Source: Selaginella moellendorffii (taxonomy: Eukaryota > Plantae > Lycopodiophyta). Taken from it: a stretch of 64,000 nt of DNA. Positions 1-64,000 of this stretch are shown here, one piece after another. The notes below the pieces were generated by a model. That model was not told where the DNA came from. It did not search any database and was given only the letters and a program-made list of their open reading frames with translations. Position 1 is the stretch's first letter. The number at the start of each line of letters is the position of its first letter. Made by a program: the position numbers and the translations under genes. The stretch spans positions 372,001-436,000 of the forward strand of contig NW_003314308.1 in NCBI RefSeq assembly GCF_000143415.4. The letters run 5' to 3'.

Positions 1-430
1 TTCACCTTAGATTTGAACTTTCATTTTACAGCATAATTGAAACCCACTCATACTTACAAGAACTTTCCATGGTTTGGACCATGGAACCCGAACCAAAGAT
101 GCATAAAGCATCTTCATCCATGATAAGAACGAAAAAGTTACCCATGAATGGAATGCTCTCAAAGTAAAAAGCTTGGATGACCATTGATCCCAGCAAGTGG
201 TGTCCATCGAATATTTCTTCATCTAGCTCAGGCATTGGCTCAATGGTTTTCAAAAGCCACTAGCTATCCAGTTCCGCGCTACCTGGGGGAATGGCGAACA
301 CAATCTCGAACACCATTTGAATCACAGCACTCTTTGGTCATTGCTACCTTGAATGCACTGCTTGAGATTGGCCAAAGCTTGTTCAGCCATGTTTCTAAAG
401 GACGGATCCATGTCCTTATGGTGTAGGAAG
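1..430 (-). mobile_element. possible hAT (DUF659-type) transposase relic
   Basis: Minus-strand peptide AFYFESIPF...KYEWVSIML resembles the FFYxNGIPF and WxxxGCSIM motifs of plant hAT transposases. It is broken by stops and cut by the window edge. Confidence 0.3.
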
Positions 431-629
431 CGATCTCCAGTTCTTGCATAGCCTACCAATCTGACTGCAGCCTAGCCGAACAGTCACAAAACCCTAAATC
501 GCAGCCAGCAAGAATTTACGTATTTCCTTCATGTTTTCGTCAAAAGATTCTGTTAGATTCCACAGAATCAATACATATAATGTACACAATGACCATATTA
601 TCATTGGTACAAAAATCCCCTGGGTTTAA

Positions 630-1030
630 CACGAGGATCGTGCGCTTGGCGAATTCCTCCTCCTGGAGCGGAAACATCTAGCAAATGAAGGTGCTCCACC
701 ATGGTGAGGGACGCATCGAGCTTCATCCCCACCTTAAACTCCACACCCTGCGGCAGTATTTCTCCAAGCTCGTCCACGAATCTCTTCCTGAAGACGATCC
801 TGGTGATGTTGTGAAATGCCACTGCCGAGACATAGTTCTTTGCGGTCACAGCCACGCCACCATTGTTCTTCACGTCCTGGAAGATCAAATTTAACATAGC
901 AACCTCGCGGATCCATCGCAGGGACTCCGTGTCTCTTGGGCGTGAAGAGCTCCAGACTGCACAGCTTCCTCACCTTCACGAACCCATCGCCATTGTCAGA
1001 AGACCTCTTGCTCGTGGATAGCGAGTGGCA
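630..1030 (-). pseudogene. CYP98A: CYP98A (p-coumaroyl ester 3'-hydroxylase, C3'H) internal fragment
   Basis: Successive frames read VKVRKLCSLELFTPKR, then YVSAVAFHNITRIVFRKRFVDELGEILPQGVEFK..MKLDASLTMVEH, then MFPLQEEEFAK. These are collinear with CYP98A3-type VKVRKVCTLELFTPKRL..YLGAVAFNNITRLAFGKRF..QGLEFK..LKLGASLSIAEH..WMFP. Frameshifted, with no heme-binding region. Confidence 0.75.
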
Positions 1031-1078
1031 TCTCTTTTGTATTTTTTTTTAATTTTAAAGGCCTGGCGGGAAGATATT

Positions 1079-3046
1079 TTAGGGCAGCTTCAATGCGTTG
1101 GAGAGGAGAATGTAAGGTGATCCATTCTCCGGCTCTAGATCAAGAACGCGGCACGCCGCTCGCGTCCCTCGATTCTCTTCCCCGTGGATCTCACAGGCAG
1201 CGAGCAGCGTCCTCCATGCGACCGCGTCTTCTTTTCTTGCAATCCGAGCGAGCTCCTCCGCTTCGTCGAGCCGCTTCACCCGGCCCAGGGCATCGATCAG
1301 GCAGTGGAGATGCTCTGGCAGCCGCTCCAGGTGGAAATCCGTGGCCATGGAGCTGAAGAGATTGATCGCGTCTTGGATTTTCCCGGCATGGCCACATCCG
1401 GTGAGCATCGCGAGGATCGTCACGGCGTCGGGATCACTGCCGCGCAGCAGCATCTCGCGAAATATTTCGATATTTCGCTCACAGTCCCCGCTCTGCGCGA
1501 TCGCGGTGATCAAGACGTTCCATGACACGGAGTCCAGCTCCTGCGCCGAATCGATGATGTTCCTGGCGCTGTCGAGCAGGCCATTGTGCGCGTAAGCGCT
1601 CGCCATCGCATTCCAGGTGAGAATATTTCGCTCTGGAATCTGTGTGAAGCTGACGATTGCTTCCTCTACCAGGCCGTTTTGCCCGCACGCGACGATCATC
1701 AAGTTCCACGACAATAGGTCTCTCCCAGGAATTCTCTGAATCACGGCTCTGGCCTCGTCGATCGACTGTCCCCGCTGAGCATACGCCGAGAGCAGCCAGC
1801 TCCAAGATGCCAGATCTCTGTGGCTCATCGCATCAAACTGGAGCTTGACGTCCTCGACCGATCCAGCTCGCGCGAAGGCTCTCAACATCAGATTCTCGGA
1901 AACTAGGCTCCTCTGAGGCATCGCTGCAAAGATCTCGTGGGCGGCATGGGCATCGCACCTCGAGTAGGCGGCAATCATCGCGTTCCAGGACACCGCATTC
2001 CTGTGTGGCATCTGGCGAAAGAAGATTTTCTGGGTGTTCTTCACATCGCCGCTCTCGGCATAGGCCTGGATCATCGCGGTGAGCACGACGAGATCGTGCT
2101 GCGGCATCCTCTCCACAACCTCTCGCGCCAGCAGCAGATCCCAGCGCGAGCAGGAACTTACCAGCGCGGTCCAGGACACGGCATCTCGCTGAGGAGCAGC
2201 GTCGAAGGTCTGTTTCGATCGATCATCCTGGCTGCTAACCGAGATCATCGTGTTCCAGGACACTCGATCCCACATTGGCATCGCCACAAAGATCGCTCGC
2301 GCCTCGTCGCCATCGCAATCTCTCGCCGCCAGTAGCAACAGCGCGTTCCAAGAGAAACCATCTCTTTCAGGCATCGCCAAGAACAAGCTCCTCGCCTCGC
2401 AAAGATCCCCGCTCTGGGCATATGCCTGGAGCATCAAGTTCCACGTTACTAGGCACCTCTGGGGCATCTTGTCCAACAGCACCAGAGATTCCCGAATACT
2501 TCCAGCTTGGCAGTACGCCCCAATGGTCCTCGTCCACGTGTTGGCATCTCGCTGTGGCATCGACTCCAACACATTTAGAGCACATTCCAGATTCCCTGCC
2601 TGGGAATATGCGTGGAGGACGGTGTTCCAGGCACGCAGGTCCCTGTATGGCATCTTCTCAAAAACTTCCATGGCATCCCCAAGATTCCCAAGAGATACAA
2701 AGCCCGCGATGACGCTCGTCCACGCTACAACGTCTCGGTGGGGCATATTCTCAAAGAGTCTAAAGGATTCCGGCATATGCCCATTCTGGGCATATGCCGC
2801 GACCGCAATATTCCACGAGTGTAGGTTGGGGCAGGGGATGGAATCGAAGACGTTCCTGGCCTCGTACAGTCTTCCGAGCTTGCCGTACATTTCAACCAGT
2901 GCGTTGGAGAGGAATGTGTTGTGTCTGAGCTCTGGAGAGGAGAGAATCTCTTGGTGAATCGCCGCTGCCTTGCGGTGGTCTTTGAGAGCGCCACACAGCT
3001 TTGCCGAGCTTGCCAAAGAGAGTATCCTGCGGAGCTCTTCCCGCAT
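1079..3046 (-). CDS. PLS-class PPR protein, rich in short S motifs, ending in an E domain
   Basis: Intronless ORF with ~31-aa repeats (FxxMPxRDxVSWNxMIxAYAQxG) and E-domain tail AVAWRTLLAACEIHG..PYILLSN. First ATG at 3046. Confidence 0.9.
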   Translation of the reverse strand: MREELRRILSLASSAKLCGALKDHRKAAAIHQEILSSPELRHNTFLSNALVEMYGKLGRLYEARNVFDSIPCPNLHSWNIAVAAYAQNGHMPESFRLFENMPHRDVVAWTSVIAGFVSLGNLGDAMEVFEKMPYRDLRAWNTVLHAYSQAGNLECALNVLESMPQRDANTWTRTIGAYCQAGSIRESLVLLDKMPQRCLVTWNLMLQAYAQSGDLCEARSLFLAMPERDGFSWNALLLLAARDCDGDEARAIFVAMPMWDRVSWNTMISVSSQDDRSKQTFDAAPQRDAVSWTALVSSCSRWDLLLAREVVERMPQHDLVVLTAMIQAYAESGDVKNTQKIFFRQMPHRNAVSWNAMIAAYSRCDAHAAHEIFAAMPQRSLVSENLMLRAFARAGSVEDVKLQFDAMSHRDLASWSWLLSAYAQRGQSIDEARAVIQRIPGRDLLSWNLMIVACGQNGLVEEAIVSFTQIPERNILTWNAMASAYAHNGLLDSARNIIDSAQELDSVSWNVLITAIAQSGDCERNIEIFREMLLRGSDPDAVTILAMLTGCGHAGKIQDAINLFSSMATDFHLERLPEHLHCLIDALGRVKRLDEAEELARIARKEDAVAWRTLLAACEIHGEENRGTRAACRVLDLEPENGSPYILLSNALKLP

Positions 3047-3143
3047 GGAATTGAGATGGAGAGGCAAACTTGCCTCATTGCAGGAGAAATCTCTAGCTCA
3101 AGTGTCTTTCTTTTTGCCTACGAATGGCTTTTGCCGTTCTTTT

Positions 3144-4869
3144 CTACGTTGATAGCGCTCTCGTCTGCAATTCCACTGTCAAGTCCCTCACGCCAATGTC
3201 ATTGTAGACGCTGTGGGCGTGTTTTAGAATGGCTTGCTCGTCGCTGCCTTCTTTCACCTGTGGATTCGACTTGAGACATTCAAAGCTAGAAAGAAGGATT
3301 TTTAGAAATTCTTGCCTCGAGGAGAAGCGTCCCCACGACAAAGCCAGGGACGAGTTCCCAGAAACGAGCACGATAACACTCTAGCACGCCTTCAAGTGAT
3401 CCCACCTGGGAAAAAAGTTAAGCTTAAGCTTAGTAGCTGGACGAGAGACTATACTATCACGTACTTGTCTCAGGCATTTGCTAAAAGCCGATGGAGATAT
3501 CCCTGGAGGAGACATTTGCAAGAGTAATCCTCCAGAAGCGTTGAACAGAGGTAGAGCCAGGAAAAACACTGCTACCGAGACAATGCCCAAGCAAAGAGTT
3601 TCTGCGTTTTTCACCCTGGAAAAGAGAAAAACAGAAGACTATACACAACCGTTTACTTATAGATTCCACTTACCCAAGAGCCAAGAGCCAGGATGCAAGG
3701 ATCACACCAGTGCTTCAAACATAAGAAAGACAAAGCTTAGACAACTTTCGAGTTACGAGCGATTTAAGCTTTCTTACCTTCGAATAGAATCAGAGAGTAC
3801 GTGGAGACAGATGGAGTGATTGTTCATGTCTTCCGCTTTCCTGTAAACTGATCATGCGCAAAAGTGTAAAACCGAAGCGCTCACTCGATAGAGAGGTACG
3901 TTACCAAAACTTATCCGCGCGTAGTTTCGGAAGAACCATACTCCCATGGCATTCACGCACAGATTTGCTACGGCTGACACGATCAAGTAGTGCCTGAGAA
4001 AAAGAAAAAGGTGGACCTTGATAGGACGGACAAAAGAGAGAACAAAGCCTTACTTATGCTCGGACTCGTCTTGAACGAAAGCATGCAACGCTTCCACGGC
4101 AAGAGAGAATGCGAGAAAAAGCAAAAAAAGCTGCAAAACATACGAGAAACAAGAGATGAGCCGTGGAGAGAAAAGCAAAGATAAACTGGAATGCTTTTCT
4201 ACAGTGTTTGTAAAGGCCGCTAGAACTTCCAATCTCTTATGCCTGCGTCGAGAAGGAAGAACACTAAAATCCCACACAAGAGAAAAGAAAAAGCCGCGAA
4301 GCACTGACCCGTAAGTATAATCGTCGTCAGCTTTCCGCTTGGCCATGACCATCGCAAACAAGGAGAAAGTGAGCATCCCACAGCCGAAAGTGAGATGGAA
4401 AGCATCCGACACAAGACCTGAAAGAGGAAAACAAAGAAAGATTCATCATCTCAAACTCTTTTCTCTCTTTTCTATGCTTACCAATGCGACCAGTGAGCAA
4501 TCCAATGAAGAGCTCCAGCGAGGAGTAGGCGACATTGAGGAGGATGAGAAGGAGCAGCCGCTTCGTCTGCCGGTTGCCATAGCTGGTGATCTTCTGCATG
4601 AGCGTGAGAGCCTTGACGGCGCCCCTCACATTCTTCCACTTGCTGCTCCTGGTCGTCCCCTGGAGATCGCTCTTCCATGACGACACATTTCTAGAGAGGG
4701 CGGGACTAAACCTGGAGAGCGAGGGGGGATTCTTCCAGCTCTCCCGACCGGACGCTGGCGATGGTAGATTATCCAAAGGCGCGGCAGCAGCAGGAGGATG
4801 GCGCTTGTTGCCCGGCGGCTGTGGGCTGAGAGGAACTGAATCGAAGCGCACAGCGTCCGGCTCCTCCAT
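3144..4869 (-). CDS. MTP5: Metal tolerance protein (CDF family, MTP5/MTPc2-like), multi-exon
   Basis: Exons RQTKRLLLLILLNVAYSSLELFIGLLTGRIG, LVSDAFHLTFGCG, KRLEVLAAFTN, KNAETLCLGIVSVAVF..LLQMSPPGISPSAFSKCLRQ and VYNDIGVRDLTVE, separated by short GT-AG introns. Confidence 0.88.
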
Positions 4870-4929
4870 GCTAGTTTTAGGGCACGAAAAATATGATTTA
4901 GCTCGCATTTAGTAGCGTAGCAGGATTTG

Positions 4930-5260
4930 CTGCTGTTTGTCATTGGTGTCTGTTCTTCACCAAGAAAAGTGCGACTCTTACTATCGAGCTAGTGAAAAGA
5001 TCTTTTTCTCTTCATACCTGAGACCATGAGCCTGCGATCGGCACGGTTTCGTTCTTTGGATTCCAGCCGATTCCAGCCGATGAGAAAACTCGTGAGTTTT
5101 CTCATGCTAAACAGCGGCGACAGTTTTATCCACTCTAATGAGAAAGTATCCAAAATATGCTTTCGATATTTCTTATCACTGTGTTTTTCGCTTTTCAAAT
5201 TCCTGTAATCCAATCTATCCTGGCAAAACATACGAGAAACATCTTAAAACAGTGTTTGTT
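4930..5260 (-). pseudogene. Decayed MSI1'/MTP5' duplicate fragment (array unit A)
   Basis: Matches 10540-10850 (e.g. gtgaaaagatctttttctcttcatacctg), followed by MTP5-like gcaaaacatacgagaaaca. 5088-5258 is repeated at 5648-5817. Confidence 0.8.
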
Positions 5261-5559
5261 TTTATTTCAGAAAACTAATTTACATTTACAGAATTCTATA
5301 TGGTTTTTTTTCTGCTGGGATCCCTTATTTATTTATTTATAGAGAATTACAAATTAAAAGTGTGAGGGCCAAGTGTACGGCTACGATGCCGTATGCTAAT
5401 ATTAGCATAGTGTGATTTTGGTAGCCGTCGGATTGGTTTTAATCTGGACCACTCGCTCCTGTATATAAACTAAGGTTTTTGGGCTAATTAATAGACACAT
5501 TTCTGTATTCCTTTTTTATATTCCATGCACTCACAAAAGCAAATTAATTATTTGTAAAA

Positions 5560-6195
5560 AGACCTCCTCCCACTGTAAGAAGCTAGAAGGAGTAAGAAGC
5601 TAGAAGGAGTGAAAAGGAGGGTATGATTCACAAATGTACGCAACAGACTCGTGAGTTTTCTCATCTTAAACAGTGGCGACAGTTTTATCCGCTCTAATGA
5701 GGAAGTATCCAAAATACGCTTTCGATATTTCTTTTCACTGTGTTTTTCGCTTTTCAGATTCCTGTATCCAATCTATCCCAGCAAAACATACGAGAAACAT
5801 CTTAGAACAGTGTTTGTAAGCTAGACACAACACTAAAATCTCAAACAAGAAAGCACTGAAACGTAAGTATAATCGTGGCAAGCTTTTCTCTTCGCCATGA
5901 CCCAAGGAGAAAGCGAGCATCCCACAGCCGAAAGCTAGATGGAAAGCATCCGACACAAGCCCTGGAAGAGAAAACAAACAAAAAACCATATCTCTTGTTT
6001 CTATGCTCACCAATACCTACAACCAGCAATGAAGAGCTCTAGTGAGGAGTACGGAACATTGAGGAGGATGAGAAGGAGCAGCCGCTTCGTCATAGCTCGT
6101 CTGGGACTAAACCTGGGGGGATTCCCGACCCGTTGTCCGGCGGCTGTGGGCTGAGAGGAACTGGATCGAAGCTGCTAGTTTTACGACACGAAGAA
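5560..6195 (-). pseudogene. Decayed MSI1'/MTP5' duplicate fragment (array unit B)
   Basis: MSI1-derived sequence (from ~10710-10940) is joined to a deletion-riddled copy of MTP5 4130-4890 (LVSDAFHLAFGCG exon; ggctgtgggctgagaggaactg). Confidence 0.82.
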
Positions 6196-6479
6196 CTATG
6201 TTACTACATTACGCCACTGCTTAAATAGATGCAAAAGACTTGCACCGCAAAACCAAGAACAAGAAGAGAAAAAGTAGAGAAAGAGATAACTATGCGAGAA
6301 AAAAAGAGGGGGAGAACTCCTGGAATGACAACGCTCAGTAAGCAACGAGGAAAGAGAAAAACAAATGGATAGAACCAGGCTCAGTGCTTCTCTCGAGATC
6401 CAGCTCGGGAAACGCAGGATAAAAGCGATGCCGCTGCTGGAGACACGGTCGGAATTGCCTGCTGCTACATTCTCGAATT

Positions 6480-6900
6480 GCGAATTGACTCTGATCAGCC
6501 GTCCTCGTAAATCAATCGTCAACCTGACTCAACGTTTTGTTCCATTGCCTCGAGAATTCGTGCCCGGTGGCTCCTGTTCGGCCTCCTGCAAGTTGAATTC
6601 AAAGAACTTACTTATAGCACGTGATGAACGGGCTTTCACCTTTCCTTCTTCTCTGAACTTCCAAAGAAGAAGCGAAGGCAAAAACGAGTTCATCGCAAGT
6701 TGAGGTCTATTGAGCGAAAAGTTTCCCTTCGAAAGATCTCAGGGATGAAAGTTCGCTGCCCAACTTACATAGTTATCTAATAGGAAGCGAATGTCCATGC
6801 TTGAGATCTTCACAGAAACTCCAAAAAAAGCCTCAAGCAAAAGAATGCGGCAGCGGCTGGATTTCCTGATGAAAGAGGATGAATAATAAGCAATGAAACA
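6480..6900 (-). pseudogene. Diverged copy of orphan gene X (cf. 9170-10104)
   Basis: gcctcgagaattc..ggctcctg..ggcctcctgcaagttgaa and cccttcgaaag also occur at 9260-9430. Confidence 0.6.
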
Positions 6901-7585
6901 AACTTGCCTGAAATATTTGCTTGGCTTCGAGCACTCGCTGTGCCTTGGTAACATCCAGAGCCATATCTGGGAGTCATCCGAGCCGCTTAGCAAATGACCT
7001 TCTTTGAATGGACTCCACGAAAGTCGGTCTTGTGTCCCCGATCCTTATATCCGAGCTGCACACGCCCTCTTGAGGCGGCTCCCACATTCACACACAGATT
7101 TGCTACGGCTGAAACGATCAAGTAGTGCTTACGAAAATGGATCTTGACACGAAATACAGAGCCACAAAGCCTTACTTGTGCTCGGAACTAAGGCACCGGA
7201 TCCACGGCAAGAGAGAACGCGAGAAACAGCAGAGAACTGATCCGTAAATAATCGTCATTGGCTTTTGTCTTCGCGATGATCGGAAACAAGGAGAAAGTCC
7301 GCATCCCACAGCCGAAAGCTAGATGAAATCTTCTGGGAAGAGAAAACAGAGAAACTCTCGTCTTAAAGTCTTTTTTCTCCTTGCTATGCTTACCATGAAG
7401 AGCTCCAGCGAGGAGTAAGGAGGAGGAGGACGAGAAGCAGCCGCTTTGAAATCGTGATCTTGCATGAGCGTGAGAGGCTTCACATCCTTCCACTTACTGG
7501 AAAGTGAGGGGATTTTTAGCTCTCCCGACCGGACGCTGGCAGTGATGCTCGTTGACCGGCGGCTGTGGGCTGAGAGGAACTGATT
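6895..7585 (-). pseudogene. Decayed MSI1'/MTP5' chimera (array unit C)
   Basis: A copy of MSI1 11165-11357 ([10 protein letters not shown] exon) is fused at ctcttgaggcggct|ccca to a copy of MTP5 3943-4840. Confidence 0.85.
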
Positions 7586-7824
7586 TTCTCTAAGATGATA
7601 TTCTTTTTACACGAACAGGTTGCGTCATTTTGCAAACGAACTATATCTTCAACTAGAACTTATGTGAAGAAGTTCCCATGTTTATGTAGGAACACAAATG
7701 AATCTATATTATTGAGCTCTACTATTGAATGTCCGACTCTGTATGTGTTAGGAATTGCTGCTTTCAAAGGGGTGGTCTTTAATTCTTCAAAACTTCGCAA
7801 GCAAAAATAAAAAACCAGGGCATA

Positions 7825-8469
7825 ATGGGAGGTAACCAGCCGCGCTGTAGTGGTTTTATGCTGCCTCCGCCGCCCCGTGTCCGTGACAGCAAATGGCTTC
7901 AGGAGGGGGAGCTCGAGTCCCTGGGCAGTAGCAAGTGCGAGGTGAGCTTACTCCCTTCTGGTACCTTCGACGACTGTCCTCGCAAGAGAGTGGATTGGGG
8001 TAGACTTGTGCAAGGCTGTGTACAAAAAGGCGGGAATGCTAGCTGGGTCGATTGCTTGGCGATTTGTGCAAGAGCCATGGCCAAGATCAAGGCACCCAAG
8101 CTTGAAACTCGGCCTGGAGGAGAGATGGTGATGCTATCTCTCAAAGGAAGCACGTCAGTGTTGAAAGCGAAGGAGATTCCTGATCACTTGTTGGAGGCGC
8201 TGGTAGCTCGGCATCCCGTGGTGACCAGCCTGCGCTGCAACCAGGGACGCGTGATTGATCCTGGCTTTACTACTGGTCATCTCAATCCGTATCCATTCTA
8301 CAATGGAGACTACAATCTGGATTGTATCCCACGCTGCTCGGTGTTGGTAGGCTACGACTGCACGTTCTGGACCATCTTCGACACGGCATTCAACGTAGTT
8401 TATAATGTTCGTAAAACCGGGGTTGACTTACTCACTGGAGTGGGAGAGATCGTACTCGTGCCTATGTAA
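7825..8469 (+). CDS. Intronless divergent papain-like (C1A) protein with probably substituted catalytic residues
   Basis: 214-aa ORF with collinear C1A-like motifs: RVDWG..NASW (VDWR..GSCW), LLEALVARHPVVTSL (LxxAVAxQPVSVAI), RCSVLVGY (HAVLLVGY) and FWTIFDT (YWIVKNS). Confidence 0.5.
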   Translation: MGGNQPRCSGFMLPPPPRVRDSKWLQEGELESLGSSKCEVSLLPSGTFDDCPRKRVDWGRLVQGCVQKGGNASWVDCLAICARAMAKIKAPKLETRPGGEMVMLSLKGSTSVLKAKEIPDHLLEALVARHPVVTSLRCNQGRVIDPGFTTGHLNPYPFYNGDYNLDCIPRCSVLVGYDCTFWTIFDTAFNVVYNVRKTGVDLLTGVGEIVLVPM

Positions 8470-8599
8470 GATTTCTGTCTGAATAAACTACCCCCTGGGT
8501 GTTTGCGAATGGAGGGACTACATGAAAATGCCTCCAGAGGTGGACCACGGTGGAGTCATTCGAAAGCTCCCCTTCCTGATGTAGACACAGTCTTGGCTC

Positions 8600-9150
8600 G
8601 ACTTAGGTTTTCCAAAAGCAGGTGCCCTTTCAGCATCCCAGAGACATATCTGGGAGTCATTCGAGCAGTTGGCAAATGACCAGAAAGTCCATAGCCTCCC
8701 CTCTTGAGGCGGCTCCCATATTCACACATAGATTTGCTGTGACTGATAGGATCAAGTAGTGCCTGAGAAAATGTATCTTTACAGGAAATACAAGAGAGAG
8801 CAACCTTACTTGTGCTCGGACTTGAACGAACGCGAGAAACAGCAGCGAAAAGAAAGAATACAGACCCGTAAGTATAATTGTTGTCTTCGCGATGATCGGA
8901 AACAAGGAGAAAGTCCGTATCCCACAGCCGAAAGTTTGGTGGAAGAAAACAAAGAAACTCTCGTTTTTTCTATGCTTACCAATGCGACCAATGAGCAATC
9001 CAATGAAGAGCTCCAGCGAGGAGTAAGGAGGACAAGCAGCCACTTCGTCATCGTGATCTTCTGCATGAACGTGAGACGCTTCACATTCTTCCTCTTACTA
9101 CTGTGCTCTTCCAAAACGACTGTGAAGAGTGAGGAAATTTTTAGCTCTCT
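8600..9150 (-). pseudogene. Decayed MSI1'/MTP5' chimera (array unit D)
   Basis: Has the same ctcttgaggcggct|ccca junction as unit C and retains the exon YSSLELFIGLLIGRIG. Confidence 0.85.
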
Positions 9151-9169
9151 CGACTGGAAAAATATCTTA

Positions 9170-10104
9170 CTTTGCTTAGCAATGCGTTGACATCCAATTT
9201 AATTACAGATGCAAATTTTGAAAGGCTTTGTTGGCTTGATCAGCCCAATCGTCAACATGGCCTCGAGAATTCTTGTCTCTGGCTCCTGCTTGGCCTCCTG
9301 CAAGTTGAAATCGTGCTTAATTTCTTTTCGAAGGAGGTGAAAGAAAGAACTTACGAATCGCATTGCATCGGCTGCGATGAGCGGGCTTTGACCTCTTCTT
9401 CTCTGGAAAATGATTGATCTCCCTTCGAAAGTTCCTAAGCATAAATGCTTGCTGCCACTGCACGAACAGAGCTGTGGAAAAAGAAACTCCAAAATAAACT
9501 TTTAAAAAACCTCAGTAAAAGTTTGCGACAGAGGCTGGATTCCCTCCTGCATTTTTTGCGCCTCATGGAGAGCGCACGCATACCTCTGCAATCAACGAGC
9601 TTTCTTCCAGCCAGTAAATTAAAAGGTGACCACTTACAGCCCTCAAGGACGATATGGTCTGGACTGCAGGAACTTTGTCTTCCTTCTCGCCACTGCAATC
9701 ACCGTGTTGCTCAAAGTTGCCTTTGAACAACTCGGTGATTGCAATAGCAAGATGTGGAGCGACGCTTGGCTCCGCCGCAATAGCTCGCAGTTCGTCGTTC
9801 AGAAGACGCATCGACTCCAACTCCGTCGTCTGCCCCTGGAAAGAAAGCATCAGAAGAATGTCATGAACGTCAATCTTCTTACCTGGCCTCCATGGCTGGA
9901 GCTTTCTTTGTGCTTCTTGTTGCACGGAAGAACTTCCAGGGATGCGGAGTCTCTCTGCCTTTTCTGACTCTCCTGATCCTGTCGTCGCGGCGCCTCCGAA
10001 CTCTGAAGTGTAGACACATGGAAATCCTGCATCTGGTTTATAAGGGAGTCATGGGAAGAGACGTCGTGGCTATCATGAGGATGATCGATCGGAAGGGCCT
10101 CCAT
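9170..10104 (-). CDS. Orphan multi-exon gene X (unknown function; may be decaying)
   Basis: ATG at 10104 (MEALPIDHPHDSH..HGGQ), canonical short introns (gtaag..ttccag; gtaag..ttgcag) and exon GQTTELESMRLLNDELRAIAAEP. Two further copies lie in the window. Confidence 0.45.
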
Positions 10105-10333
10105 TGCAATGAACAAGATTCTCATGAAGAAAACGAAGCTCAGGAAAGAAAACGAAGCGACTAGAACAAAAAATCGGCGAGGAAGCTGAAAGGCCAACGG
10201 CCACTGGCACCTCAGAATCAGAGACTACAAAACATGAAATCTGAAGATCTCAATCCATCCATGTCTTGAAAATGTTACCTGGATATTCCAGGTATATCCT
10301 TCAAGCTTCACAAACTAAAGAAATCTTCTTTTA

Positions 10334-12275
<1,942 letters not shown>

Positions 12276-12987
12276 ATGGGGCGGCCGTCTGTGTTTGTGG
12301 TGATCTTCATCATTGTAGCTCACATTATCTCTTTCGCGATGTCTCTTGGGGCGGAGACTCGACGAACAAAGGTAAACCTCTCGCGCTCTCTCCGAGATAG
12401 ATTTTTCATTGCGAGTCTTCCAGGTAGTTTGGGAGTATGATCCCAATAACCAGTACTACTATTGCAAATACAAGCTAGACATCGCTAGTGGTCTCGCTGG
12501 AGCGGCCTTTGTATTTAATCTCCTCTCGTTTCTGTTGATCATGGGAATGACCAAGTGCTACTGCTGTGCGGGTCCTCACAAGCCCAGTGGAAATCGATTC
12601 TGTGCACTCCTCTCCTTTTTTCTACTCATGTAAGTAGCTTTGGAGCTTTTCATTCCAGCTTTGATTTTCTCTTTGGTTTTGCGTTGTTCTTGCAGAATCG
12701 TGTTTATAATTGCCGAGGCTTGCCTTCTCGCCGGCGTCAACCGCAACCAAATGAGAACAAAGACGATATACTTCCAGGGGCAAAACGTTCCCGACTGTGA
12801 GACTATAAGCAAAGGCATCTTCTCGGCGGCGGCGGCGTTTACGTTCTTCTGCCTGATACTGAGCTTATCTTACTACGTTTCAGCCGCAAAGTCGGAAGAT
12901 AGCTATCCGCTGCCTCCGCGGCCACCGTCGGTCGGGATGACAATGTTTCCTCAGCAGCCATCCGGCCCGAGTCCCTATGCCTTGTAA
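12276..12987 (+). CDS. DUF1218 family membrane protein, 3 exons
   Basis: MGRPSVFVVIF..AETRR / YCKYKLDIASGLAGAAF..MTKCYCC / IIAEACLLAG..CETISKGIFSAAAAF. Confidence 0.85.
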
Positions 12988-13087
12988 GCTCTCGCCTTTC
13001 ACGACGACGACGAACTCCGGGACTTCTTCTTTCAACTTTCCTGGAAGCGATCGGTCACACAAAGTAAGCTTCTTTTTTTTTCCTCTC

Positions 13088-13612
13088 TTATGGACAAAAC
13101 GTGATAATGTAATCGCCACCGCTTGGACAGGGAACCATTTTCGGATGGCAGTAGTGGTTGCGACACTGGATAGACTTACACCCGGCAGCGGTCGGGGAGA
13201 TGGCGAGGGGGACGCTCCCGCGAGAGAACCCGATACCATAAAAGTCGGTGTCTCCGGAGTGGCCGGAATTGAGCTGGAACTCGGCTATACTGGATGGAAG
13301 AAGGTTGGTAATGTAGAAACTTCCCGAGAGAGCTGCGGTGGATTCAACAGGGACCTGTCCGGTGCCTCCAGCCTCGAGCGTGAAGACGTTCCTCAGCGCC
13401 GTGTGGTCTCCTTCCATATGCATCTGGACGTTGAGAGTGAAGTCGCAGTTATTCCTCGTCTGGAATGTGGTCACAGCTGGTCAGAGCAGGACAACGATCG
13501 TTAGAACCATAGATCTGCAAGTGGAAGGGGAAAAAGCAAAGCCCGCAAACAAACCGTGAACTGGGATCGTCGAAAAGAGCAGTAGCAGCAGCGAAGCTAT
13601 GATCTTCTTCAT
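13088..13612 (-). CDS. Very small secreted thaumatin-like protein (~148 aa), 2 exons
   Basis: Signal peptide MKKIIASLLLLLFSTIPVHA splices to VTTFQTRNNC. Also contains AEFQL, DFYG and the thaumatin C-terminus CPSGGDYIITFCP. Confidence 0.8.
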
Positions 13613-13859
13613 CTTGGTCGGGAGCAAAATCACGCACGCAGCAAAGCTCCGGCTTATGAATCGCAGCCCGGGGAGAAATCACACAAAGTAATTGGATGTA
13701 AACGTGGTTTTCCAGAGCTTGAGTGGATATCCAAGAGTCCAGATAGCTTTCACGAGGAACAACAGAGCTCCCACTATGGCGACACTTGGAAGAGTGTCAG
13801 AGGTGGTATATTGCGATCCAAAACTCCACTATCGTCACTAAATCAAATAGAATCGGCAT

Positions 13860-14178
13860 ATTCCATATTCTATTTCCCGCATAAACCCTAGAAAGAAAAT
13901 TTTGGGGGGTGGGGCCATACCACTGCTGCTACTGGATTTGCCGCCATCGCTCTCCATGAGAATCGCGAGCGCGCGAGGTTTTCACTTTGGGCCGATGTTC
14001 CGCGGATGAGCAGGTCAGGAAGAGCATTTTGGAAGAAAAAATTTGTTTGATTGATACGAGTGAGAACAGGAGTGGAGATGCTCTTCATTACAAAGGTTTT
14101 TTCTTTTCTTCTTTCCTTCTTCTTGGTTTTCATTCTAACTTCTTACAGGTTATAGTAATGCGATGAGATTCCCAACAC
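13860..14178 (+). pseudogene. Deleted 5' fragment of AAR2
   Basis: Collinear with 24750-25256 but with many small deletions. A 3' AAR2 remnant (ttttactcatgctg..cagcctgttgac) reappears at ~15870-15910. Confidence 0.85.
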
Positions 14179-14329
14179 TCTTTGATGATTTACTCGACCA
14201 TCTTCCTCTCTGCTGCAGACACTGCTTTTGCTACGACAGATATGACTCCGTCGCTAGGCTCTAATATGAACGAACGTGGGAAAGATTAGAAAGATTTTAG
14301 GCTAATAGACTTACCATGCCGTTTAATCA

Positions 14330-15720
14330 ATGCCTTCTTCCCATCTTCGAAAGTGGTGAAGATCGTAAGGAGCTAGATTCTTATCAAACTTAAGGTTTCT
14401 AACTGCATAAGCATATGATCAGAAAACAAAGAAGTTTTTATTAAAAGAGAAAAGATTCATTGATGTTGAGATGGCATCTATGAGTAAAAGGATGTAACCA
14501 TATGTGCAAACAAGTGGGCAGATAAGAGGAATCATCATATCATAGGGATTGTGGCATATAGTCAAGGACATGTAACTTTTTTGAAAGCTAACAATATTTC
14601 CTCAATAAAAAAAAACAGTTGAGAATACTTTGCATTGCTAAGTAGAAGGCATTAACATTGTGGGTGCAGAGAATGTTGTCATGGTTGTAATAAATGGGGA
14701 AAATGCAAACAAAGTAACAAAAACAATTCTGAAATAGAGGTACTCATTTCCATGGATAGTAATGCTTCTGGAGTGAAGAAAGGCTTTGGTGAGCTTCATT
14801 AGAAACCACTCTCATATGGTGGTGTTGCTAATGGAATTTACTCATAAACGAATGTTGTGCTATAGTGATATAAAGTTTGGTTAACTTTATTATGATAGAG
14901 AGGATAGTGGAGCTTCGAGAAGCTCTATAACAAATGTTCATATACTCTATGTATAGAGCAAGGCCTATGAAGGCAAGAGTTGGCAGAGACAATTATGTAA
15001 CTATATTTGATGACCATTTTCAAGAACAAGCTAAGGACATATTAGAGGTACTTGAGGATGCTATACTACTACTTCGTCTTGTGGACGATGATATACTTAC
15101 AATTGGAAAAATATATAAGTGTATAAATAAGTTGAATGGAAGTTTAGAGGAACAATAATCAGATTATGGTAGATATAGAGAACTTCATCAAATTATGTTT
15201 AATTGGTGGCATGAGTATCACTTGCTCATGCACTTGGTGAGATATATACTAGACCCTAAGTTTAAGACCATGAAAAACATGCTAACAGAAAAGTTATGAA
15301 GGATTGGAATGCTTATTTATTAGCCATATTTACATCTAGTGAGAAGGATGTAATATAGGATGAGATTTTAACTTACAAGAGGATAGGAAACATTTTCAAC
15401 TCAATTGATGCTAAGGCTAATCACACTAAGAGGGGAGTTGTATGTTGGTGGAAGAATTATGGTTATGAAATTCCAGTGCTTTAGAAGCTAGCCATTCAAG
15501 TTCTAAATCAAGTATGCTCATCACCTTTGGTGGAGAGATTGTTTAACACTTTCAAGCATGTCTCTTCAAAAAAGAGGAATAACCATGATTATGACAAGTT
15601 TTTAAGCTACAAAGTACTAAAAACAATTCCTCATCTGGAAAACAAACTTGAGTCAGGAGAGGAAGAGGAAGATCGAGATGATGTTGAAGATAATGATGAT
15701 TTGTAGGATGTTTGAGTAGT
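14330..15720 (+). mobile_element. Degenerate hAT transposase (DUF659 plus C-terminal dimerisation domain)
   Basis: Remnants TICANKWADKR, GAENVVMVV and WWKNYGYEIPVL*KLAIQVLNQVCSSPLVERLFNTFKHVSSKKRN. Many stops, CpG-poor, and located between the two AAR2 remnants. Confidence 0.85.
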
Positions 15721-17549
15721 TTATATATAATAAAAAGTAGCATTCCTAGAATTAAAAATAGATATTCTTAGAATATTCACTAGAATATTAGTGAGCCATC
15801 ATGAGCAGTGATCATAGGTTCTAAAGCTCATGTTCATGTTCCATGTTAGTGTTTGTAACTATGCATAGGTGATTTTACTCATGCTGCAGCCTGTTGACAG
15901 AGAGATCCTTAAGCACCCCCTCTGCGCCCTTCTGGGAGCAGGGGGCAAATCAACAAAAAGGTGTTTTTTATTATTTTTTAAAAATTACTCCAAATATTAG
16001 AAAGCTAAAAGAAACTGCCATACTTTGCCAACTTTGTTTTAAAGCCAACTTGTTCCCATGCACGTATTTGGAGCTCTTCTACCCACCACGAAAGTCTTCG
16101 TTCTAGCATGTATGGGTAGAGCTTTGAAAAGCTCCTACTCACCATTATACTGTGGTTGGTTGGGAGCATGGGATCGCTAGTTTTGTGGACTGGAACTATG
16201 CTCAAGATCATTTAGCAAATTCTAATTCCTGCTTCTTTGCTTGCGCCATGGGCCAGAGATGAAAGAAGGGCTGCATGAATACTTTGTGCCAAACATTCCC
16301 ATACTCATGCCACTCTTGCGCAAACACCACAACATCTAGACATAGTCGATATAAGTCACAACTCAGTTGAAGAGCTGTTAATGGTTTACTGGTATTCATA
16401 AATCTCACCTTTCTCAATGCCATTTTTAACATCCTCTATCTTCTTTCCAAACTTCTTGTTTCTGGTGCTGCTGTAATTTCCTGGTTTATGATAGGTCCTT
16501 AGTCCTGGCTTCCTCCTCTAATGGCTCTGGATACCTTAAACTAAGCTCCCACCTTGCGAAAGCTTGTAAAACTTAACTTGTTTTGCCAGGAATTCTCGTA
16601 TATGGGTAGGAGGGGTTGCTCTTCCAGTGTACTCCGACTTCCATGTGAAGCCATTGTGAGTGCATGAAGTACTGTCTCAAGTGGAACACAGTAACTTGTG
16701 TGACATTAGACACTTTAGAAGCCTTTGTCCCTAATCGGTAGTTCACCTCTAGAACGAAATCTTGCTTGTCCTCTTTGAGGTTGGTCTGTTATTTTCTAAG
16801 GAATTTGTACAGGGTTGGTCTCGTTTTTTGAAGATAATTTACCAGGTAACTAGTGGTCTTGGTCTCCAGAATTTTCAGTTGGAGCCTAGTTGCAAAGGCA
16901 GCCGGAGTAGATCCTATGGATTCCAAGAAACTATGAAAGGCCTGCAAGATAGTAACAGAATTGTGGGATTACTTTCTTACCTGTGGTACATCATCAATCT
17001 CATTGTCACTGCTGGAAGTAGTGTCCAAATCGACGCCCGTGAGGGACAACGTACTACGTCCCTCATCTTCATTCAAATTGACGATATAACAATTTCATAG
17101 AGGTTACAAAATGGAACTTTCAAATATTACATAGTAATGACTTCGGATGAATTCCAGGGAAGGCAATTAGCAACTCAAAAAGAAACGGGTGGACCAAACG
17201 TGATAGATTCAGTCAAAGCGGTACTTAGAATGAACATGAGAGTAGGTATGTACTCTCAAGTACGTAGGTACGTACCAGCGCAGGTACGTATTTGCGCGTA
17301 AGTACAAAAGTTCTAATAGATTGATGGTGGTGTCCAAATCTGGCCAGATCTGGAGGATGGTAGAATAGTCAAGAGCCATAGATCAACCTCTTTCATGTTT
17401 TTCTTCTTTACATGTTCGCCAAAACCTTTTCATTCCAGCAAGTTGAGAAATGGAATACGATGTGACTGAGATGGTGATGGATCGAGAATTTGGAGGCTTC
17501 TGGCAGCCGAGGTAGAGCTCCATTCCTGAGAGTTATGACACTTCCCAAC

Positions 17550-18590
17550 TTAAGTGCGAACGTGGATTTCCACACAAGGGTCACCAAGCTGTTGCTGCTG
17601 CCGTCGCCGCAAGATGTTCATCGCTCGAGCCATTATGTAACAAGGCAGAAGAAATCCTGCGGCGCCGAGAAAGAAGAGCTGGACAAAATCAAAGTCTCAA
17701 CAAACCAGGAGACATCTATCCGAGTTTAAACGCTACCGTAAAGAAAGTGGAGGCGTCGCCGTCGCTCCCGGCGGCACCAAGAGCCAGCGTGAGACGAAGT
17801 AGCAGCAGTGCCATCAACTGAGACCCGAGGTAAAAGCTCTTGTCATTCGGAAAAAAACACAAGAACTAATGCGAGTGTACTTACGATGACTGCAGTAGAA
17901 CGGCAACAGGCAGCTCCGGAAGCATTTGCAGCCGCGTAGTCATCGATTTCCTGGATGAAGTTACGCTCGGCAGCCATTGCCATGATTCGAGGATCAAGCT
18001 GATGGTGGCTTCTCCATTCGACGTTCCTGCCAAGAAACAAAACGATGGAAGGTACTTTAGCACCTTCGCTTCACAGAAGATCGCTGACTGACGCTACATA
18101 CCTGGAGTGGTCATCGGGGAGAGCAACAGGAGCGGCAGGACGGACTGGCTCTGTGCAGCCTTTAAAAGGCTGCAAAACAGGACACCGAGAAAAAGAAAAG
18201 AAAACGTGATCGGAATCAGCGAACACGAGCAAGGTAAATCATAAGTTCAGTGCGGATGATGCTACCTGCTGACAAATCTCGCAGATGGTGTCCCCTTTTT
18301 CGTTGCACCAGCACTGCACGCACTTTCGATGAGCATACTGCCAAAACCAGAAACTTGCTTAGAACTCTCAGCCGGCACGAAGAACATACTTTCAAGCTGC
18401 CGCAGCAAGAGCACGGGATTTCGAGATTCCCAGCCTCGTCTTCCTCTAGGCAGATTCTACATTCGTCCTGCTGGGATTTTAGCGATGGTGGCGATGGTGA
18501 GTGATCCTGGTGATGGTGCTGCTGCTGCCGCTGATCAATTGGGAAGATGGAAAAACTGGTTTTTGATGAGCAGCGACAAGCTGGTTCCAT
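17550..18590 (-). CDS. RING-CH (MARCH-type)/DUF3675 E3 ligase, duplicate with altered termini (possible pseudogene)
   Basis: Exons CRICLEEDEAGNLEIPCSCCGSLK / YAHRKCVQCWCNEKGDTICEICQQ / ..AACCRSTAVI / LMALLLLR. The ancestral ATG at 18657 now meets TAA at 18607. The last splice donor has changed GT to CT. Confidence 0.6.
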
Positions 18591-18979
18591 TCTTCTGGAA
18601 GTGGGATTAGCGCAAACAAGCGCCGAGCCTCTCGACGTCTAGAGCGTGATCTTCCATATAAGCCGTGTGTGGAGCGAAGATCACAAAAAGGAAGAGGAGA
18701 AAAAAAATGGAGGAAGAAGATGTTTTCCAAAACGGTAAAACTCGTTTTAGTGTCAACATTTCTAGCCGAGAACTGGGAGTGAACGAGTGAAGCATGCACG
18801 AGACATTCCGCTGCTGCAGCGAACAAAGAGAAGGAAAAAGGAGAGAAGAAAAATCACCAGCACAAGAAGAAATCCTTCTTCAAACGATCATCAGGCCATG
18901 GCAGCTTTTATAGGTCAGAAAAGAAAAGAACCTCTGAACGTTGAGTCCCAAAATCCTCAAATATATAGCAAAACTGCGA

Positions 18980-19385
18980 GAAGGTGGTGGTTTGAAGTTC
19001 CGGGAAGTATAGGCGTAGACGGCATCAGAAAATGGCATATGCCACATCCTCAGCTCACCTCCAATCGTTCTAGTGGTGGAGATTACCGTGCAAGCGTCTA
19101 TTTCCTTGAGTACGTACTCGCAGACTTTCTCTCGCACGCCTGTCGGGGTCAAGCCTCGCATACTTCCTCCAAGGTTTCGAGGGCGCTATTAATTTTCCGC
19201 CAGCGGTGGTGGTCAATTGAAGTTCTGGAAAGACAAGCGTACTCCGGGCATTAGAAAATTGCATATGATATCCCACATCCAGTTGGCAGATCGGGCATCT
19301 CCAATCGTCCCCGCCTCCTCGCTATACCGTGCAAGCGTGCGATTCCTCGAGTACATATGTGGAAAGTTTTTTCTCACTCCCAGAC
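18980..19385. repeat. Diverged ~225-bp direct repeat, two units
   Basis: tggtgg..tgaagttc..ggcat(c/t)agaaaat(g/t)gcatatg..ctccaatcgt..taccgtgcaagcgt..ttcct(t/c)gagtac at 18985-19140 and 19207-19380. Confidence 0.75.
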
Positions 19386-20419
19386 TTTCACTCTGAAATG
19401 ATAGATTTGACCCAATGTATGGCCCAGCAGCATGTGGTCTTATTTTAGGAGCCATAGACATGGTTAGTTAATTAAATAAGTTTAACTAATATAATGCTTC
19501 CTTGTTGCGCTCGTCTACGGGAGTTCCATTAGAGCTAGAGTTTCTTGAATAGCTTACTATGTGTGTTTTCTTCTCAGCCAAGCCTGGCACTGAGAAAGCA
19601 GGATTTCAGCGACGTGGAGAGATCGACAGTGCGGCTGCTGGTGGGGAGAGATCGACCGTTGTTTCCTCTCGATTCTAGCAGCAGCAATCTCCTCGTGGAG
19701 CTCCTGCTCTCCACAGCAGGAGCAGCAGCATTTGGGGCTGGGACTGGGGTACATTATGCCACAAGTGACTGCTTTCCCTCGCTCAAGTGCCAGCAATAGC
19801 ATTTTCATTCTGGCAAAAGCAAAGCTCGTATTGTGGCTCGTGGCAATGGGGGTCCAAGGTCCTACTGGACGAATCAAAACGAGAACCAGCAAGCAATCAC
19901 AAGGTTTCGCCATGGATGCCACAGGAAGAAATCCCTTCTTCTACCGTCTTTCGGCAGCTCCAGGACGACGCAGCCATGGTGGTAAACATGATCTATTCTT
20001 TCTGTGGCTTCCATCTTTTTTCTTTTCTTCTCGGCTAGATCTTGGAGAAGGGTGACTATCTCATGATGCAGAACCTAGGAAAGTCAGGTTAGTATTTTTA
20101 TTTTTTTGTAAGTCTTTCTTGATCAATCTCAAGACAGAGTCATCTTTTGCAGCCATCAAGTTTAAGACGGAGTCATCCTGGCAATCAAGTTCAAGGCGTA
20201 GTTGAGACCACTCCGGTTCATCAGCTATTTCCAGACAACTTCACTTTTTTAATATATGATTTCAAGCAGAGTCTTCAGCCAATGTGGAGTTCTCCACGAC
20301 CACGGCCATCAAGAGTTCTCGATGGGCGAGTGCCATCAAACACAAGGCTGCTGAGTCTGAGTGTTACAAGCACAATAAGGTGGTCTCAATTTCCTTGAGA
20401 GGTATTTCATATGTCTCAA

Positions 20420-23400
20420 AGAACGCTCAAAAGAAATACGATAAAATAAAATTAAGATACTATAAATAATGTTATTTAGTATTAATTATTAATCCAATTT
20501 TATAATTATAAACATGTTTAAAGTTTATAAACAAAAAATTAATATTATTGCACAATCCTAAATGATTTCCCTCCAAACCCAATTCTCAATAGTCTTCCAG
20601 GACATCTCCATTATTATAGGCAATCTTAGTTCTTCCAGGCAGCTTATCAAGGTAACAATCAAGAAGTGTTTAACACTTCTTCTAAATAAGCATTTAGAGG
20701 GTAGTATAAACAATGGAGGTATGGGGAGAGAAGGAAATTAGTTTCTTCAAGTTAAAACTACTTTAAGACTCAGGTAAGTATCAAGAAGTGTAGTTCTTCA
20801 TAACAGTAGGGCAATACTTTAGTATTTTATATAGTTTGTCATGTAACTTTTAGTGTGCACAACCTATAAATTATTTTATTGTGCAGCAACACTAAATCCT
20901 TTTGATCTACCAATTCACTAAGATCAACTTCACACGATCACCCGTGATACAAAAAGGTTTCTTATATATAAAAAGATTATCAATTGTCTAATAACATCAT
21001 TATTCCATGTGTTTAGGGCAAATTCATTTGATGATATGACACTTTTTATTTTAGTATTTTCCCCAGTAGCATTCTTGTTTACTAAGGGCTTGTGCATTGC
21101 CTATGCTAGTCAACACACAAAATCAATCCAAATAATTATGGATGCCATTATCAACAAGTAAAGCTAGATTTAATTATGTTTATTTATGCATAATTTTTAT
21201 TCTTCCTCTTTGCACTATATGAATTAGTTTTGTTAGTGTGGTCAGATGTCAAGAAGAAAGTATGACATTATTATATTTATTGATGTTTAAATTATTTGAT
21301 GAAAGAAAAAGGCTGAGGGGAAGCAATCTAAAAGTAAAGATTGAAAATTTAGAGTATTTTGTTCCAAGGCATTTGAATTTAAGACTATCTTAACCATGTT
21401 CTATAAGAAAGAATATTTTTTAGAATGAATTAATTAGAATTGGTTTCTTAGTATCACTAATCTAGTAGAACAATCACCCAAAATAATGGATAGCCTCAAA
21501 CAAGACTTAAAATCAATTATATACTATTATCAATGGCATTTTTGTGAACTATAAATTTTTCCTTTTCAATTTGTTAATTTACCTTGTCTATCTAACCACC
21601 ATTACTTTGGCCTTAGTTAAGTTCCCTTGCTAAGATTCTTGTTTATTATACCAACTTCTACCTAGTTTTACTTGGTTTTAACTACTCATTACAGAATGTT
21701 AACTATCCATTCACGAATTATTAAATTCTCTCTTAATCCCCCTCCCTAGGTTAAATTAGATTTAAAGGTTTGACTACACTTCCTGCAAACATAAGCAGCC
21801 AAACACACAAATCCTTTAGGTTTTTAACCTCCCTTGGTATAACAAGGTTTGATCATGGGACCCTTTAAATCCTAGTTTTGGGTGCATTTTTTGCTTCAAG
21901 ACTATAAGGGGAAACATTACGGTTTAATGGCTCAGTATAGGTACTTTTACTCCCCCATTTGCATCCTAAAGGGAAGGTCCAAACCCTTAAGAAAGAGCAA
22001 GGACTAATGAGCTGTATGATACTCAAATGAGGCATTATTTCATTTGAGCTAAGAACATTGTAATCAGTTTTTCTTTCGGGAATGGGAATTGCTCTTGAGG
22101 ACTTCCTTGGGTGGTTTCTTTGGCATTAGCCGAGTCTGTACTCACTCCCACCAAAAGCCATTAGCCCCTAGTCCCAACTTCGGTTTAGAAGTAGTTTAAT
22201 CAATTTCGAAGTAATATTAAAAAGTTCCTTCAAGACTGGTTCCTACACTTCATTATCCTTACTATACTTTTTGGAACCTTTTATAACAACCCCTTACAAT
22301 ACTCCTTATGCCCCCGCCCCCCCCCCCCCCCCTATACCCCCCCTTGGGAGATGATTGTTTTGTGCTTTCACCCCACGATCTATATTAGTACTCAGACTTG
22401 ATTTCAGATTTGGTTTTGAACTCGACCTCAGATTTAATTTTGAACCCAATCTTGGATCTCAGACTCAGTCTTGAACTTGGTCTCGAACTTAATCTTGAAC
22501 TCGGTCTCGAACTTAGTCTTAGGCTCAATCTCATCTGATGAACTTTTTATCGTTTCAATCATAATTTTAGGGATCCTTTAACATACGACATTAGTTCCTT
22601 ACATTTTTTTAATATTAATCCATATAACTTAAAAGATGACTTAGGGTTTTGGTGGTAGAGCTTGTGGCATAAAGGACTTTGGGGTGCTAGGTGCTAACTT
22701 CACTTAATAAGCCACTTTATTGATTGTTCCAAGGTTTTATAAGATAACTTATCACTTCTCTCATCTCTTAAGAATATGATGGTTACAATTTTGAGCCACT
22801 TGCAAGTTCCTCTTTCATATTTCATCCAATTTTATGATAAATTCTTTGTCATTTCATCCATATAAAATTTACATAAACTATATTCAAAAGCTATTTTTCA
22901 ATGACAGCCATACATTGCAAAGTAAAGTGTCATTTTGATGCCACTATGCTATTATTATAAACAAACTTTAACTTATCCTATTATCCTTCTTGCCTATAAA
23001 CAATGCATCTTAGCATGTCTTCAATCACCTAGTGGACTCATACAATTTATCTATTTGTGTGAGTTGTGTTTTGATGAGGAATGAATCTTGAGCTTTGCAT
23101 GTTGATTGGCTTGTTGATTTATTATTACACTAAGAATTTTAAAAAGCATTAAGACTATTATGCATTATCCTCCTTTATAATCTTTGTTGTTGACGAAGAG
23201 TATTACTGATTAGCTCTCTGATCTCAACAACTTGCTCAATTAGATATTTCAACTGAGAATATTAACCCATAATAGTAATTCTACCTTTTAATTTCTATCT
23301 ACACTTCCAAGACTGAAAATTAAAAAGACAAGAGTGTAAAATATTTTCCATTGGCATCCATTGCATAATGTGCCTCTAGCTGGCCTAAAACCATGTATTA

Positions 23401-23700
23401 TTACCATGACAATAAAATTTAATTATAAAGACAATAATACAAGAATAAAGCATGACTCAAATATAACAAAATAGTGGAAAACACTTAAGAGCTGCTATAA
23501 AAGATCTCTTTTGCAAAGATTGTTGCTACTTTAGTAAGATAAAAGTGGGGCAGCCTAAAAAGCTATCCCAGAAGATGATCCTGTAAATATTAATTGAAAA
23601 GTTGAGAAGCTCTCACAAGTGGGAGTGATAACTTCATAATAGATTTATTTTATAAAAGCACAAAACAAATAATATTCTTAAAGCCCAAAAAAAAACTGCG
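20420..23700. mobile_element. AT-rich, CpG-depleted block, probably old methylation-decayed transposon(s)
   Basis: Abrupt compositional shift and no ORF of 60 aa or more over ~3 kb. CG dinucleotides are scarce. Contains a poly-C tract and a degenerate 12-mer repeat. Family not assignable. Confidence 0.45.
22390..22533. repeat. Degenerate 12/24-bp tandem repeat (GAACTCGGTCTC-like)
   Basis: gaacttggtctcgaacttaatctt gaactcggtctcgaacttagtctt plus weaker flanking units. Confidence 0.7.
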
Positions 23701-23718
23701 GGGTCCAAGGATCTACCG

Positions 23719-24750
23719 GAATGACCAAGTGCTTGTCCCAGTGGAAATCGATTCTGTGCATTCCTCTCCTTTATGAGGCTTGCCTTCTCGCCAGTGTAAA
23801 ACGCAACCAAATGAGAACCAAGACGATCTACTTCCAGGGGCAAAACGTTCTCGAGACTATAAGTCTGGCGTTTACATCCTTCTGAGCTTGTCTTACTACG
23901 TTTCAGCTGCCGGAGACACCGACTTTTATGGTCTCGCGGGAGCGTCCCCCTCGCCCTGTCCCCGACCGCGGCCGGGTGTAAGTCTATCAAGTGTTGCAAT
24001 CACTACTGCTATTCGAAAATGGTTCCCTGTCCAAGCGGTGGCGATTACATTACCATGTCTAGTCCATAAGAAAAAAAAACTTACTTTGTGTGGCCGACCA
24101 CTTCCAGCAAGTTGAAAGAAGAAGTCCCGGAGTTCATCGTCGTCGTGAAAAGCGAGAGCTTACAAGGCATCAGGCCGGATGGCTGCTGAGGAGACCGACA
24201 GTGGCCGCGGAGGCAGCGCCTAGCTATCTTCCGACTTTGAGTGGCCGGAATTGAGCTGGAACTCGGCTATACTGGATGGAAGAAGGTTGGTATTGTAGAA
24301 ACTTCCCGGAGCGCTGCTGTGGATTCAACAGGGACCTGTCAGCCTCGAGCGTGAAGACGTTCCTCAGCACCGTGTGGTCTCCTTCCATATGAAGTCGCAG
24401 TTATTCCTCGTCTGGAATGTGGTCCGGAAAGTCACAGCTGATATCAGAGCAAGACAACGATCGTTAGAACCATCTACAAGTGGAAGGAGAAAAGGCAAAG
24501 CCCGAGAAAGCTATGCAAATAAACCGTGAACTTGGAGCAGTACTAGCAGCAGCGACGCTATGATCTTCTTTATCTTGGTTGGGGGCAAAATCACGCAGCA
24601 AAGCTCTGGCCTATGAATCACGGCCCTGGAGAAATCACACAAGATATCCCGGGAAGTGGAAGTAATTGGATGGAAATGTGGTTTTCCAGGATCTCCTTCG
24701 TCGGCATCCAGAAGTCCTGATAGCTTTCACGAGGAACAACAGAATTAGCA
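23719..24750. pseudogene. Decayed duplicate of the DUF1218 and thaumatin-like genes, with an internal inversion
   Basis: Collinear with ~12545-13860, except that 23911-24238 is the reverse complement of 12888-13256. Many small deletions. Confidence 0.9.
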
Positions 24751-24809
24751 TATTCCATATTCTATTTCCCGCATAAACCTTCGCATAAACCCTAGAGAGA
24801 ATTTTGGGG

Positions 24810-26658
24810 ATGGAGGAAAGCGCGCCATACAGCGTCCGACTGGAGGCGGACAAGGCGCTGCACTTGGTGAAGCAGGGATCGTCGCTGCTGCTACTGGATT
24901 TGCCGCCATCGCTCTCCTTCGGGATCGATTTGCAGGTGAGAATCGCGAGCGCGCGAGGTCTAGGGTTTATGGGAATGCCTCTCTTTGTTGCAGATGTTTG
25001 TGGTCGGGACGATGTTCCGCGGCGTGAAAATGGTGCCTCCGGGGCCGCATTTCATCTACTACTCCGTGATGAGCAGGTGTGCAAGAGATTTTTGGAAGAA
25101 AAAATTTGTTTGGTTGATACGACTGAGAACAGGAGTGGAGATGCCGCTCCAGTGACTGGTTTCTTCATTACGGGAACGCAATCGAAGGTTTTTTCTTCTT
25201 CTTGGTTTTCATTCTTACTTCTTACAGGTTATAGTAATGCGATGGGATTCCCAACAGGAAATCTTTGTGAAGCTTACAGATCCGGCAGAGGTATCTTGTT
25301 ATAAAGGATAATGAAGTTCATTTTTCTGGTATTCAAAGTTTTCTGATGATGATGCAGGAGGAGAGATATGCTTATGCAGTTCGAAACCTCGAGTTTGATA
25401 AGAATCTAGCTCCTTACGATCTTCACCACTTTCGACGCTGGGAAGAACTTAGCAACTACGTCACTCCGGCCGTGATTAAACGGCATGGTAAGTCTAATGC
25501 CTTTTGGTTTTTAATCACTCGCGCTTTTGTTGATATTAGAGCCTCGCGACGGAGTCATATCTGTCGTAGCAGAAGCAGAACTTGTCGAGCAACATCCTCA
25601 GACCGCAGCAGAGAGGATGATGGTCGAGCAAATCATCAAAGGAAAAGAGACTTACGGCTTTAGAAACAAAGAAGGCGGTGAAGGGTCCACTCAAGACAGG
25701 AGTCGCTGTCGCTACACTCGTTTACCTAGACTTCTAAAGCGTTCTGGTGCAGAGGCCAAAGATTTGACTTCGTTAAACCTGGACAAGGTGAGCGTGCGTG
25801 ATGTCTTTGCCGTATGTTTACTGTGCTTTGTACAGTCCATAGCTCTTGAGAAGGCTCTGAAAGAATCTTACGATGGAAGCGAGGAGCTTCTACTAGGAGA
25901 GCTTCAGTTCGCTTATATAGCCTTTTTGGTAAATCTTCTCCTCCACCAATCTGTTATAACACTCGGTCTTTGCCAGATGGGACAATCTCTTGAAGGATTT
26001 AGTCAGTGGAAATCCATCGTGAGTCTTATGTTCGGCTGTCAGGAGGCAGTAAGTTTTTAGAGTATTCAGAAGATTTTTTTAGATTATCACTTCGTAGACT
26101 TACCGGACGTTGATTTTGCAGCCACTAAGGACTCGGACACGGCTTTTTGTCAAGGTAAATGCACTCTAGCACCTCTGACTAAGTCACGGCTATGCCGGTC
26201 TAGTTTCTGGAAGTGCTGTATCATCAAATGAGGCAGGGACTCAAGAACAACAAGTCAGACGTTGCTCTCGACGATTCCTCGTGGTTCTCAGCCGACAATT
26301 TCTTCCGGTTGCTCTCGAAGGTAACTACGTCTTTACATGTGTCACGTTTTCTCACCTATATCTCGTAGGACTTTTTACTCATGCTGAAGACCACTCAGCC
26401 TGTTGACGGAGAGCTCCTCATGCAGGTACGCTCGTACCATTTCGTGATTGTTTGTCGTTGAAGATTTAGATCCACTTGTAGGCAAGGAGGCTCAAACACT
26501 TGCTCGAGAGCCGTCTGGGGTGGGACCTTGACAACGAAATTAGCGATGCAAATGTAGATGATGACGAGGTATGTGTAATGTTTTGCTTTGTTTATCACAA
26601 TCCTTATACTTCTCTGTGAATGCCACAGTACGCTCCCGTAGTCGTAATGGACGTCTAG
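24810..26658 (+). CDS. AAR2: AAR2 (U5 snRNP assembly factor), multi-exon
   Basis: SLLLLDLPPSLSFGIDLQ, FRGVKMVPPGPHFIYYS, NLEFDKNLAPY, LLGELQFAYIAFL/MGQSLEGFSQWKSIV and terminal DDDE/YAPVVV. Confidence 0.92.
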
Positions 26659-26834
26659 AAAAAGCTTCTATTGCTTTCGAGTGCTTGTTAATTGAATGCG
26701 TTGGCAAAACCATTTCAAGCGTACTTGTGGGAAGGTTTGCAATTGGGAATTTACAATTTGTTTGCTTTGCGTTGATGACAACCAGTTTCGTCTCTTTTAT
26801 TTGTTTCTTCTTCACGTATTCGCCAAAAAACTCT

Positions 26835-28247
26835 TCATCCCCGCGCAGACGCAAGCAAGTTGAGAAATGGAATGCGCTGGGACTGAGATGGCGACGGATC
26901 GAGAATTTGGAGGCTTCTCGCAGCCGAGGTAGTGCTCCATTCCTGAGAGTCATGACACACCACTTAAGAACTTAACTGCGAACGTAGATTTCCACACAAG
27001 GGTCACCAACCTGTCGCTGCCGCCGTCGCTGCAAGATGTTCATCGCTCGAGCCATAATGTAACAAGGCAGAAGAAATCCTGCGGCCCTGAGGAAGAAAAG
27101 CTGGACAAAACCAAAGTCTCAACAAACAAGGAAAAATCTATCCGAGTTTCAACGCTACCGTAAAGAAAGTGGAGGCGTCGTCGTCGCTCCCGGCGGCACC
27201 AAGAGCCAGCGTGTGACGAAGTAGCAGCAGTGCCATCAACTGAGACCCGAGGTAAAAGCTCTTGTCATTCGGAAAAAAAAAAAAAAAAAAAAAAAAACAA
27301 CCGCAAGAACTCGAACTTACGATGAGTGCAGCAGAACGGCAACACGCAGCTCCGGAAGCATTGGCAGCCGCGTAGTCATCGATCTCCTGGATGAAGTGAC
27401 GCTCGGCAGCCATTGCCATGATTCGAGGATCAAGCTGGTGGTGGCTTCTCCACTCGACGTTCCTGCCAAGAAACAAAACGATGGAAGGTACTTTAGCACC
27501 TTTCGCCTCACAGAAGATCGCTCAATCAAAAAGAAGCACTACCGAAAAGCTCTATAAACTAAACGACGAGGAATCGAGCGAGCACGACAAGGAAAAGAAG
27601 AGTACACATACCTCGAGTGGTCATCGGGGAGAGCAACAGGAGCGGCAGGAGACCGGACTGGCGCTGTGTAGCCTTTAAAAGGCTGCAAAACAGAGGCGAG
27701 GCATCAGACAACCGAAGGGAAAGAAAAAAAAGAAAGAAAACAAAACAAAAGGAATGGTCGAAATCAGCGAACACGAGGAAGGTAAGCAAATCGTAAGTTC
27801 AGTGCGGATGATGTAACCTGCTGACAAATCTCGCAGATGGTGTCCCCTTTTTCGTTGCACCAGCGCTGCACGCACTTTCGATGAGCATACTGCCAAAACA
27901 CAAGGAAAGAGAAAAAAAAAAACGGGGAAGAGCCAGCAACTTGCTTAGAACTCTCAGCCGGCACGAAGAACAAAGTTCCTTACCTTCAAGCTGCCGCAAC
28001 AAGAGCACGGGATTTCGAGATTCCCAGCCTCGTCCTCCTCTTGGCAGATTCGACATTCGTCCTGCTGGGATTTTAGCGATGGTGGCGATGGTGGCTTTGC
28101 GGAGTGATCCTGGTGATGGTGATGCTGCTGAAGATGAAAAAACTGGTTTTGCATCAGCAGCGGCGAGCTGGTTCCATTCTTCTGGAAATGGGAGTCGCCC
28201 AAGCAAGCGCCGAGCCTCTCGATGTCTAGAGCGACATGATCTTCCAT
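26835..28247 (-). CDS. RING-CH (MARCH-type)/DUF3675 membrane E3 ligase, 7 exons
   Basis: CRICQEEDEAGNLEIPCSCCGSLK/YAHRKCVQRWCNEKGDTICEICQQ, then TM exons AACCRSAALI/LMALLLLRH and LRAAGFLLPCYIMAR. Confidence 0.9.
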
Positions 28248-28662
28248 ATAAGCCGTGTGTGGAGAGCGAAGAACACAAAAAGGAAGAGAGAAAAAAAAAA
28301 TGGAGGAAGAAGTCTACAAGAACTCCTGTTTTCCAAAACCCCTATTCTTCGTTTCTGTGTCAATCAATCAATCAAATCACTCAAAAGGGGTCACATTTTC
28401 TAGCCCAGAACTGCGAGTGAATGAGTAAAGCATGCACGAGATCATCCTCAAAGGGGAGAGGAAAAAGAAAGGGGATTCATTCCAAAGCTGCTGCTGCTGC
28501 TGCTGCTGCTGCCAACGGACAAAGAGAAGAAAAAAAAGAGCGAGAGAGGAAAAAAAAAACCCAAAGCAGCAGCAGCACAAGAAGCATCCCTTCTTCTCAG
28601 GGGATCATCGTCTTCTTCTTCGTCCTCCTCCTCTTTCGGTCATGGCAGCCTTTTTAGGTCAC

Positions 28663-28696
28663 GAAGAAGAAGAAGAAGAAGAAGAAGAATAGAAGA
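28663..28696 (+). repeat. (GAA)n microsatellite; a (CTG)n tract lies at ~28487-28511
   Basis: Read directly. Both tracts are much shorter or absent in the paralogous copy at ~18810-18930. Confidence 0.9.
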
Positions 28697-28835
28697 AAAA
28701 CACCTTTAAACGTTAAGTCAAGAGCCTGACGGCCGGGGGACGGAAATGAAAATCCAAATTATAGCAAAAGAAAGTTTAAAACAGAAACCCTAATTCTTCC
28801 TCTAAATTAGGGCTAGGGTTTGTTCTAGGTTTTCC

Positions 28836-29672
<837 letters not shown>

Positions 29673-29883
29673 GAAACACATTCTAATGTAATGAACCTTT
29701 TTGGCATATCATTCGAAATCAAAGATTCTACTACACATTTGATCCAAGCTTTCGAAAAGTATCAAGTTCTTGTTTCAGAGTTCTTTTTTGTTGATGTTTA
29801 GACTATTCAATGAAAGAAAAGAATCCAAAATCTACGATTGCAAAACTAGAAAGTAGTGCATTTTGTTCCATGGCATTCGAATT

Positions 29884-29980
29884 CGAGGCTTCAGACCGTC
29901 CTAACCATGTTCCACAGGAAAAAAAGATTTTTCGGAACAATGAATCGATCAGATTTGGTTTCTTGGCATCACTAGCCTCG
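29884..29980 (-). ncRNA. Box C/D snoRNA 3; predicted 18S guide for the U in AUACCGUCCUA (possibly snoR20-like)
   Basis: 7-bp terminal stem CGAGGCT/AGCCTCG, variant C box GTGATGC, D' CTGA and D CTGA. The D box is preceded by TAGGACGGT, complementary to plant 18S ACCGUCCUA. Confidence 0.65.
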
Positions 29981-30006
29981 CAAAGCAATCGCCCAAAACA
30001 GTGGAT

Positions 30007-30077
30007 GGCCTCAGAACGATGTTAACAGCACTAGAAATCAGACATATGCTTGTCAATGTGTTCGATCATCACAGGCC
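30007..30077 (-). ncRNA. U27: Box C/D snoRNA 2, U27/snR74 type (18S Am28)
   Basis: Terminal stem GGCC/GGCC, C box GTGATGA, guide GACAAGCATATG before D' CTGA pairing with 18S CAUAUGCUUGUC. The +5 rule gives A28. Terminal D CTGA. Confidence 0.9.
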
Positions 30078-30112
30078 TTTCCAGAGAGAAAGAAACGAGG
30101 AAGAACAAATCA

Positions 30113-30187
30113 GAGTCAGACTTTCAAAGCGAATCCTCAATCCAAATTCAGACAGGGATAACTGTGTCATTGAGAATCATCATCCTC
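30113..30187 (-). ncRNA. snoR38Y: Box C/D snoRNA 1, snR38/snoR38Y type (25S Gm2815 yeast equivalent)
   Basis: C box ATGATGA, guide CAGTTATCCCTGT before D' CTGA pairing with 25S ACAGGGAUAACUG (peptidyl transferase centre), C' TGAGGA and D CTGA. Confidence 0.9.
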
Positions 30188-30857
30188 GCTCCGCTAGCTA
30201 AGAAAAATCAACCTCGCCGCAGAGAGACTCACAACTTTAGGGTTCTTCGGCAGCCCTAAACGTTGCTTTACATGGAAATGGACGGCTACGATCGCATGAG
30301 CTAAATTTAAATCTCAGCGCCCGGTCCGCAAAATTTTGAATTTTAAAAAGCAGAAAACATTGCGACGTTTAGCCGGATTGGAATGCGAGCCCGCGTCCGG
30401 GTTTGAAATTTTTCAAAGGCTCCAAGGATCTGCCGCCACGTGGAGAATTACCGCCGGTGGTGTAAAAGAGGCCTTTGGTGGGAATCACCTGTTTGTAATT
30501 GGACGGTGGCGATCTGCGGACAGGGCGATTCCCGCCGTCGATCCTAGGGCTTGGCCAGATTAGGGCTCCCAAATTTCAAATCGATTTAAAAGAGGAGGAG
30601 GAGTACTGTAAGATCGGTAGGGTTTGCGGTCGCAGCGGGAGAAGCTGCTGCGCTCTAGTCGTCTAAGGCGCCGTGGATCCGCTGGGGAAGCGCAGCGCTG
30701 CCAATATGCGATTCGATTGGCGCTGATGAAGCAGTGGATTCTTCCCGTGGCGAGGTGAGCTGCTGGTTTTGCTGTGGAATTTGGCGACCAAATTCGTGGG
30801 ATTTCTAGGAACACCTATCTCTCCCTGAGTCTCCGGCTGGGTTAATTGGCTTGATTG

Positions 30858-33800
30858 ATGAAGGTGAGTTCCCATTCGAAGGGCGCATTAAATTTTCTTT
30901 TGACATGGCTTGTGCTTTTGGTAGACCCGTCGAAACAAATCTGTCTCGGCCCGGCAGGCGAGCACTGCGAATGGCGGGAAGGCAGCTTTGGGCGGCCCCT
31001 CTCCTGCAAAGAAACCAAGGAGTATGTTCATGTTTTTGTTTCCCCATAGAGATGTTTAAATTGTTTTTGCAGCCAATCGCCCACGAGTGGCAGGAAACAA
31101 GATTCCACATTTTTTGCTGGAAGAGGCAAAAACAAAGAATGGCAAGAGCGTCGACGATGATAATTCCGATGACTACGACTTCAACAATGTCGTGAAGGCA
31201 GTGGCCTTGACCCTGGCAGAGGCTTCTCAAAATGGATCGGAGTCTGAGTCACCAACACCACCCAAGGCAAAAGAGAACGGAAAGGTGATTTTTTGAAATT
31301 GTTGCAAGTGTTTGGAGCTTTATGCTGACTAGTGCCCTCTTTCCTTGATCAGGCAACCAGGGCACGTCCTTCGGAACCGGACACTACTAGCACAGGTGAT
31401 AAAAACAATGGAAGACGGCCGCCCTCTAAAAGAATAAGAAATCGACGAGAGAGTCGAGAGAATCTGGAAGAAGAACGTGAGGGCTCGGACATGGGAGTTG
31501 TTGAAGACTCGAAACCTCAAAAGACAAGGTTTTTACCGCAACGTTCAAAGAAACGAAGCAGACAGCTATTCTCTTCGGGAGGTACTGTCTTCTGACTTCT
31601 GCTGAACACTTTCTGATACTTCTCGTGTGCAGATGAAATTAGTGGTCTCGATGCACTCGCAACGTTGGCGGACTTGTCTCTAAGCGGATTACTTCCTTCT
31701 CCAACAAATGAAGCAGGTATTGTGTTGAAAATCCTTTTCCGGATATGATTGAAATCTGTTTCGTTGTTAAGGAGGGGATGGAACAGCTCCTGAGCAGCAG
31801 AAGCTACAAGATCTTGTTACACAAGTTTTGAGATCAGAGAGAGGATCCGTGAAGAAAGAGCAACGCGAGGAAGGCAGAGCGAAAGAGCAGAGCAACAAGA
31901 AGCAGCCATCGGCTTCGCCAGATGCGAAAAGGAAGAAGAAGCGCACTGAGAAGGTAAAGCGGTTTTTCTGCACTTTCATTCTCAAGTCTTGTTGTCTATG
32001 CAGAGCGAGGCTGGCACAAGCACGAAACCCGACGAGAAGGTATGTTTCTTTACTATAGCTTGCGGTTATTCACGCATGATATGCAGGCCCTTCCGTTTGT
32101 ATACAAGCCACATGGGAGAACCAAGCGCATATCTACATCTAAATTGCACAGGCACTCGCGGCACGACGGCTTTGATGAATCCGCGCAAGATGGTGACTTT
32201 GAGCCCAGAAGTAAAAGAAAACATACTAGTGAGAAGGAGACACGTACATATTGTCCACACACAACTGCTGAGTTTGGACCTTCTAGTGCAAAGGTATTAT
32301 TTGTGCTATGTTTCTAGTTTAAATGCTCACAATGTTCTGCAGGCCCGATTACTACACTGTCTGTCAATCCCAAGGGTTAGGCAATGGTGTGTCTACGAGT
32401 GGTTTTACAGCGCCATTGATCTTCCGTGGTTTGCGCGTAACGAATTTGTTGAGTATCTTAATCATGCCGGCTTAGGACATGTGTCCAAGCTTACGCGAAC
32501 AGAATGGACTGTTATAAGAAGGTAAATGATTGCTACGTCGATCACGAAGCTCATGTCTTTTTGTGCAGCTCACTGGGAAAGCCGCGTCGGTTGTCACAAA
32601 AGTTTTTGCAAGTAGAAAGGGAGAAGCTAGAAGCGTACAGAGACACAGTCCGCGCGCATTACCACGATATTCGGAATGATAAATCAGGATGCTGCTTACC
32701 ACCAGATTTAGCTCGACCTTTGACTGTCGGACAGCGAGTGATTGCTCGGCATCCAAAGAATGGGGAGATACACGATGGCAGAATACTTACGGTGGATCGA
32801 AACCGATGTCGCGTTCAGTTTGAGCGCACTGAACTTGGAGTCGAGTTTGTCCTGGTTAGTCTTGCAAGCATTGAATTTTTTAATCTCATTTCTTCTACGC
32901 AGGACATCAACGCTATGCCCGTCAACCCGCTCGAGAACATGTCAGACATCATGAGAAAGAGAAGGATAATCGATTTAAGCAGTTCCGGACACAGAATTGG
33001 TGCGGGAAACACTCGTAATGCATTGAACGACAGATTGGACCGACCTTATGCGACTCCATCACAATACTTCCTGAGTACTCTAAGCCACCGAGCTCAGGTA
33101 CTTGTCGCAATGTCCTGAGACGCCTACTGACTACCCTTTGTTAACAGATGGACAATGTTGACTCCGTGCTACTTGCAAAAGCAGCAGCTAATGAGGCTGT
33201 CGCAGCTGTACAACAAGGGCAGCCTTCATCGTCTATTCAGGCGCAAGCACGCGAGGCAGATATATGTGCACTGGCTGAGCTCTCTCGCCAGCTGGATAAA
33301 AAAGTATGTTTTTGTTTTCTAATCTTTTTCTCACTTTATAAACGTGTTATCAATAGGAAGCGTTGTTGGTGGAGCTGCGTCGTATGAATGATGAAGCTGA
33401 CAGGAGCGCTGGGGAAGCAGAATCTCTAAGAAACTCGGAAGCATTCAAGATACAGTATGCCACCGTTGTTCTTCAGCTAAAGAACGTCAATAAGCAGGTA
33501 CTGTCTCTCTTTAGGAAACAATGTGTTTGCTAATCTTTTTCTCCTCTGTAGGTCTCTGCTGCTGTCGTTCAGCTGAGAGAACGCAATCGATACCAAGAAA
33601 ACTTAGTAGCTCCATGGCACTCGCCTCCTTGTGCCGCTGCGGACGGAGCCGTAGCAGGCCTCGGTGCAGGCTCGCCGGCCGAAGAGATATCCCTGACGAC
33701 GAGGAAGGACGCTAGATCCATGGTTTCGGCTTTCGTTCAGGTATGCATAAGCTAAAAGACGTTCCAAGAGACGGTAGCTCATACATTCTGTCTTTCAGGC

Positions 33801-34359
33801 CGTGTGCTGCCTCAAAGAAGGTGAGGATGCCTTGTCAAGGTTGGGAAAACAACATAACTATGTGGATGGTCAACCTGCAAAAGAGGGGGGAACGGGGACG
33901 GGGACGGGGTTGGGTTTTGGTTCTTCGCCTCCTGCTAATCACCACCAATCACAGGGCTTTGATAAGTCACAAACGCTACCGCAAGACACACAAGCGACGA
34001 GTCAAGTTCCCACAGCACCTTATCCTCCAGACATAGACGCCTACATTCCAGCAGAGTTCATCGCTTCCTGCCTGACAACCCTGTTAATGATCAAGGTATG
34101 TTGGTTTTGTTCTTCTTCTTTGTGAAGCTCTAGCGATTTGCTTGGTTGTTTACAGACGTGCACGGAGAGGCAATTGCCACCCTCGGATGTGGCAGTCATG
34201 TTTGAAAACGTGCTGGAGAACTTGCGGCCGCATAACGCGACGAACCACCAGATATACAAGGAGGTGGAGCAGTGCTTCGATGTGCTCAAGAACCAAGTCA
34301 CGGCCCAAGTCTCGATCCGGTCCAATATCTCACTCCCCGTGGATTGTCACTTGCAATGA
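30858..34359 (+). CDS. ALY: ALWAYS EARLY / LIN9 (DREAM complex, DIRP domain), multi-exon
   Basis: [73 protein letters not shown] and [12 protein letters not shown]. Start at 30858 (MK|TRRNK) is inferred. Confidence 0.88.
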
Positions 34360-34545
34360 CGCGCGCCCTCCCGGAGTTAAGTTTTTCTTATTTCTCCTCT
34401 TCCTATTAACACCACAAACAGAGATGAGAAACAACCAAAATAAGAGAACGCGAAGCCAAAGCATTCTTTCCGTGGAAAGTGGTGAATTTGCCAGGTTCCA
34501 TCTCCTGTACAATGAGAAACAAAGAAATCGACAGCACCAACGTGC

Positions 34546-36990
34546 TCAACGCTTTGATTCGTAAAGGCTGGCCAAGAGCACGTAGGCTGCTCCCTGGTCG
34601 TCACCATCGCCGGCTTTCATCCACGACTCAAAGGCGAGCTTGCCAACCTCGGCGTTTCGGAAGATGCGGCTCGCGCTCAGCACGGTGCTCCAAGTCACGG
34701 CATTGGGCTTGTAAGGCATCGCTTCGACGAGCTTCACCACCTCGTCCAGTCGGTTGGCACGTCCCAGCGAGTCGACGATGCAGTGGTAGTGCTTGATCCC
34801 TGGAAGCGTCCCAAACTTTGAGAGCATGGAATGGAAAAAGTACCTGGCAGTCTCGACGAGGCCACCGCGGCTGCAAGCGATGAGCAGGCACACGAAAGTC
34901 ACGGCGTTTGGGCGGAGTCCCTCGTCGAGCAGCGCGTGGAAGAGCTCCAGCACCTCTCTCGTGTTGACCTGGCGGCTATGCCCGGCTACCAGCGTGTTCC
35001 AAGTCACTAAGTTCCTGGTGGTGGATGAAGAAGTGGCAGCGAAGACACACCCAGCGTCCTCCATGCTTCCACACTTGGCGTAGGCGTCGAGCAAGCTATT
35101 CGTGAGAAGCACCACCTCCTTCTCCTCGGACGACGACAAGAGCCCACGTCGGTTGATCTTTCCATGGACGAGCTTCGTCCTCTCCAGCGCAACCAAGCTT
35201 CCGCAAGCTTTGAGTGCCGCGGCAAAGCTAAGAACGTCTGGAGCGCAGTCCATCCGAGCGAAGAGCTCCAGGGCCACTTCTCCCTCGTCGCTCTCCGCGT
35301 AGCCGAGCATCAGAGCGTTCCAGAACACCACGTCCCGGCAGTGGATCATCGCCTCAAAGACTCGACGAGCACGGGACAGGCTTCCACACTTGGAGTACAA
35401 GTCGACGAGCGTGCTGGCCACGAATCTGTCCGAGTGGAAGCCACTATTCTCAGCCTGTTCGTGCAAAGCTATGCCTCTTCCCAAGCACCTGGCCTTGACA
35501 AGCTTCCCAGATACTTGCTTCGCGTTCTCCATCGCTGCCAGGCCAGTCCAGGCCTTGAGTGCCGCCACAAAGCTTCGTGAGTCCGATGGCAAGCCTTGTT
35601 GGAGCATTCTCGCAAAAACTTCCAGAGCGGCATCTGGTTCTTCGTTTTGCGCGTAGCCGAGCATAAGTCCGTCCCACGAAACAACCGTGTGCACTGGCAT
35701 CCTTGCGAAGGCCCTGGAAGCGTCAGCCATGCTTCCACACTCTCCATACAAGTCCACCAGCGAGCTTCCCACGCAGACGTCGAGATCACACCCAAACTTT
35801 CGAGCCTGCGCGTGAATAGCCATGCCTTTCTCCAAGCTTTCCAGCTTCACGGGCCTGCCGCAAACTTCCACCCCGGCCTCCTTCGTCGCCAAGCAAAGGC
35901 AAGCTTTCAAAGCAGCGACGAACGTCCCAGCAGTGAGCTCTTCCCAGCATCGTCGCAGCGTCGCCATTCTCTTCTCGAACAGCTCCAGAGTAACTTCCGG
36001 TCTCCCGTTTCTCGAGTAGCCCAGCATGAGAGCGTTCCACGACACGGCAGTGTGTCGAGGCATCCTGTCAAACACCCGCTGGGCGCTCACCACGCTTCCA
36101 CACTTCGCGTACATGTCCACCAGCGTGTTTGCGATGTAGATATCGTCCTCGAATCCGAGCTCCACGGCTTGGCAGTGAAGGACCCTCCCTCTCTCCAAGA
36201 TCTCGGCCTTGGTAACTTTCTTCTCCTCTGCCAAGCTCGCGCAAGCCTTTACTGCCGCCACCAAAGTCCGAGCATTCGGCTCGCATCCTTCCACTCCCAT
36301 GCACGACACCAGCTCGAGCGCCACCTCTTCCTCACCATTGTCTACATATCCCAGCACCAGAGCCGTCCAGGAAACCACGCTCCTACAAACCATCCGGTCG
36401 AAAACCATCCGGGCATCGACCAAGCTCCCACACTTCACGTAAGCATCGAGCATGGAATTCGCCACAAAGATGTCCGAGTCACAGCTCTTCTCCACTGCCT
36501 GGAAGTGGACTCCCATTGCTCGCACCAGCGCTCCAAGTTTCACGAGCCTTCCATCGATGATCTCGCCTTCCTCGGCAGCGGCCAAGTTGGAGCAGGCCTT
36601 GGCGGCTGCCACAAACGTCCACGAGTTTGGAGCACAGCCTTCTTCTCGTTCCATCCTTTCAAGCGCCTCGAGAGCTAAGATCTCTTCCTTGTTCTCCGCG
36701 TAGCCGAGCATCAAGGCCGTCCAGGACACCACATTGCGACTGGCCATCCCATCGAAGACCCTCCGCGCATCCGTCAAGCTCCCACACTTGGCGAACATCG
36801 AGATCAGTGAATTTGCCACGGAAATCCGCGAGATCTCCCCTCCTTCCACCGCATCGCTGTGGAGCTTCCATCCTCTCTGCAGATCCCTACTTCTAGCGCA
36901 CTCCTGGATCGCTGCGATGACGCTGTGCGATCGAGTTCCCGATTCCTCATCGCAGTCTCGCAAAGATTTCCTCGCGGAGCAGCGCCGCAA
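34546..36990 (-). CDS. PLS-class PPR protein with extended L motifs and an E domain
   Basis: Intronless 814-codon ORF with DMYAKCGS..ARRVFD..VVSWNALMLGY repeats and E tail VTWSTVLSASR..AYVLLASLY. True start uncertain. Confidence 0.9.
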   Translation of the reverse strand: MRRCSARKSLRDCDEESGTRSHSVIAAIQECARSRDLQRGWKLHSDAVEGGEISRISVANSLISMFAKCGSLTDARRVFDGMASRNVVSWTALMLGYAENKEEILALEALERMEREEGCAPNSWTFVAAAKACSNLAAAEEGEIIDGRLVKLGALVRAMGVHFQAVEKSCDSDIFVANSMLDAYVKCGSLVDARMVFDRMVCRSVVSWTALVLGYVDNGEEEVALELVSCMGVEGCEPNARTLVAAVKACASLAEEKKVTKAEILERGRVLHCQAVELGFEDDIYIANTLVDMYAKCGSVVSAQRVFDRMPRHTAVSWNALMLGYSRNGRPEVTLELFEKRMATLRRCWEELTAGTFVAALKACLCLATKEAGVEVCGRPVKLESLEKGMAIHAQARKFGCDLDVCVGSSLVDLYGECGSMADASRAFARMPVHTVVSWDGLMLGYAQNEEPDAALEVFARMLQQGLPSDSRSFVAALKAWTGLAAMENAKQVSGKLVKARCLGRGIALHEQAENSGFHSDRFVASTLVDLYSKCGSLSRARRVFEAMIHCRDVVFWNALMLGYAESDEGEVALELFARMDCAPDVLSFAAALKACGSLVALERTKLVHGKINRRGLLSSSEEKEVVLLTNSLLDAYAKCGSMEDAGCVFAATSSSTTRNLVTWNTLVAGHSRQVNTREVLELFHALLDEGLRPNAVTFVCLLIACSRGGLVETARYFFHSMLSKFGTLPGIKHYHCIVDSLGRANRLDEVVKLVEAMPYKPNAVTWSTVLSASRIFRNAEVGKLAFESWMKAGDGDDQGAAYVLLASLYESKR

Positions 36991-37069
36991 GTGATTTCTC
37001 GTGTTTCTCCCCTACCCGTGGATCTACATTTCTCTTCTTGGCGCCATGGATTCTCCCTTCTATGGATTC

Positions 37070-37155
37070 TATAAACCCTAAAACCTGGAAGGCTCGAGAA
37101 TATGCGCGAGCCCTAATAGAGGCCTCTAGAAGCTTTTCTTATTCTAGGGTTTTCG
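37070..37155. promoter_or_regulatory. Heat-shock-element-like arrays and telo-boxes in the divergent PPR/HOP promoter
   Basis: ggaaggctcgagaa and ctctagaagctttt resemble nGAAnnTTCn arrays. Telo-boxes aaaccctaa and tagggttt. Lies upstream of an HSP90 co-chaperone gene. Confidence 0.55.
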
Positions 37156-37257
37156 TTCGTGCGAGGGAGCTGCGCAGGGCGCATCGATCGATCGATCGAG
37201 GTAGGCTAGAATCACTCCGTCAGCACCTCTCACTCTACTCGATTCTCTCCCAGGAGC

Positions 37258-39428
37258 ATGGCGGATGAGGCAAAAGCGCGCGGCAATGCCGCTTTCTCGG
37301 CAGGGAATTTCGAAGAGGCGATCAAGCATTTCTCGGACGCGGTTGCTCTAGCTGGGACGAACCATGTCCTCTACTCCAATCGCTCCGCATGCTACGCATC
37401 GCTCCACAAGTACCAGGAGGCTCTCGAGGATGCAAAGAAGACTGTGGAGCTCAAGCCGGATTGGCCGAAAGGTTACAGCAGGCTTGGCGCTGCCTATGTC
37501 GGCCTCAAGAAATTCCCCGATGCGGTCTCGGCCTACAAGAAGGGACTCGAGTATGATCCTAGCAACGAGGCTCTCAAGTCGGGCTTGGCGGACGCACAGG
37601 AATCCATGTCAGGGGGAGGGCAGCCATCGCCTTTCGGGAATTTGTTCCAGGGTCCAGATGTGTGGGCGAAGCTCCAGCAGGATCCCAGGACCAAAGGGTT
37701 TCTCGCGCAGCCGGATTTCTTGAAGATGATGCAAGACCTCCAGAGAAATCCCAACGCGCTCAACCTTTACATGAACGATCCTAGGATGATGCAAGTTCTA
37801 GGAGTTCTACTTGGTGTGAACATCCACACGCCTTCCAAGGAGGAAATGGAGAAGGGTGTTTTTGAGGAGGAACAGGAAGCATCGTCTCAGCCATCCGAGA
37901 CTAGTAGGCGTGAGACAAGCAAGCCTGCTGCTCCTGCTCCAGAGCCGGTCCCGGAACCGATGGAGATACCGGATGAAGATAGAGAGAAAAAGGAAAAGAA
38001 AGCGGCGGCTATAAAAGCGAAGGAGGCCGGGAACGAGGCGTATAAGAAGAAGGATTTTGAGGCGGCATTGGCGAATTACTCCAAGGCAATCGAGCTTGAC
38101 GACGAGGATATCTCCTACCTCACAAACAGAGCAGCGGTCTACCTTGAAATGGGAAAGGTACTGTTTCTTATTTGTTATTACCACCTTCTGTGGTTGTTTC
38201 TCACTTTCGATGGTTTCTTACGGCAAACAGTACGAAGAATGCATCAAAGATTGCGATCAGGCAGTCGAGCGTGGAAGGGAATTGCATTCAGACTACAAGA
38301 TGGTAGCAAAGGCGCTGACGCGGAAGGGATCGGCTTATGTCAAGCTGGCTAAGTGTGCCAAGGACTACGAGCCTGCTATCGAGATCTTCAACAAGGCTTT
38401 GACAGAACACCGTAATCCGGACACTTTGAAAAAACTCAATGATGCAGAGAAAGTCAAGAAGGAACTTGAGCAAAAGGAGTACTTTGATCCCAAGATTGCC
38501 GACGAGGAGAGAGAAAAAGGTACCTTAAGTCATGAATTGTGCTTGACTTCGTTCTTTTCTTCCTTTTAACTGTTAGGCAACGATTATTTCAAGGAGCAAA
38601 AGTATCCCGAGGCAGTGAAGCATTACTCGGAGGCTCTTAGGAGGAATCCGAATGATGTGAAGGTATCACGCGTGATTTTGTGTGTGATAGCCACTGAGCT
38701 TGCCCTCTCTTTGCATGCAGGCTTACAGCAACAGAGCAGCAAGCTACACGAAACTCGGTGCCTTCCCCGAAGGGTTGAAGGATGCTAACAAGTGCTTGGA
38801 GATCGATCCTTCTTTTATCAAGGGATACTCGCGCAAGGGGGCAATCCAATTCTTCATGAAGGAGTATGACAAAGCATTGGAAACTTACCAGGTAAAACTT
38901 GAAGGTAGAATGAAAAGACCTCACTTTTAACGTGTGTTCTCGTTTCCTCGATAGACCGGGTTGAAGTACGATGAACACAACCAGGAAATGATGGATGGGA
39001 TCCAAAGGTAATTCACCGAAACTTTTCTTTTAATGACAAAGACTCTCCCTTTTTCCCCAGATGCGTCGAGCAGATCAACAAGACGAACAGAGGAGACATT
39101 AGCGCCGAAGAGCTCAAAGAACGCCAGGTTAGCTTTTCTTGTAGTGAGTGCTTCGAGTGTGTTCTTATTTCTCTTTCCACCGTTCAGGCCAAGGCTATGC
39201 AAGACCCCGAGATCCAGGGCATTCTCTCGGATCCAGTAATGCGACAGGTATGAGATCGATTTTTCTCGATTCTTCGTCTCAACTTGAAATGGATTTTCTG
39301 GTTTGGTGTTGTAGGTATTGATCGATTTCCAGGAGAGTCCAAAGTCAGCTCAAGACCACATGAAGAACCCTATGATCATGGCAAAGATCCAGAAGCTTGT
39401 GGCCGCTGGCATTGTCCAAGTGAGATAG
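37258..39428 (+). CDS. HOP: Hsp70-Hsp90 organising protein (HOP/STI1)
   Basis: MADEAKARGNAAFSAG (TPR1), DP1, TPR2A/2B and DP2 (AMQDPEIQGILSDPVMRQ..KIQKLVAAGIVQ). Confidence 0.96.
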
Positions 39429-40233
39429 TTGACTGGGCCTCTAGTGGTAGGAATTTTGCTGATTCGCTTCCTATTATGTCATTGATAATGGTCATGTGAT
39501 GATGCGTCCGCCACCTTTTATAGTTAGGTATGCTCTCTTCTACCAACAACATGTCCAAATACATGGGAGGTGGAAGTCATAAGATCTGTACGGAGTAAGT
39601 TTAAAATTCTCGGGCGGGCGGAAGATTTCGCTGGCGCCGTACGCTTTGTCACTATTGAGTCTCAAGTTCAAATCTTCTTAGCGTCTAGAATGTCCAATAA
39701 TTGATACATTGGCGATTATTTTGACTCGGACATGGATAAGTTTTGATCAAATATCTTTACAATGCGTTGTGGTTGTAGGGTTTGCCGGCGGCTGTTTGAA
39801 TTGTCCGGCCAGCCAATTTTTGTATGTGTGGCCCAAGGCTGACCGATGTTTCTGCCGGTAGATGTATGTAGACAATGTCGATGATGGGCCATGCTAAGTA
39901 CGGCACGATTGTAAACTGTCCAAGAGTGACGTCAGCCCTAGTACGGGTGTGCTCGGTACGACCGCCAAGGGAGAAGATTATCTTTTCTCCCTTATCCCTT
40001 GCCTCGTTCCATTGCGGGCGCATTTAGGGTTTCCATCTTTCCGGCTTCTTTTACTCGCCTTTCTTTATCTTTTATGGTTGCCCTCCCTCTGGAGATAATG
40101 CGCGAGGAACAGGGACGAAGAACACTGCTACCACTGGCGCGGAGGATTTCGCCTAGAATCTGGTGATGGATTGTTGAAATTATGGATTCCTGACGCTCGC
40201 TAGGGCCGGGAAGGAGCCAGCAGCGATCGGTCG

Positions 40234-42219
40234 ATGGCAACGAGCGTCAAGAACGAGCTCCTGGCGGCGTCCCCCCCTCCATTCCACTGGCCGGCGTCGA
40301 TCTTCTCACCTCCTCCTCCTCAATCGCAGCATTCTCTGGCCATGCGCGAAGATTGTGGCAGCGGCGTGTGGGATCACTGCTCCGCGGCGGCTGGATCGGG
40401 CGCTCTCTCGCCGCTGAGCGAGTATCTCATGCAGCCGGACGAGGAAATCTTGTCCATGTCCTCGCTCGATGCCGCTAGCAGCAGCTTCCAGTCGGGATTG
40501 ACGACGGACGAGGAGGAGGAGCAAGGGTTCTTTGCCGGATTATCGGCGAATTCTTGCTCCTCGGCCTCCAACACGTCCCCCTCCTCGGCCTCTCACCACT
40601 ACCAGCAATTCGACCCCAACAGCCCGCCCGGCAACGTCCTCCTCCACTCGGTGGTGCGCTCCAAAATCCACGAGATCAACAGCAGGCTCTTCGACGACGA
40701 GGACGACGGCATCGATCAGCTCATCACGACCGACGGCGTCGTCATCGATTCCTCGCCCTCGCTGGAGCAGCAGCACGGCTACCAGCCCGTGGCGATGCCG
40801 CCGCCAGCGCCGATTCTCCCATTCCGCTCACACCAGGACTCGTTTGGGACGATACGATCGTTCGATTTCCAGCAGCCCATCCAGCCGGCCTTCGCGAGCT
40901 GGACGCACGGTACGTGGCACGTCCACCCCACGGTGCCGCCGCCGCTGCCGCCGGCGGTACGCGGGCCGGCGTGGCAGCACCGCGGAGGTATACCGCACGG
41001 TACGGTGCCTGTGCCGCCGGCGCCGGCAAGCACCGTGGCGGTGCCGGGCGGTATACCGCACGACGGCTCCCAGGACCCACAGGTGCTACTCGTCCAGCTG
41101 CTAGTGATGTGCGCCCACGCGGTGGCGGAGGACAACGAGAGCATCGCCCAGATGATATTGGCGCGTCTCAGGCAGCACACTGGGCCGGAGGGGACGCCCA
41201 TGGAGAGGCTGGCGTCCTACTTCACCGAGGCGCTTGCCGCGCGGATCGATCACTCCACGGGCTCTGCCCTCTTCAAGGGCCTGCTCAGCGACAAGCTGCT
41301 CGAGTCGGATGGATCCACGCAGGCCAGCATGCTCGAGGCGTTCAGCACCTTCTACGACTACCTCCCCATCGGCAAATTCGACCACCTCACCATGAACCAG
41401 GTAATCCTCGACGCCGTGGAGCGCGAGCGCGCCATCCACATCCTCGACCTCCAGCTCTGGTTTGGCACCCAATGGCCGGCGCTGCTGCAAGCTCTCGCAA
41501 CTCGCCCCGGAGGACCACCTAGAGTGAGGATCACGGCAGTGGGCTCTTCCGCGGACGACCTAGCAGCCACTGGCGACAAGCTCCACGAGTGTGCCAAGAC
41601 GCTGCGCGTCCATCTCGTGTACAAGGCCTTGCTACTGCCCAAGGCGGACAAGTTCCATGCCGGGCTCGTCAACCTCCATCCCGGCGAGGCCTTCATCGTC
41701 AACAGCCTCAGCCAGTTCCACTACCTCCTGCAGCCCTCCACTTCCGACTCGGACACCTCCTTCGGCGGATTCATGGCTCACATCCGAGCTCTCCGGCCCA
41801 AGGTGCTCGTCATGGCGGAGAACGACGCCAGCCACAACAGCTCCGACTTTCTCAAGCGATTCGGGGAGTGTCTCAAGTACTACTCGGCGGTGTTCGACGC
41901 CATGGCGACGTGCGCGAGCTCGCCCAGCGGGAGGTTGAAGATGGAGAGGCTCTTTGCGGCGCCAAAGATCCGGAACATCATCGCGTGCGAGGGGCCTAAC
42001 CGGGTGGAGCGTCACGAGAGCATGGCGGACTGGAGCAAGCGGCTGGAGGTGGCGGGGTTTCGGCCATCGCCGCTCAGCCAGAGGGCCGTCAACCAGGCCA
42101 AGCTGCTACTCCGCCTCTACTACACGAATGGCTACACGCTCCACAGCGAGAGAGGCTCGCTGGTTCTCGGGTGGAGGAATTTGCCGCTCAACACGGTATC
42201 GGCCTGGAGAGTCGCGTGA
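40234..42219 (+). CDS. GRAS transcription factor, intronless
   Basis: LVQLLVMCAHAV, MERLASYFTEAL, IHILD, QWPALLQALATRPGGPP, RVERHE and LVLGW..VSAW. Confidence 0.95.
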   Translation: MATSVKNELLAASPPPFHWPASIFSPPPPQSQHSLAMREDCGSGVWDHCSAAAGSGALSPLSEYLMQPDEEILSMSSLDAASSSFQSGLTTDEEEEQGFFAGLSANSCSSASNTSPSSASHHYQQFDPNSPPGNVLLHSVVRSKIHEINSRLFDDEDDGIDQLITTDGVVIDSSPSLEQQHGYQPVAMPPPAPILPFRSHQDSFGTIRSFDFQQPIQPAFASWTHGTWHVHPTVPPPLPPAVRGPAWQHRGGIPHGTVPVPPAPASTVAVPGGIPHDGSQDPQVLLVQLLVMCAHAVAEDNESIAQMILARLRQHTGPEGTPMERLASYFTEALAARIDHSTGSALFKGLLSDKLLESDGSTQASMLEAFSTFYDYLPIGKFDHLTMNQVILDAVERERAIHILDLQLWFGTQWPALLQALATRPGGPPRVRITAVGSSADDLAATGDKLHECAKTLRVHLVYKALLLPKADKFHAGLVNLHPGEAFIVNSLSQFHYLLQPSTSDSDTSFGGFMAHIRALRPKVLVMAENDASHNSSDFLKRFGECLKYYSAVFDAMATCASSPSGRLKMERLFAAPKIRNIIACEGPNRVERHESMADWSKRLEVAGFRPSPLSQRAVNQAKLLLRLYYTNGYTLHSERGSLVLGWRNLPLNTVSAWRVA

Positions 42220-43248
42220 TCTCTTGAAAGTTGGATCGATCGATCGATGGGACAATGGAAAGTTTTCTCTCTTTTTACTTTCGTTTTTTTATCATATCAC
42301 TTCGGTCTTCGATTCAACAAAGCGAGTTGGCTCTCTGCAAGCTTGGAACGATCGATCTATCGATCGGATTTTTATTCGAGTAGAGACTGAAAGAAATTGT
42401 GGTTTGTAGCTTTTTTCCCAATTGAGCTCCCCTGTGCATAGGATTTGGCAAGGAATCCAATAAGGTTCGCTCTAGATACCCCTCGAGTCAATCAATCAGC
42501 CAAGAAAAAAATGGCATCTTCTGGGAATCTCCGGTCCCTCTAGTGTCGACACGAAATGGATAAGGCTGGGTTTCTTTTTTTCTTCTTCTTGTGGTGCTGC
42601 ACTGTGGCGATTTTTTGGATGGAAGCACACAACGCGACCCTTCGCGGAGAAAAAATTAGTTATTTTTATCGCAAAGCCTTTGTTGGATTGCTACGTGCAC
42701 CACTTTGAGGGCAAGAAATTCTCGTGTGTTTGGGAAAGGTGGTGGCGCACAAAGGATCTTCGCAAGAGCATATCGCATTACATTCTCTACCAGTGGGTTG
42801 AGTCGAGATTTCGAATAATCTTGCAATGAAAGTGGCTGGATCCAACTCGATCCATCCATAGATCGATCCAACAAAAAATCGAAAGGGCACAGACAGGAGA
42901 GCGGATTGTTTACGTGAAGTTTGTTCGATAGCTACCTCTCGCTCTGTCCTTGCAGTATTTTTTTCCTCCTTCTCCAAGCTCCAAAACAATCTTTCTCTCT
43001 GCATTTGGTGGCACAGCTGGTCCACACAGATATATGTTCACAAAACTCATTTCCATTCACTCTGGTCAGCCACAGCGTCGCTTTCGATCGATCGCATTCA
43101 CGCCATAGCCAAGAACACAAGACACCTTACCAGCTCGAGCCAATTTGAAGCTCCCAGACAAGCGCCATAGAATAAAGAAGATAATGATAGGCCGAGAACC
43201 CTAATTGAATACCATCCGTTGGATGGTCCTATATCCAACGGCTAACAT

Positions 43249-45654
43249 TTGATTAAGCCGAATATTCTCGCTCTGGCAAGACATGGCCTTGGCCTCGTCG
43301 CCGATTTCGCCAACGCGATCAAGAGCTGCAAGGATCTCCACAAATGCCGGCTTCTCCACAGCAAGATCCTCTCCGGCCCCTGCAATCACGACCGATACCT
43401 CTCCAATCTCCTCATCGACACGTATGGCAAGCTGGCCAGTATCGAGAGCGCTCGCGCCGTCTTCCACGCGATGGGCGATCCCAATCACTTCTCCTGGAAC
43501 ATCTTGCTGGGCGCATTCGCCCAGAATGCCCACATCGACGACGCGAAGACCACTTTCGATCGCATGCCGCAGTGGGATCTCGTCTCGTGGAACGCGCTAA
43601 TCTCCGCATTTGCCCATCACGGGCATTCGGAGGAGGCCAAGGCGATGTTCCTGGCGATGGAGAATCGTGACGTCGTGTCCTGGAGCTCCGTGATCAAAGC
43701 CTACGCGCAGTCCGGACTCGTCGATAAGGCCTCGCAAGTCATGGATCGCATTCCCAAATGGGACGTCCAATCCATCACCGGCATGGTCGCAGCATTTGCC
43801 CAGAACGGGCACCTTGACGCTGCGAGCGCGATGTTCGATCGAATGGAAGAACGCAACGTCGTCGTGTGGACGGCGCTCATCACCGGCCTCTCGCTGAGTT
43901 ACCAGATCGAAGAGGCGGAGACAATCTTTAGATTGATCCCCGGGAGGGACGTGATCGCGTGGAACGCGATGATCACGGCGTATAGCCAAAATGGCGACCC
44001 CCACACGGCCAAGCTCCTCTTCGACGTAATGCCGGAGCGCAACGTGGTGACGTGGACGACCCTGATTGTCGTGCTGGCAGACCACGGTGACCTGTGCGAC
44101 GGACGCGGTACCTACCTGCGGATGCCGCACGTCAACGTAGTAGCGTCCAATGCGATGATCCAGGCCAACGCCCACCACGGTGAGCACGACGCGGCAAAAG
44201 GAATCTTTGACGGGATGCGAGAGTGGGACCTTGTCTCCTGGAACTGTCTTCTCACGCTCTACACGGAGGCAGGGAACCTCGCTGACGTGGAGGGCGTCTT
44301 CCACGCCATGCCCGACCGGGATGACGTGTCGCGCAACGCGATGCTTGCGGCGTATGTCCGCTGGGGCCACCTGGACAGCGCCACGTGCCTGTTTGACGCG
44401 ATGCCACGTCGCGGGATCGTGTGCTGGAACACCATGGTCACCGCGCACGCCAATGCGGGCGTCACCGCGCGGGCGAAGTGGCTTTACGACACCATGCCGC
44501 AGTGGAATATCCTTTCGGTCACGGCGATGCTCACCGCGTACTCTAACCGCGCGTTTGTAGAAGATGCCGAGGATCTCTTCATGCGGCTGCCGCAGCGCAC
44601 CGCGGTAGCGTGCAACATTATGATCGTGATGTACAGCGAACAGGAGGATCTAGAATCAGCGGTCGGCATATTTTCTAAGATGCCACAGCACGATCTTATC
44701 TCGTGGAACGCGCTTGTTTCAGCATATGCCGCAAATGGGCATCCGCTGCAAGCGAGAGTTTCTCTCGATTCCATGCCCAAGAGAGACGTGGTATCGTGGA
44801 CGACGGTGGTGGCTGGATATACCCAAACTGGTGATATCGACAAGGCCATCTCCGCCATGAATCGGATGCCAATGTGGGATCTCGTGACCTGGAACGTGAT
44901 GATCTCGGCGTACGCAGGGATTGGAAACTGTGTCATAGCAAAGAAAATGTTTGATGACAAGCAGCAACGGAATCTCATCTCATGGAATGGACTGATCGCG
45001 GCCTACGCCCAAACCGGAAACTTGGCACTCGCGGTCGCCAGCTTCCACAAGATGCCCGAATGGGACTCCATCTCTTGGATCGGGCTCATCGTGGCCTACG
45101 CGCAATGCGGCCACGTATCCGACGCCTGTGCGATGTTCGAGGATATCCCTTCCCGCGGGACGCTGGCGTTCTCCGCGATCCTGGGGGCATATGCCCACAC
45201 TGGGTATCACAGCGAGGCCGGGGAGGTCTTCCGGGCAATGCAGCTCGAGGGCGTACGTCCAACCAAGGTTTCGTACATGGCGCTTCTCACAGGTTTCAGC
45301 TATGGCGGGATGCTGGACGAGTGCCGAGAGGCCTTCGTGGGGATGCTGTCGTCGGGGATCTCTCCGGCGATCCAGCACTTTCGCAGCGTTGTCGACGTTA
45401 TCGGGCGAGCAAAGGACCCGGGGGATGCGGAAGAACTGATCAGAACGATGCCGTATGTGGCGGACTCGGTGGTGTGGACGTCGCTGCTCGGGGCGTGTCG
45501 CATGCACGGGGATCTGGAGAGAGCGGCGCTGGCGGCAAGAAAGGTGACGGAGCTCGAGCCCGACATCTCGGTTCCGTATGTGCTGCTGGCCGAGATGATC
45601 AAGAGCGAGAGTGGCAGCGACAGTGACGAGCTCGCGAAAGGTATAGATTCGTGA
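43249..45654 (+). CDS. PLS-class PPR protein with a long S-motif array and an E domain
   Basis: About 20 tandem 31-aa motifs and E tail VVWTSLLGACRMHG..PYVLLAEM. First in-frame ATG at 43471. Confidence 0.9.
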   Translation: MIKPNILALARHGLGLVADFANAIKSCKDLHKCRLLHSKILSGPCNHDRYLSNLLIDTYGKLASIESARAVFHAMGDPNHFSWNILLGAFAQNAHIDDAKTTFDRMPQWDLVSWNALISAFAHHGHSEEAKAMFLAMENRDVVSWSSVIKAYAQSGLVDKASQVMDRIPKWDVQSITGMVAAFAQNGHLDAASAMFDRMEERNVVVWTALITGLSLSYQIEEAETIFRLIPGRDVIAWNAMITAYSQNGDPHTAKLLFDVMPERNVVTWTTLIVVLADHGDLCDGRGTYLRMPHVNVVASNAMIQANAHHGEHDAAKGIFDGMREWDLVSWNCLLTLYTEAGNLADVEGVFHAMPDRDDVSRNAMLAAYVRWGHLDSATCLFDAMPRRGIVCWNTMVTAHANAGVTARAKWLYDTMPQWNILSVTAMLTAYSNRAFVEDAEDLFMRLPQRTAVACNIMIVMYSEQEDLESAVGIFSKMPQHDLISWNALVSAYAANGHPLQARVSLDSMPKRDVVSWTTVVAGYTQTGDIDKAISAMNRMPMWDLVTWNVMISAYAGIGNCVIAKKMFDDKQQRNLISWNGLIAAYAQTGNLALAVASFHKMPEWDSISWIGLIVAYAQCGHVSDACAMFEDIPSRGTLAFSAILGAYAHTGYHSEAGEVFRAMQLEGVRPTKVSYMALLTGFSYGGMLDECREAFVGMLSSGISPAIQHFRSVVDVIGRAKDPGDAEELIRTMPYVADSVVWTSLLGACRMHGDLERAALAARKVTELEPDISVPYVLLAEMIKSESGSDSDELAKGIDS

Positions 45655-45855
45655 ACTCGCTTTCGTGCTTTCTTCCTTGTGTCCAAATGGTGGACTCCCA
45701 AGCTTGGAGCTTCGGTAAAGACAAAAGAGATCCCGAGACAAACCACGTCAAGTCAAGGGTGGGCGATTTTAGGAAATCGAGACGGACAGTGATCGCAATC
45801 TATCTTGGCCAGCAATGGCAATAGCAAACGACAGTGATATCTAGCTTGGCCAGAA

Positions 45856-47634
45856 ATGGCAATAGCACGAAGATCTCCACTGCTGCTAGCTTTGCTCTTG
45901 GCGATTTCCAGCTCCTCGCTTCTTCACGGCCATCACATCTCTAGCTGCCGTTGCCTCCACGGCGATCCAAATTGCTGGCCCCAGGATCGCGACTGGAAGA
46001 TCTTCAATGCCTCAATCCAAGGCCGGCTCATCGCGGTCAAGCCCCCGGCATGGCCTTGCCACGATCCCCAGTACGACCATCATCTCTGCGAGCTCGCCAC
46101 CGAGAATTGGAGCGATCCCACCTGGAGATCCGACCAGCCGGGAGCGATGATGGCCGATAACTGGGAGATGGACGACGCCCGCAACGAGAGCTGCTCCATC
46201 CGCGACCCGAGGAGCTCGCGTTGCGAGCAAGGGTCAGTGCCGGTCTACGCGGTCAATGTTAGTCACGTCTTCCAGGTGGAGCTTGCGGTGGCTTTCGCTA
46301 GCAAGCACAACCTTCTCCTTGTGGTAAAGAACACTGGTCACGACTACCTTGGAAGAAGCACTGCGAGGGGATCGCTCAGCATTTGGATGCATCACTTGCG
46401 GGAGCTGCGCTTTCACGGTGATCTTGGCTGTGATCAAGCAGAGCATTGCGACGATCTAGGGCTAGATCCAGCGGCGTATGTGACGATTGGAGCTGGAGTG
46501 ACTTGGAACCAGCTCTACGAGGCCGCGCTGGAGCACAGGCGCGATATTGTGGGAGCTTCGTGCCCGTGGGTTGGAGCTGCCGGTGGATTCGCACAAGGTG
46601 GCGGGCACAGCTTGCTCTCTCCAGTCTTTGGCCTCGCGGCGGACAATGTTGTGGAGCTCCAAGTTGTGACGGCTGATGGGAAGCGAAAGGTGGCGAGCGA
46701 GTGCCAAAACGAGGATCTCTTCTGGGCGCTCAGAGGTGGCGGCGGAGGTACGTTTGGAGTCGTGGTTTCACTCACTTACAGAACGTATCCGGCTCTCGAG
46801 AACGCAATCTTTGCGAGCGTGAATGTGACTGCCAAAGATCGCCCCAGTTTTGAGACGCTTCTCGAGGAGTTTGCACGGATGAATCCGGAGCTTTCATCTG
46901 ATGGCTGGTCTGGTTTCTTCAATGTCGGCAACTTTTCACTCTCCTTGAGATACGTGCTTCCAAACAAGACCTTGGCATTCGCTCGCTCCAGCTTGAATTT
47001 TCTCCTCGGCTTCCAGCACAACCGGATTCAAACCCACTATTCTCTCAAATCCTACGCATCCTTCTACGAGCTCATTCAGCAAGCACTGTGCGGAAGCGAT
47101 CCAAGCTGTCCCAACGTTGGCGGGCTGGCAGGGAATCCAGTTCTTCCAGCTTCACGTCTTATCCCAACTCAAGCTCTAAACTCTTTCCCAACCAAAGTCT
47201 CTAGAGCACTCGCGAAGATAGCTCTCGACTTCCAAGTTCCAATCGTGGGTGCCTTCGTCGCTGGTGGCCAAGTCTCTGTGCCTCGGGACAGCGCCGTGAA
47301 TCCCGCCTGGAGAGATTCGCTGTGGCTCGTCATTGTTTCGGTGAGCGCCCCAAGATCACAGAGAAAAGAGGCAGCGACGCTGGTCTCGAGGGCCAACAAG
47401 GTGTTGATCGATATCACACCCGGATCTGGGAGCTACATGAACGAGGCCGACTACAACGAGCCACACTTCCACAGATCGTTCTTTGGAAGTCATTACAAGC
47501 GGCTCTACGAGATCAAGCAGCGCGTGGATCCGGGAGGGCTCTTTGTGTGCCATCACTGCGTAGGGAGCGAGGACTGGACCCAGGATCTTAGATGCAAAAC
47601 CCAGTCAAACAAGTCAATCAACAAGATTGACTAA
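45856..47634 (+). CDS. Secreted FAD-linked oxidoreductase (BBE/VAO fold), fungal-type signature, intronless
   Basis: Signal peptide; CRCLHGDPNCWP; VVKNTGHDYLGRSTARGSLSIWMHHL; GASCPWVGAAGG; [19 protein letters not shown]; SYMNEADYNEP..YKRLYEIKQRVDP..CVGSEDW. Confidence 0.92.
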   Translation: MAIARRSPLLLALLLAISSSSLLHGHHISSCRCLHGDPNCWPQDRDWKIFNASIQGRLIAVKPPAWPCHDPQYDHHLCELATENWSDPTWRSDQPGAMMADNWEMDDARNESCSIRDPRSSRCEQGSVPVYAVNVSHVFQVELAVAFASKHNLLLVVKNTGHDYLGRSTARGSLSIWMHHLRELRFHGDLGCDQAEHCDDLGLDPAAYVTIGAGVTWNQLYEAALEHRRDIVGASCPWVGAAGGFAQGGGHSLLSPVFGLAADNVVELQVVTADGKRKVASECQNEDLFWALRGGGGGTFGVVVSLTYRTYPALENAIFASVNVTAKDRPSFETLLEEFARMNPELSSDGWSGFFNVGNFSLSLRYVLPNKTLAFARSSLNFLLGFQHNRIQTHYSLKSYASFYELIQQALCGSDPSCPNVGGLAGNPVLPASRLIPTQALNSFPTKVSRALAKIALDFQVPIVGAFVAGGQVSVPRDSAVNPAWRDSLWLVIVSVSAPRSQRKEAATLVSRANKVLIDITPGSGSYMNEADYNEPHFHRSFFGSHYKRLYEIKQRVDPGGLFVCHHCVGSEDWTQDLRCKTQSNKSINKID

Positions 47635-47666
47635 AAGTGACATAATCCAACTAAGTAATATCAAAT

Positions 47667-47737
47667 GCGCAGCTGGTGTAGTGGTATCATAGTACCCTCC
47701 CACGGTACTGACCGGGGTTCGATTCCCCGGCTGCGCA
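47667..47737 (+). tRNA. tRNA-Gly (CCC)
   Basis: Acceptor stem GCGCAGC/GCTGCGC, anticodon arm GTACC-CTCCCAC-GGTAC, T arm with GGTTCGATTCC, upstream CAA and downstream TTTT terminator. Confidence 0.97.
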
Positions 47738-47833
47738 ATTTTAAATAAATACGTGGCTTTTGCCACGTGGACAATTTTTTTTTCTTTTGACATGTCACGT
47801 GTTTTACTTCCAGAGAATGTAGGGTTCTTGAGG

Positions 47834-48292
47834 ATGAGGGCGCTGCTTTCCCTGGTGCGCCCAGCCTGTGGTTTTGTTTCTCGAGCGATCTCTCCCTCTC
47901 GATCGCGCTATGCCACTCATCAGATCTTCACTGCATCGGCCAGAAACCAGCCATGGGGATTCCGTGGATTCACATCGTCGAGGATTCTGGGCACGGTGTA
48001 CGAGGACGTGAGGAGGGAGCTACGGTGGAAGAAGCGCAAGAAGCTCATCAGATTGGGGCTCAAGAAGAGGAAGAGGAAGAAGAAGCGCAGGGGGAAGGGG
48101 ATCTGGGCGGAGCCTTGCAAGGCGGAGCAAGAGCGGCAGAAGGATCACTCGCGCTGCATCATCGCGCCCTACGCCGACGCGCAGATGTGGCCCAGGATGA
48201 GCTGCGAGCGCGACCGCCGGCACGTCCTCAAGGCCTTGAACACTACGCTCGTCCACTTCGGCCAGATCAATAGCACCATGAGAAGGGAGTAG
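47834..48292 (+). CDS. Small basic protein with a mitochondrial-presequence-like N-terminus, unknown function
   Basis: MRALLSLVRPACGFVSRAISPSRSRY.. is R/S-rich with no acidic residues, followed by a K/R tract. GC-rich codons. Upstream G-box/ABRE pair and telo-like tagggtt. Confidence 0.55.
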   Translation: MRALLSLVRPACGFVSRAISPSRSRYATHQIFTASARNQPWGFRGFTSSRILGTVYEDVRRELRWKKRKKLIRLGLKKRKRKKKRRGKGIWAEPCKAEQERQKDHSRCIIAPYADAQMWPRMSCERDRRHVLKALNTTLVHFGQINSTMRRE

Positions 48293-48410
48293 TCGATTGG
48301 TAGAGCTAGAGATGGAATGCCAGAGCTTAGATATCGCGGGAGTGGATTCCATGCTGGAGGGGCATTTTCTCTCCCTGGCAGCATTTGCCCAGAATGGGCA
48401 TTTGGAGGCA

Positions 48411-49884
48411 AACTAGTCAACTATGCTGACCATGGTTGACTTATTTGACTGGAATTTTGCACCTAAGGTCTTGGGTCCGGTCCTCGCTCCCTACGCAGTG
48501 ATGCTGCTTGATCTCATAGAGCGGCTTGTAGTGGCTTCCATAAAACGATCTCTGGAAGTGTGGCTCGTTGTAGTTGGCCTCGTTCATGTGGCTCCCAGAT
48601 CCAGGCGTGATATCGATCAACAAGCATTGTTGCCTCTCTCCTTTGTGATCTCGGAGCATTCACGAAGGCAATGACGAGCAACAGGGAATCTCTCAAGGCG
48701 GGATTAACTGCGTTGTTGCGAAGCACCGAGACTTGGCCGCCAGCGATGACGCAGCCCAGGATTGGAACCTGAAAGTCGAGAGGTATCGTCAGGAGTGCTC
48801 GAGAAGCTTTGGCTGGGCAAAGTTGGGACGAGACGTGAAGCTGGAAGAACTGGATATCACAGTTTGGATTGATGATTTTGTAGAGGGATGTATAGGATTG
48901 GAAAGAATAGTGTGTCTGAATCTGGCTGTGCTGGAAGCCGAGGAGAGAACTCAAGCTGGAGCGAGCCTTGTTTGGAAGTACGTATCTCAAGGGGGGAGAA
49001 GTTTCTGATATCGAAAAAACCAGACCAGCCATGAGATGAAAGCTCCGGATGCACCCGCGCAAACTCCTCGACGAGCGTCTCAAAGCTTGGGCGATCTTCG
49101 GCAGTCAAGTCACGCTTGAAAAGATTGTGTTCTCGAAACTGTAAGTGAGTGAAACCACGACTCTCCGCCGCCACCTCTGAGAGCCCAAAAGAGATCCTCG
49201 TTCTGGCACTTGTTCGCCACCTTTCGCTTCCCATCAGCCGTCACGACTTGGAGCTCCACAACATTGTCGGAAACGCTGGAGCGAGCAAGCGCCCACAATC
49301 TCGCGCCTGTGCTCCATCGCCGCCACGTAGAGCGGTTCCAAGTCCGATCGCCACATACGCCGCTGGATCTCGCCCTCGATCACAGCCAAGATCACCGTGA
49401 GAGCGCACCTCTTGCAAGTGATGCATCCAAATGCTGAGCGCTCCCCTCGCAGTGCTCCTTCCACTGTAGTCGAAAGCCTCCACCTGGGAGACTTGACTAA
49501 CATTGACCGCGTAGACCGGCACTGACCCTTGCTCGCGAGCCGGGATCGCGCCAATTCTCGGTGGCGAGCTCGCAGAGACGATGGTTGTAGTGGGGATCGT
49601 GATGAGCCGGCCTGGCCTTGAAGATCTTCCAGTCGCAATCGTGGGGCCGTGGCTAGAGATCCCGGGCTTGGCGAGGCGCTGGAAATCGCCAAGAGCAATG
49701 TTAGTAGGAGTGGAGCCATTGCTGGTCTAGCTAGATTGTGATCACTGTCTATTTTATTTCGCGGGAGTGATTAAGATCGTTCTCCGATCACATGGGTTGT
49801 CTTTGGAATCTTTACAGATTGACAGCCAAGGAAGCAAGAAAACGAATTCATGGATCTATACTTTTTGCGAGCTCGACTGTTGTT
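48411..49884 (-). pseudogene. Inverted, deletion-riddled copy of the FAD oxidoreductase locus (source ~45620-47635)
   Basis: Remnants [35 protein letters not shown] and DITPGSGSHMNEANYNEPHF. Also copies the promoter and the last codons of the upstream PPR gene. Confidence 0.92.
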
Positions 49885-49953
49885 GGCAGCATTTGCCCAG
49901 AATGGGCATTTGGGGGAGGCATAGATTTTGCTGCGAGAGATCATCGATGATCA

Positions 49954-51669
49954 TCAAGTTCTACTCGCCAAGTTCGTCACAAGTGCGTAAGCTGCCGCAT
50001 CTTCATTCACCACAGCCAAATTCTCGAAGGCCATCTTTCCGAGAGCCACATTTTCCCACTTGTGACAAGCACCCAGCACGGTCTTCCACGCCACCGGAGT
50101 GACTCCATCGCTACTACGATCCACCATTGCTTTGGACACCGTCGCCACGGCGAGATCCATCTCGTTACTCCGTCCCAGGCCGTCAACCAGGCAATTGTAG
50201 TGCTGCGAGCTCGGCGAAACTCCAAACTTGGAGCTCATGATCTCCAAGAACTCCGAGCACAGTCTTACATCACCGGCGTGGCTGCAAGCAGAGAGGATGT
50301 GCACGAAAGTTATGGCGTTCGCTGCTAGCCCCTCGTCGATCATCCTGTGGAACAACCCCACCACCGTGCGAGCGTCACCTCTCCTGCTGAATCCCGCCAT
50401 CAAAGAGTTCCAAGTTACCGGATCTCTCGCCTCCATGGCCGAGTCGAAGACGAACTGGGCGTTTTGCAAGCTTCCACACTTGCCGTAGACGTCGACGAGG
50501 CTGTTTGCTACGACGGTGTTGGCCTCGAAGCCGGACCTCGCGACGTGAGCATGGAGAAGCTTGCAAACTTCCGTCGATGGAACGCAGGAGCCACAGGCCT
50601 TGAGAGCTGCGACGAGAGTGAAAACATCCGGCTCGACTTGCTGCTCGCGTTTCATCCTGGAGAAGAGCTCCAGTGCCATGCCGGGGTCACCGGTTTCTAC
50701 ACACCCGAGTATGATCGAGTTCCACGAGACCACGTCGCGGCGAAAAGTCTCGAAAACCCGGCGAGCGTCGTCCAGGCTTCCACACGCTGCGTACGAATCC
50801 ACCAGGCCGTTGTGGAGGATGCCATCCGAGCTGAAAAACCCGGCCTTTGCTGCTCGAGAGTGAATCGCCATGACCATCTCCAGGCTCCTCACTTTGACGA
50901 TCTTTCCAGCGGCGAGCTCGCCATCTTCTCTCGATGCGAGACCGACGCAAGCTTTGAGAGCAGCACTGAAAGTCCGGCCGTTCGGTTCGCAGGCTTCTTC
51001 GATCCGAGAGAAAGCCACCAAAGCCGATTCTTCCATCCGATTCTCCGCGAAGCCGAGAATGATCGTGTTCCAAGACACCACGTCTCGGCATCGCATTCTC
51101 GAGAAGACCCTGTAAGCGTCGTCCATGCTTCCACACCTCGAGTACATGTCCACCAGCGCGTTTGCCACGAACAAGTCGGAGTCGAAGCTTTCCACTCGAG
51201 CTTGGCGGTGGAAAGCCATGCCTTTCTCCAAGCTCCTCATCTTGACCACCGAGTTTCTTCCTCCATCCTTGCTCCATCTCTCTTCTCTAGCCGCCAGACC
51301 AGAGCAGGCCTTGAGCAGCGCCACGAAAGTCCGAGCGTTTGGAGCACAGCCACCTGCGAGCATTCGATGGAAGAGCTCAAAGACTTGGATTTCTTGCTTG
51401 GACTCTACGTACCCGAGCATCAGGGCGGTCCAGGAGACGACGTTGGGAGCGCGAATTTTGTCCAGGGCTCTGCGAGCATCCACCAGACCTCCACACCTCG
51501 CGTAGGCGTGGACGATCTTGCTCGCAATGTAGACGTTTGCGTCCATTCCACTCTGGATGGCGGCAAGGTGGGCTTCTCTCGCCATCCAAAGGCTTTTGGA
51601 GCTGATAGAGCCATCGAGCGCCGCGAGCAAGGCGCAAAATTTCGAGCTTGCGCTCGTTCTTCCCTCCAA
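49954..51669 (-). CDS. PLS-class PPR protein with extended L motifs and an E domain
   Basis: VDMYSRCGSMDDAYRVF..DVVSWN repeats and E tail VAWKTVLGACHKW..AYALVTNL. Confidence 0.9.
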   Translation of the reverse strand: MEGRTSASSKFCALLAALDGSISSKSLWMAREAHLAAIQSGMDANVYIASKIVHAYARCGGLVDARRALDKIRAPNVVSWTALMLGYVESKQEIQVFELFHRMLAGGCAPNARTFVALLKACSGLAAREERWSKDGGRNSVVKMRSLEKGMAFHRQARVESFDSDLFVANALVDMYSRCGSMDDAYRVFSRMRCRDVVSWNTIILGFAENRMEESALVAFSRIEEACEPNGRTFSAALKACVGLASREDGELAAGKIVKVRSLEMVMAIHSRAAKAGFFSSDGILHNGLVDSYAACGSLDDARRVFETFRRDVVSWNSIILGCVETGDPGMALELFSRMKREQQVEPDVFTLVAALKACGSCVPSTEVCKLLHAHVARSGFEANTVVANSLVDVYGKCGSLQNAQFVFDSAMEARDPVTWNSLMAGFSRRGDARTVVGLFHRMIDEGLAANAITFVHILSACSHAGDVRLCSEFLEIMSSKFGVSPSSQHYNCLVDGLGRSNEMDLAVATVSKAMVDRSSDGVTPVAWKTVLGACHKWENVALGKMAFENLAVVNEDAAAYALVTNLASRT

Positions 51670-51883
51670 TCGCTGTGATTTCGTGTTGTTTGTAAGCTCC
51701 CCGCTGCTATGGCAAGAACATGAAGGAATTTCGCGCTTCCACAGAATGGAAATCGATCAGTCGCGAGCTCCACAGTGTGAATTGAGAGGTTTACCTGCTG
51801 GATCGAGAAATACGACATCGATGCCAAAATCCCCAAGAACCCTAAAATATTGTTCTTTCCCTTCATTAGGGTTTATCGGGATC

Positions 51884-53645
51884 ATGCGGGATGCGCCTTC
51901 GTTCCGCGCTTCCGCGATCTTCATTGCGGCCGTCGCCGTGCTGATTCGTCTTCTCACAGGCCTCCATTCGTATTCTGGTCAGTTTTCTCGCGAAGAAATC
52001 TCGCTTCTTGAATCGGATCTCTTCCAGGCGCTGGAAATCCTCCCAAGTATGGAGATTACGAAGCGCAGCGGCACTGGATGGAGCTAACGATCAACCTGCC
52101 CGTCTCGGACTGGTACCGCAACACTACTGACAACGATCTTGGCTACTGGGGCCTGGATTATCCTCCTCTCACGGCCTACCAGAGCTACATACATGGAGTT
52201 TTCATGCGAAAGTTTGACGAGCAGTCGGTTGCATTGCATTCTTCCAGAGGCTATGAATCTCTCCACAGGTATGTCATGCTCTAGTTGCGCTTCTCCTTTT
52301 CATTTCTCTAACTTGCAAGTCTGGGCAGCAAGGTTCTCATGCGATGGACTGTGGTGTTATCGGACCTTGCTATTTTTTTCCCGGCAGCTATAGCTTTCGT
52401 TGCGGCTTATTATCGCCAGAGAAGTCATGAAGAGCGTGTCTGGGTTCTAGCGCTTATTCTGTTGCAACCGGCTCTGATATTGATCGATCACGGACACTTT
52501 CAGGTTCTCTTCTTCCGCACTCTTGTTTCTAAGTTTTCTGGCATTGCGTTCTTCCAGTATAACTGTCTGAGCCTGGGATTGGCGATTGGTGCCGCGGCAG
52601 CAGTCATTTCAAGGTGGGAGATAGTAGCGTGTGTTTTATTTTCATTGTCGCTTAATCACAAGCAGGTAAAGCCGACTATAGCTCAACAAATTCTCATGAA
52701 TGCGTACTTTTGCAGATGAGCATGTATTACGCTCCCGCGTTCTTTTCGCATCTCCTGGGGATTTCTTTGAGAAAGAAGTATCCGGTGCTGAATGTTTTGA
52801 AGCTTGGAGCTGCCGTTTTATCGACTTTTGCTCTTTGCTGGTGGCCATTTTTGCATTCCAGAGAAGCAGTATTACAGGTAATCAAACCATCGGTAATACC
52901 CGTGCTTTACATGTTTCTACACAGGTTCTGAGTCGCCTGGTTCCAATCCATCGGGGATTGTTTGAGGACTACGTGAGCAATTTTTGGTGTGTTTCTAACC
53001 TGCTCATAAAGTGGAAACAGCTGCTCCCAGATCGAGTGCTTGTTCAGCTTGCGTTCGTCGCCACTTTGGCCTGTATACTGCCGTCTATGCTTCAGCAGAT
53101 ACTCAGGCCAAGCAGGAGAGGCTTCCTCCTGGCGATGTTCAATTGCTCGTTTGCCTTCTATTTCTTCTCTTACCAAGGTGACTATCTTCGATTGGTATTT
53201 TGTACCGCTGACTTGCTAAAGCTTTTGGTTGTCAGTGCACGAGAAATCTATTCTTCTTCCTGTAATTCCGGGAACGCTTCTCGCTTTAGACGAGCCACTC
53301 GTTTGGAGATGGCTGATACCAGGTGCACTCATGTCCATGTTCCCTTTGCTCGTTCGAGATGGTCTCCTGCTCCCATATTTCGCGTTGCTGCTGCTCTTCT
53401 TCCTCGGTTTTGTTCCACTCAGGAGTTTCAACCCAGTAGCAGCATCCTCACTGCTTGGTGGCTTCGTTCTTCATCTCGCTTATCTGCTGCTGGATCCACC
53501 TGCGAGATACCCATACCTTTTTGAGGCTTTTATTGCAACCTACACATTCGCATACTTCGCCGCGATCTTTCTGTACACAAACTACCGCCAGTGGTCCAGG
53601 AGTCGAGTTTTATCGTCGACACAAAAACGGAAAAAGAAAGTATGA
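51884..53645 (+). CDS. ALG6: Dol-P-Glc:Man9GlcNAc2-PP-Dol alpha-1,3-glucosyltransferase
   Basis: YGDYEAQRHWMELT, YWGLDYPPLTAYQS, LIDHGHFQYN, NHKQM and VHEKSILLP, plus a C-terminal KKK ER-retrieval motif. Confidence 0.95.
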
Positions 53646-54054
53646 GTTGACACAGGTACGCTTTATCTAGAATTTCCTGCATGTACTGACATTAGTTTTG
53701 TAGTACTAACTGAAGATGAGCGCTTCTTAAGCCGTTGTTTCCTTCCGCGTCAATTTGGTAGGGACGCGTCTTAATAGCAGTTTCCTTTTCGTCTCCAATC
53801 CGGCATGAATAGGTCGGTTCTCTGTGGATCCTTTGTCCCTGCCCTTCTTTCTCAAGTTGCATCCTTGACTTTGTTTTAGAATAACAGCAAGCAAATGCCT
53901 GATCGTGTCGTCTGAGTTAGCTGTCCCCTTCTCGGTTCCGTCTTTCTCTTGAGACGGCGCTTTCTCTACGACTTTGCTCACAATGGTGTTCTTCATCCTC
54001 CATGGTTATTCTCCTCTTCGGTTCCTCTTCTGAATTGCATTCACTCCTATCAGC

Positions 54055-56088
54055 ATGCAGGCTTTTTTAGTCCTCCTTTTCAATCTCGCTTTCGCGAGTT
54101 CCCTGGATTTTAGAATTATTCACAGATACTCGGATGAGGCAAGGGGGCTCTTGGGTCTAGGAGAAGAGCCAGCTCCTCCGGTGAGAGGCAGCTTAGATTA
54201 CCACAGGCTGCTGCTCAAGCACGACCTGTCAAAGCACGGCCGAGAGCTGCTCACTGGCAACGACAGTCTAGCGCTACTGCAAGGCAATTATACTGAGGAT
54301 CTGGGACCGAGGTTCGGAGGGTAAGGTAGACGATCTCTGAAAGTTTTTCATTATCCAATCGAATTCGCTTCTCTTCTCACAAATCTGTTGCTTTCAGAAT
54401 TCACTACACGTTTGTGGATATAGGCACTCCAAATGTTTCTTTTCTGGTGGCACTTGACACTGGGAGTGACTTGTTTTGGGTTCCCTGCGACTGTAAGCAC
54501 TGCCAGTCCGTTTCTCCATCGGAGTTTCCCACTTTGGTATGTGTTTCACTAGAAATTGTTCTTGAAGGTTTGACCGTGCCTTTCAGAAGAAGAGGCTTAC
54601 ATACTTCACAACAAACAGTTCGACGACCAACAAGCTACTCACTTGTGGCGACAAGGCTTGCTCCAGCAGCTCGTGCACCGGCAACTCCTCAGTCTGTCCA
54701 TACACGGTTAGATATCTTTCAGAGAACACTTCTACCTCAGGAAAACTAGTGGAGGATGTGATTCACCTTTTCAAGCCATCGACAAGCTCTGCCATTACTG
54801 CCAGAATCATTTTTGGGTGAGGATGTTTTCCATTCTTCAGAGCTTTTCTTGACTATTTGCAGCAAACAGGTGTGGGGAGCAGCAAACGGGATTGTTTCTA
54901 CGTGGTGGTGCTCCCAATGGACTCCTGGGATTGGGGCCGGGAGACGTGTCGCTCCCAAGCATGCTCGCCAAAGACGGTCTCATAAACGACACATTTTCAA
55001 TGTGCTTTGACACCGATGGATCGGGACGGATTCTTTTCGGTGATCGGGGAGCTAAATCGCAGCAAACCACTTCCTTCATTCCAAACTCTGGCGTTAAGTA
55101 AGTGATAGTTGAGTTTTCCTTTTTGAGCCAGCTGCGATGAAACATTCTGCAGAAGTGCGTACGATGTTGGTATTGAACAGTTTACTGTTGGCACGCGAAA
55201 CATCACTTTTAGAAGCTTCAATGCACTCTTTGATACCGGGACAACGTTGACGTACCTTCAGTCCGATGCCTACCAGCGTGTGACAGAAGCAGTAAGGCCA
55301 GTTTAAAACTTTGTTTTTGTGTGCCAAACATTCTCCTGGTGACGCAGTTCGACAGCCAGATCAATCTCAGAAGAATAACAAACGTGGACTTGTCTCCTTA
55401 TGAGTATTGCTACCGATTGAAGTTAGTCTTTGTTTGAGTTTAATCTTTCGAGCCGGTCTCACACAGACTTGTGTTTGTCATGCAGCGGCAACGAAGATAC
55501 AGTAACAGACATTCCAGCACCATCATTGTCGCTAACATTTCAAGGAGGAGGGAATTTTTCTGTGGTAGATCCTCTGGTGTTGGTCATCGGCTCGGACGTA
55601 AGTTATCTCTCGGTGCTTTGTTTAAACGAAAACTCAAATCCATTCGTGGCTTGCAGAGTAGAGTACTAGGATTTTGTTTAGCAGTTCTCGAGAGCAACTT
55701 TCCCATCATCGGCCGTAAGTACTGCGTTTTCGCTAGAATCAAGCTGAGAAAACCTTGCGTACTGCGCAGAGAACTTCATGGGAGGCTACAGATTCGCTTT
55801 CGATCGGGAGCGTTCGACGCTGGGATGGTCGCCCGCCAATTGTAAGTGTTCGCTCCATCTTCTCCAAGTTTAAGCTCTTGCTCGGCTTTGTCTCGCACAG
55901 GCTATCATTTGGAAGACGGGGCATCGTTCGAGCACACTCCATCGCCGATCAATCAACCCGTCTCCCAGAATCGAAACGACAACAGTCCATTCCTCAAGCC
56001 TCCACAGCAGGAGGCCGCCGCGAGTTTTGGTATCACCCAAACTTCCAGCGTTTTCGTCGTTCTATTCTTCCTGTTCATCCTATTTTGA
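54055..56088 (+). CDS. A1 (pepsin-like, atypical) aspartic protease with hydrophobic, GPI-like tail; multi-exon
   Basis: Signal peptide, IGTPNVSFLVALDTGSDLFWVPCDC, second motif ALFDTGT, IIG/ENFMGGYRFAFDRE and a hydrophobic C-terminus. Confidence 0.92.
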
Positions 56089-56412
56089 AAAATTGGATAT
56101 TCTATCGAGATTGATCTATATCCGTTGGATCCAACCTAGCCTTATCAAGGGCTGGGATGTTCTCTGACCGCTCTGACCAACCAGTCAACAATGTGTGGTG
56201 GACGAGGTTTGGTGGGTTAGTGAGGAATGACGTCGCGATTTAGGGTTCTTCAGGCGTGCCTCGCGTGTTCCTCGTGAGATCTTCCATCGCCAAGCTCAAT
56301 CGAGGTAGCAAACCGTAATTCCATCCTCTTCTAAGGCCCTCGTAGCTACATTCATCGATTCATTCTCATCTTTCCTTGCTCCTGTGCCAGGGCAAGCCGC
56401 AGAGGAGGAGCT

Positions 56413-57366
56413 ATGGCGCCAGCGACGTCCCTGGAGAAGCCGGCCTACTACTGGGGCGACGAGATCTCCCCGGACGACTTCTACGCGCAGCAAGGCGTGC
56501 GCCACGCCGAGTCCCACTACACCACGCCGCACGGTACGCTCTTCACGCAGTCCTTCCTCCCGCTGGACGCCGCCGCCGCGCCGCGCGCTCTCATCTTCCT
56601 CACCCACGGCTATGGCAGCGACAGCGGCTGGCTCTTCCAGTCCATCGCCATCACGCTCGCCCAGTGGGGATTCGCGGCCTACTGCGCGGACCTCCTGGGC
56701 CACGGCCGCTCCGACGGCCTCCACGGCTACGTGTGGGACGTGGACGCCTTCGCCGACGCAAACCTCCGCTACTTCCACTCCATCCGCGACAAGCCCGAGT
56801 TCTCGGGCCTCAAGAAGTTCCTGTTTGGCGAGTCCATGGGTGGCGGCCTCACGCTCCTCATGTGCTTGAAGGATCCAAAGGGCTGGGATGGAGTGATCGT
56901 GACGGCGCCGCTCATCGTCATCCCGGAGCTCATGCAGCCGTCGAAGCTCCACCTGTTTGGATACGGGCTGCTGCTCGGCCTGGCCGAGTCGTGGGCGGTG
57001 ATGCCCGAGAACAACATCGTGCGCAAGGCGATCAAGGATCCGGCGCGGGGGAAGCTCATCGCGTCCAACCCGAGGAGGTACAAGGGGAAGCCGAGGGTGG
57101 GGACGATGAGGAACCTGGCGAGGATGTGCGAGTACTTGCAGAAGAATGTGGAGAAGATCGAGATGCCGCTGCTGACGCTCCATGGGACGTCGGACGTGGT
57201 GGCGGAGACGGAGGGCAGCCGGATCTTGTATGACAAGGCCAAGTCGCAGGACAAGACGATCAAGATCTACGAGGATTACTATCACTCGCTGCTGCAAGGG
57301 GAGCCCGAGGAGGCGCGCGCGGTGGTGTACGGGGACATCAAGCAGTGGCTGGACGATCACTGCTAG
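56413..57366 (+). CDS. CSE: Caffeoyl shikimate esterase (alpha/beta hydrolase), intronless
   Basis: LFTQSFLPLD, HGYGSD, ADLLGHGRSDG, FLFGESMGG, PSKLHLFGYGLL, NPRRYKGKPRVGTMR and YHSLLQGEP are collinear with CSE/LysoPL2. Confidence 0.88.
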   Translation: MAPATSLEKPAYYWGDEISPDDFYAQQGVRHAESHYTTPHGTLFTQSFLPLDAAAAPRALIFLTHGYGSDSGWLFQSIAITLAQWGFAAYCADLLGHGRSDGLHGYVWDVDAFADANLRYFHSIRDKPEFSGLKKFLFGESMGGGLTLLMCLKDPKGWDGVIVTAPLIVIPELMQPSKLHLFGYGLLLGLAESWAVMPENNIVRKAIKDPARGKLIASNPRRYKGKPRVGTMRNLARMCEYLQKNVEKIEMPLLTLHGTSDVVAETEGSRILYDKAKSQDKTIKIYEDYYHSLLQGEPEEARAVVYGDIKQWLDDHC

Positions 57367-57740
57367 AAAACCTCCGAGGATGACGAAGCATCTGTAGAAG
57401 TATATTCCTTGCCTGGAGAATATTCTAAGCATATTCGATTTATTTAAAAAAAATTAAGATTTCCATTAGTTGCTCAATGCACATTCGCCGAGAAAAAGAG
57501 AGTGCCAGGACACTGGCACCTGAGGTGTGACTGGGTGTGTCCACTTCGCTCCATCAATGCGAAGCTATTGTGCTTATCATCATCGTTTAGCAGAGAATTG
57601 GACGAAAGAAAAGAGAAATTCACGAGCCAGCGATTCAAGAACAACACAGAGTGGAAAGTTTGATCCAGGCGACGATGAGAAACATGGGTAAGTTCTCCCT
57701 CCCTGTAGCGAACCCAGTCCTCTAGGCCGATACCACGACC

Positions 57741-58424
57741 ATGAATGGCAATGGATTCAGCAGCTCCAGCAGGAAGAAGCCCGCAATTGAGATTGGCAAC
57801 CCCTCGCCATCGCCGGCCAGCAGCAGCGAGCAGCAGACGGATGATCGCCACAGCACAGCCACTCCCGCCGGGGATGAGCTCGGGCGAATCTTCGCCGTCT
57901 CCACCCTCGACACCGCCATCCACTCGCTCCAATCCATCGTCCAGTTCCATTTCGACAAGACGATCCAGAAGAAGCGCGGCATCGACGCCCAGAAGAAGCA
58001 GCTCTGGGCCCTCCTCGCCGCCTTCCTCGTCTTTCTGGCGCTCCTCTTCGCCAGCGTCGCCGCCACCCCTCCCGGCCGCCTCCAGTGCCGCCACTGCTGG
58101 TCTCCCATTGCGCTCGCCTCGCTCGGCCACGCCGTGATCTACGCCGCGGTGTCGCAGACTGTGCGCGTCCTCAATGGCCTCAAGTTCCAGCGCCACTGCC
58201 ACAAGCTCACGCTGGGGCTCGCCGCCGCCAAGCTCGCCAAGCTCCGGGCTCTGCCCAGATCGCTGGTGGCCACCGTGGAGGACTGCGAGTTTGAGGTGCC
58301 GTACCAGGAGCCCGTGGCGTCGTACTACGCTAAGTTCACGAGGAGGTGGGCGGTTTACGCGGCGTTCTTGCTGCTCACGCTCGCCACCATGGTTGCCTCC
58401 ACGGTTACCATCTTGTGCCTGTGA
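57741..58424 (+). CDS. Conserved plant membrane protein of unknown function
   Basis: Intronless GC-rich ORF with three hydrophobic segments and motifs RLQCRHCW, QRHCHKLTLGLA and FEVPYQEP. Confidence 0.75.
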   Translation: MNGNGFSSSSRKKPAIEIGNPSPSPASSSEQQTDDRHSTATPAGDELGRIFAVSTLDTAIHSLQSIVQFHFDKTIQKKRGIDAQKKQLWALLAAFLVFLALLFASVAATPPGRLQCRHCWSPIALASLGHAVIYAAVSQTVRVLNGLKFQRHCHKLTLGLAAAKLAKLRALPRSLVATVEDCEFEVPYQEPVASYYAKFTRRWAVYAAFLLLTLATMVASTVTILCL

Positions 58425-58679
58425 TCGAGGAGAGAGTCTTTCGAAATCTTGATTGAGTGGCTTGAATATTCACAATCCTGGATCTCCGTTGACTAAATGA
58501 AGTCAAACCAGTCAGCTGGAGAAAAGTATCCATTGGTTGGACCGTAACAGGATGAACTTTATCTCCGCATTAATCTCCAGGAGGAGAAGACAAGCCATCT
58601 GTGCCTGAATTGCTGCATTGACTAAGCTTGTGGGGGGGACATCCATTCTCGCTGGCTGTGACATCGCAAGCTCTTCAAG

Positions 58680-59640
58680 GCGCGAAATCGTTTTCGTGGA
58701 TTTTTATGGTAAGTTTGTGGTCTCTGATTTAAAGGTGCCAATGGCGGTATAAAGCGGTGAGCTCGATTTTTTGTTCTAGTCGCTTCGTTTTTTTTCCTGG
58801 TCTCGAGTGCTGATTTTTGTTTTAGTCGCTTCGTCTTTCCTGGTCTCGGGTGAGAATCCCGTTCATCGCATTGCAAGTCCTTCGGTTCGATCATCCTCAT
58901 GATAGCTGCGACGACTTTTCCCACAAGCCGTCCTAAACACGACTCCCTTCGCCAGATGTTTCAGAATTTCCAAGTGTCTCTACTTGAAATGCTTTCGTGC
59001 CCGCTGGAGAAAAGGAAGCACAAAGAAAGCTCTAGTCATGGAGGGCCGGTAGGTTCATGACACTGACAACATCTCCTTTATGTCTTTCCAGGGGCACACG
59101 ACAAAGTTGATGTTCCTTCTAAAGAAGGAACTGTGAGCTGTTGCAGCGGAGCTAAGTGTTGTTCCAGAGATTGCCACTGCCATCACCATGTTGCTCAAAG
59201 TTAATGTTGCTCAAAGGCAACTTTGAACAACATGGTGAATGCAGTAGCAATCTCTGGAACGAAGAGAAAGCTCCCACAATCCAGAACATATCGTCCCCAG
59301 GGTAAGTGGTCATCTTCAAATTTACTGGCTAGAAGAAAGCTCGTTAATTGCAGAGATATGCGTGCGCTCTTGCGAGGTGGAAGAACACCGGCAGGAAATA
59401 CACGAGGAAATCCAGCCTCTGCCTCAGTCTTTTATTGAGATTTTCTTTTTTTTGGAGTTTCTTTTTCCGCGGCTCTATGAAACGTGCAGCTGCAGCAAAC
59501 TTTTAGCACGATTCACAGAACCGTTGAGATCGTTTATATTTCATCTTCCAGAGAAGCAAAGGAGAAAATCTTCAAAAGCCTGTTCATCTCAGGAGTAGAG
59601 AGTGGAATTCTCCAAAAGACATTGGTGTGGTCAAGGACAA
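58680..59640 (+). pseudogene. Inverted diverged copy of orphan gene X
   Basis: Reverse complement of ~9380-10240 (cgatcatcctcatgatagc, caaaggcaactttgaacaaca, gtaagtggtca..ttgcag). The ATG equivalent is lost. Confidence 0.75.
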
Positions 59641-59675
59641 TTGGGATCACTCAAGCTCTAAACGAAGTAAGTCGA

Positions 59676-62201
59676 CTAGCCAGTCCACGCATCTGGAGAC
59701 AAGTAGTCCTTGAAAGCGTGCATCCTGGCCAGGGTCTTGGCCGGCAGCTTGTTGGACAGCAGCAGCTGCTGGCGGCGCCGCCCTTTGACCCCCGCCCGCC
59801 AGTCGAGCTTCTCGATAAACGCGTGACGCCGCCGTTGACTCATCCTCCTCTCGTGCGGATGCCCCTGGAGCAGCGATCTCCACGTCGGCTCCCTCATCCA
59901 CCGCCAGAGGTACCGCGGCCTCCGCCGGTTCTCCATCACTCTCCTCCTCCACCGCCGCTTGGCGTCCTCGAGCCTGTGTACCGCGGCATTTAGATTGAGC
60001 AGCAGCACGTACGCGGTCTCGTTCCCCGGGTTGATCTCCAGCGCGCGGATGGCGGCCTCCCGCCCGAGCTTGACGTTGGCTAGGCCGCCGTGGAGCCGGC
60101 AAAAGCCCAGCAAGCTCGTCCACTCCACGTCCCCGGGCTCGTACTCCATGCTCTCAATGAGCTCTTTGGCAGCCCCCAGATGCCCGCCCCGCCCAAAGAG
60201 ATGGATCAAACACCGGTAGTGCGCCAAGCTCGGCCTCATCCCATAGTCCGAGATCATGGCCTGGAAGACGCCGCGGCCCCAGCGCGCAACGCGCGATCTA
60301 CCACACGTCGCAAGCACGCTCGTGAACGTCACCTCGTCTGGGGCGAGCCCCTCGAGTTGCATGGCGCTGAAGAGACGGAGAACCCGTGGCGTGTGCCCGT
60401 ACAGCCCGTGCGCCGCGATGAGCGCGTTCCAGTACACGGGCTCGCCGCGCGGCGTACCGCGGGGCGCCGCCGCGGTGTTGCCGTAGCGGGACCGCATCGC
60501 CGCCGCGTCGCCGCAGCGCGCGTACATGTTGACCAGCGCCACCTGGATCGAGGCTGTTGACTCGAGTGCCGGGCCCGTTGACTTGAGCTGTGCGTGGACT
60601 CGCTTGCCCAGCTCGAGGTCGCCCAGCCGCGCGCACGCCCCGAGAATGCTCGTGAAGGTCACCTCGTCGGGCTCCAGGCCCCGGACTCCCATGGCCGAAA
60701 AGAAATCCGCGGCTTGGCGGTCGGATCCGAGCTGGGCGTAGGCGGAAAGCATTGCGTTCCACGAAACCAGGCCCCTCTTCTCGTCCGGGATGCTCTCGAA
60801 CGCTTCCTTCGCTCGGGAGAGGCTCCCACACTTGGCGTACATTGTGATGAGCGTGTTCGTCAAGACCCATTGCGAGCACGGTTGCTCCATCGTGTTGGAC
60901 GGTTGGGAGGAGAGGAATCTCTCGTGGATCTTGGAGCCCAGGTCGAGAGCTGGGGGGCCGATCAAGGAACATGCCGAGAGGACGGTGGTGAAGGTCAAGT
61001 TGTTCGGCTGGATGCTTTCGGCTATCATTTGCTGGTAGAGATCCAGTGCTTGAGCAGCGTAGAGATGGCCGAGTTGTACATATGCTGCGATCATGGTGGT
61101 CCAGGCGAGAGCACTGCTTCTTTTGGGTTTTTGCAAGATCACGTCTCTAAAGATCCTCTCGGACTCTTCGATCTGATTAAACTTTGCATACGACTTGATA
61201 AGACCACAATAGATTCCATCGTCGTGTTGCATGCCACTCTCGACAATCACGGCATGGACGAGATTCAAGAGCCTCAAACTCGAGCAAGACGTGACGATCG
61301 TAGAGAATGTAAACTCGTCTGGAAAGACTCCCTCGCAGCTCATCCCGTGATATAAATTGATTGCCTGGGTGTTATGCCCAGTTTGGGCATATGCCGCAAG
61401 CATTGCGTTCCACGAGATCACGTCCCTCTCTTTCATCCTATCAAACGTCCCTCGAGCTTCCGCCACCTTCCCACACTTTGCATACATGTCCAAGAGCGCG
61501 GTCTCGACAACGAGATTGGAATCCAAGCACCCAGAAGAGATTTTTTCGTCGATAGCTTTGCCAGTTTGGAGATCGCCGGAGGCGGCACAAGAACCCAAAA
61601 CGCTCGCGAGTATAACGCAGTCGGCTTTCACCACCATTGTCTTTGTTTCTTGCATTCTTTGGAACAAATCTATCGCTTGTTTGTGATGCCCGGACTGGGC
61701 ATACGCCGAGATCATTAAACCCCACGAGTAAACATTGCGTTTGCTCTCGGGAATTCCTTCGAAAGCCCGTCTTGCCTCGCCCAAGCTGCCGCATTTCCCG
61801 TACATTTGCACGAGGAGATTCCCGAGGAAGGGGTTCGGAGACTGGCCAGTAGAAACTATGTGAGCGTGGACGCGTCGGCCATCTTCTAGAGCTCGAGCCC
61901 GACCACATCGCCTCAAAAGCTCTGCGTAGGAGGAAGAGAGCGCGGAAGTCCAAGAAGAACAAGAAGAAGATGAAGAGACGACGACAAGATCTAGCGTTTG
62001 CTCCAGACTCCGATCGGCTGCCACGCACAAAAACCTGCGAAAAACTTGAGGCAGCCGAGAAGATGGATCCAAGCCCTTCATAAAGAAAGAGATAATCCAG
62101 GTTTCTTTTTCCTCTCTTAGAGGATGGAGGAAAATTGAGGAAAGCAAGAGAAGCGATCGTGGATTGGTATTATTTTCAAGAGTTACAAGTGGCCAAAGCA
62201 T
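59676..62201 (-). CDS. PLS-class PPR protein with an E domain and a decayed DYW-like tail
   Basis: P-L-S triplets, E domain EWTSLLGFCRLHG..AYVLLLNL, and a tail containing HAFIEKL and RMHAFKD. Confidence 0.88.
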   Translation of the reverse strand: MLWPLVTLENNTNPRSLLLLSSIFLHPLREEKETWIISFFMKGLDPSSRLPQVFRRFLCVAADRSLEQTLDLVVVSSSSSCSSWTSALSSSYAELLRRCGRARALEDGRRVHAHIVSTGQSPNPFLGNLLVQMYGKCGSLGEARRAFEGIPESKRNVYSWGLMISAYAQSGHHKQAIDLFQRMQETKTMVVKADCVILASVLGSCAASGDLQTGKAIDEKISSGCLDSNLVVETALLDMYAKCGKVAEARGTFDRMKERDVISWNAMLAAYAQTGHNTQAINLYHGMSCEGVFPDEFTFSTIVTSCSSLRLLNLVHAVIVESGMQHDDGIYCGLIKSYAKFNQIEESERIFRDVILQKPKRSSALAWTTMIAAYVQLGHLYAAQALDLYQQMIAESIQPNNLTFTTVLSACSLIGPPALDLGSKIHERFLSSQPSNTMEQPCSQWVLTNTLITMYAKCGSLSRAKEAFESIPDEKRGLVSWNAMLSAYAQLGSDRQAADFFSAMGVRGLEPDEVTFTSILGACARLGDLELGKRVHAQLKSTGPALESTASIQVALVNMYARCGDAAAMRSRYGNTAAAPRGTPRGEPVYWNALIAAHGLYGHTPRVLRLFSAMQLEGLAPDEVTFTSVLATCGRSRVARWGRGVFQAMISDYGMRPSLAHYRCLIHLFGRGGHLGAAKELIESMEYEPGDVEWTSLLGFCRLHGGLANVKLGREAAIRALEINPGNETAYVLLLNLNAAVHRLEDAKRRWRRRVMENRRRPRYLWRWMREPTWRSLLQGHPHERRMSQRRRHAFIEKLDWRAGVKGRRRQQLLLSNKLPAKTLARMHAFKDYLSPDAWTG

Positions 62202-63244
62202 AGATCCTTGACGACTACTTTGGTTGTCTGGCTTCTCCTAGAGTCGAGCTCCGCAAAGCCAAAAACCGGGCGAGAAGGATGAGATACACGCAAGAAGAGG
62301 TTTTTGAATTGGAACAGCAGTGAAGGGAGACATCGTTCTCAGATCCCAATGCGAAGTGTTGCAGGAGTGTCATCTCTCTGCATTGATCAAAGAACACAGT
62401 GAACACTGTAAATCATCTGGAGTAATTTACTTGGCGATCGCGATCTCCGCAGTGAACCTCATAGATGACTTGGTCCTCCCCAAGGAGACCATGCAGAAAC
62501 TTCCGAGGCGGCGGGCGCAAGATCTGGGGGATTGTCATCGTCGTCGTCCCCATGCACGAAGACGAACTTTTCGAACAAAGAATCTCGCAGTGCCATTGTA
62601 TCAAGAGAGAGGACTTCTCGAGAGGGAAGAGAGGAGGAACTAGAAAATGTAATAAACACTGAGGTTCACTCGCCGGAGTTCACGATAGAAATACACGACC
62701 ACATAGTCTACGTGGCCGTGCCAGGCCGATGTGGCACCACGCATCCCCTGCATGGTGCTCGTGGAAGCCACGTGGATGAAACGTTACTCACGTATGCTGA
62801 CCTTCTTTGACTATGGTTGTTCATGCGATCATGTATTGCATGGCCAGGATTTATGTTAAAGACTTGATTATCACGGCTCTCAGGGCTAACACTAGCATTC
62901 ACAATGCTGCCAAGCGAGTTTAGGAGTTAGAGTTGGTCCCAGGAGGTCCAGCTGTTTGATGGTACCGAAGTCTTTCACGCATTGATCAAAAACAAACTCA
63001 GCTACTTGAGAAGAGGGTTATTCAGTGTGTCTATTTCATTATTGTTCTTAATATTTATTTTATATTTCATATATCAGTTATCTCTTTTACTTGTATTTTA
63101 TGTATAGAATTCAATTACTTATTCTGAAATAATTCTTTTGTCACTATTGGTTTTTATTTATGTTTTTGTATTTATTCAAAAATTAATTACTCTATGTTGA
63201 CAATATTTTCTTTTGCTATATGCTTGATTAAAAATCATAATCAA

Positions 63245-63863
63245 GGGGGCTTCTTAGGCCAACCCAATATTACTCAAGCCCTAAGGCATTTAACTTTAAA
63301 TATCCCAAAATCCTTAACTAATTAAAAAAAAAGAGTGCACTTATGAACTCTTTCCCTTTATATTTAAACCCTTATAGATAGTTTCTTAAATTATTCTCCC
63401 TGATTGCTTATAAATAGCTTGTGGCAATTGCAAAACTTCATTAATAGTATTAGATCATGACTATTATAGAAGTTTATATCCACATACTAAAAAGACAATA
63501 AATAAACATTTCAATCCAAATGCTAAAAAGTTATATATATTTACAATCATCTCTTTGAATATCAAAAATAACCATTCCACTAAACCATCCATTTATGAAT
63601 GATAAGCATTTGTGAAAATGTGATATATCTCTAGTTAAGACATTTGAAATATAAAATACCTCAACTATAAATCAAGACTATTATCTTGTAAGCAACCAAA
63701 GAGAACGACTTAAGAGATGATCCATAGGGTTCAAATATAGAAGGAAAAGGCCCATGAATAAGAGTGCACTTTTTTTTCTAATCAGTTAAGAGTCTTGAGA
63801 TATTTGGGGTTAAGCGTCCTTGGGTTTGAATAATACTGGGCTGGGTGACCTCCTAGGAAGTCT
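63245..63863. mobile_element. Non-autonomous long-TIR element (MULE-like MITE/foldback)
   Basis: 63245-63420 and ~63675-63863 are ~175-190-bp inverted repeats (e.g. cttaactaattaaaaaaaaagagtgcac vs gtgcactttttttttctaatcagttaag) differing mostly by transitions. AT-rich noncoding core. No clean TSD. Confidence 0.75.
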
Positions 63864-64000
63864 AAACTCAGAAGCTTACATTTGGTACTGGAACGGTCTC
63901 GAGTCCGACTCTATTGGTTGGCTAAAGGAATCGCACCACATGTTGATTGACATTTGGCTAGTTCAGTTTGCTCCTGCTAGGCTCGACCCGAGGGGTAGGG

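Follow-up and report, generated by a model that had tools for sequence, protein, structure and literature searches.

Plant box C/D snoRNA genes are normally arranged in polycistronic, non-intronic clusters with telo-type motifs, and in Arabidopsis the precursors of non-intronic snoRNA clusters are capped, polyadenylated Pol II transcripts; upstream of non-intronic clusters a telo box is common (92% of them in Arabidopsis, 54% in rice) but not obligatory (PMC3022908). The closest described counterparts of the locus analysed here are rice clusters 27 and 30, both with the order snoR37-snoR37-snoR64-snoR38Y-snoR20 (PMC3022908, supplement 5), and the Arabidopsis cluster snoR88-snoR19-snoR136-snoR64-snoR20-snoR38Y, of which a second copy carries snoR19, snoR20 and snoR38Y (PMC2875012). 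U27 is grouped with snoR32 and U80 in both rice and Arabidopsis. The methylated sites assigned to these guides, 25S Gm2816 (snoR38Y), 18S Am28 (U27) and 18S Um1013 (snoR20.1), have been mapped by RiboMeth-seq in Arabidopsis (PMC8053127; PMC8583080), with no yeast or human equivalent listed for 18S Um1013 (PMC8583080). In a survey from 2016, the origin of U27 in plants was placed at the mesangiosperms, and snoR20 was scored as 0 in Selaginella moellendorffii, moss, pine and Amborella (PMC5122169).

We analysed a window of 64,000 nucleotides from the spikemoss S. moellendorffii (contig NW_003314308.1, positions 372,001 to 436,000), in which a cluster of three snoRNA genes occupies 29884-30192 on the minus strand, between RPS5 and an ALY/LIN9 gene. 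Taken as a whole, the locus is best explained as an independent polycistronic box C/D snoRNA locus with three guides, a reading to which we give a probability of roughly 90%. Its features, in window coordinates, are as follows.

28836..29672, plus strand: RPS5/uS7 coding region with four short introns (Pfam PF00177, spliced joints, gene call)
29884..29980, minus strand: unit 3, likely snoR20 orthologue (weak RF01193 best match, 18S guide, 7-bp stem)
30007..30077, minus strand: unit 2, putative U27/SNORD27/snR74 orthologue (Rfam RF00086, 18S guide, 4-bp stem)
30102..30192, minus strand: unit 1, putative snoR38Y/snR38 orthologue (Rfam RF00213, 25S guide, stems; ends set by an 8-bp G-U-rich stem)
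30236..30261, opposite orientations: two telomere-repeat permutations, 9 nt at 30244-30236 (minus) and 8 nt at 30254-30261 (plus)
30266..30595, no strand assigned: contig-free stretch of ~330 nt from cluster to ALY (zero depth, contig ends)
30596..34350 (3' end approximate), plus strand: ALWAYS EARLY / LIN9-type gene (DIRP domain, gene call, nine spliced joints)

The three genes are co-oriented, separated by spacers of 24-26 nt and located outside introns, in the interval from the stop of RPS5 to the start of ALY, with RPS5 convergent on the cluster and ALY divergent from it. The cluster is a non-intronic, co-oriented, short-spacer snoRNA gene array in the usual plant layout. As in rice clusters 27 and 30 and the Arabidopsis clusters, a non-intronic, here probably polycistronic, C/D arrangement contains snoR38Y and snoR20, but the spikemoss cluster differs from these in having three genes only, with U27 inside the pair and without snoR64, snoR37 and snoR19, and in a putative promoter gap of 330 nt held in common with ALY. 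The initial annotation had described three minus-strand units at this place, each possessing the boxes C, D' and D and a terminal stem, between RPS5 and ALY, and this was borne out, the neighbours being identified by Ribosomal_S7 and DIRP domains and by gene calls on an allelic scaffold. The Pfam search was run on single exon-bearing frames, and two such frames of ALY gave the DIRP domain.

That scaffold, GL377619.1 (GCA_000143415.2), aligns to window positions 24617-46759 at 98.0% with the same gene order, and there too the cluster is flanked by a Ribosomal_S7 gene and by the ALY copy, whose gene call carries DIRP and LIN9_C. A PPR gene located 4 kb away from the cluster is 97% identical to an S. 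moellendorffii protein encoded on GL377619.1, which we infer to be the second haplotype of the locus. Between the two, the 309 positions of the cluster include 3 that differ, none of them in a box or primary guide, while the 209 nt downstream of the cluster hold ~12 difference events. However, the promoter side (30193-30600) is as invariant as the cluster, with 2 differences in 408 positions, and the locus average is ~1.5%, so that the argument from polymorphism for the cluster is weak. Elsewhere in the window, ~14000-14420 and 17437-18720 are 80-90% similar to ~25050-28300, which holds the AAR2 and RINGv genes, and this resemblance suggests a local duplication.

Guide targets were evaluated against angiosperm rDNA as a proxy for that of the spikemoss, using plant rDNA contigs taken from bacterial assemblies; these were retrieved with a 28-nt plant 18S pattern, and full 18S, 5.8S and 25S were confirmed by Rfam. 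Plant rDNA contigs, evidently contamination, are present in at least 83 bacterial assemblies among the GTDB representatives, and one divergent eukaryotic SSU rRNA contains, at around its position 130, the motif that snR38 targets in 25S. On the angiosperm proxies, all three guides form at least nine consecutive pairs upstream of D or D', with a Watson-Crick pair at +5. At least 12 Watson-Crick pairs with rRNA were reached at 2 of the 327 CTGA sites on both strands of the window, both in the cluster and 110 nt apart, and when at least 9 bp was combined with a C-box-like motif no more than 90 nt upstream, the three cluster guides were the only CTGA sites left. The spare guide positions (first D of unit 1, D of unit 2 and D' of unit 3) never formed more than 6-8 pairs with rRNA and were taken as non-guiding with respect to rRNA targets.

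At gathering level, Rfam reported no snoRNA in the whole window, only a tRNA gene (47667-47737, plus strand, CCC anticodon (Gly), 60.5 bits). The best Rfam matches nonetheless agree with the guide targets for all three units; of the families against which the initial annotation had proposed a check, SNORD27 and snoR38 were recovered at E ~1e-5, whereas snoR20a reached an E of 0.7 and all three scores fell under gathering. Judged from their sequences, the three units are box C/D methylation-guide snoRNA genes of known types, with methylation itself predicted. The presence of one more RNA in the interval from unit 3 to RPS5 was also considered and is unlikely: there is no credible Rfam match, and the other haplotype has 12 nt deleted there.

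Unit 1 has a C box at 30183-30177, a D' box at 30151-30148 and a C'-like motif at 30140-30134, followed by two tandem CTGA motifs, six bases apart, as candidate D box (30119-30116 and 30113-30110, all on the minus strand). In K-turn register the first D box allows a terminal stem of 3 bp and the second a stem of 8 bp that includes four G-U, and we rate the stem as weak; the Rfam alignment uses the first D box, whereas the allelic scaffold turns the first G-U of the outer stem into G-C, which mildly favours the second. The D' guide (30164-30152, minus strand) forms 13 Watson-Crick pairs with 25S, and its +5 position falls on G2818 of angiosperm proxy L061, equal to Arabidopsis Gm2816 and to yeast Gm2815, the snR38 target originally proposed for this guide. 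With snoR38Y (RF00213; yeast snR38) it has in common an identical D' guide and box, a whole-model match and the same +5 target, and it departs from that family in a score under gathering (42.3 bits, E 1.5e-5, against 45), the tandem CTGA at the 3' end and the weak terminal stem. We assign unit 1 as a snoR38Y orthologue by guide and predicted target, though it is no formal Rfam member.

Use of the second D box (30113-30110), the one with the better terminal stem, could in principle make unit 1 a double guide that would also methylate 18S G638 (Arabidopsis numbering), a proposal we find barely credible. Against one of the angiosperm 18S variants the corresponding guide has a run of 11 paired nucleotides. 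Its positions 4 and 5, the latter being the target pair, are G-U, and both wobbles derive from the first CTGA itself. On the commonest plant 18S variant it forms only 8 pairs, its score is equalled by 5% of unrelated CTGA sites, and methylation of 18S G638 is absent from Arabidopsis maps. Counted from the U36 site (Arabidopsis A623, equal to human A668), the +5 position is 15 nt further on, and G638 would correspond to human Gm683, the SNORD19 target, if one assumes no indel between these two sites.

Unit 2 has its C box at 30072-30066, D' box at 30041-30038, a C'-like motif at ~30031-30025 and D box at 30014-30011 (minus strand), with a terminal stem of 4 bp in K-turn register. Its D' guide (30054-30043, minus strand) forms 12 bp with 18S and places +5 on A28, in keeping with the earlier designation of this guide as U27/snR74 directed at Am28. 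The unit matches the whole SNORD27 model (RF00086; yeast snR74) at 42.3 bits (E 4.9e-6), which is below the gathering score of 52, and has the D' guide and the 18S Am28 target in common with that family. By guide and predicted target we assign it as a U27 orthologue, under the Rfam gathering score. In angiosperms the U27 copies adjoin snoR32 and U80, whereas unit 2 is found with snoR38Y and snoR20. The spare D guide of unit 2 (30023-30015) and a loop of unit 3 (29942-29936) both complement 18S 1029-1035 (L061), over 7 nt, which is too short to call.

The initial annotation had suggested that this combination of genes may be lineage-specific. This held for U27, whose position between the other two is unmatched, but not for snoR38Y and snoR20, which are neighbours in rice and Arabidopsis, in rice in the same order as in the spikemoss and in Arabidopsis in the reverse order. 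The snoR38Y-snoR20 pair was probably inherited from the vascular-plant common ancestor, and U27 would then have either joined the group in the spikemoss or been dropped from it by flowering plants. An alternative is that snoR38Y and snoR20 were joined independently in spikemoss and flowering plants, the cluster being wholly lineage-specific; we consider this rather unlikely, as rice and Arabidopsis each retain the pair in two clusters and the rice order is the spikemoss order. Against shared ancestry, the linkage could be coincidental, with a chance of 5-10% on a rough estimate with ~108 C/D families. No moss, fern or second lycophyte cluster emerged when metagenome contigs were screened for a snoR38 guide followed by a U27 guide, or from other loci downstream of RPS5; the sole metagenome match to the guide order was an SSU rRNA gene read backwards, a false positive. 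Downstream of RPS5 in other plants (four loci, reached through the exon-4 frame) the DNA was AT-rich with no guides and no Rfam match, although these are not close relatives and carry little weight.

RNA contigs from four studies, which are unstranded and carry no mature-end information, are spliced at GT..AG across four RPS5 introns and nine ALY introns, which identifies them as RNA. Those over the cluster end at 30191, 30217, 30238 and 30265, three covering it fully and one as far as 30191; depth is zero at 30276-30543 in all four runs, and ALY contigs start at 30596-30634. A minus-strand precursor across the three units is likely and agrees with these contigs. The snoRNA genes could, though real, instead be covered by plus-strand read-through from RPS5, with the snoRNAs themselves made from another start or from separate promoters. 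The contigs being unstranded leaves room for this, as do the two runs in which they are continuous with RPS5, one from spliced RPS5 to 30191 (X12) and one from the last RPS5 exon to 30265 (X4). However, the other two runs, X13 and X5, list cluster contigs (29858-30238; 29777-30217) separately from the RPS5 pieces, and these pieces terminate at about 29731-29747; the contigs of all four runs stop just beyond the first unit, at the telomere-type motifs, and spacers of 24-26 nt are too short to hold separate promoters, so that we regard read-through as improbable.

Returning to the single minus-strand precursor, we infer that 30266-30595 is a divergent promoter common to the cluster and ALY, a gene of the DREAM complex. 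Telomere-type motifs are present at both ends of this gap, which also contains a TATA-like palindrome (30306-30311) and a G-box (30437-30442). A telo-box promoter had been proposed at ~30238-30260; telomere-type motifs are indeed present there, 52-78 nt upstream of the first C box, but they are permutations resembling a telo box and not the canonical AAACCCTA, which is found at RPS5 (28785, plus; 28821, minus) and at ALY but not at the cluster. No TGGGCY site II occurs within 30185-30720, and no TEF match was found upstream of the cluster.

Unit 3 has the weakest Rfam match of the three. Its C box (29972-29966) ends in C rather than A, its D' and D boxes lie at 29952-29949 and 29894-29891, the candidate C' (29916-29911) is degenerate (all minus strand), and in K-turn register the terminal stem is a perfect 7 bp. 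The D guide (29903-29895, minus strand) forms 9 bp plus one G-U with 18S, with +5 on U1012 of the proxy, equal to Arabidopsis Um1013; this target formed part of the rDNA search pattern and is hence present in all proxy loci by construction. The snoR20a model (RF01193) gives the best match, yet a weak one (19.3 bits, E 3.5 and 0.7, gathering 42). Unit 3 nevertheless has in common with RF01193 the guide and D box, which agree base for base with the consensus, the loop element at 29942-29936, the 18S Um1013 target and a similar length, while differing in its variant C box and in a score far under gathering. With the Rfam match weak, the snoR20 call rests on the guide, and unit 3 is likely snoR20-like, its common descent being less firmly supported than its guide role. 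The D' side (29965-29953, minus strand) shows a weak likeness to the Rfam snoU2_19 guide (E 1.5), with a haplotype SNP inside it (29959).

Three further stretches of unit 3 complement 18S near the target: 29954-29946 with 999-1007 (9 bp that take in the D' box and flanking bases), 29942-29936 with 1029-1035, and ~29909-29904 with 1019-1024, the last read off the sequence. The longest of these, the 9-bp helix beside the target, has p ~0.01 against shuffles preserving CTGA, whereas the energy of the complete duplex between unit 3 and 18S shows no significant gain over shuffles (p 0.08). In Arabidopsis, extra pairings are known for 45 of 104 sites and in over half of the cases adjoin the main helix. 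It is very improbable that units 1 and 2 are functional and unit 3 a decayed snoR20 copy or chance look-alike: the Rfam E of 0.7, the terminal C of the C box, a primary guide of 9 bp (a length of at least 9 bp being reached by 21 of the 327 CTGA sites in the window) and the existence of a snoR20 pseudogene in one rice cluster would fit, but are set against the perfect 7-bp stem, the consensus guide, D box and loop element, a +5 position on a mapped site, the 9-bp extra complement and a C box that keeps its K-turn-forming bases.

On the favoured reading, of three functional guides from one locus, minus-strand transcription by RNA polymerase II would begin at about 30265-30280, driven by a short promoter head-to-head with ALY, and produce a single precursor that, following plant precedent, would be cut in the 24-26-nt spacers and trimmed to the terminal stems, yielding three RNAs of ~70-95 nt. 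Each would assemble with the fibrillarin/NOP56/NOP58/L7Ae core, pair with pre-rRNA and direct 2'-O-methylation five bases from D or D', at 25S G2816, 18S A28 and 18S U1013 (Arabidopsis numbering), and in unit 3 the extra pairings beside the target may compensate for the short guide. The boxes, stems, complementarity and transcription across the locus are observed, and the steps joining them follow plant and yeast precedent, in part from PMC3022908; the target claims derive from pairing on proxy rDNA, for sites whose methylation is known from Arabidopsis.

Overall, this is a modest evolutionary data point, with known guide types in an ordinary plant layout and no new mechanism. It adds three snoRNA genes in a lycophyte that gathering-level Rfam annotation misses, and corrects the published record in which snoR20 was scored 0 in S. 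moellendorffii and plant U27 was dated to mesangiosperms; the locus argues that the absence of snoR20 and the recent origin of U27 in that survey (PMC5122169) are detection failures. If the linkage was inherited, the snoR38Y-snoR20 pair and the 18S Um1013 guide would predate the split between lycophytes and seed plants.

What the first reader, a model, noticed from the sequence alone, without database searches (positions are those of the whole stretch)
45856..47634. Fungal-type secreted FAD oxidoreductase in a plant: candidate horizontal transfer
Canonical plant BBE-like enzymes carry RSGGHDYEG. This intronless protein has KNTGHDYLGRSxxxGSLSIW, an N-terminal CRCxxGDxCWP..PCHD..C cysteine domain and a CVGSExW end. 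That architecture is typical of fungal FAD-linked oxidases of secondary metabolism (isoamyl alcohol oxidase/ZEB1-like). The His (GHD) and Cys (ASCPWVG) used for bicovalent FAD are both present. It sits among plant genes, next to a tRNA, and has a local decayed duplicate, which argues against contamination. It could supply an undescribed oxidative step in lycophyte specialised metabolism.
Basis: partly seen in the sequence, partly recalled or inferred. Interest (0 to 1): 0.8.

Follow-up and report, generated by a model that had tools for sequence, protein, structure and literature searches.

The report
Fungal-type flavin oxidase gene in Selaginella
An intact, transcribed, intronless gene in the spikemoss Selaginella encodes a secreted flavin oxidase of a type otherwise seen only in fungi, some bacteria and bdelloid rotifers. 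It belongs to a multi-copy family shared only with ferns, so it most likely reached early vascular plants from a fungus, although the trees cannot prove the direction.

Summary

The protein is a VAO/BBE-superfamily flavoprotein of the fungal MtVAO615/MtVAO713 subgroup:
- PDB 6f72 matches at E 4e-85 over the full length. Canonical plant BBE-likes reach only about 1e-18.
- The AF2 model (pLDDT 92) matches 6f72/6f74 at TM 0.82-0.90.
- His162 and Cys236 (bicovalent FAD), gatekeeper Val239 and Glu530 are all in place.

The gene lies between PPR genes and is collinear at 97% with S. moellendorffii scaffold GL377619.1. Contigs of four independent studies cover it without any splice.

It is not a lone gene. 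Selaginella has about 13 intronless loci, and the ferns Adiantum and Ceratopteris carry the family too. No bryophyte, seed plant or alga turned up in two word searches and one exhaustive representative search.

ML trees put all plant copies in one clade next to Calcarisporiella, Basidiobolus and Mortierellomycota. AU tests do not reject plants as sister to all fungal copies (p 0.25 and 0.48). Fungus-to-plant transfer is therefore the best reading (about 0.7), resting on distribution and distances rather than significant nesting.

The substrate is unknown. The scan noted a paralogue in this genome before (s1-380734).

The parts
45793..45855 (+). 5' leader of the transcript. A 41-nt tandem repeat in it creates a 9-codon uORF at 45815-45844.
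   Evidence: The X1 contig begins at 45793 and the X2 contig at 45845. The sequence was read.
45856..47634 (+). Intronless CDS of 592 aa: a secreted VAO/BBE-superfamily flavoprotein oxidase of the MtVAO615 type.
   Evidence: ORF. Pfam. PDB 6f72 at E 4e-85 over aa 10-578. AF2 model pLDDT 92.3. Foldseek 6f72/6f74 at TM 0.82-0.90. X2 contig 45845-47676 with 0 differences and no joints.
45856..45930 (+). Predicted signal peptide (about aa 1-25): MAIARR, then a Leu-rich core, then SSSSLLHG.
   Evidence: Read directly from the sequence. The model has low pLDDT at 1-30 with a helix at 8-18. The first 26 residues of MtVAO615 are a secretion signal (PMC6017366). No signal-peptide predictor was run.
46249..46686 (+). 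FAD_binding_4 domain (aa 132-277). It holds His162 (46339-46341, 8-alpha-histidyl link), Cys236 (46561-46563, 6-S-cysteinyl link), gatekeeper Val239 and His251.
   Evidence: Pfam. Alignment to MtVAO615 His157, Cys222, Val225 and His237. His162 is invariant in 336 homologues.
47431..47556 (+). BBE C-terminal domain (aa 526-567) with Tyr527 and Glu530 (47443-47445). Glu530 stands where other BBE-like oxidases have the catalytic Tyr.
   Evidence: Pfam. Glu530 aligns with MtVAO615 Glu519. Tyr527 and Glu530 are conserved in nearly all homologues.
47666..47738 (+). tRNA-Gly(CCC) gene, 31 nt downstream of the stop codon on the same strand. TTTT and AATAAA follow it.
   Evidence: ARAGORN. Rfam RF00005 at 60.5 bits. 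Sequence.
48433..49749 (-). Decayed inverted duplicate (pseudogene) of the oxidase gene, arranged tail to tail with it.
   Evidence: blastn 68-74% identity and tblastn pieces in three frames. Also present on the other haplotype. Weak contig cover. No Pfam hit for its ORF fragments.
43249..45654 (+). Upstream PPR gene (plant context).
   Evidence: Pfam PPR at E 1e-115.
49954..51669 (-). Downstream PPR gene (plant context).
   Evidence: Pfam PPR_2 at E 9e-54.

Best explanation
The gene encodes a working, secreted, glycosylated and disulfide-rich flavoprotein oxidase of the MtVAO615/MtVAO713 subgroup of the VAO/BBE superfamily.

Mechanism (inferred by homology, not assayed):
- FAD is attached autocatalytically to His162 (8-alpha-N1-histidyl) and Cys236 (6-S-cysteinyl).
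- A substrate C-H bond, most likely that of an alcohol, is oxidised by hydride transfer to the flavin. Glu530 takes the place of the usual catalytic Tyr as base.
- The reduced flavin is re-oxidised by O2 to H2O2. The small gatekeeper Val239 permits this.
- The substrate is unknown.

Origin (inferred): the gene is one of about 13 intronless loci in Selaginella moellendorffii. With fern genes they form a single plant clade that sits beside the genes of early-diverging fungi (Calcarisporiella, Basidiobolus, Mortierellomycota). The family most likely entered an early vascular plant from such a fungus more than about 400 Myr ago, expanded in lycophytes and ferns, and was lost in or never reached seed plants.

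The copy in this window arose by a local inverted duplication. Its partner has since decayed.
For: Enzyme identity:
- Pfam FAD_binding_4 plus BBE.
- 6f72 MtVAO615 at E 4e-85 over aa 10-578, and 6f74 at 4e-67.
- AF2 model pLDDT 92.3, pTM 0.91.
- Foldseek puts 6f74/6f72 at E 1e-48 and TM 0.82-0.90. The next hits (BBE, ChitO, EncM) are near 1e-28.
- His162, Tyr164, Cys236, Val239, His251 and Glu530 align with MtVAO615 His157, Tyr159, Cys222, Val225, His237 and Glu519, whose roles are described in PMC6017366.
- His162, Tyr527 and Glu530 are conserved across 336 homologues.

Expression and integration:
- Contigs from four studies cover 45793-47676 and not the upstream PPR gene. One contig of 1832 nt has 0 differences and no joint.
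- The region is collinear at 97.15% over 13.8 kb with GL377619.1.
- GC3 is 0.63 against 0.68-0.76 in the neighbours.

Family:
- 18 Selaginella protein clusters and 7 fern proteins on chromosome-scale scaffolds.
- The paralogues checked are intronless and in plant context, and one tandem pair has dN/dS 0.27.

Origin:
- No other plant lineage appears among the best 120 hits of two word searches. Among the best 150 of an exhaustive search of 1.84 billion representatives, the only extra member of the plant clade was again Selaginella.
- The 20 unnamed representatives looked up comprised 14 fungi, 1 bdelloid rotifer, 1 Selaginella protein and 4 left unnamed.
- Plants form one clade in the tree without bacteria and in the 50-row tree (SH-aLRT 98 and 95). 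In the 102-row tree they sit unresolved but compatible with one clade. In both bacteria-rooted trees they lie in a 96-98 clade with Calcarisporiella, Basidiobolus, Mortierellomycota and rotifers, while Dikarya, chytrids and Umbelopsis/Mucorales lie outside.
- Selaginella proteins are as similar to Calcarisporiella proteins (44.9%) as to fern proteins (44.7%). They are more similar to Calcarisporiella than Calcarisporiella is to Dikarya (37.5-39.3%).
Against: - AU tests do not reject a tree in which all fungal and rotifer copies form one group and plants lie outside it with the bacterial root. Under LG+F+G4 on 65 rows the difference is 13.2 lnL, p 0.25. Under LG+C20 PMSF on 50 rows it is 0.61 lnL, p 0.48.
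- The bacterial outgroup sits on a long branch and joins the longest eukaryotic branches, so the root is unsure.
- Support values come from quick searches (SH-aLRT only).
- Proteomes of other lycophytes, hornworts and many ferns may be thin in the databases, so absence is provisional.
- No activity has been shown for any plant member, and even MtVAO615 has no known substrate.
- This copy may be under relaxed constraint. Allelic dN/dS is 0.54, and the other haplotype carries C283W in a conserved Cys pair.
- The runs used for expression are only guessed to be RNA.
Confidence: 0.7

Rival explanations
1. Ancient vertical inheritance. The family was present in a common ancestor of plants and fungi and was lost in all other eukaryotes and in all green lineages except lycophytes and ferns.
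For: AU tests do not reject plants as sister to all fungal and rotifer copies (p 0.25; p 0.48). The eukaryotic copies share inserts and Cys pairs that all 61 bacterial copies lack (C113/C123), so there is one eukaryotic ancestor gene.
Against: It needs many independent losses: red and green algae, streptophyte algae, bryophytes, seed plants, animals other than bdelloids, and the other supergroups. None of these appeared. Plant proteins are closer to Calcarisporiella proteins than Calcarisporiella is to Dikarya, Mucorales or Umbelopsis, which is the opposite of what an outgroup position predicts under roughly even rates. The plant stem is very short (0.06-0.13) compared with stems inside fungi.
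Confidence: 0.12
2. Horizontal transfer, but by another route. Either lycophytes and ferns each acquired the gene from related fungi, or one plant lineage passed it to the other, rather than one gain in their common ancestor.
For: Ferns form one clade nested among Selaginella lineages in the ML trees. Seed plants lack the family.
Against: Plants are one clade (SH-aLRT 95-98; the constraint costs 0.9 lnL, p 0.58). Selaginella as one clade is not rejected (p 0.12). One gain followed by lineage-specific expansion therefore remains the simplest account.
Confidence: 0.15
3. Fungal contamination or an assembly artefact, not a plant gene.
For: The nearest non-plant relatives are soil and endophytic fungi.
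Against: The gene is flanked on both sides by PPR genes in one contiguous sequence. The same arrangement, pseudogene included, is found on a 1.39-Mb scaffold of the other haplotype at 97% identity. Paralogues lie among PUF, ABC-transporter and Na/H-exchanger genes. GC3 is like that of the neighbours. The best fungal identity is only about 45-50%.
Confidence: 0.01
4. This particular copy is on its way to becoming a pseudogene like its neighbour. It is transcribed but no longer under effective selection.
For: Allelic dN/dS is 0.54, with 13 amino-acid differences in 592. The other haplotype has C283W in the co-varying pair C198/C283. The adjacent duplicate has decayed.
Against: The reading frame is open in both haplotypes. 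All catalytic and FAD-linking residues are kept, and the window allele keeps Cys283. Contigs are present in four studies. With only 21 differences, 0.54 cannot be told apart from moderate purifying selection.
Confidence: 0.1
5. An ordinary member of the canonical plant BBE-like family (monolignol or carbohydrate oxidases, berberine bridge enzyme).
For: It shares the superfamily Pfam domains.
Against: Plant BBE-likes match only at about 1e-18 and over the FAD domain only, with Foldseek E near 1e-26 and TM about 0.6-0.78 against 1e-48 and 0.82-0.90 for MtVAO615/713. The motif is KNTGHDYLG rather than RSGGHDYEG. Glu530 replaces the catalytic Tyr. All nearest homologues are fungal.
Confidence: 0.01

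Closest known systems
MtVAO615 (XP_003663615; PDB 6f72/6f73), a secreted VAO-type oxidase of Myceliophthora thermophila C1
   Same: The alignment is full-length (aa 10-578, E 4e-85) and the fold matches (TM 0.83/0.90). Shared features are a secretion signal, bicovalent His plus Cys FAD attachment, gatekeeper Val, Glu in place of the catalytic Tyr, and the N-terminal and C-terminal Cys motifs.
   Different: The two share only about 40% identity or less. Pocket residues Tyr449, Cys450 and Asp451 of MtVAO615 are Ile463, Val464 and Gly465 here (read from the alignment), so the substrate probably differs. This protein has an extra Cys412-Cys418 loop, shared with plants, Calcarisporiella and Umbelopsis. 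The host is a plant. MtVAO615 itself has no known substrate.
MtVAO713 (PDB 6f74) and its relatives, named in PMC6017366 as a Hypomyces alcohol oxidase and an ecdysteroid-22-oxidase
   Same: It belongs to the same subgroup (clade II of that paper), with E 4e-67 and TM 0.82/0.85. It has the same Glu and the same overall active-site layout.
   Different: MtVAO713 is monocovalent, with Ser where Cys236 stands here. It has weak activity on ricinoleic acid. Most plant paralogues and all fern copies have that Ser, but the window gene has Cys.
Canonical plant BBE-like oxidases (AtBBE-like 15/28, EcBBE, Phl p 4, PpBBE1, THCA synthase)
   Same: Same superfamily and same two Pfam domains. Many are also secreted and carry bicovalent FAD.
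   Different: They are only distant relatives (E about 1e-18 and 16-21% identity in fold alignments). They lack the N-terminal Cys-rich stretch and use Tyr rather than Glu at the base position. They are spread across land plants, whereas this family is confined to lycophytes and ferns.
Reported fungus-to-plant gene transfers into non-seed plants (Richards et al. 2009, Plant Cell, cited in PMC12448838)
   Same: The same kind of event is proposed: old, rare, and into lycophytes or bryophytes.
   Different: I could not read that paper. As far as I recall, its gene list has no FAD-linked oxidase, but this is memory and not checked. No paper in the searchable library describes this family in plants.

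Membership tests
VAO/PCMH flavoprotein superfamily, BBE-like branch | FAD_binding_4 (PCMH-type) domain followed by a C-terminal BBE domain | tested here: met
   PF01565 at E 1.8e-16 (60.5 bits, cut-off 26.4). PF08031 at E 2.3e-9 (37.6 bits, cut-off 20.6).
VAO/PCMH flavoprotein superfamily, BBE-like branch | His for the 8-alpha-histidyl FAD link in the GHD motif | tested here: met
   His162 aligns with MtVAO615 His157. It is invariant in 336 homologues. The covalent bond itself was not tested.
Bicovalent (6-S-cysteinyl, 8-alpha-histidyl) flavoproteins | Cys at the position of MtVAO615 Cys222 | tested here: met
   Cys236 aligns with Cys222. Among plant copies only the window gene and P0001, P0004, P0006, P0007 and P0008 have it. 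Ferns and most close fungal copies have Ser.
MtVAO615/MtVAO713 subgroup (clade II of PMC6017366) | Full-length similarity, including the extra N-terminal residues and the C-terminal extension | tested here: met
   The match to 6f72 covers aa 10-578 at E 4e-85. Foldseek TM is 0.83/0.90, with a gap of 20 orders of magnitude to the next family.
MtVAO615/MtVAO713 subgroup (clade II of PMC6017366) | Glu in place of the catalytic Tyr, and a small gatekeeper residue that permits reaction with O2 | tested here: met
   Glu530 aligns with Glu519 and Val239 with Val225.
MtVAO615/MtVAO713 subgroup (clade II of PMC6017366) | Oxidase activity (reduced enzyme reacts fast with O2) and secretion | not testable with these tools
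   Only a signal-peptide-like N-terminus and 8 N-glycosylation sequons can be read from the sequence.
Canonical plant BBE-like enzymes | Close sequence kinship with AtBBE-like/EcBBE-type proteins, and the RSGGHDYEG-type motif | tested here: not met
   The best plant BBE-like match is E 1.2e-18, over the FAD domain only. The motif is KNTGHDYLG. All near homologues are fungal, rotifer, Selaginella or fern.
Horizontally acquired gene (fungus to plant) | Physically integrated in the recipient genome and expressed | tested here: met
   PPR neighbours, collinearity between the two haplotypes, and contigs from four studies (that the runs are RNA is a guess).
Horizontally acquired gene (fungus to plant) | Patchy distribution in the recipient lineage and broad distribution in the donor lineage | tested here: met
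   In plants, only Selaginella, Adiantum, Ceratopteris and three unnamed contigs inside the fern clade. In fungi, chytrids through Dikarya. There are 2430 representatives at E<=1e-30. Database cover of other seed-free plants is a caveat.
Horizontally acquired gene (fungus to plant) | Recipient sequences significantly nested inside the donor clade in a rooted tree | tested here: inconclusive
   ML trees rooted on bacteria nest plants in a 96-98 SH-aLRT clade with early-diverging fungi. The AU tests do not reject fungi as one group excluding plants (p 0.25; p 0.48).

The most novel reading that the evidence does not exclude
A secreted flavin oxidase passed from a Mucoromycota- or Zoopagomycota-like fungus, the kind of fungus that lived with the first land plants, into the ancestor of vascular plants before lycophytes and ferns split. 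It was kept and multiplied in both lineages and lost in seed plants. In one Selaginella branch, which holds the window gene, a Ser-to-Cys change restored the second covalent FAD link, raising the redox potential for a new, plant-specific substrate.
Probability: 0.35. Interest if true: 0.65.

Novelty: new member of a known kind. Interest (0 to 1): 0.5.

Why it matters
Well-supported fungus-to-plant gene transfers are few, and most concern single genes. Here a whole expressed family of about 13 loci of secreted, H2O2-producing oxidases is confined to lycophytes and ferns. Its nearest relatives lie in the fungal lineages thought to have partnered with early land plants.

If the transfer is real, it dates a fungus-plant genetic exchange to the origin of vascular plants. 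It also gives a set of plant enzymes with an active site (Glu base, His/Cys-linked FAD) for which no substrate is known in any organism.

The plant paralogues differ naturally at the second FAD-linking position (Cys, Ser, Gly or Ala). They are therefore a ready-made series for studying what bicovalent flavinylation does.

If it is instead an old eukaryotic gene, the loss pattern would be extreme and worth documenting.

Tried and rejected
- Literature: eight full-text searches found the MtVAO615 paper but no description of this family in plants. Richards et al. 2009 is not held, and Ma et al. 2022 was not found.
I fell back on fast searches with three seeds each and on treekit quick trees.
- The AU test on the 102-row mixture-model tree did not finish. 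It was repeated on 50 rows.
- The Cys412-Cys418 loop looked like a marker tying plants to Calcarisporiella and Umbelopsis. A chytrid copy (P0133) also has it, so it may be ancestral and decides nothing.
- Intron state does not discriminate. The Selaginella, fern and Calcarisporiella genes are all intronless.
- The Atlas look-alike search only repeated that the family is mostly ascomycete.
- P0113 (Ceratopteris) could not be located on a contig.
- The species behind the three unnamed contigs in the fern clade could not be determined (SRR7121612 for P0130).
- ORFs in the transcribed spacer 47753-48352 have no Pfam family.
- The third word search was left unused. The exhaustive representative search had already covered the question of other plant members.
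- Read laying was given 5901 letters.
Full report
**Observation.** Window 45856-47634 (+) is a single uninterrupted ORF of 592 codons.
- It has 16 cysteines and 8 N-glycosylation sequons.
- Pfam finds FAD_binding_4 (aa 132-277) and BBE (aa 526-567), both above their curated cut-offs.
- A tRNA-Gly(CCC) gene lies at 47666-47738 on the same strand (ARAGORN; Rfam 60.5 bits).
- An inverted, decayed copy of the gene lies at 48433-49749 (-). It has 68-74% nucleotide identity, is split over three reading frames and carries deletions. One deletion removes the codons around the FAD-linking His (ORF translations).
- The flanking genes are PPR genes.

**Whose genome, and is the gene part of it?**
- The best database hit is a Selaginella moellendorffii protein, P0001, at 97% identity.
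- Its locus on the 1.39-Mb scaffold GL377619.1 is collinear with window 39896-53596 at 97.15% over 13.8 kb, pseudogene included. The window is therefore the other haplotype, or a very close accession, of S. moellendorffii.
- P0001 is also encoded without introns: 1785 bp for 594 aa.
- GC3 of the gene (0.63) is near that of its PPR neighbours (0.68 and 0.76).

Contamination is excluded.

**Expression.**
- Twenty public runs from at least six studies hold the sequence.
- In all four, contigs cover 45793-47676 and leave the upstream PPR gene essentially bare.
- One contig of 1832 nt (45845-47676) matches with no difference and no joint.
- The runs are small contig sets (15-30 Mb) that the tool only guesses to be RNA. 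A DNA library would not leave the neighbours uncovered.

I read this as an unspliced mRNA, with that caveat. The pseudogene and a spacer at 47822-48408 are covered more weakly.

**What the protein is.**
- By sequence, the closest solved structures are the two VAO-type oxidases of the fungus Myceliophthora thermophila: MtVAO615 (6f72, E 4e-85, aligned over aa 10-578) and MtVAO713 (6f74, E 4e-67).
- All canonical plant BBE-like proteins, EncM, carbohydrate oxidases and the rest reach only about 1e-18 to 1e-20, over the FAD domain alone.
- An AlphaFold2 model built on 91 homologues is confident (mean pLDDT 92.3, pTM 0.91). Only residues 1-30, a loop near 190 and the last 20 residues score low.
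- Foldseek against the PDB again puts 6f74 and 6f72 first (E about 1e-48, TM 0.82-0.90). The next group is 20 orders of magnitude behind.

The paper on these enzymes (PMC6017366) reports the following:
- Both are secreted, and the first 26 residues are the signal.
[quoted passage not shown] MtVAO713 has Ser at the Cys position and is monocovalent.
- Both have Glu (Glu519/Glu543) where other family members have the catalytic Tyr.
- A small gatekeeper residue (Val225) fits their fast reaction with O2.
- The apparent N-terminal extension is mostly loops of the FAD domain, not a separate domain.
- No substrate was found for MtVAO615. MtVAO713 shows only weak activity on ricinoleic acid.

In the alignment, the window protein has His162, Tyr164, Cys236, Val239, His251 and Glu530 at the positions of His157, Tyr159, Cys222, Val225, His237 and Glu519. 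Across 336 homologues His162 is invariant, and Tyr527, Glu530 and Val239 are nearly so. Some pocket residues differ: MtVAO615 Tyr449, Cys450 and Asp451 correspond to Ile463, Val464 and Gly465 here.

The mechanism I infer is a secreted, bicovalently flavinylated oxidase. It takes a hydride from a substrate, probably an alcohol, with Glu530 as base, and passes the electrons to O2, giving H2O2. The substrate is unknown. Every step here is inferred from homology, and none was assayed.

**The family in plants.** The gene is not alone.
- The word search and a profile search with a plant-only alignment found 18 Selaginella protein clusters. Counting allelic pairs once, this is about 13 loci.
- The same searches found seven proteins of the ferns Adiantum capillus-veneris, A. 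nelumboides and Ceratopteris richardii, the first and last on scaffolds of 181 and 198 Mb.
- The paralogues I looked up are also intronless. Some sit in tandem pairs and all lie among ordinary plant genes. A fern gene is intronless too.
- A tandem Selaginella pair has dN/dS 0.27 at dS 0.47, so the family is under purifying selection.
- The two alleles of the window gene give dN/dS 0.54 on only 21 differences. The other haplotype has C283W in a co-varying Cys pair (C198/C283). Constraint on this copy may therefore be weaker.
- Cys236 is present only in the window gene and five other Selaginella rows. Ferns and the nearest fungal copies mostly have Ser, while all 61 bacterial homologues have Cys. 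The window gene thus belongs to a predicted bicovalent minority of the plant family.

**Distribution outside plants.**
- After the plant hits come Calcarisporiella thermophila, Basidiobolus, many Mortierellomycota, Umbelopsis, chytrids, Dikarya, and a large set of bdelloid rotifer proteins.
- An exhaustive HMM search of 1.84 billion representatives gave 2430 proteins at E<=1e-30. In a tree of the best 150 with the named sequences, the only new member of the plant clade was another Selaginella protein.
- I looked up 20 unnamed representatives. Fourteen were fungi, one was a bdelloid rotifer, one was that Selaginella protein and four carried no name.
- No bryophyte, seed plant or alga appeared. 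Three unnamed Logan contigs fall inside the fern clade, and their species could not be determined.
- Bacteria hold full-length homologues at 30-34% identity (Mycolicibacterium, Legionella, Coxiellaceae, Bradyrhizobium, Acidobacteria and others). They form one clade on a long branch and lack the eukaryotic C113-C123 insert.

**Trees.**
- Without bacteria (135 rows, LG+C20 PMSF, quick search), all plant sequences form one clade (SH-aLRT 98). Ferns form one clade (99) among four Selaginella lineages. The plant clade lies in a 97 clade with Calcarisporiella, Basidiobolus, Mortierellomycota and the rotifers.
- With bacteria as outgroup (102 and 50 rows), the 50-row tree again shows plants as one clade (95), and the 102-row tree leaves them unresolved but compatible with one clade. 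Both place them in that same 96-98 clade. Umbelopsis/Mucorales, Basidiomycota, Ascomycota and chytrids branch outside.
- Taken at face value, this nests plants inside fungi.

The AU tests do not back this up statistically. Holding all fungal and rotifer copies together, with plants and the bacterial root on the other side, costs 13.2 lnL under LG+F+G4 (p 0.25). It costs only 0.61 lnL under LG+C20 PMSF (p 0.48). The bacterial branch is long and joins the longest eukaryotic branches, so the root is unsure. Plant monophyly (p 0.58) and Selaginella monophyly (p 0.12) are not rejected either.

**Weighing the origin.** The trees alone cannot tell transfer from very old vertical descent. Three other observations favour transfer from a fungus.
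1. Distribution. The family is found in every fungal phylum sampled, but in plants only in lycophytes and ferns. Vertical descent from the plant-fungus ancestor would need losses in nearly all other eukaryotes.
2. Distances. Selaginella proteins are as similar to Calcarisporiella proteins (44.9%) as to fern proteins (44.7%). They are more similar to Calcarisporiella than Calcarisporiella is to Dikarya (37.5-39.3%), Mucorales (39.8%) or Umbelopsis (42.2%). An outgroup position predicts the reverse under roughly even rates.
3. Branch lengths. The plant stem is very short (0.06-0.13) next to stems inside fungi.

I put fungus-to-plant transfer at about 0.7. Most of that is a single gain before the lycophyte-fern split, followed by loss in seed plants. 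Vertical descent with massive loss gets about 0.12. The rest goes to other routes.

Intron state does not help, because the Calcarisporiella gene is intronless too. The bdelloid rotifer clade is a separate transfer of the same kind of gene.

**Comparison with what is known.**
- The protein is a member of the MtVAO615/MtVAO713 subgroup by every feature I could test, and it is not a canonical plant BBE-like enzyme.
- RefSeq already names these Selaginella proteins 'uncharacterized FAD-linked oxidoreductase ARB_02478' after a dermatophyte protein. The fungal likeness is thus implicit in public annotation.
- In eight full-text searches I found no paper that describes the family in plants or proposes its transfer.
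- Two large screens that might list it could not be read: Richards et al. 2009 is not held, and Ma et al. 2022 was not found.
- The scan's own notes hold one more first-reader note on a 1776-letter paralogue in this genome with the same idea (s1-380734). The P0005 gene that I looked up is also 1776 bp long and intronless.

**Verdict.** It is a new plant member of a known enzyme subgroup and of a known kind of event, and it is of moderate interest. The main open points are the root of the tree, the sampling of other seed-free plants, and the substrate.

Noticed in passing
window 47632-47750: The tRNA-Gly(CCC) gene starts 31 nt after the oxidase stop codon on the same strand. A TTTT run and then AATAAA follow it directly. 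One contig (X1, 47494-47728) runs from the end of the ORF into the tRNA, so the mRNA 3' UTR may contain the tRNA.
   Followed up: partly
window 45804-45867: A 41-nt tandem repeat in the 5' leader copies the start of the ORF. It creates a 9-codon upstream ORF (45815-45844), out of frame with the main ATG. The X1 contig starts at 45793, so the uORF is within the transcript.
   Followed up: no
window 47822-48408: Contigs of runs X1 and X10 (and short ones of X2) cover the spacer between the tRNA and the pseudogene. The ORFs there (47753-48292 +, Lys/Arg-rich; 48020-48352 -) have no Pfam family. This may be an unannotated transcript.
   Followed up: partly
window 48433-49749 (-): Contigs of three runs weakly cover the decayed duplicate, so it may still be transcribed. 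It is also present on the other haplotype.
   Followed up: partly
L001 6001-7785 (GL377619.1): The allele on the other haplotype (P0001) differs at 13 residues and by a 2-residue indel. One difference is C283W, which removes one Cys of a pair (C198/C283) that co-varies across the family. Allelic dN/dS is 0.54.
   Followed up: partly
L003-L082 (bacterial genome contigs): Full-length bacterial homologues at 30-34% identity occur in Mycolicibacterium, Legionella, Coxiellaceae, Bradyrhizobium, Acidobacteria, Myxococcota and others. All 61 that were scored have Cys at the 6-S-cysteinyl position. They form one clade. The Legionella/Coxiellaceae/Neisseriales group aligns from the very N-terminus.
   Followed up: partly
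P0033, P0039, P0074-P0134 (bdelloid rotifer proteins): A large clade of bdelloid rotifer copies (Adineta, Rotaria, Didymodactylos) sits among the same early-diverging fungal copies. This looks like an independent transfer into rotifers.
   Followed up: no
L083 6204-7453 (-) and L084 7850-11767: Selaginella paralogues occur as tandem or near-tandem pairs. A 401-aa FAD_binding_4 fragment lies next to P0005. P0045 and P0029 lie side by side, both intronless, with dN/dS 0.27.
   Followed up: partly
aa 412-418 of the window protein (window 47089-47109): A short Cys-x5-7-Cys loop near the active-site entrance is shared by Selaginella, ferns, Calcarisporiella, Umbelopsis and one chytrid copy. Mortierellomycota, rotifers, Dikarya and bacteria lack it.
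   Followed up: yes
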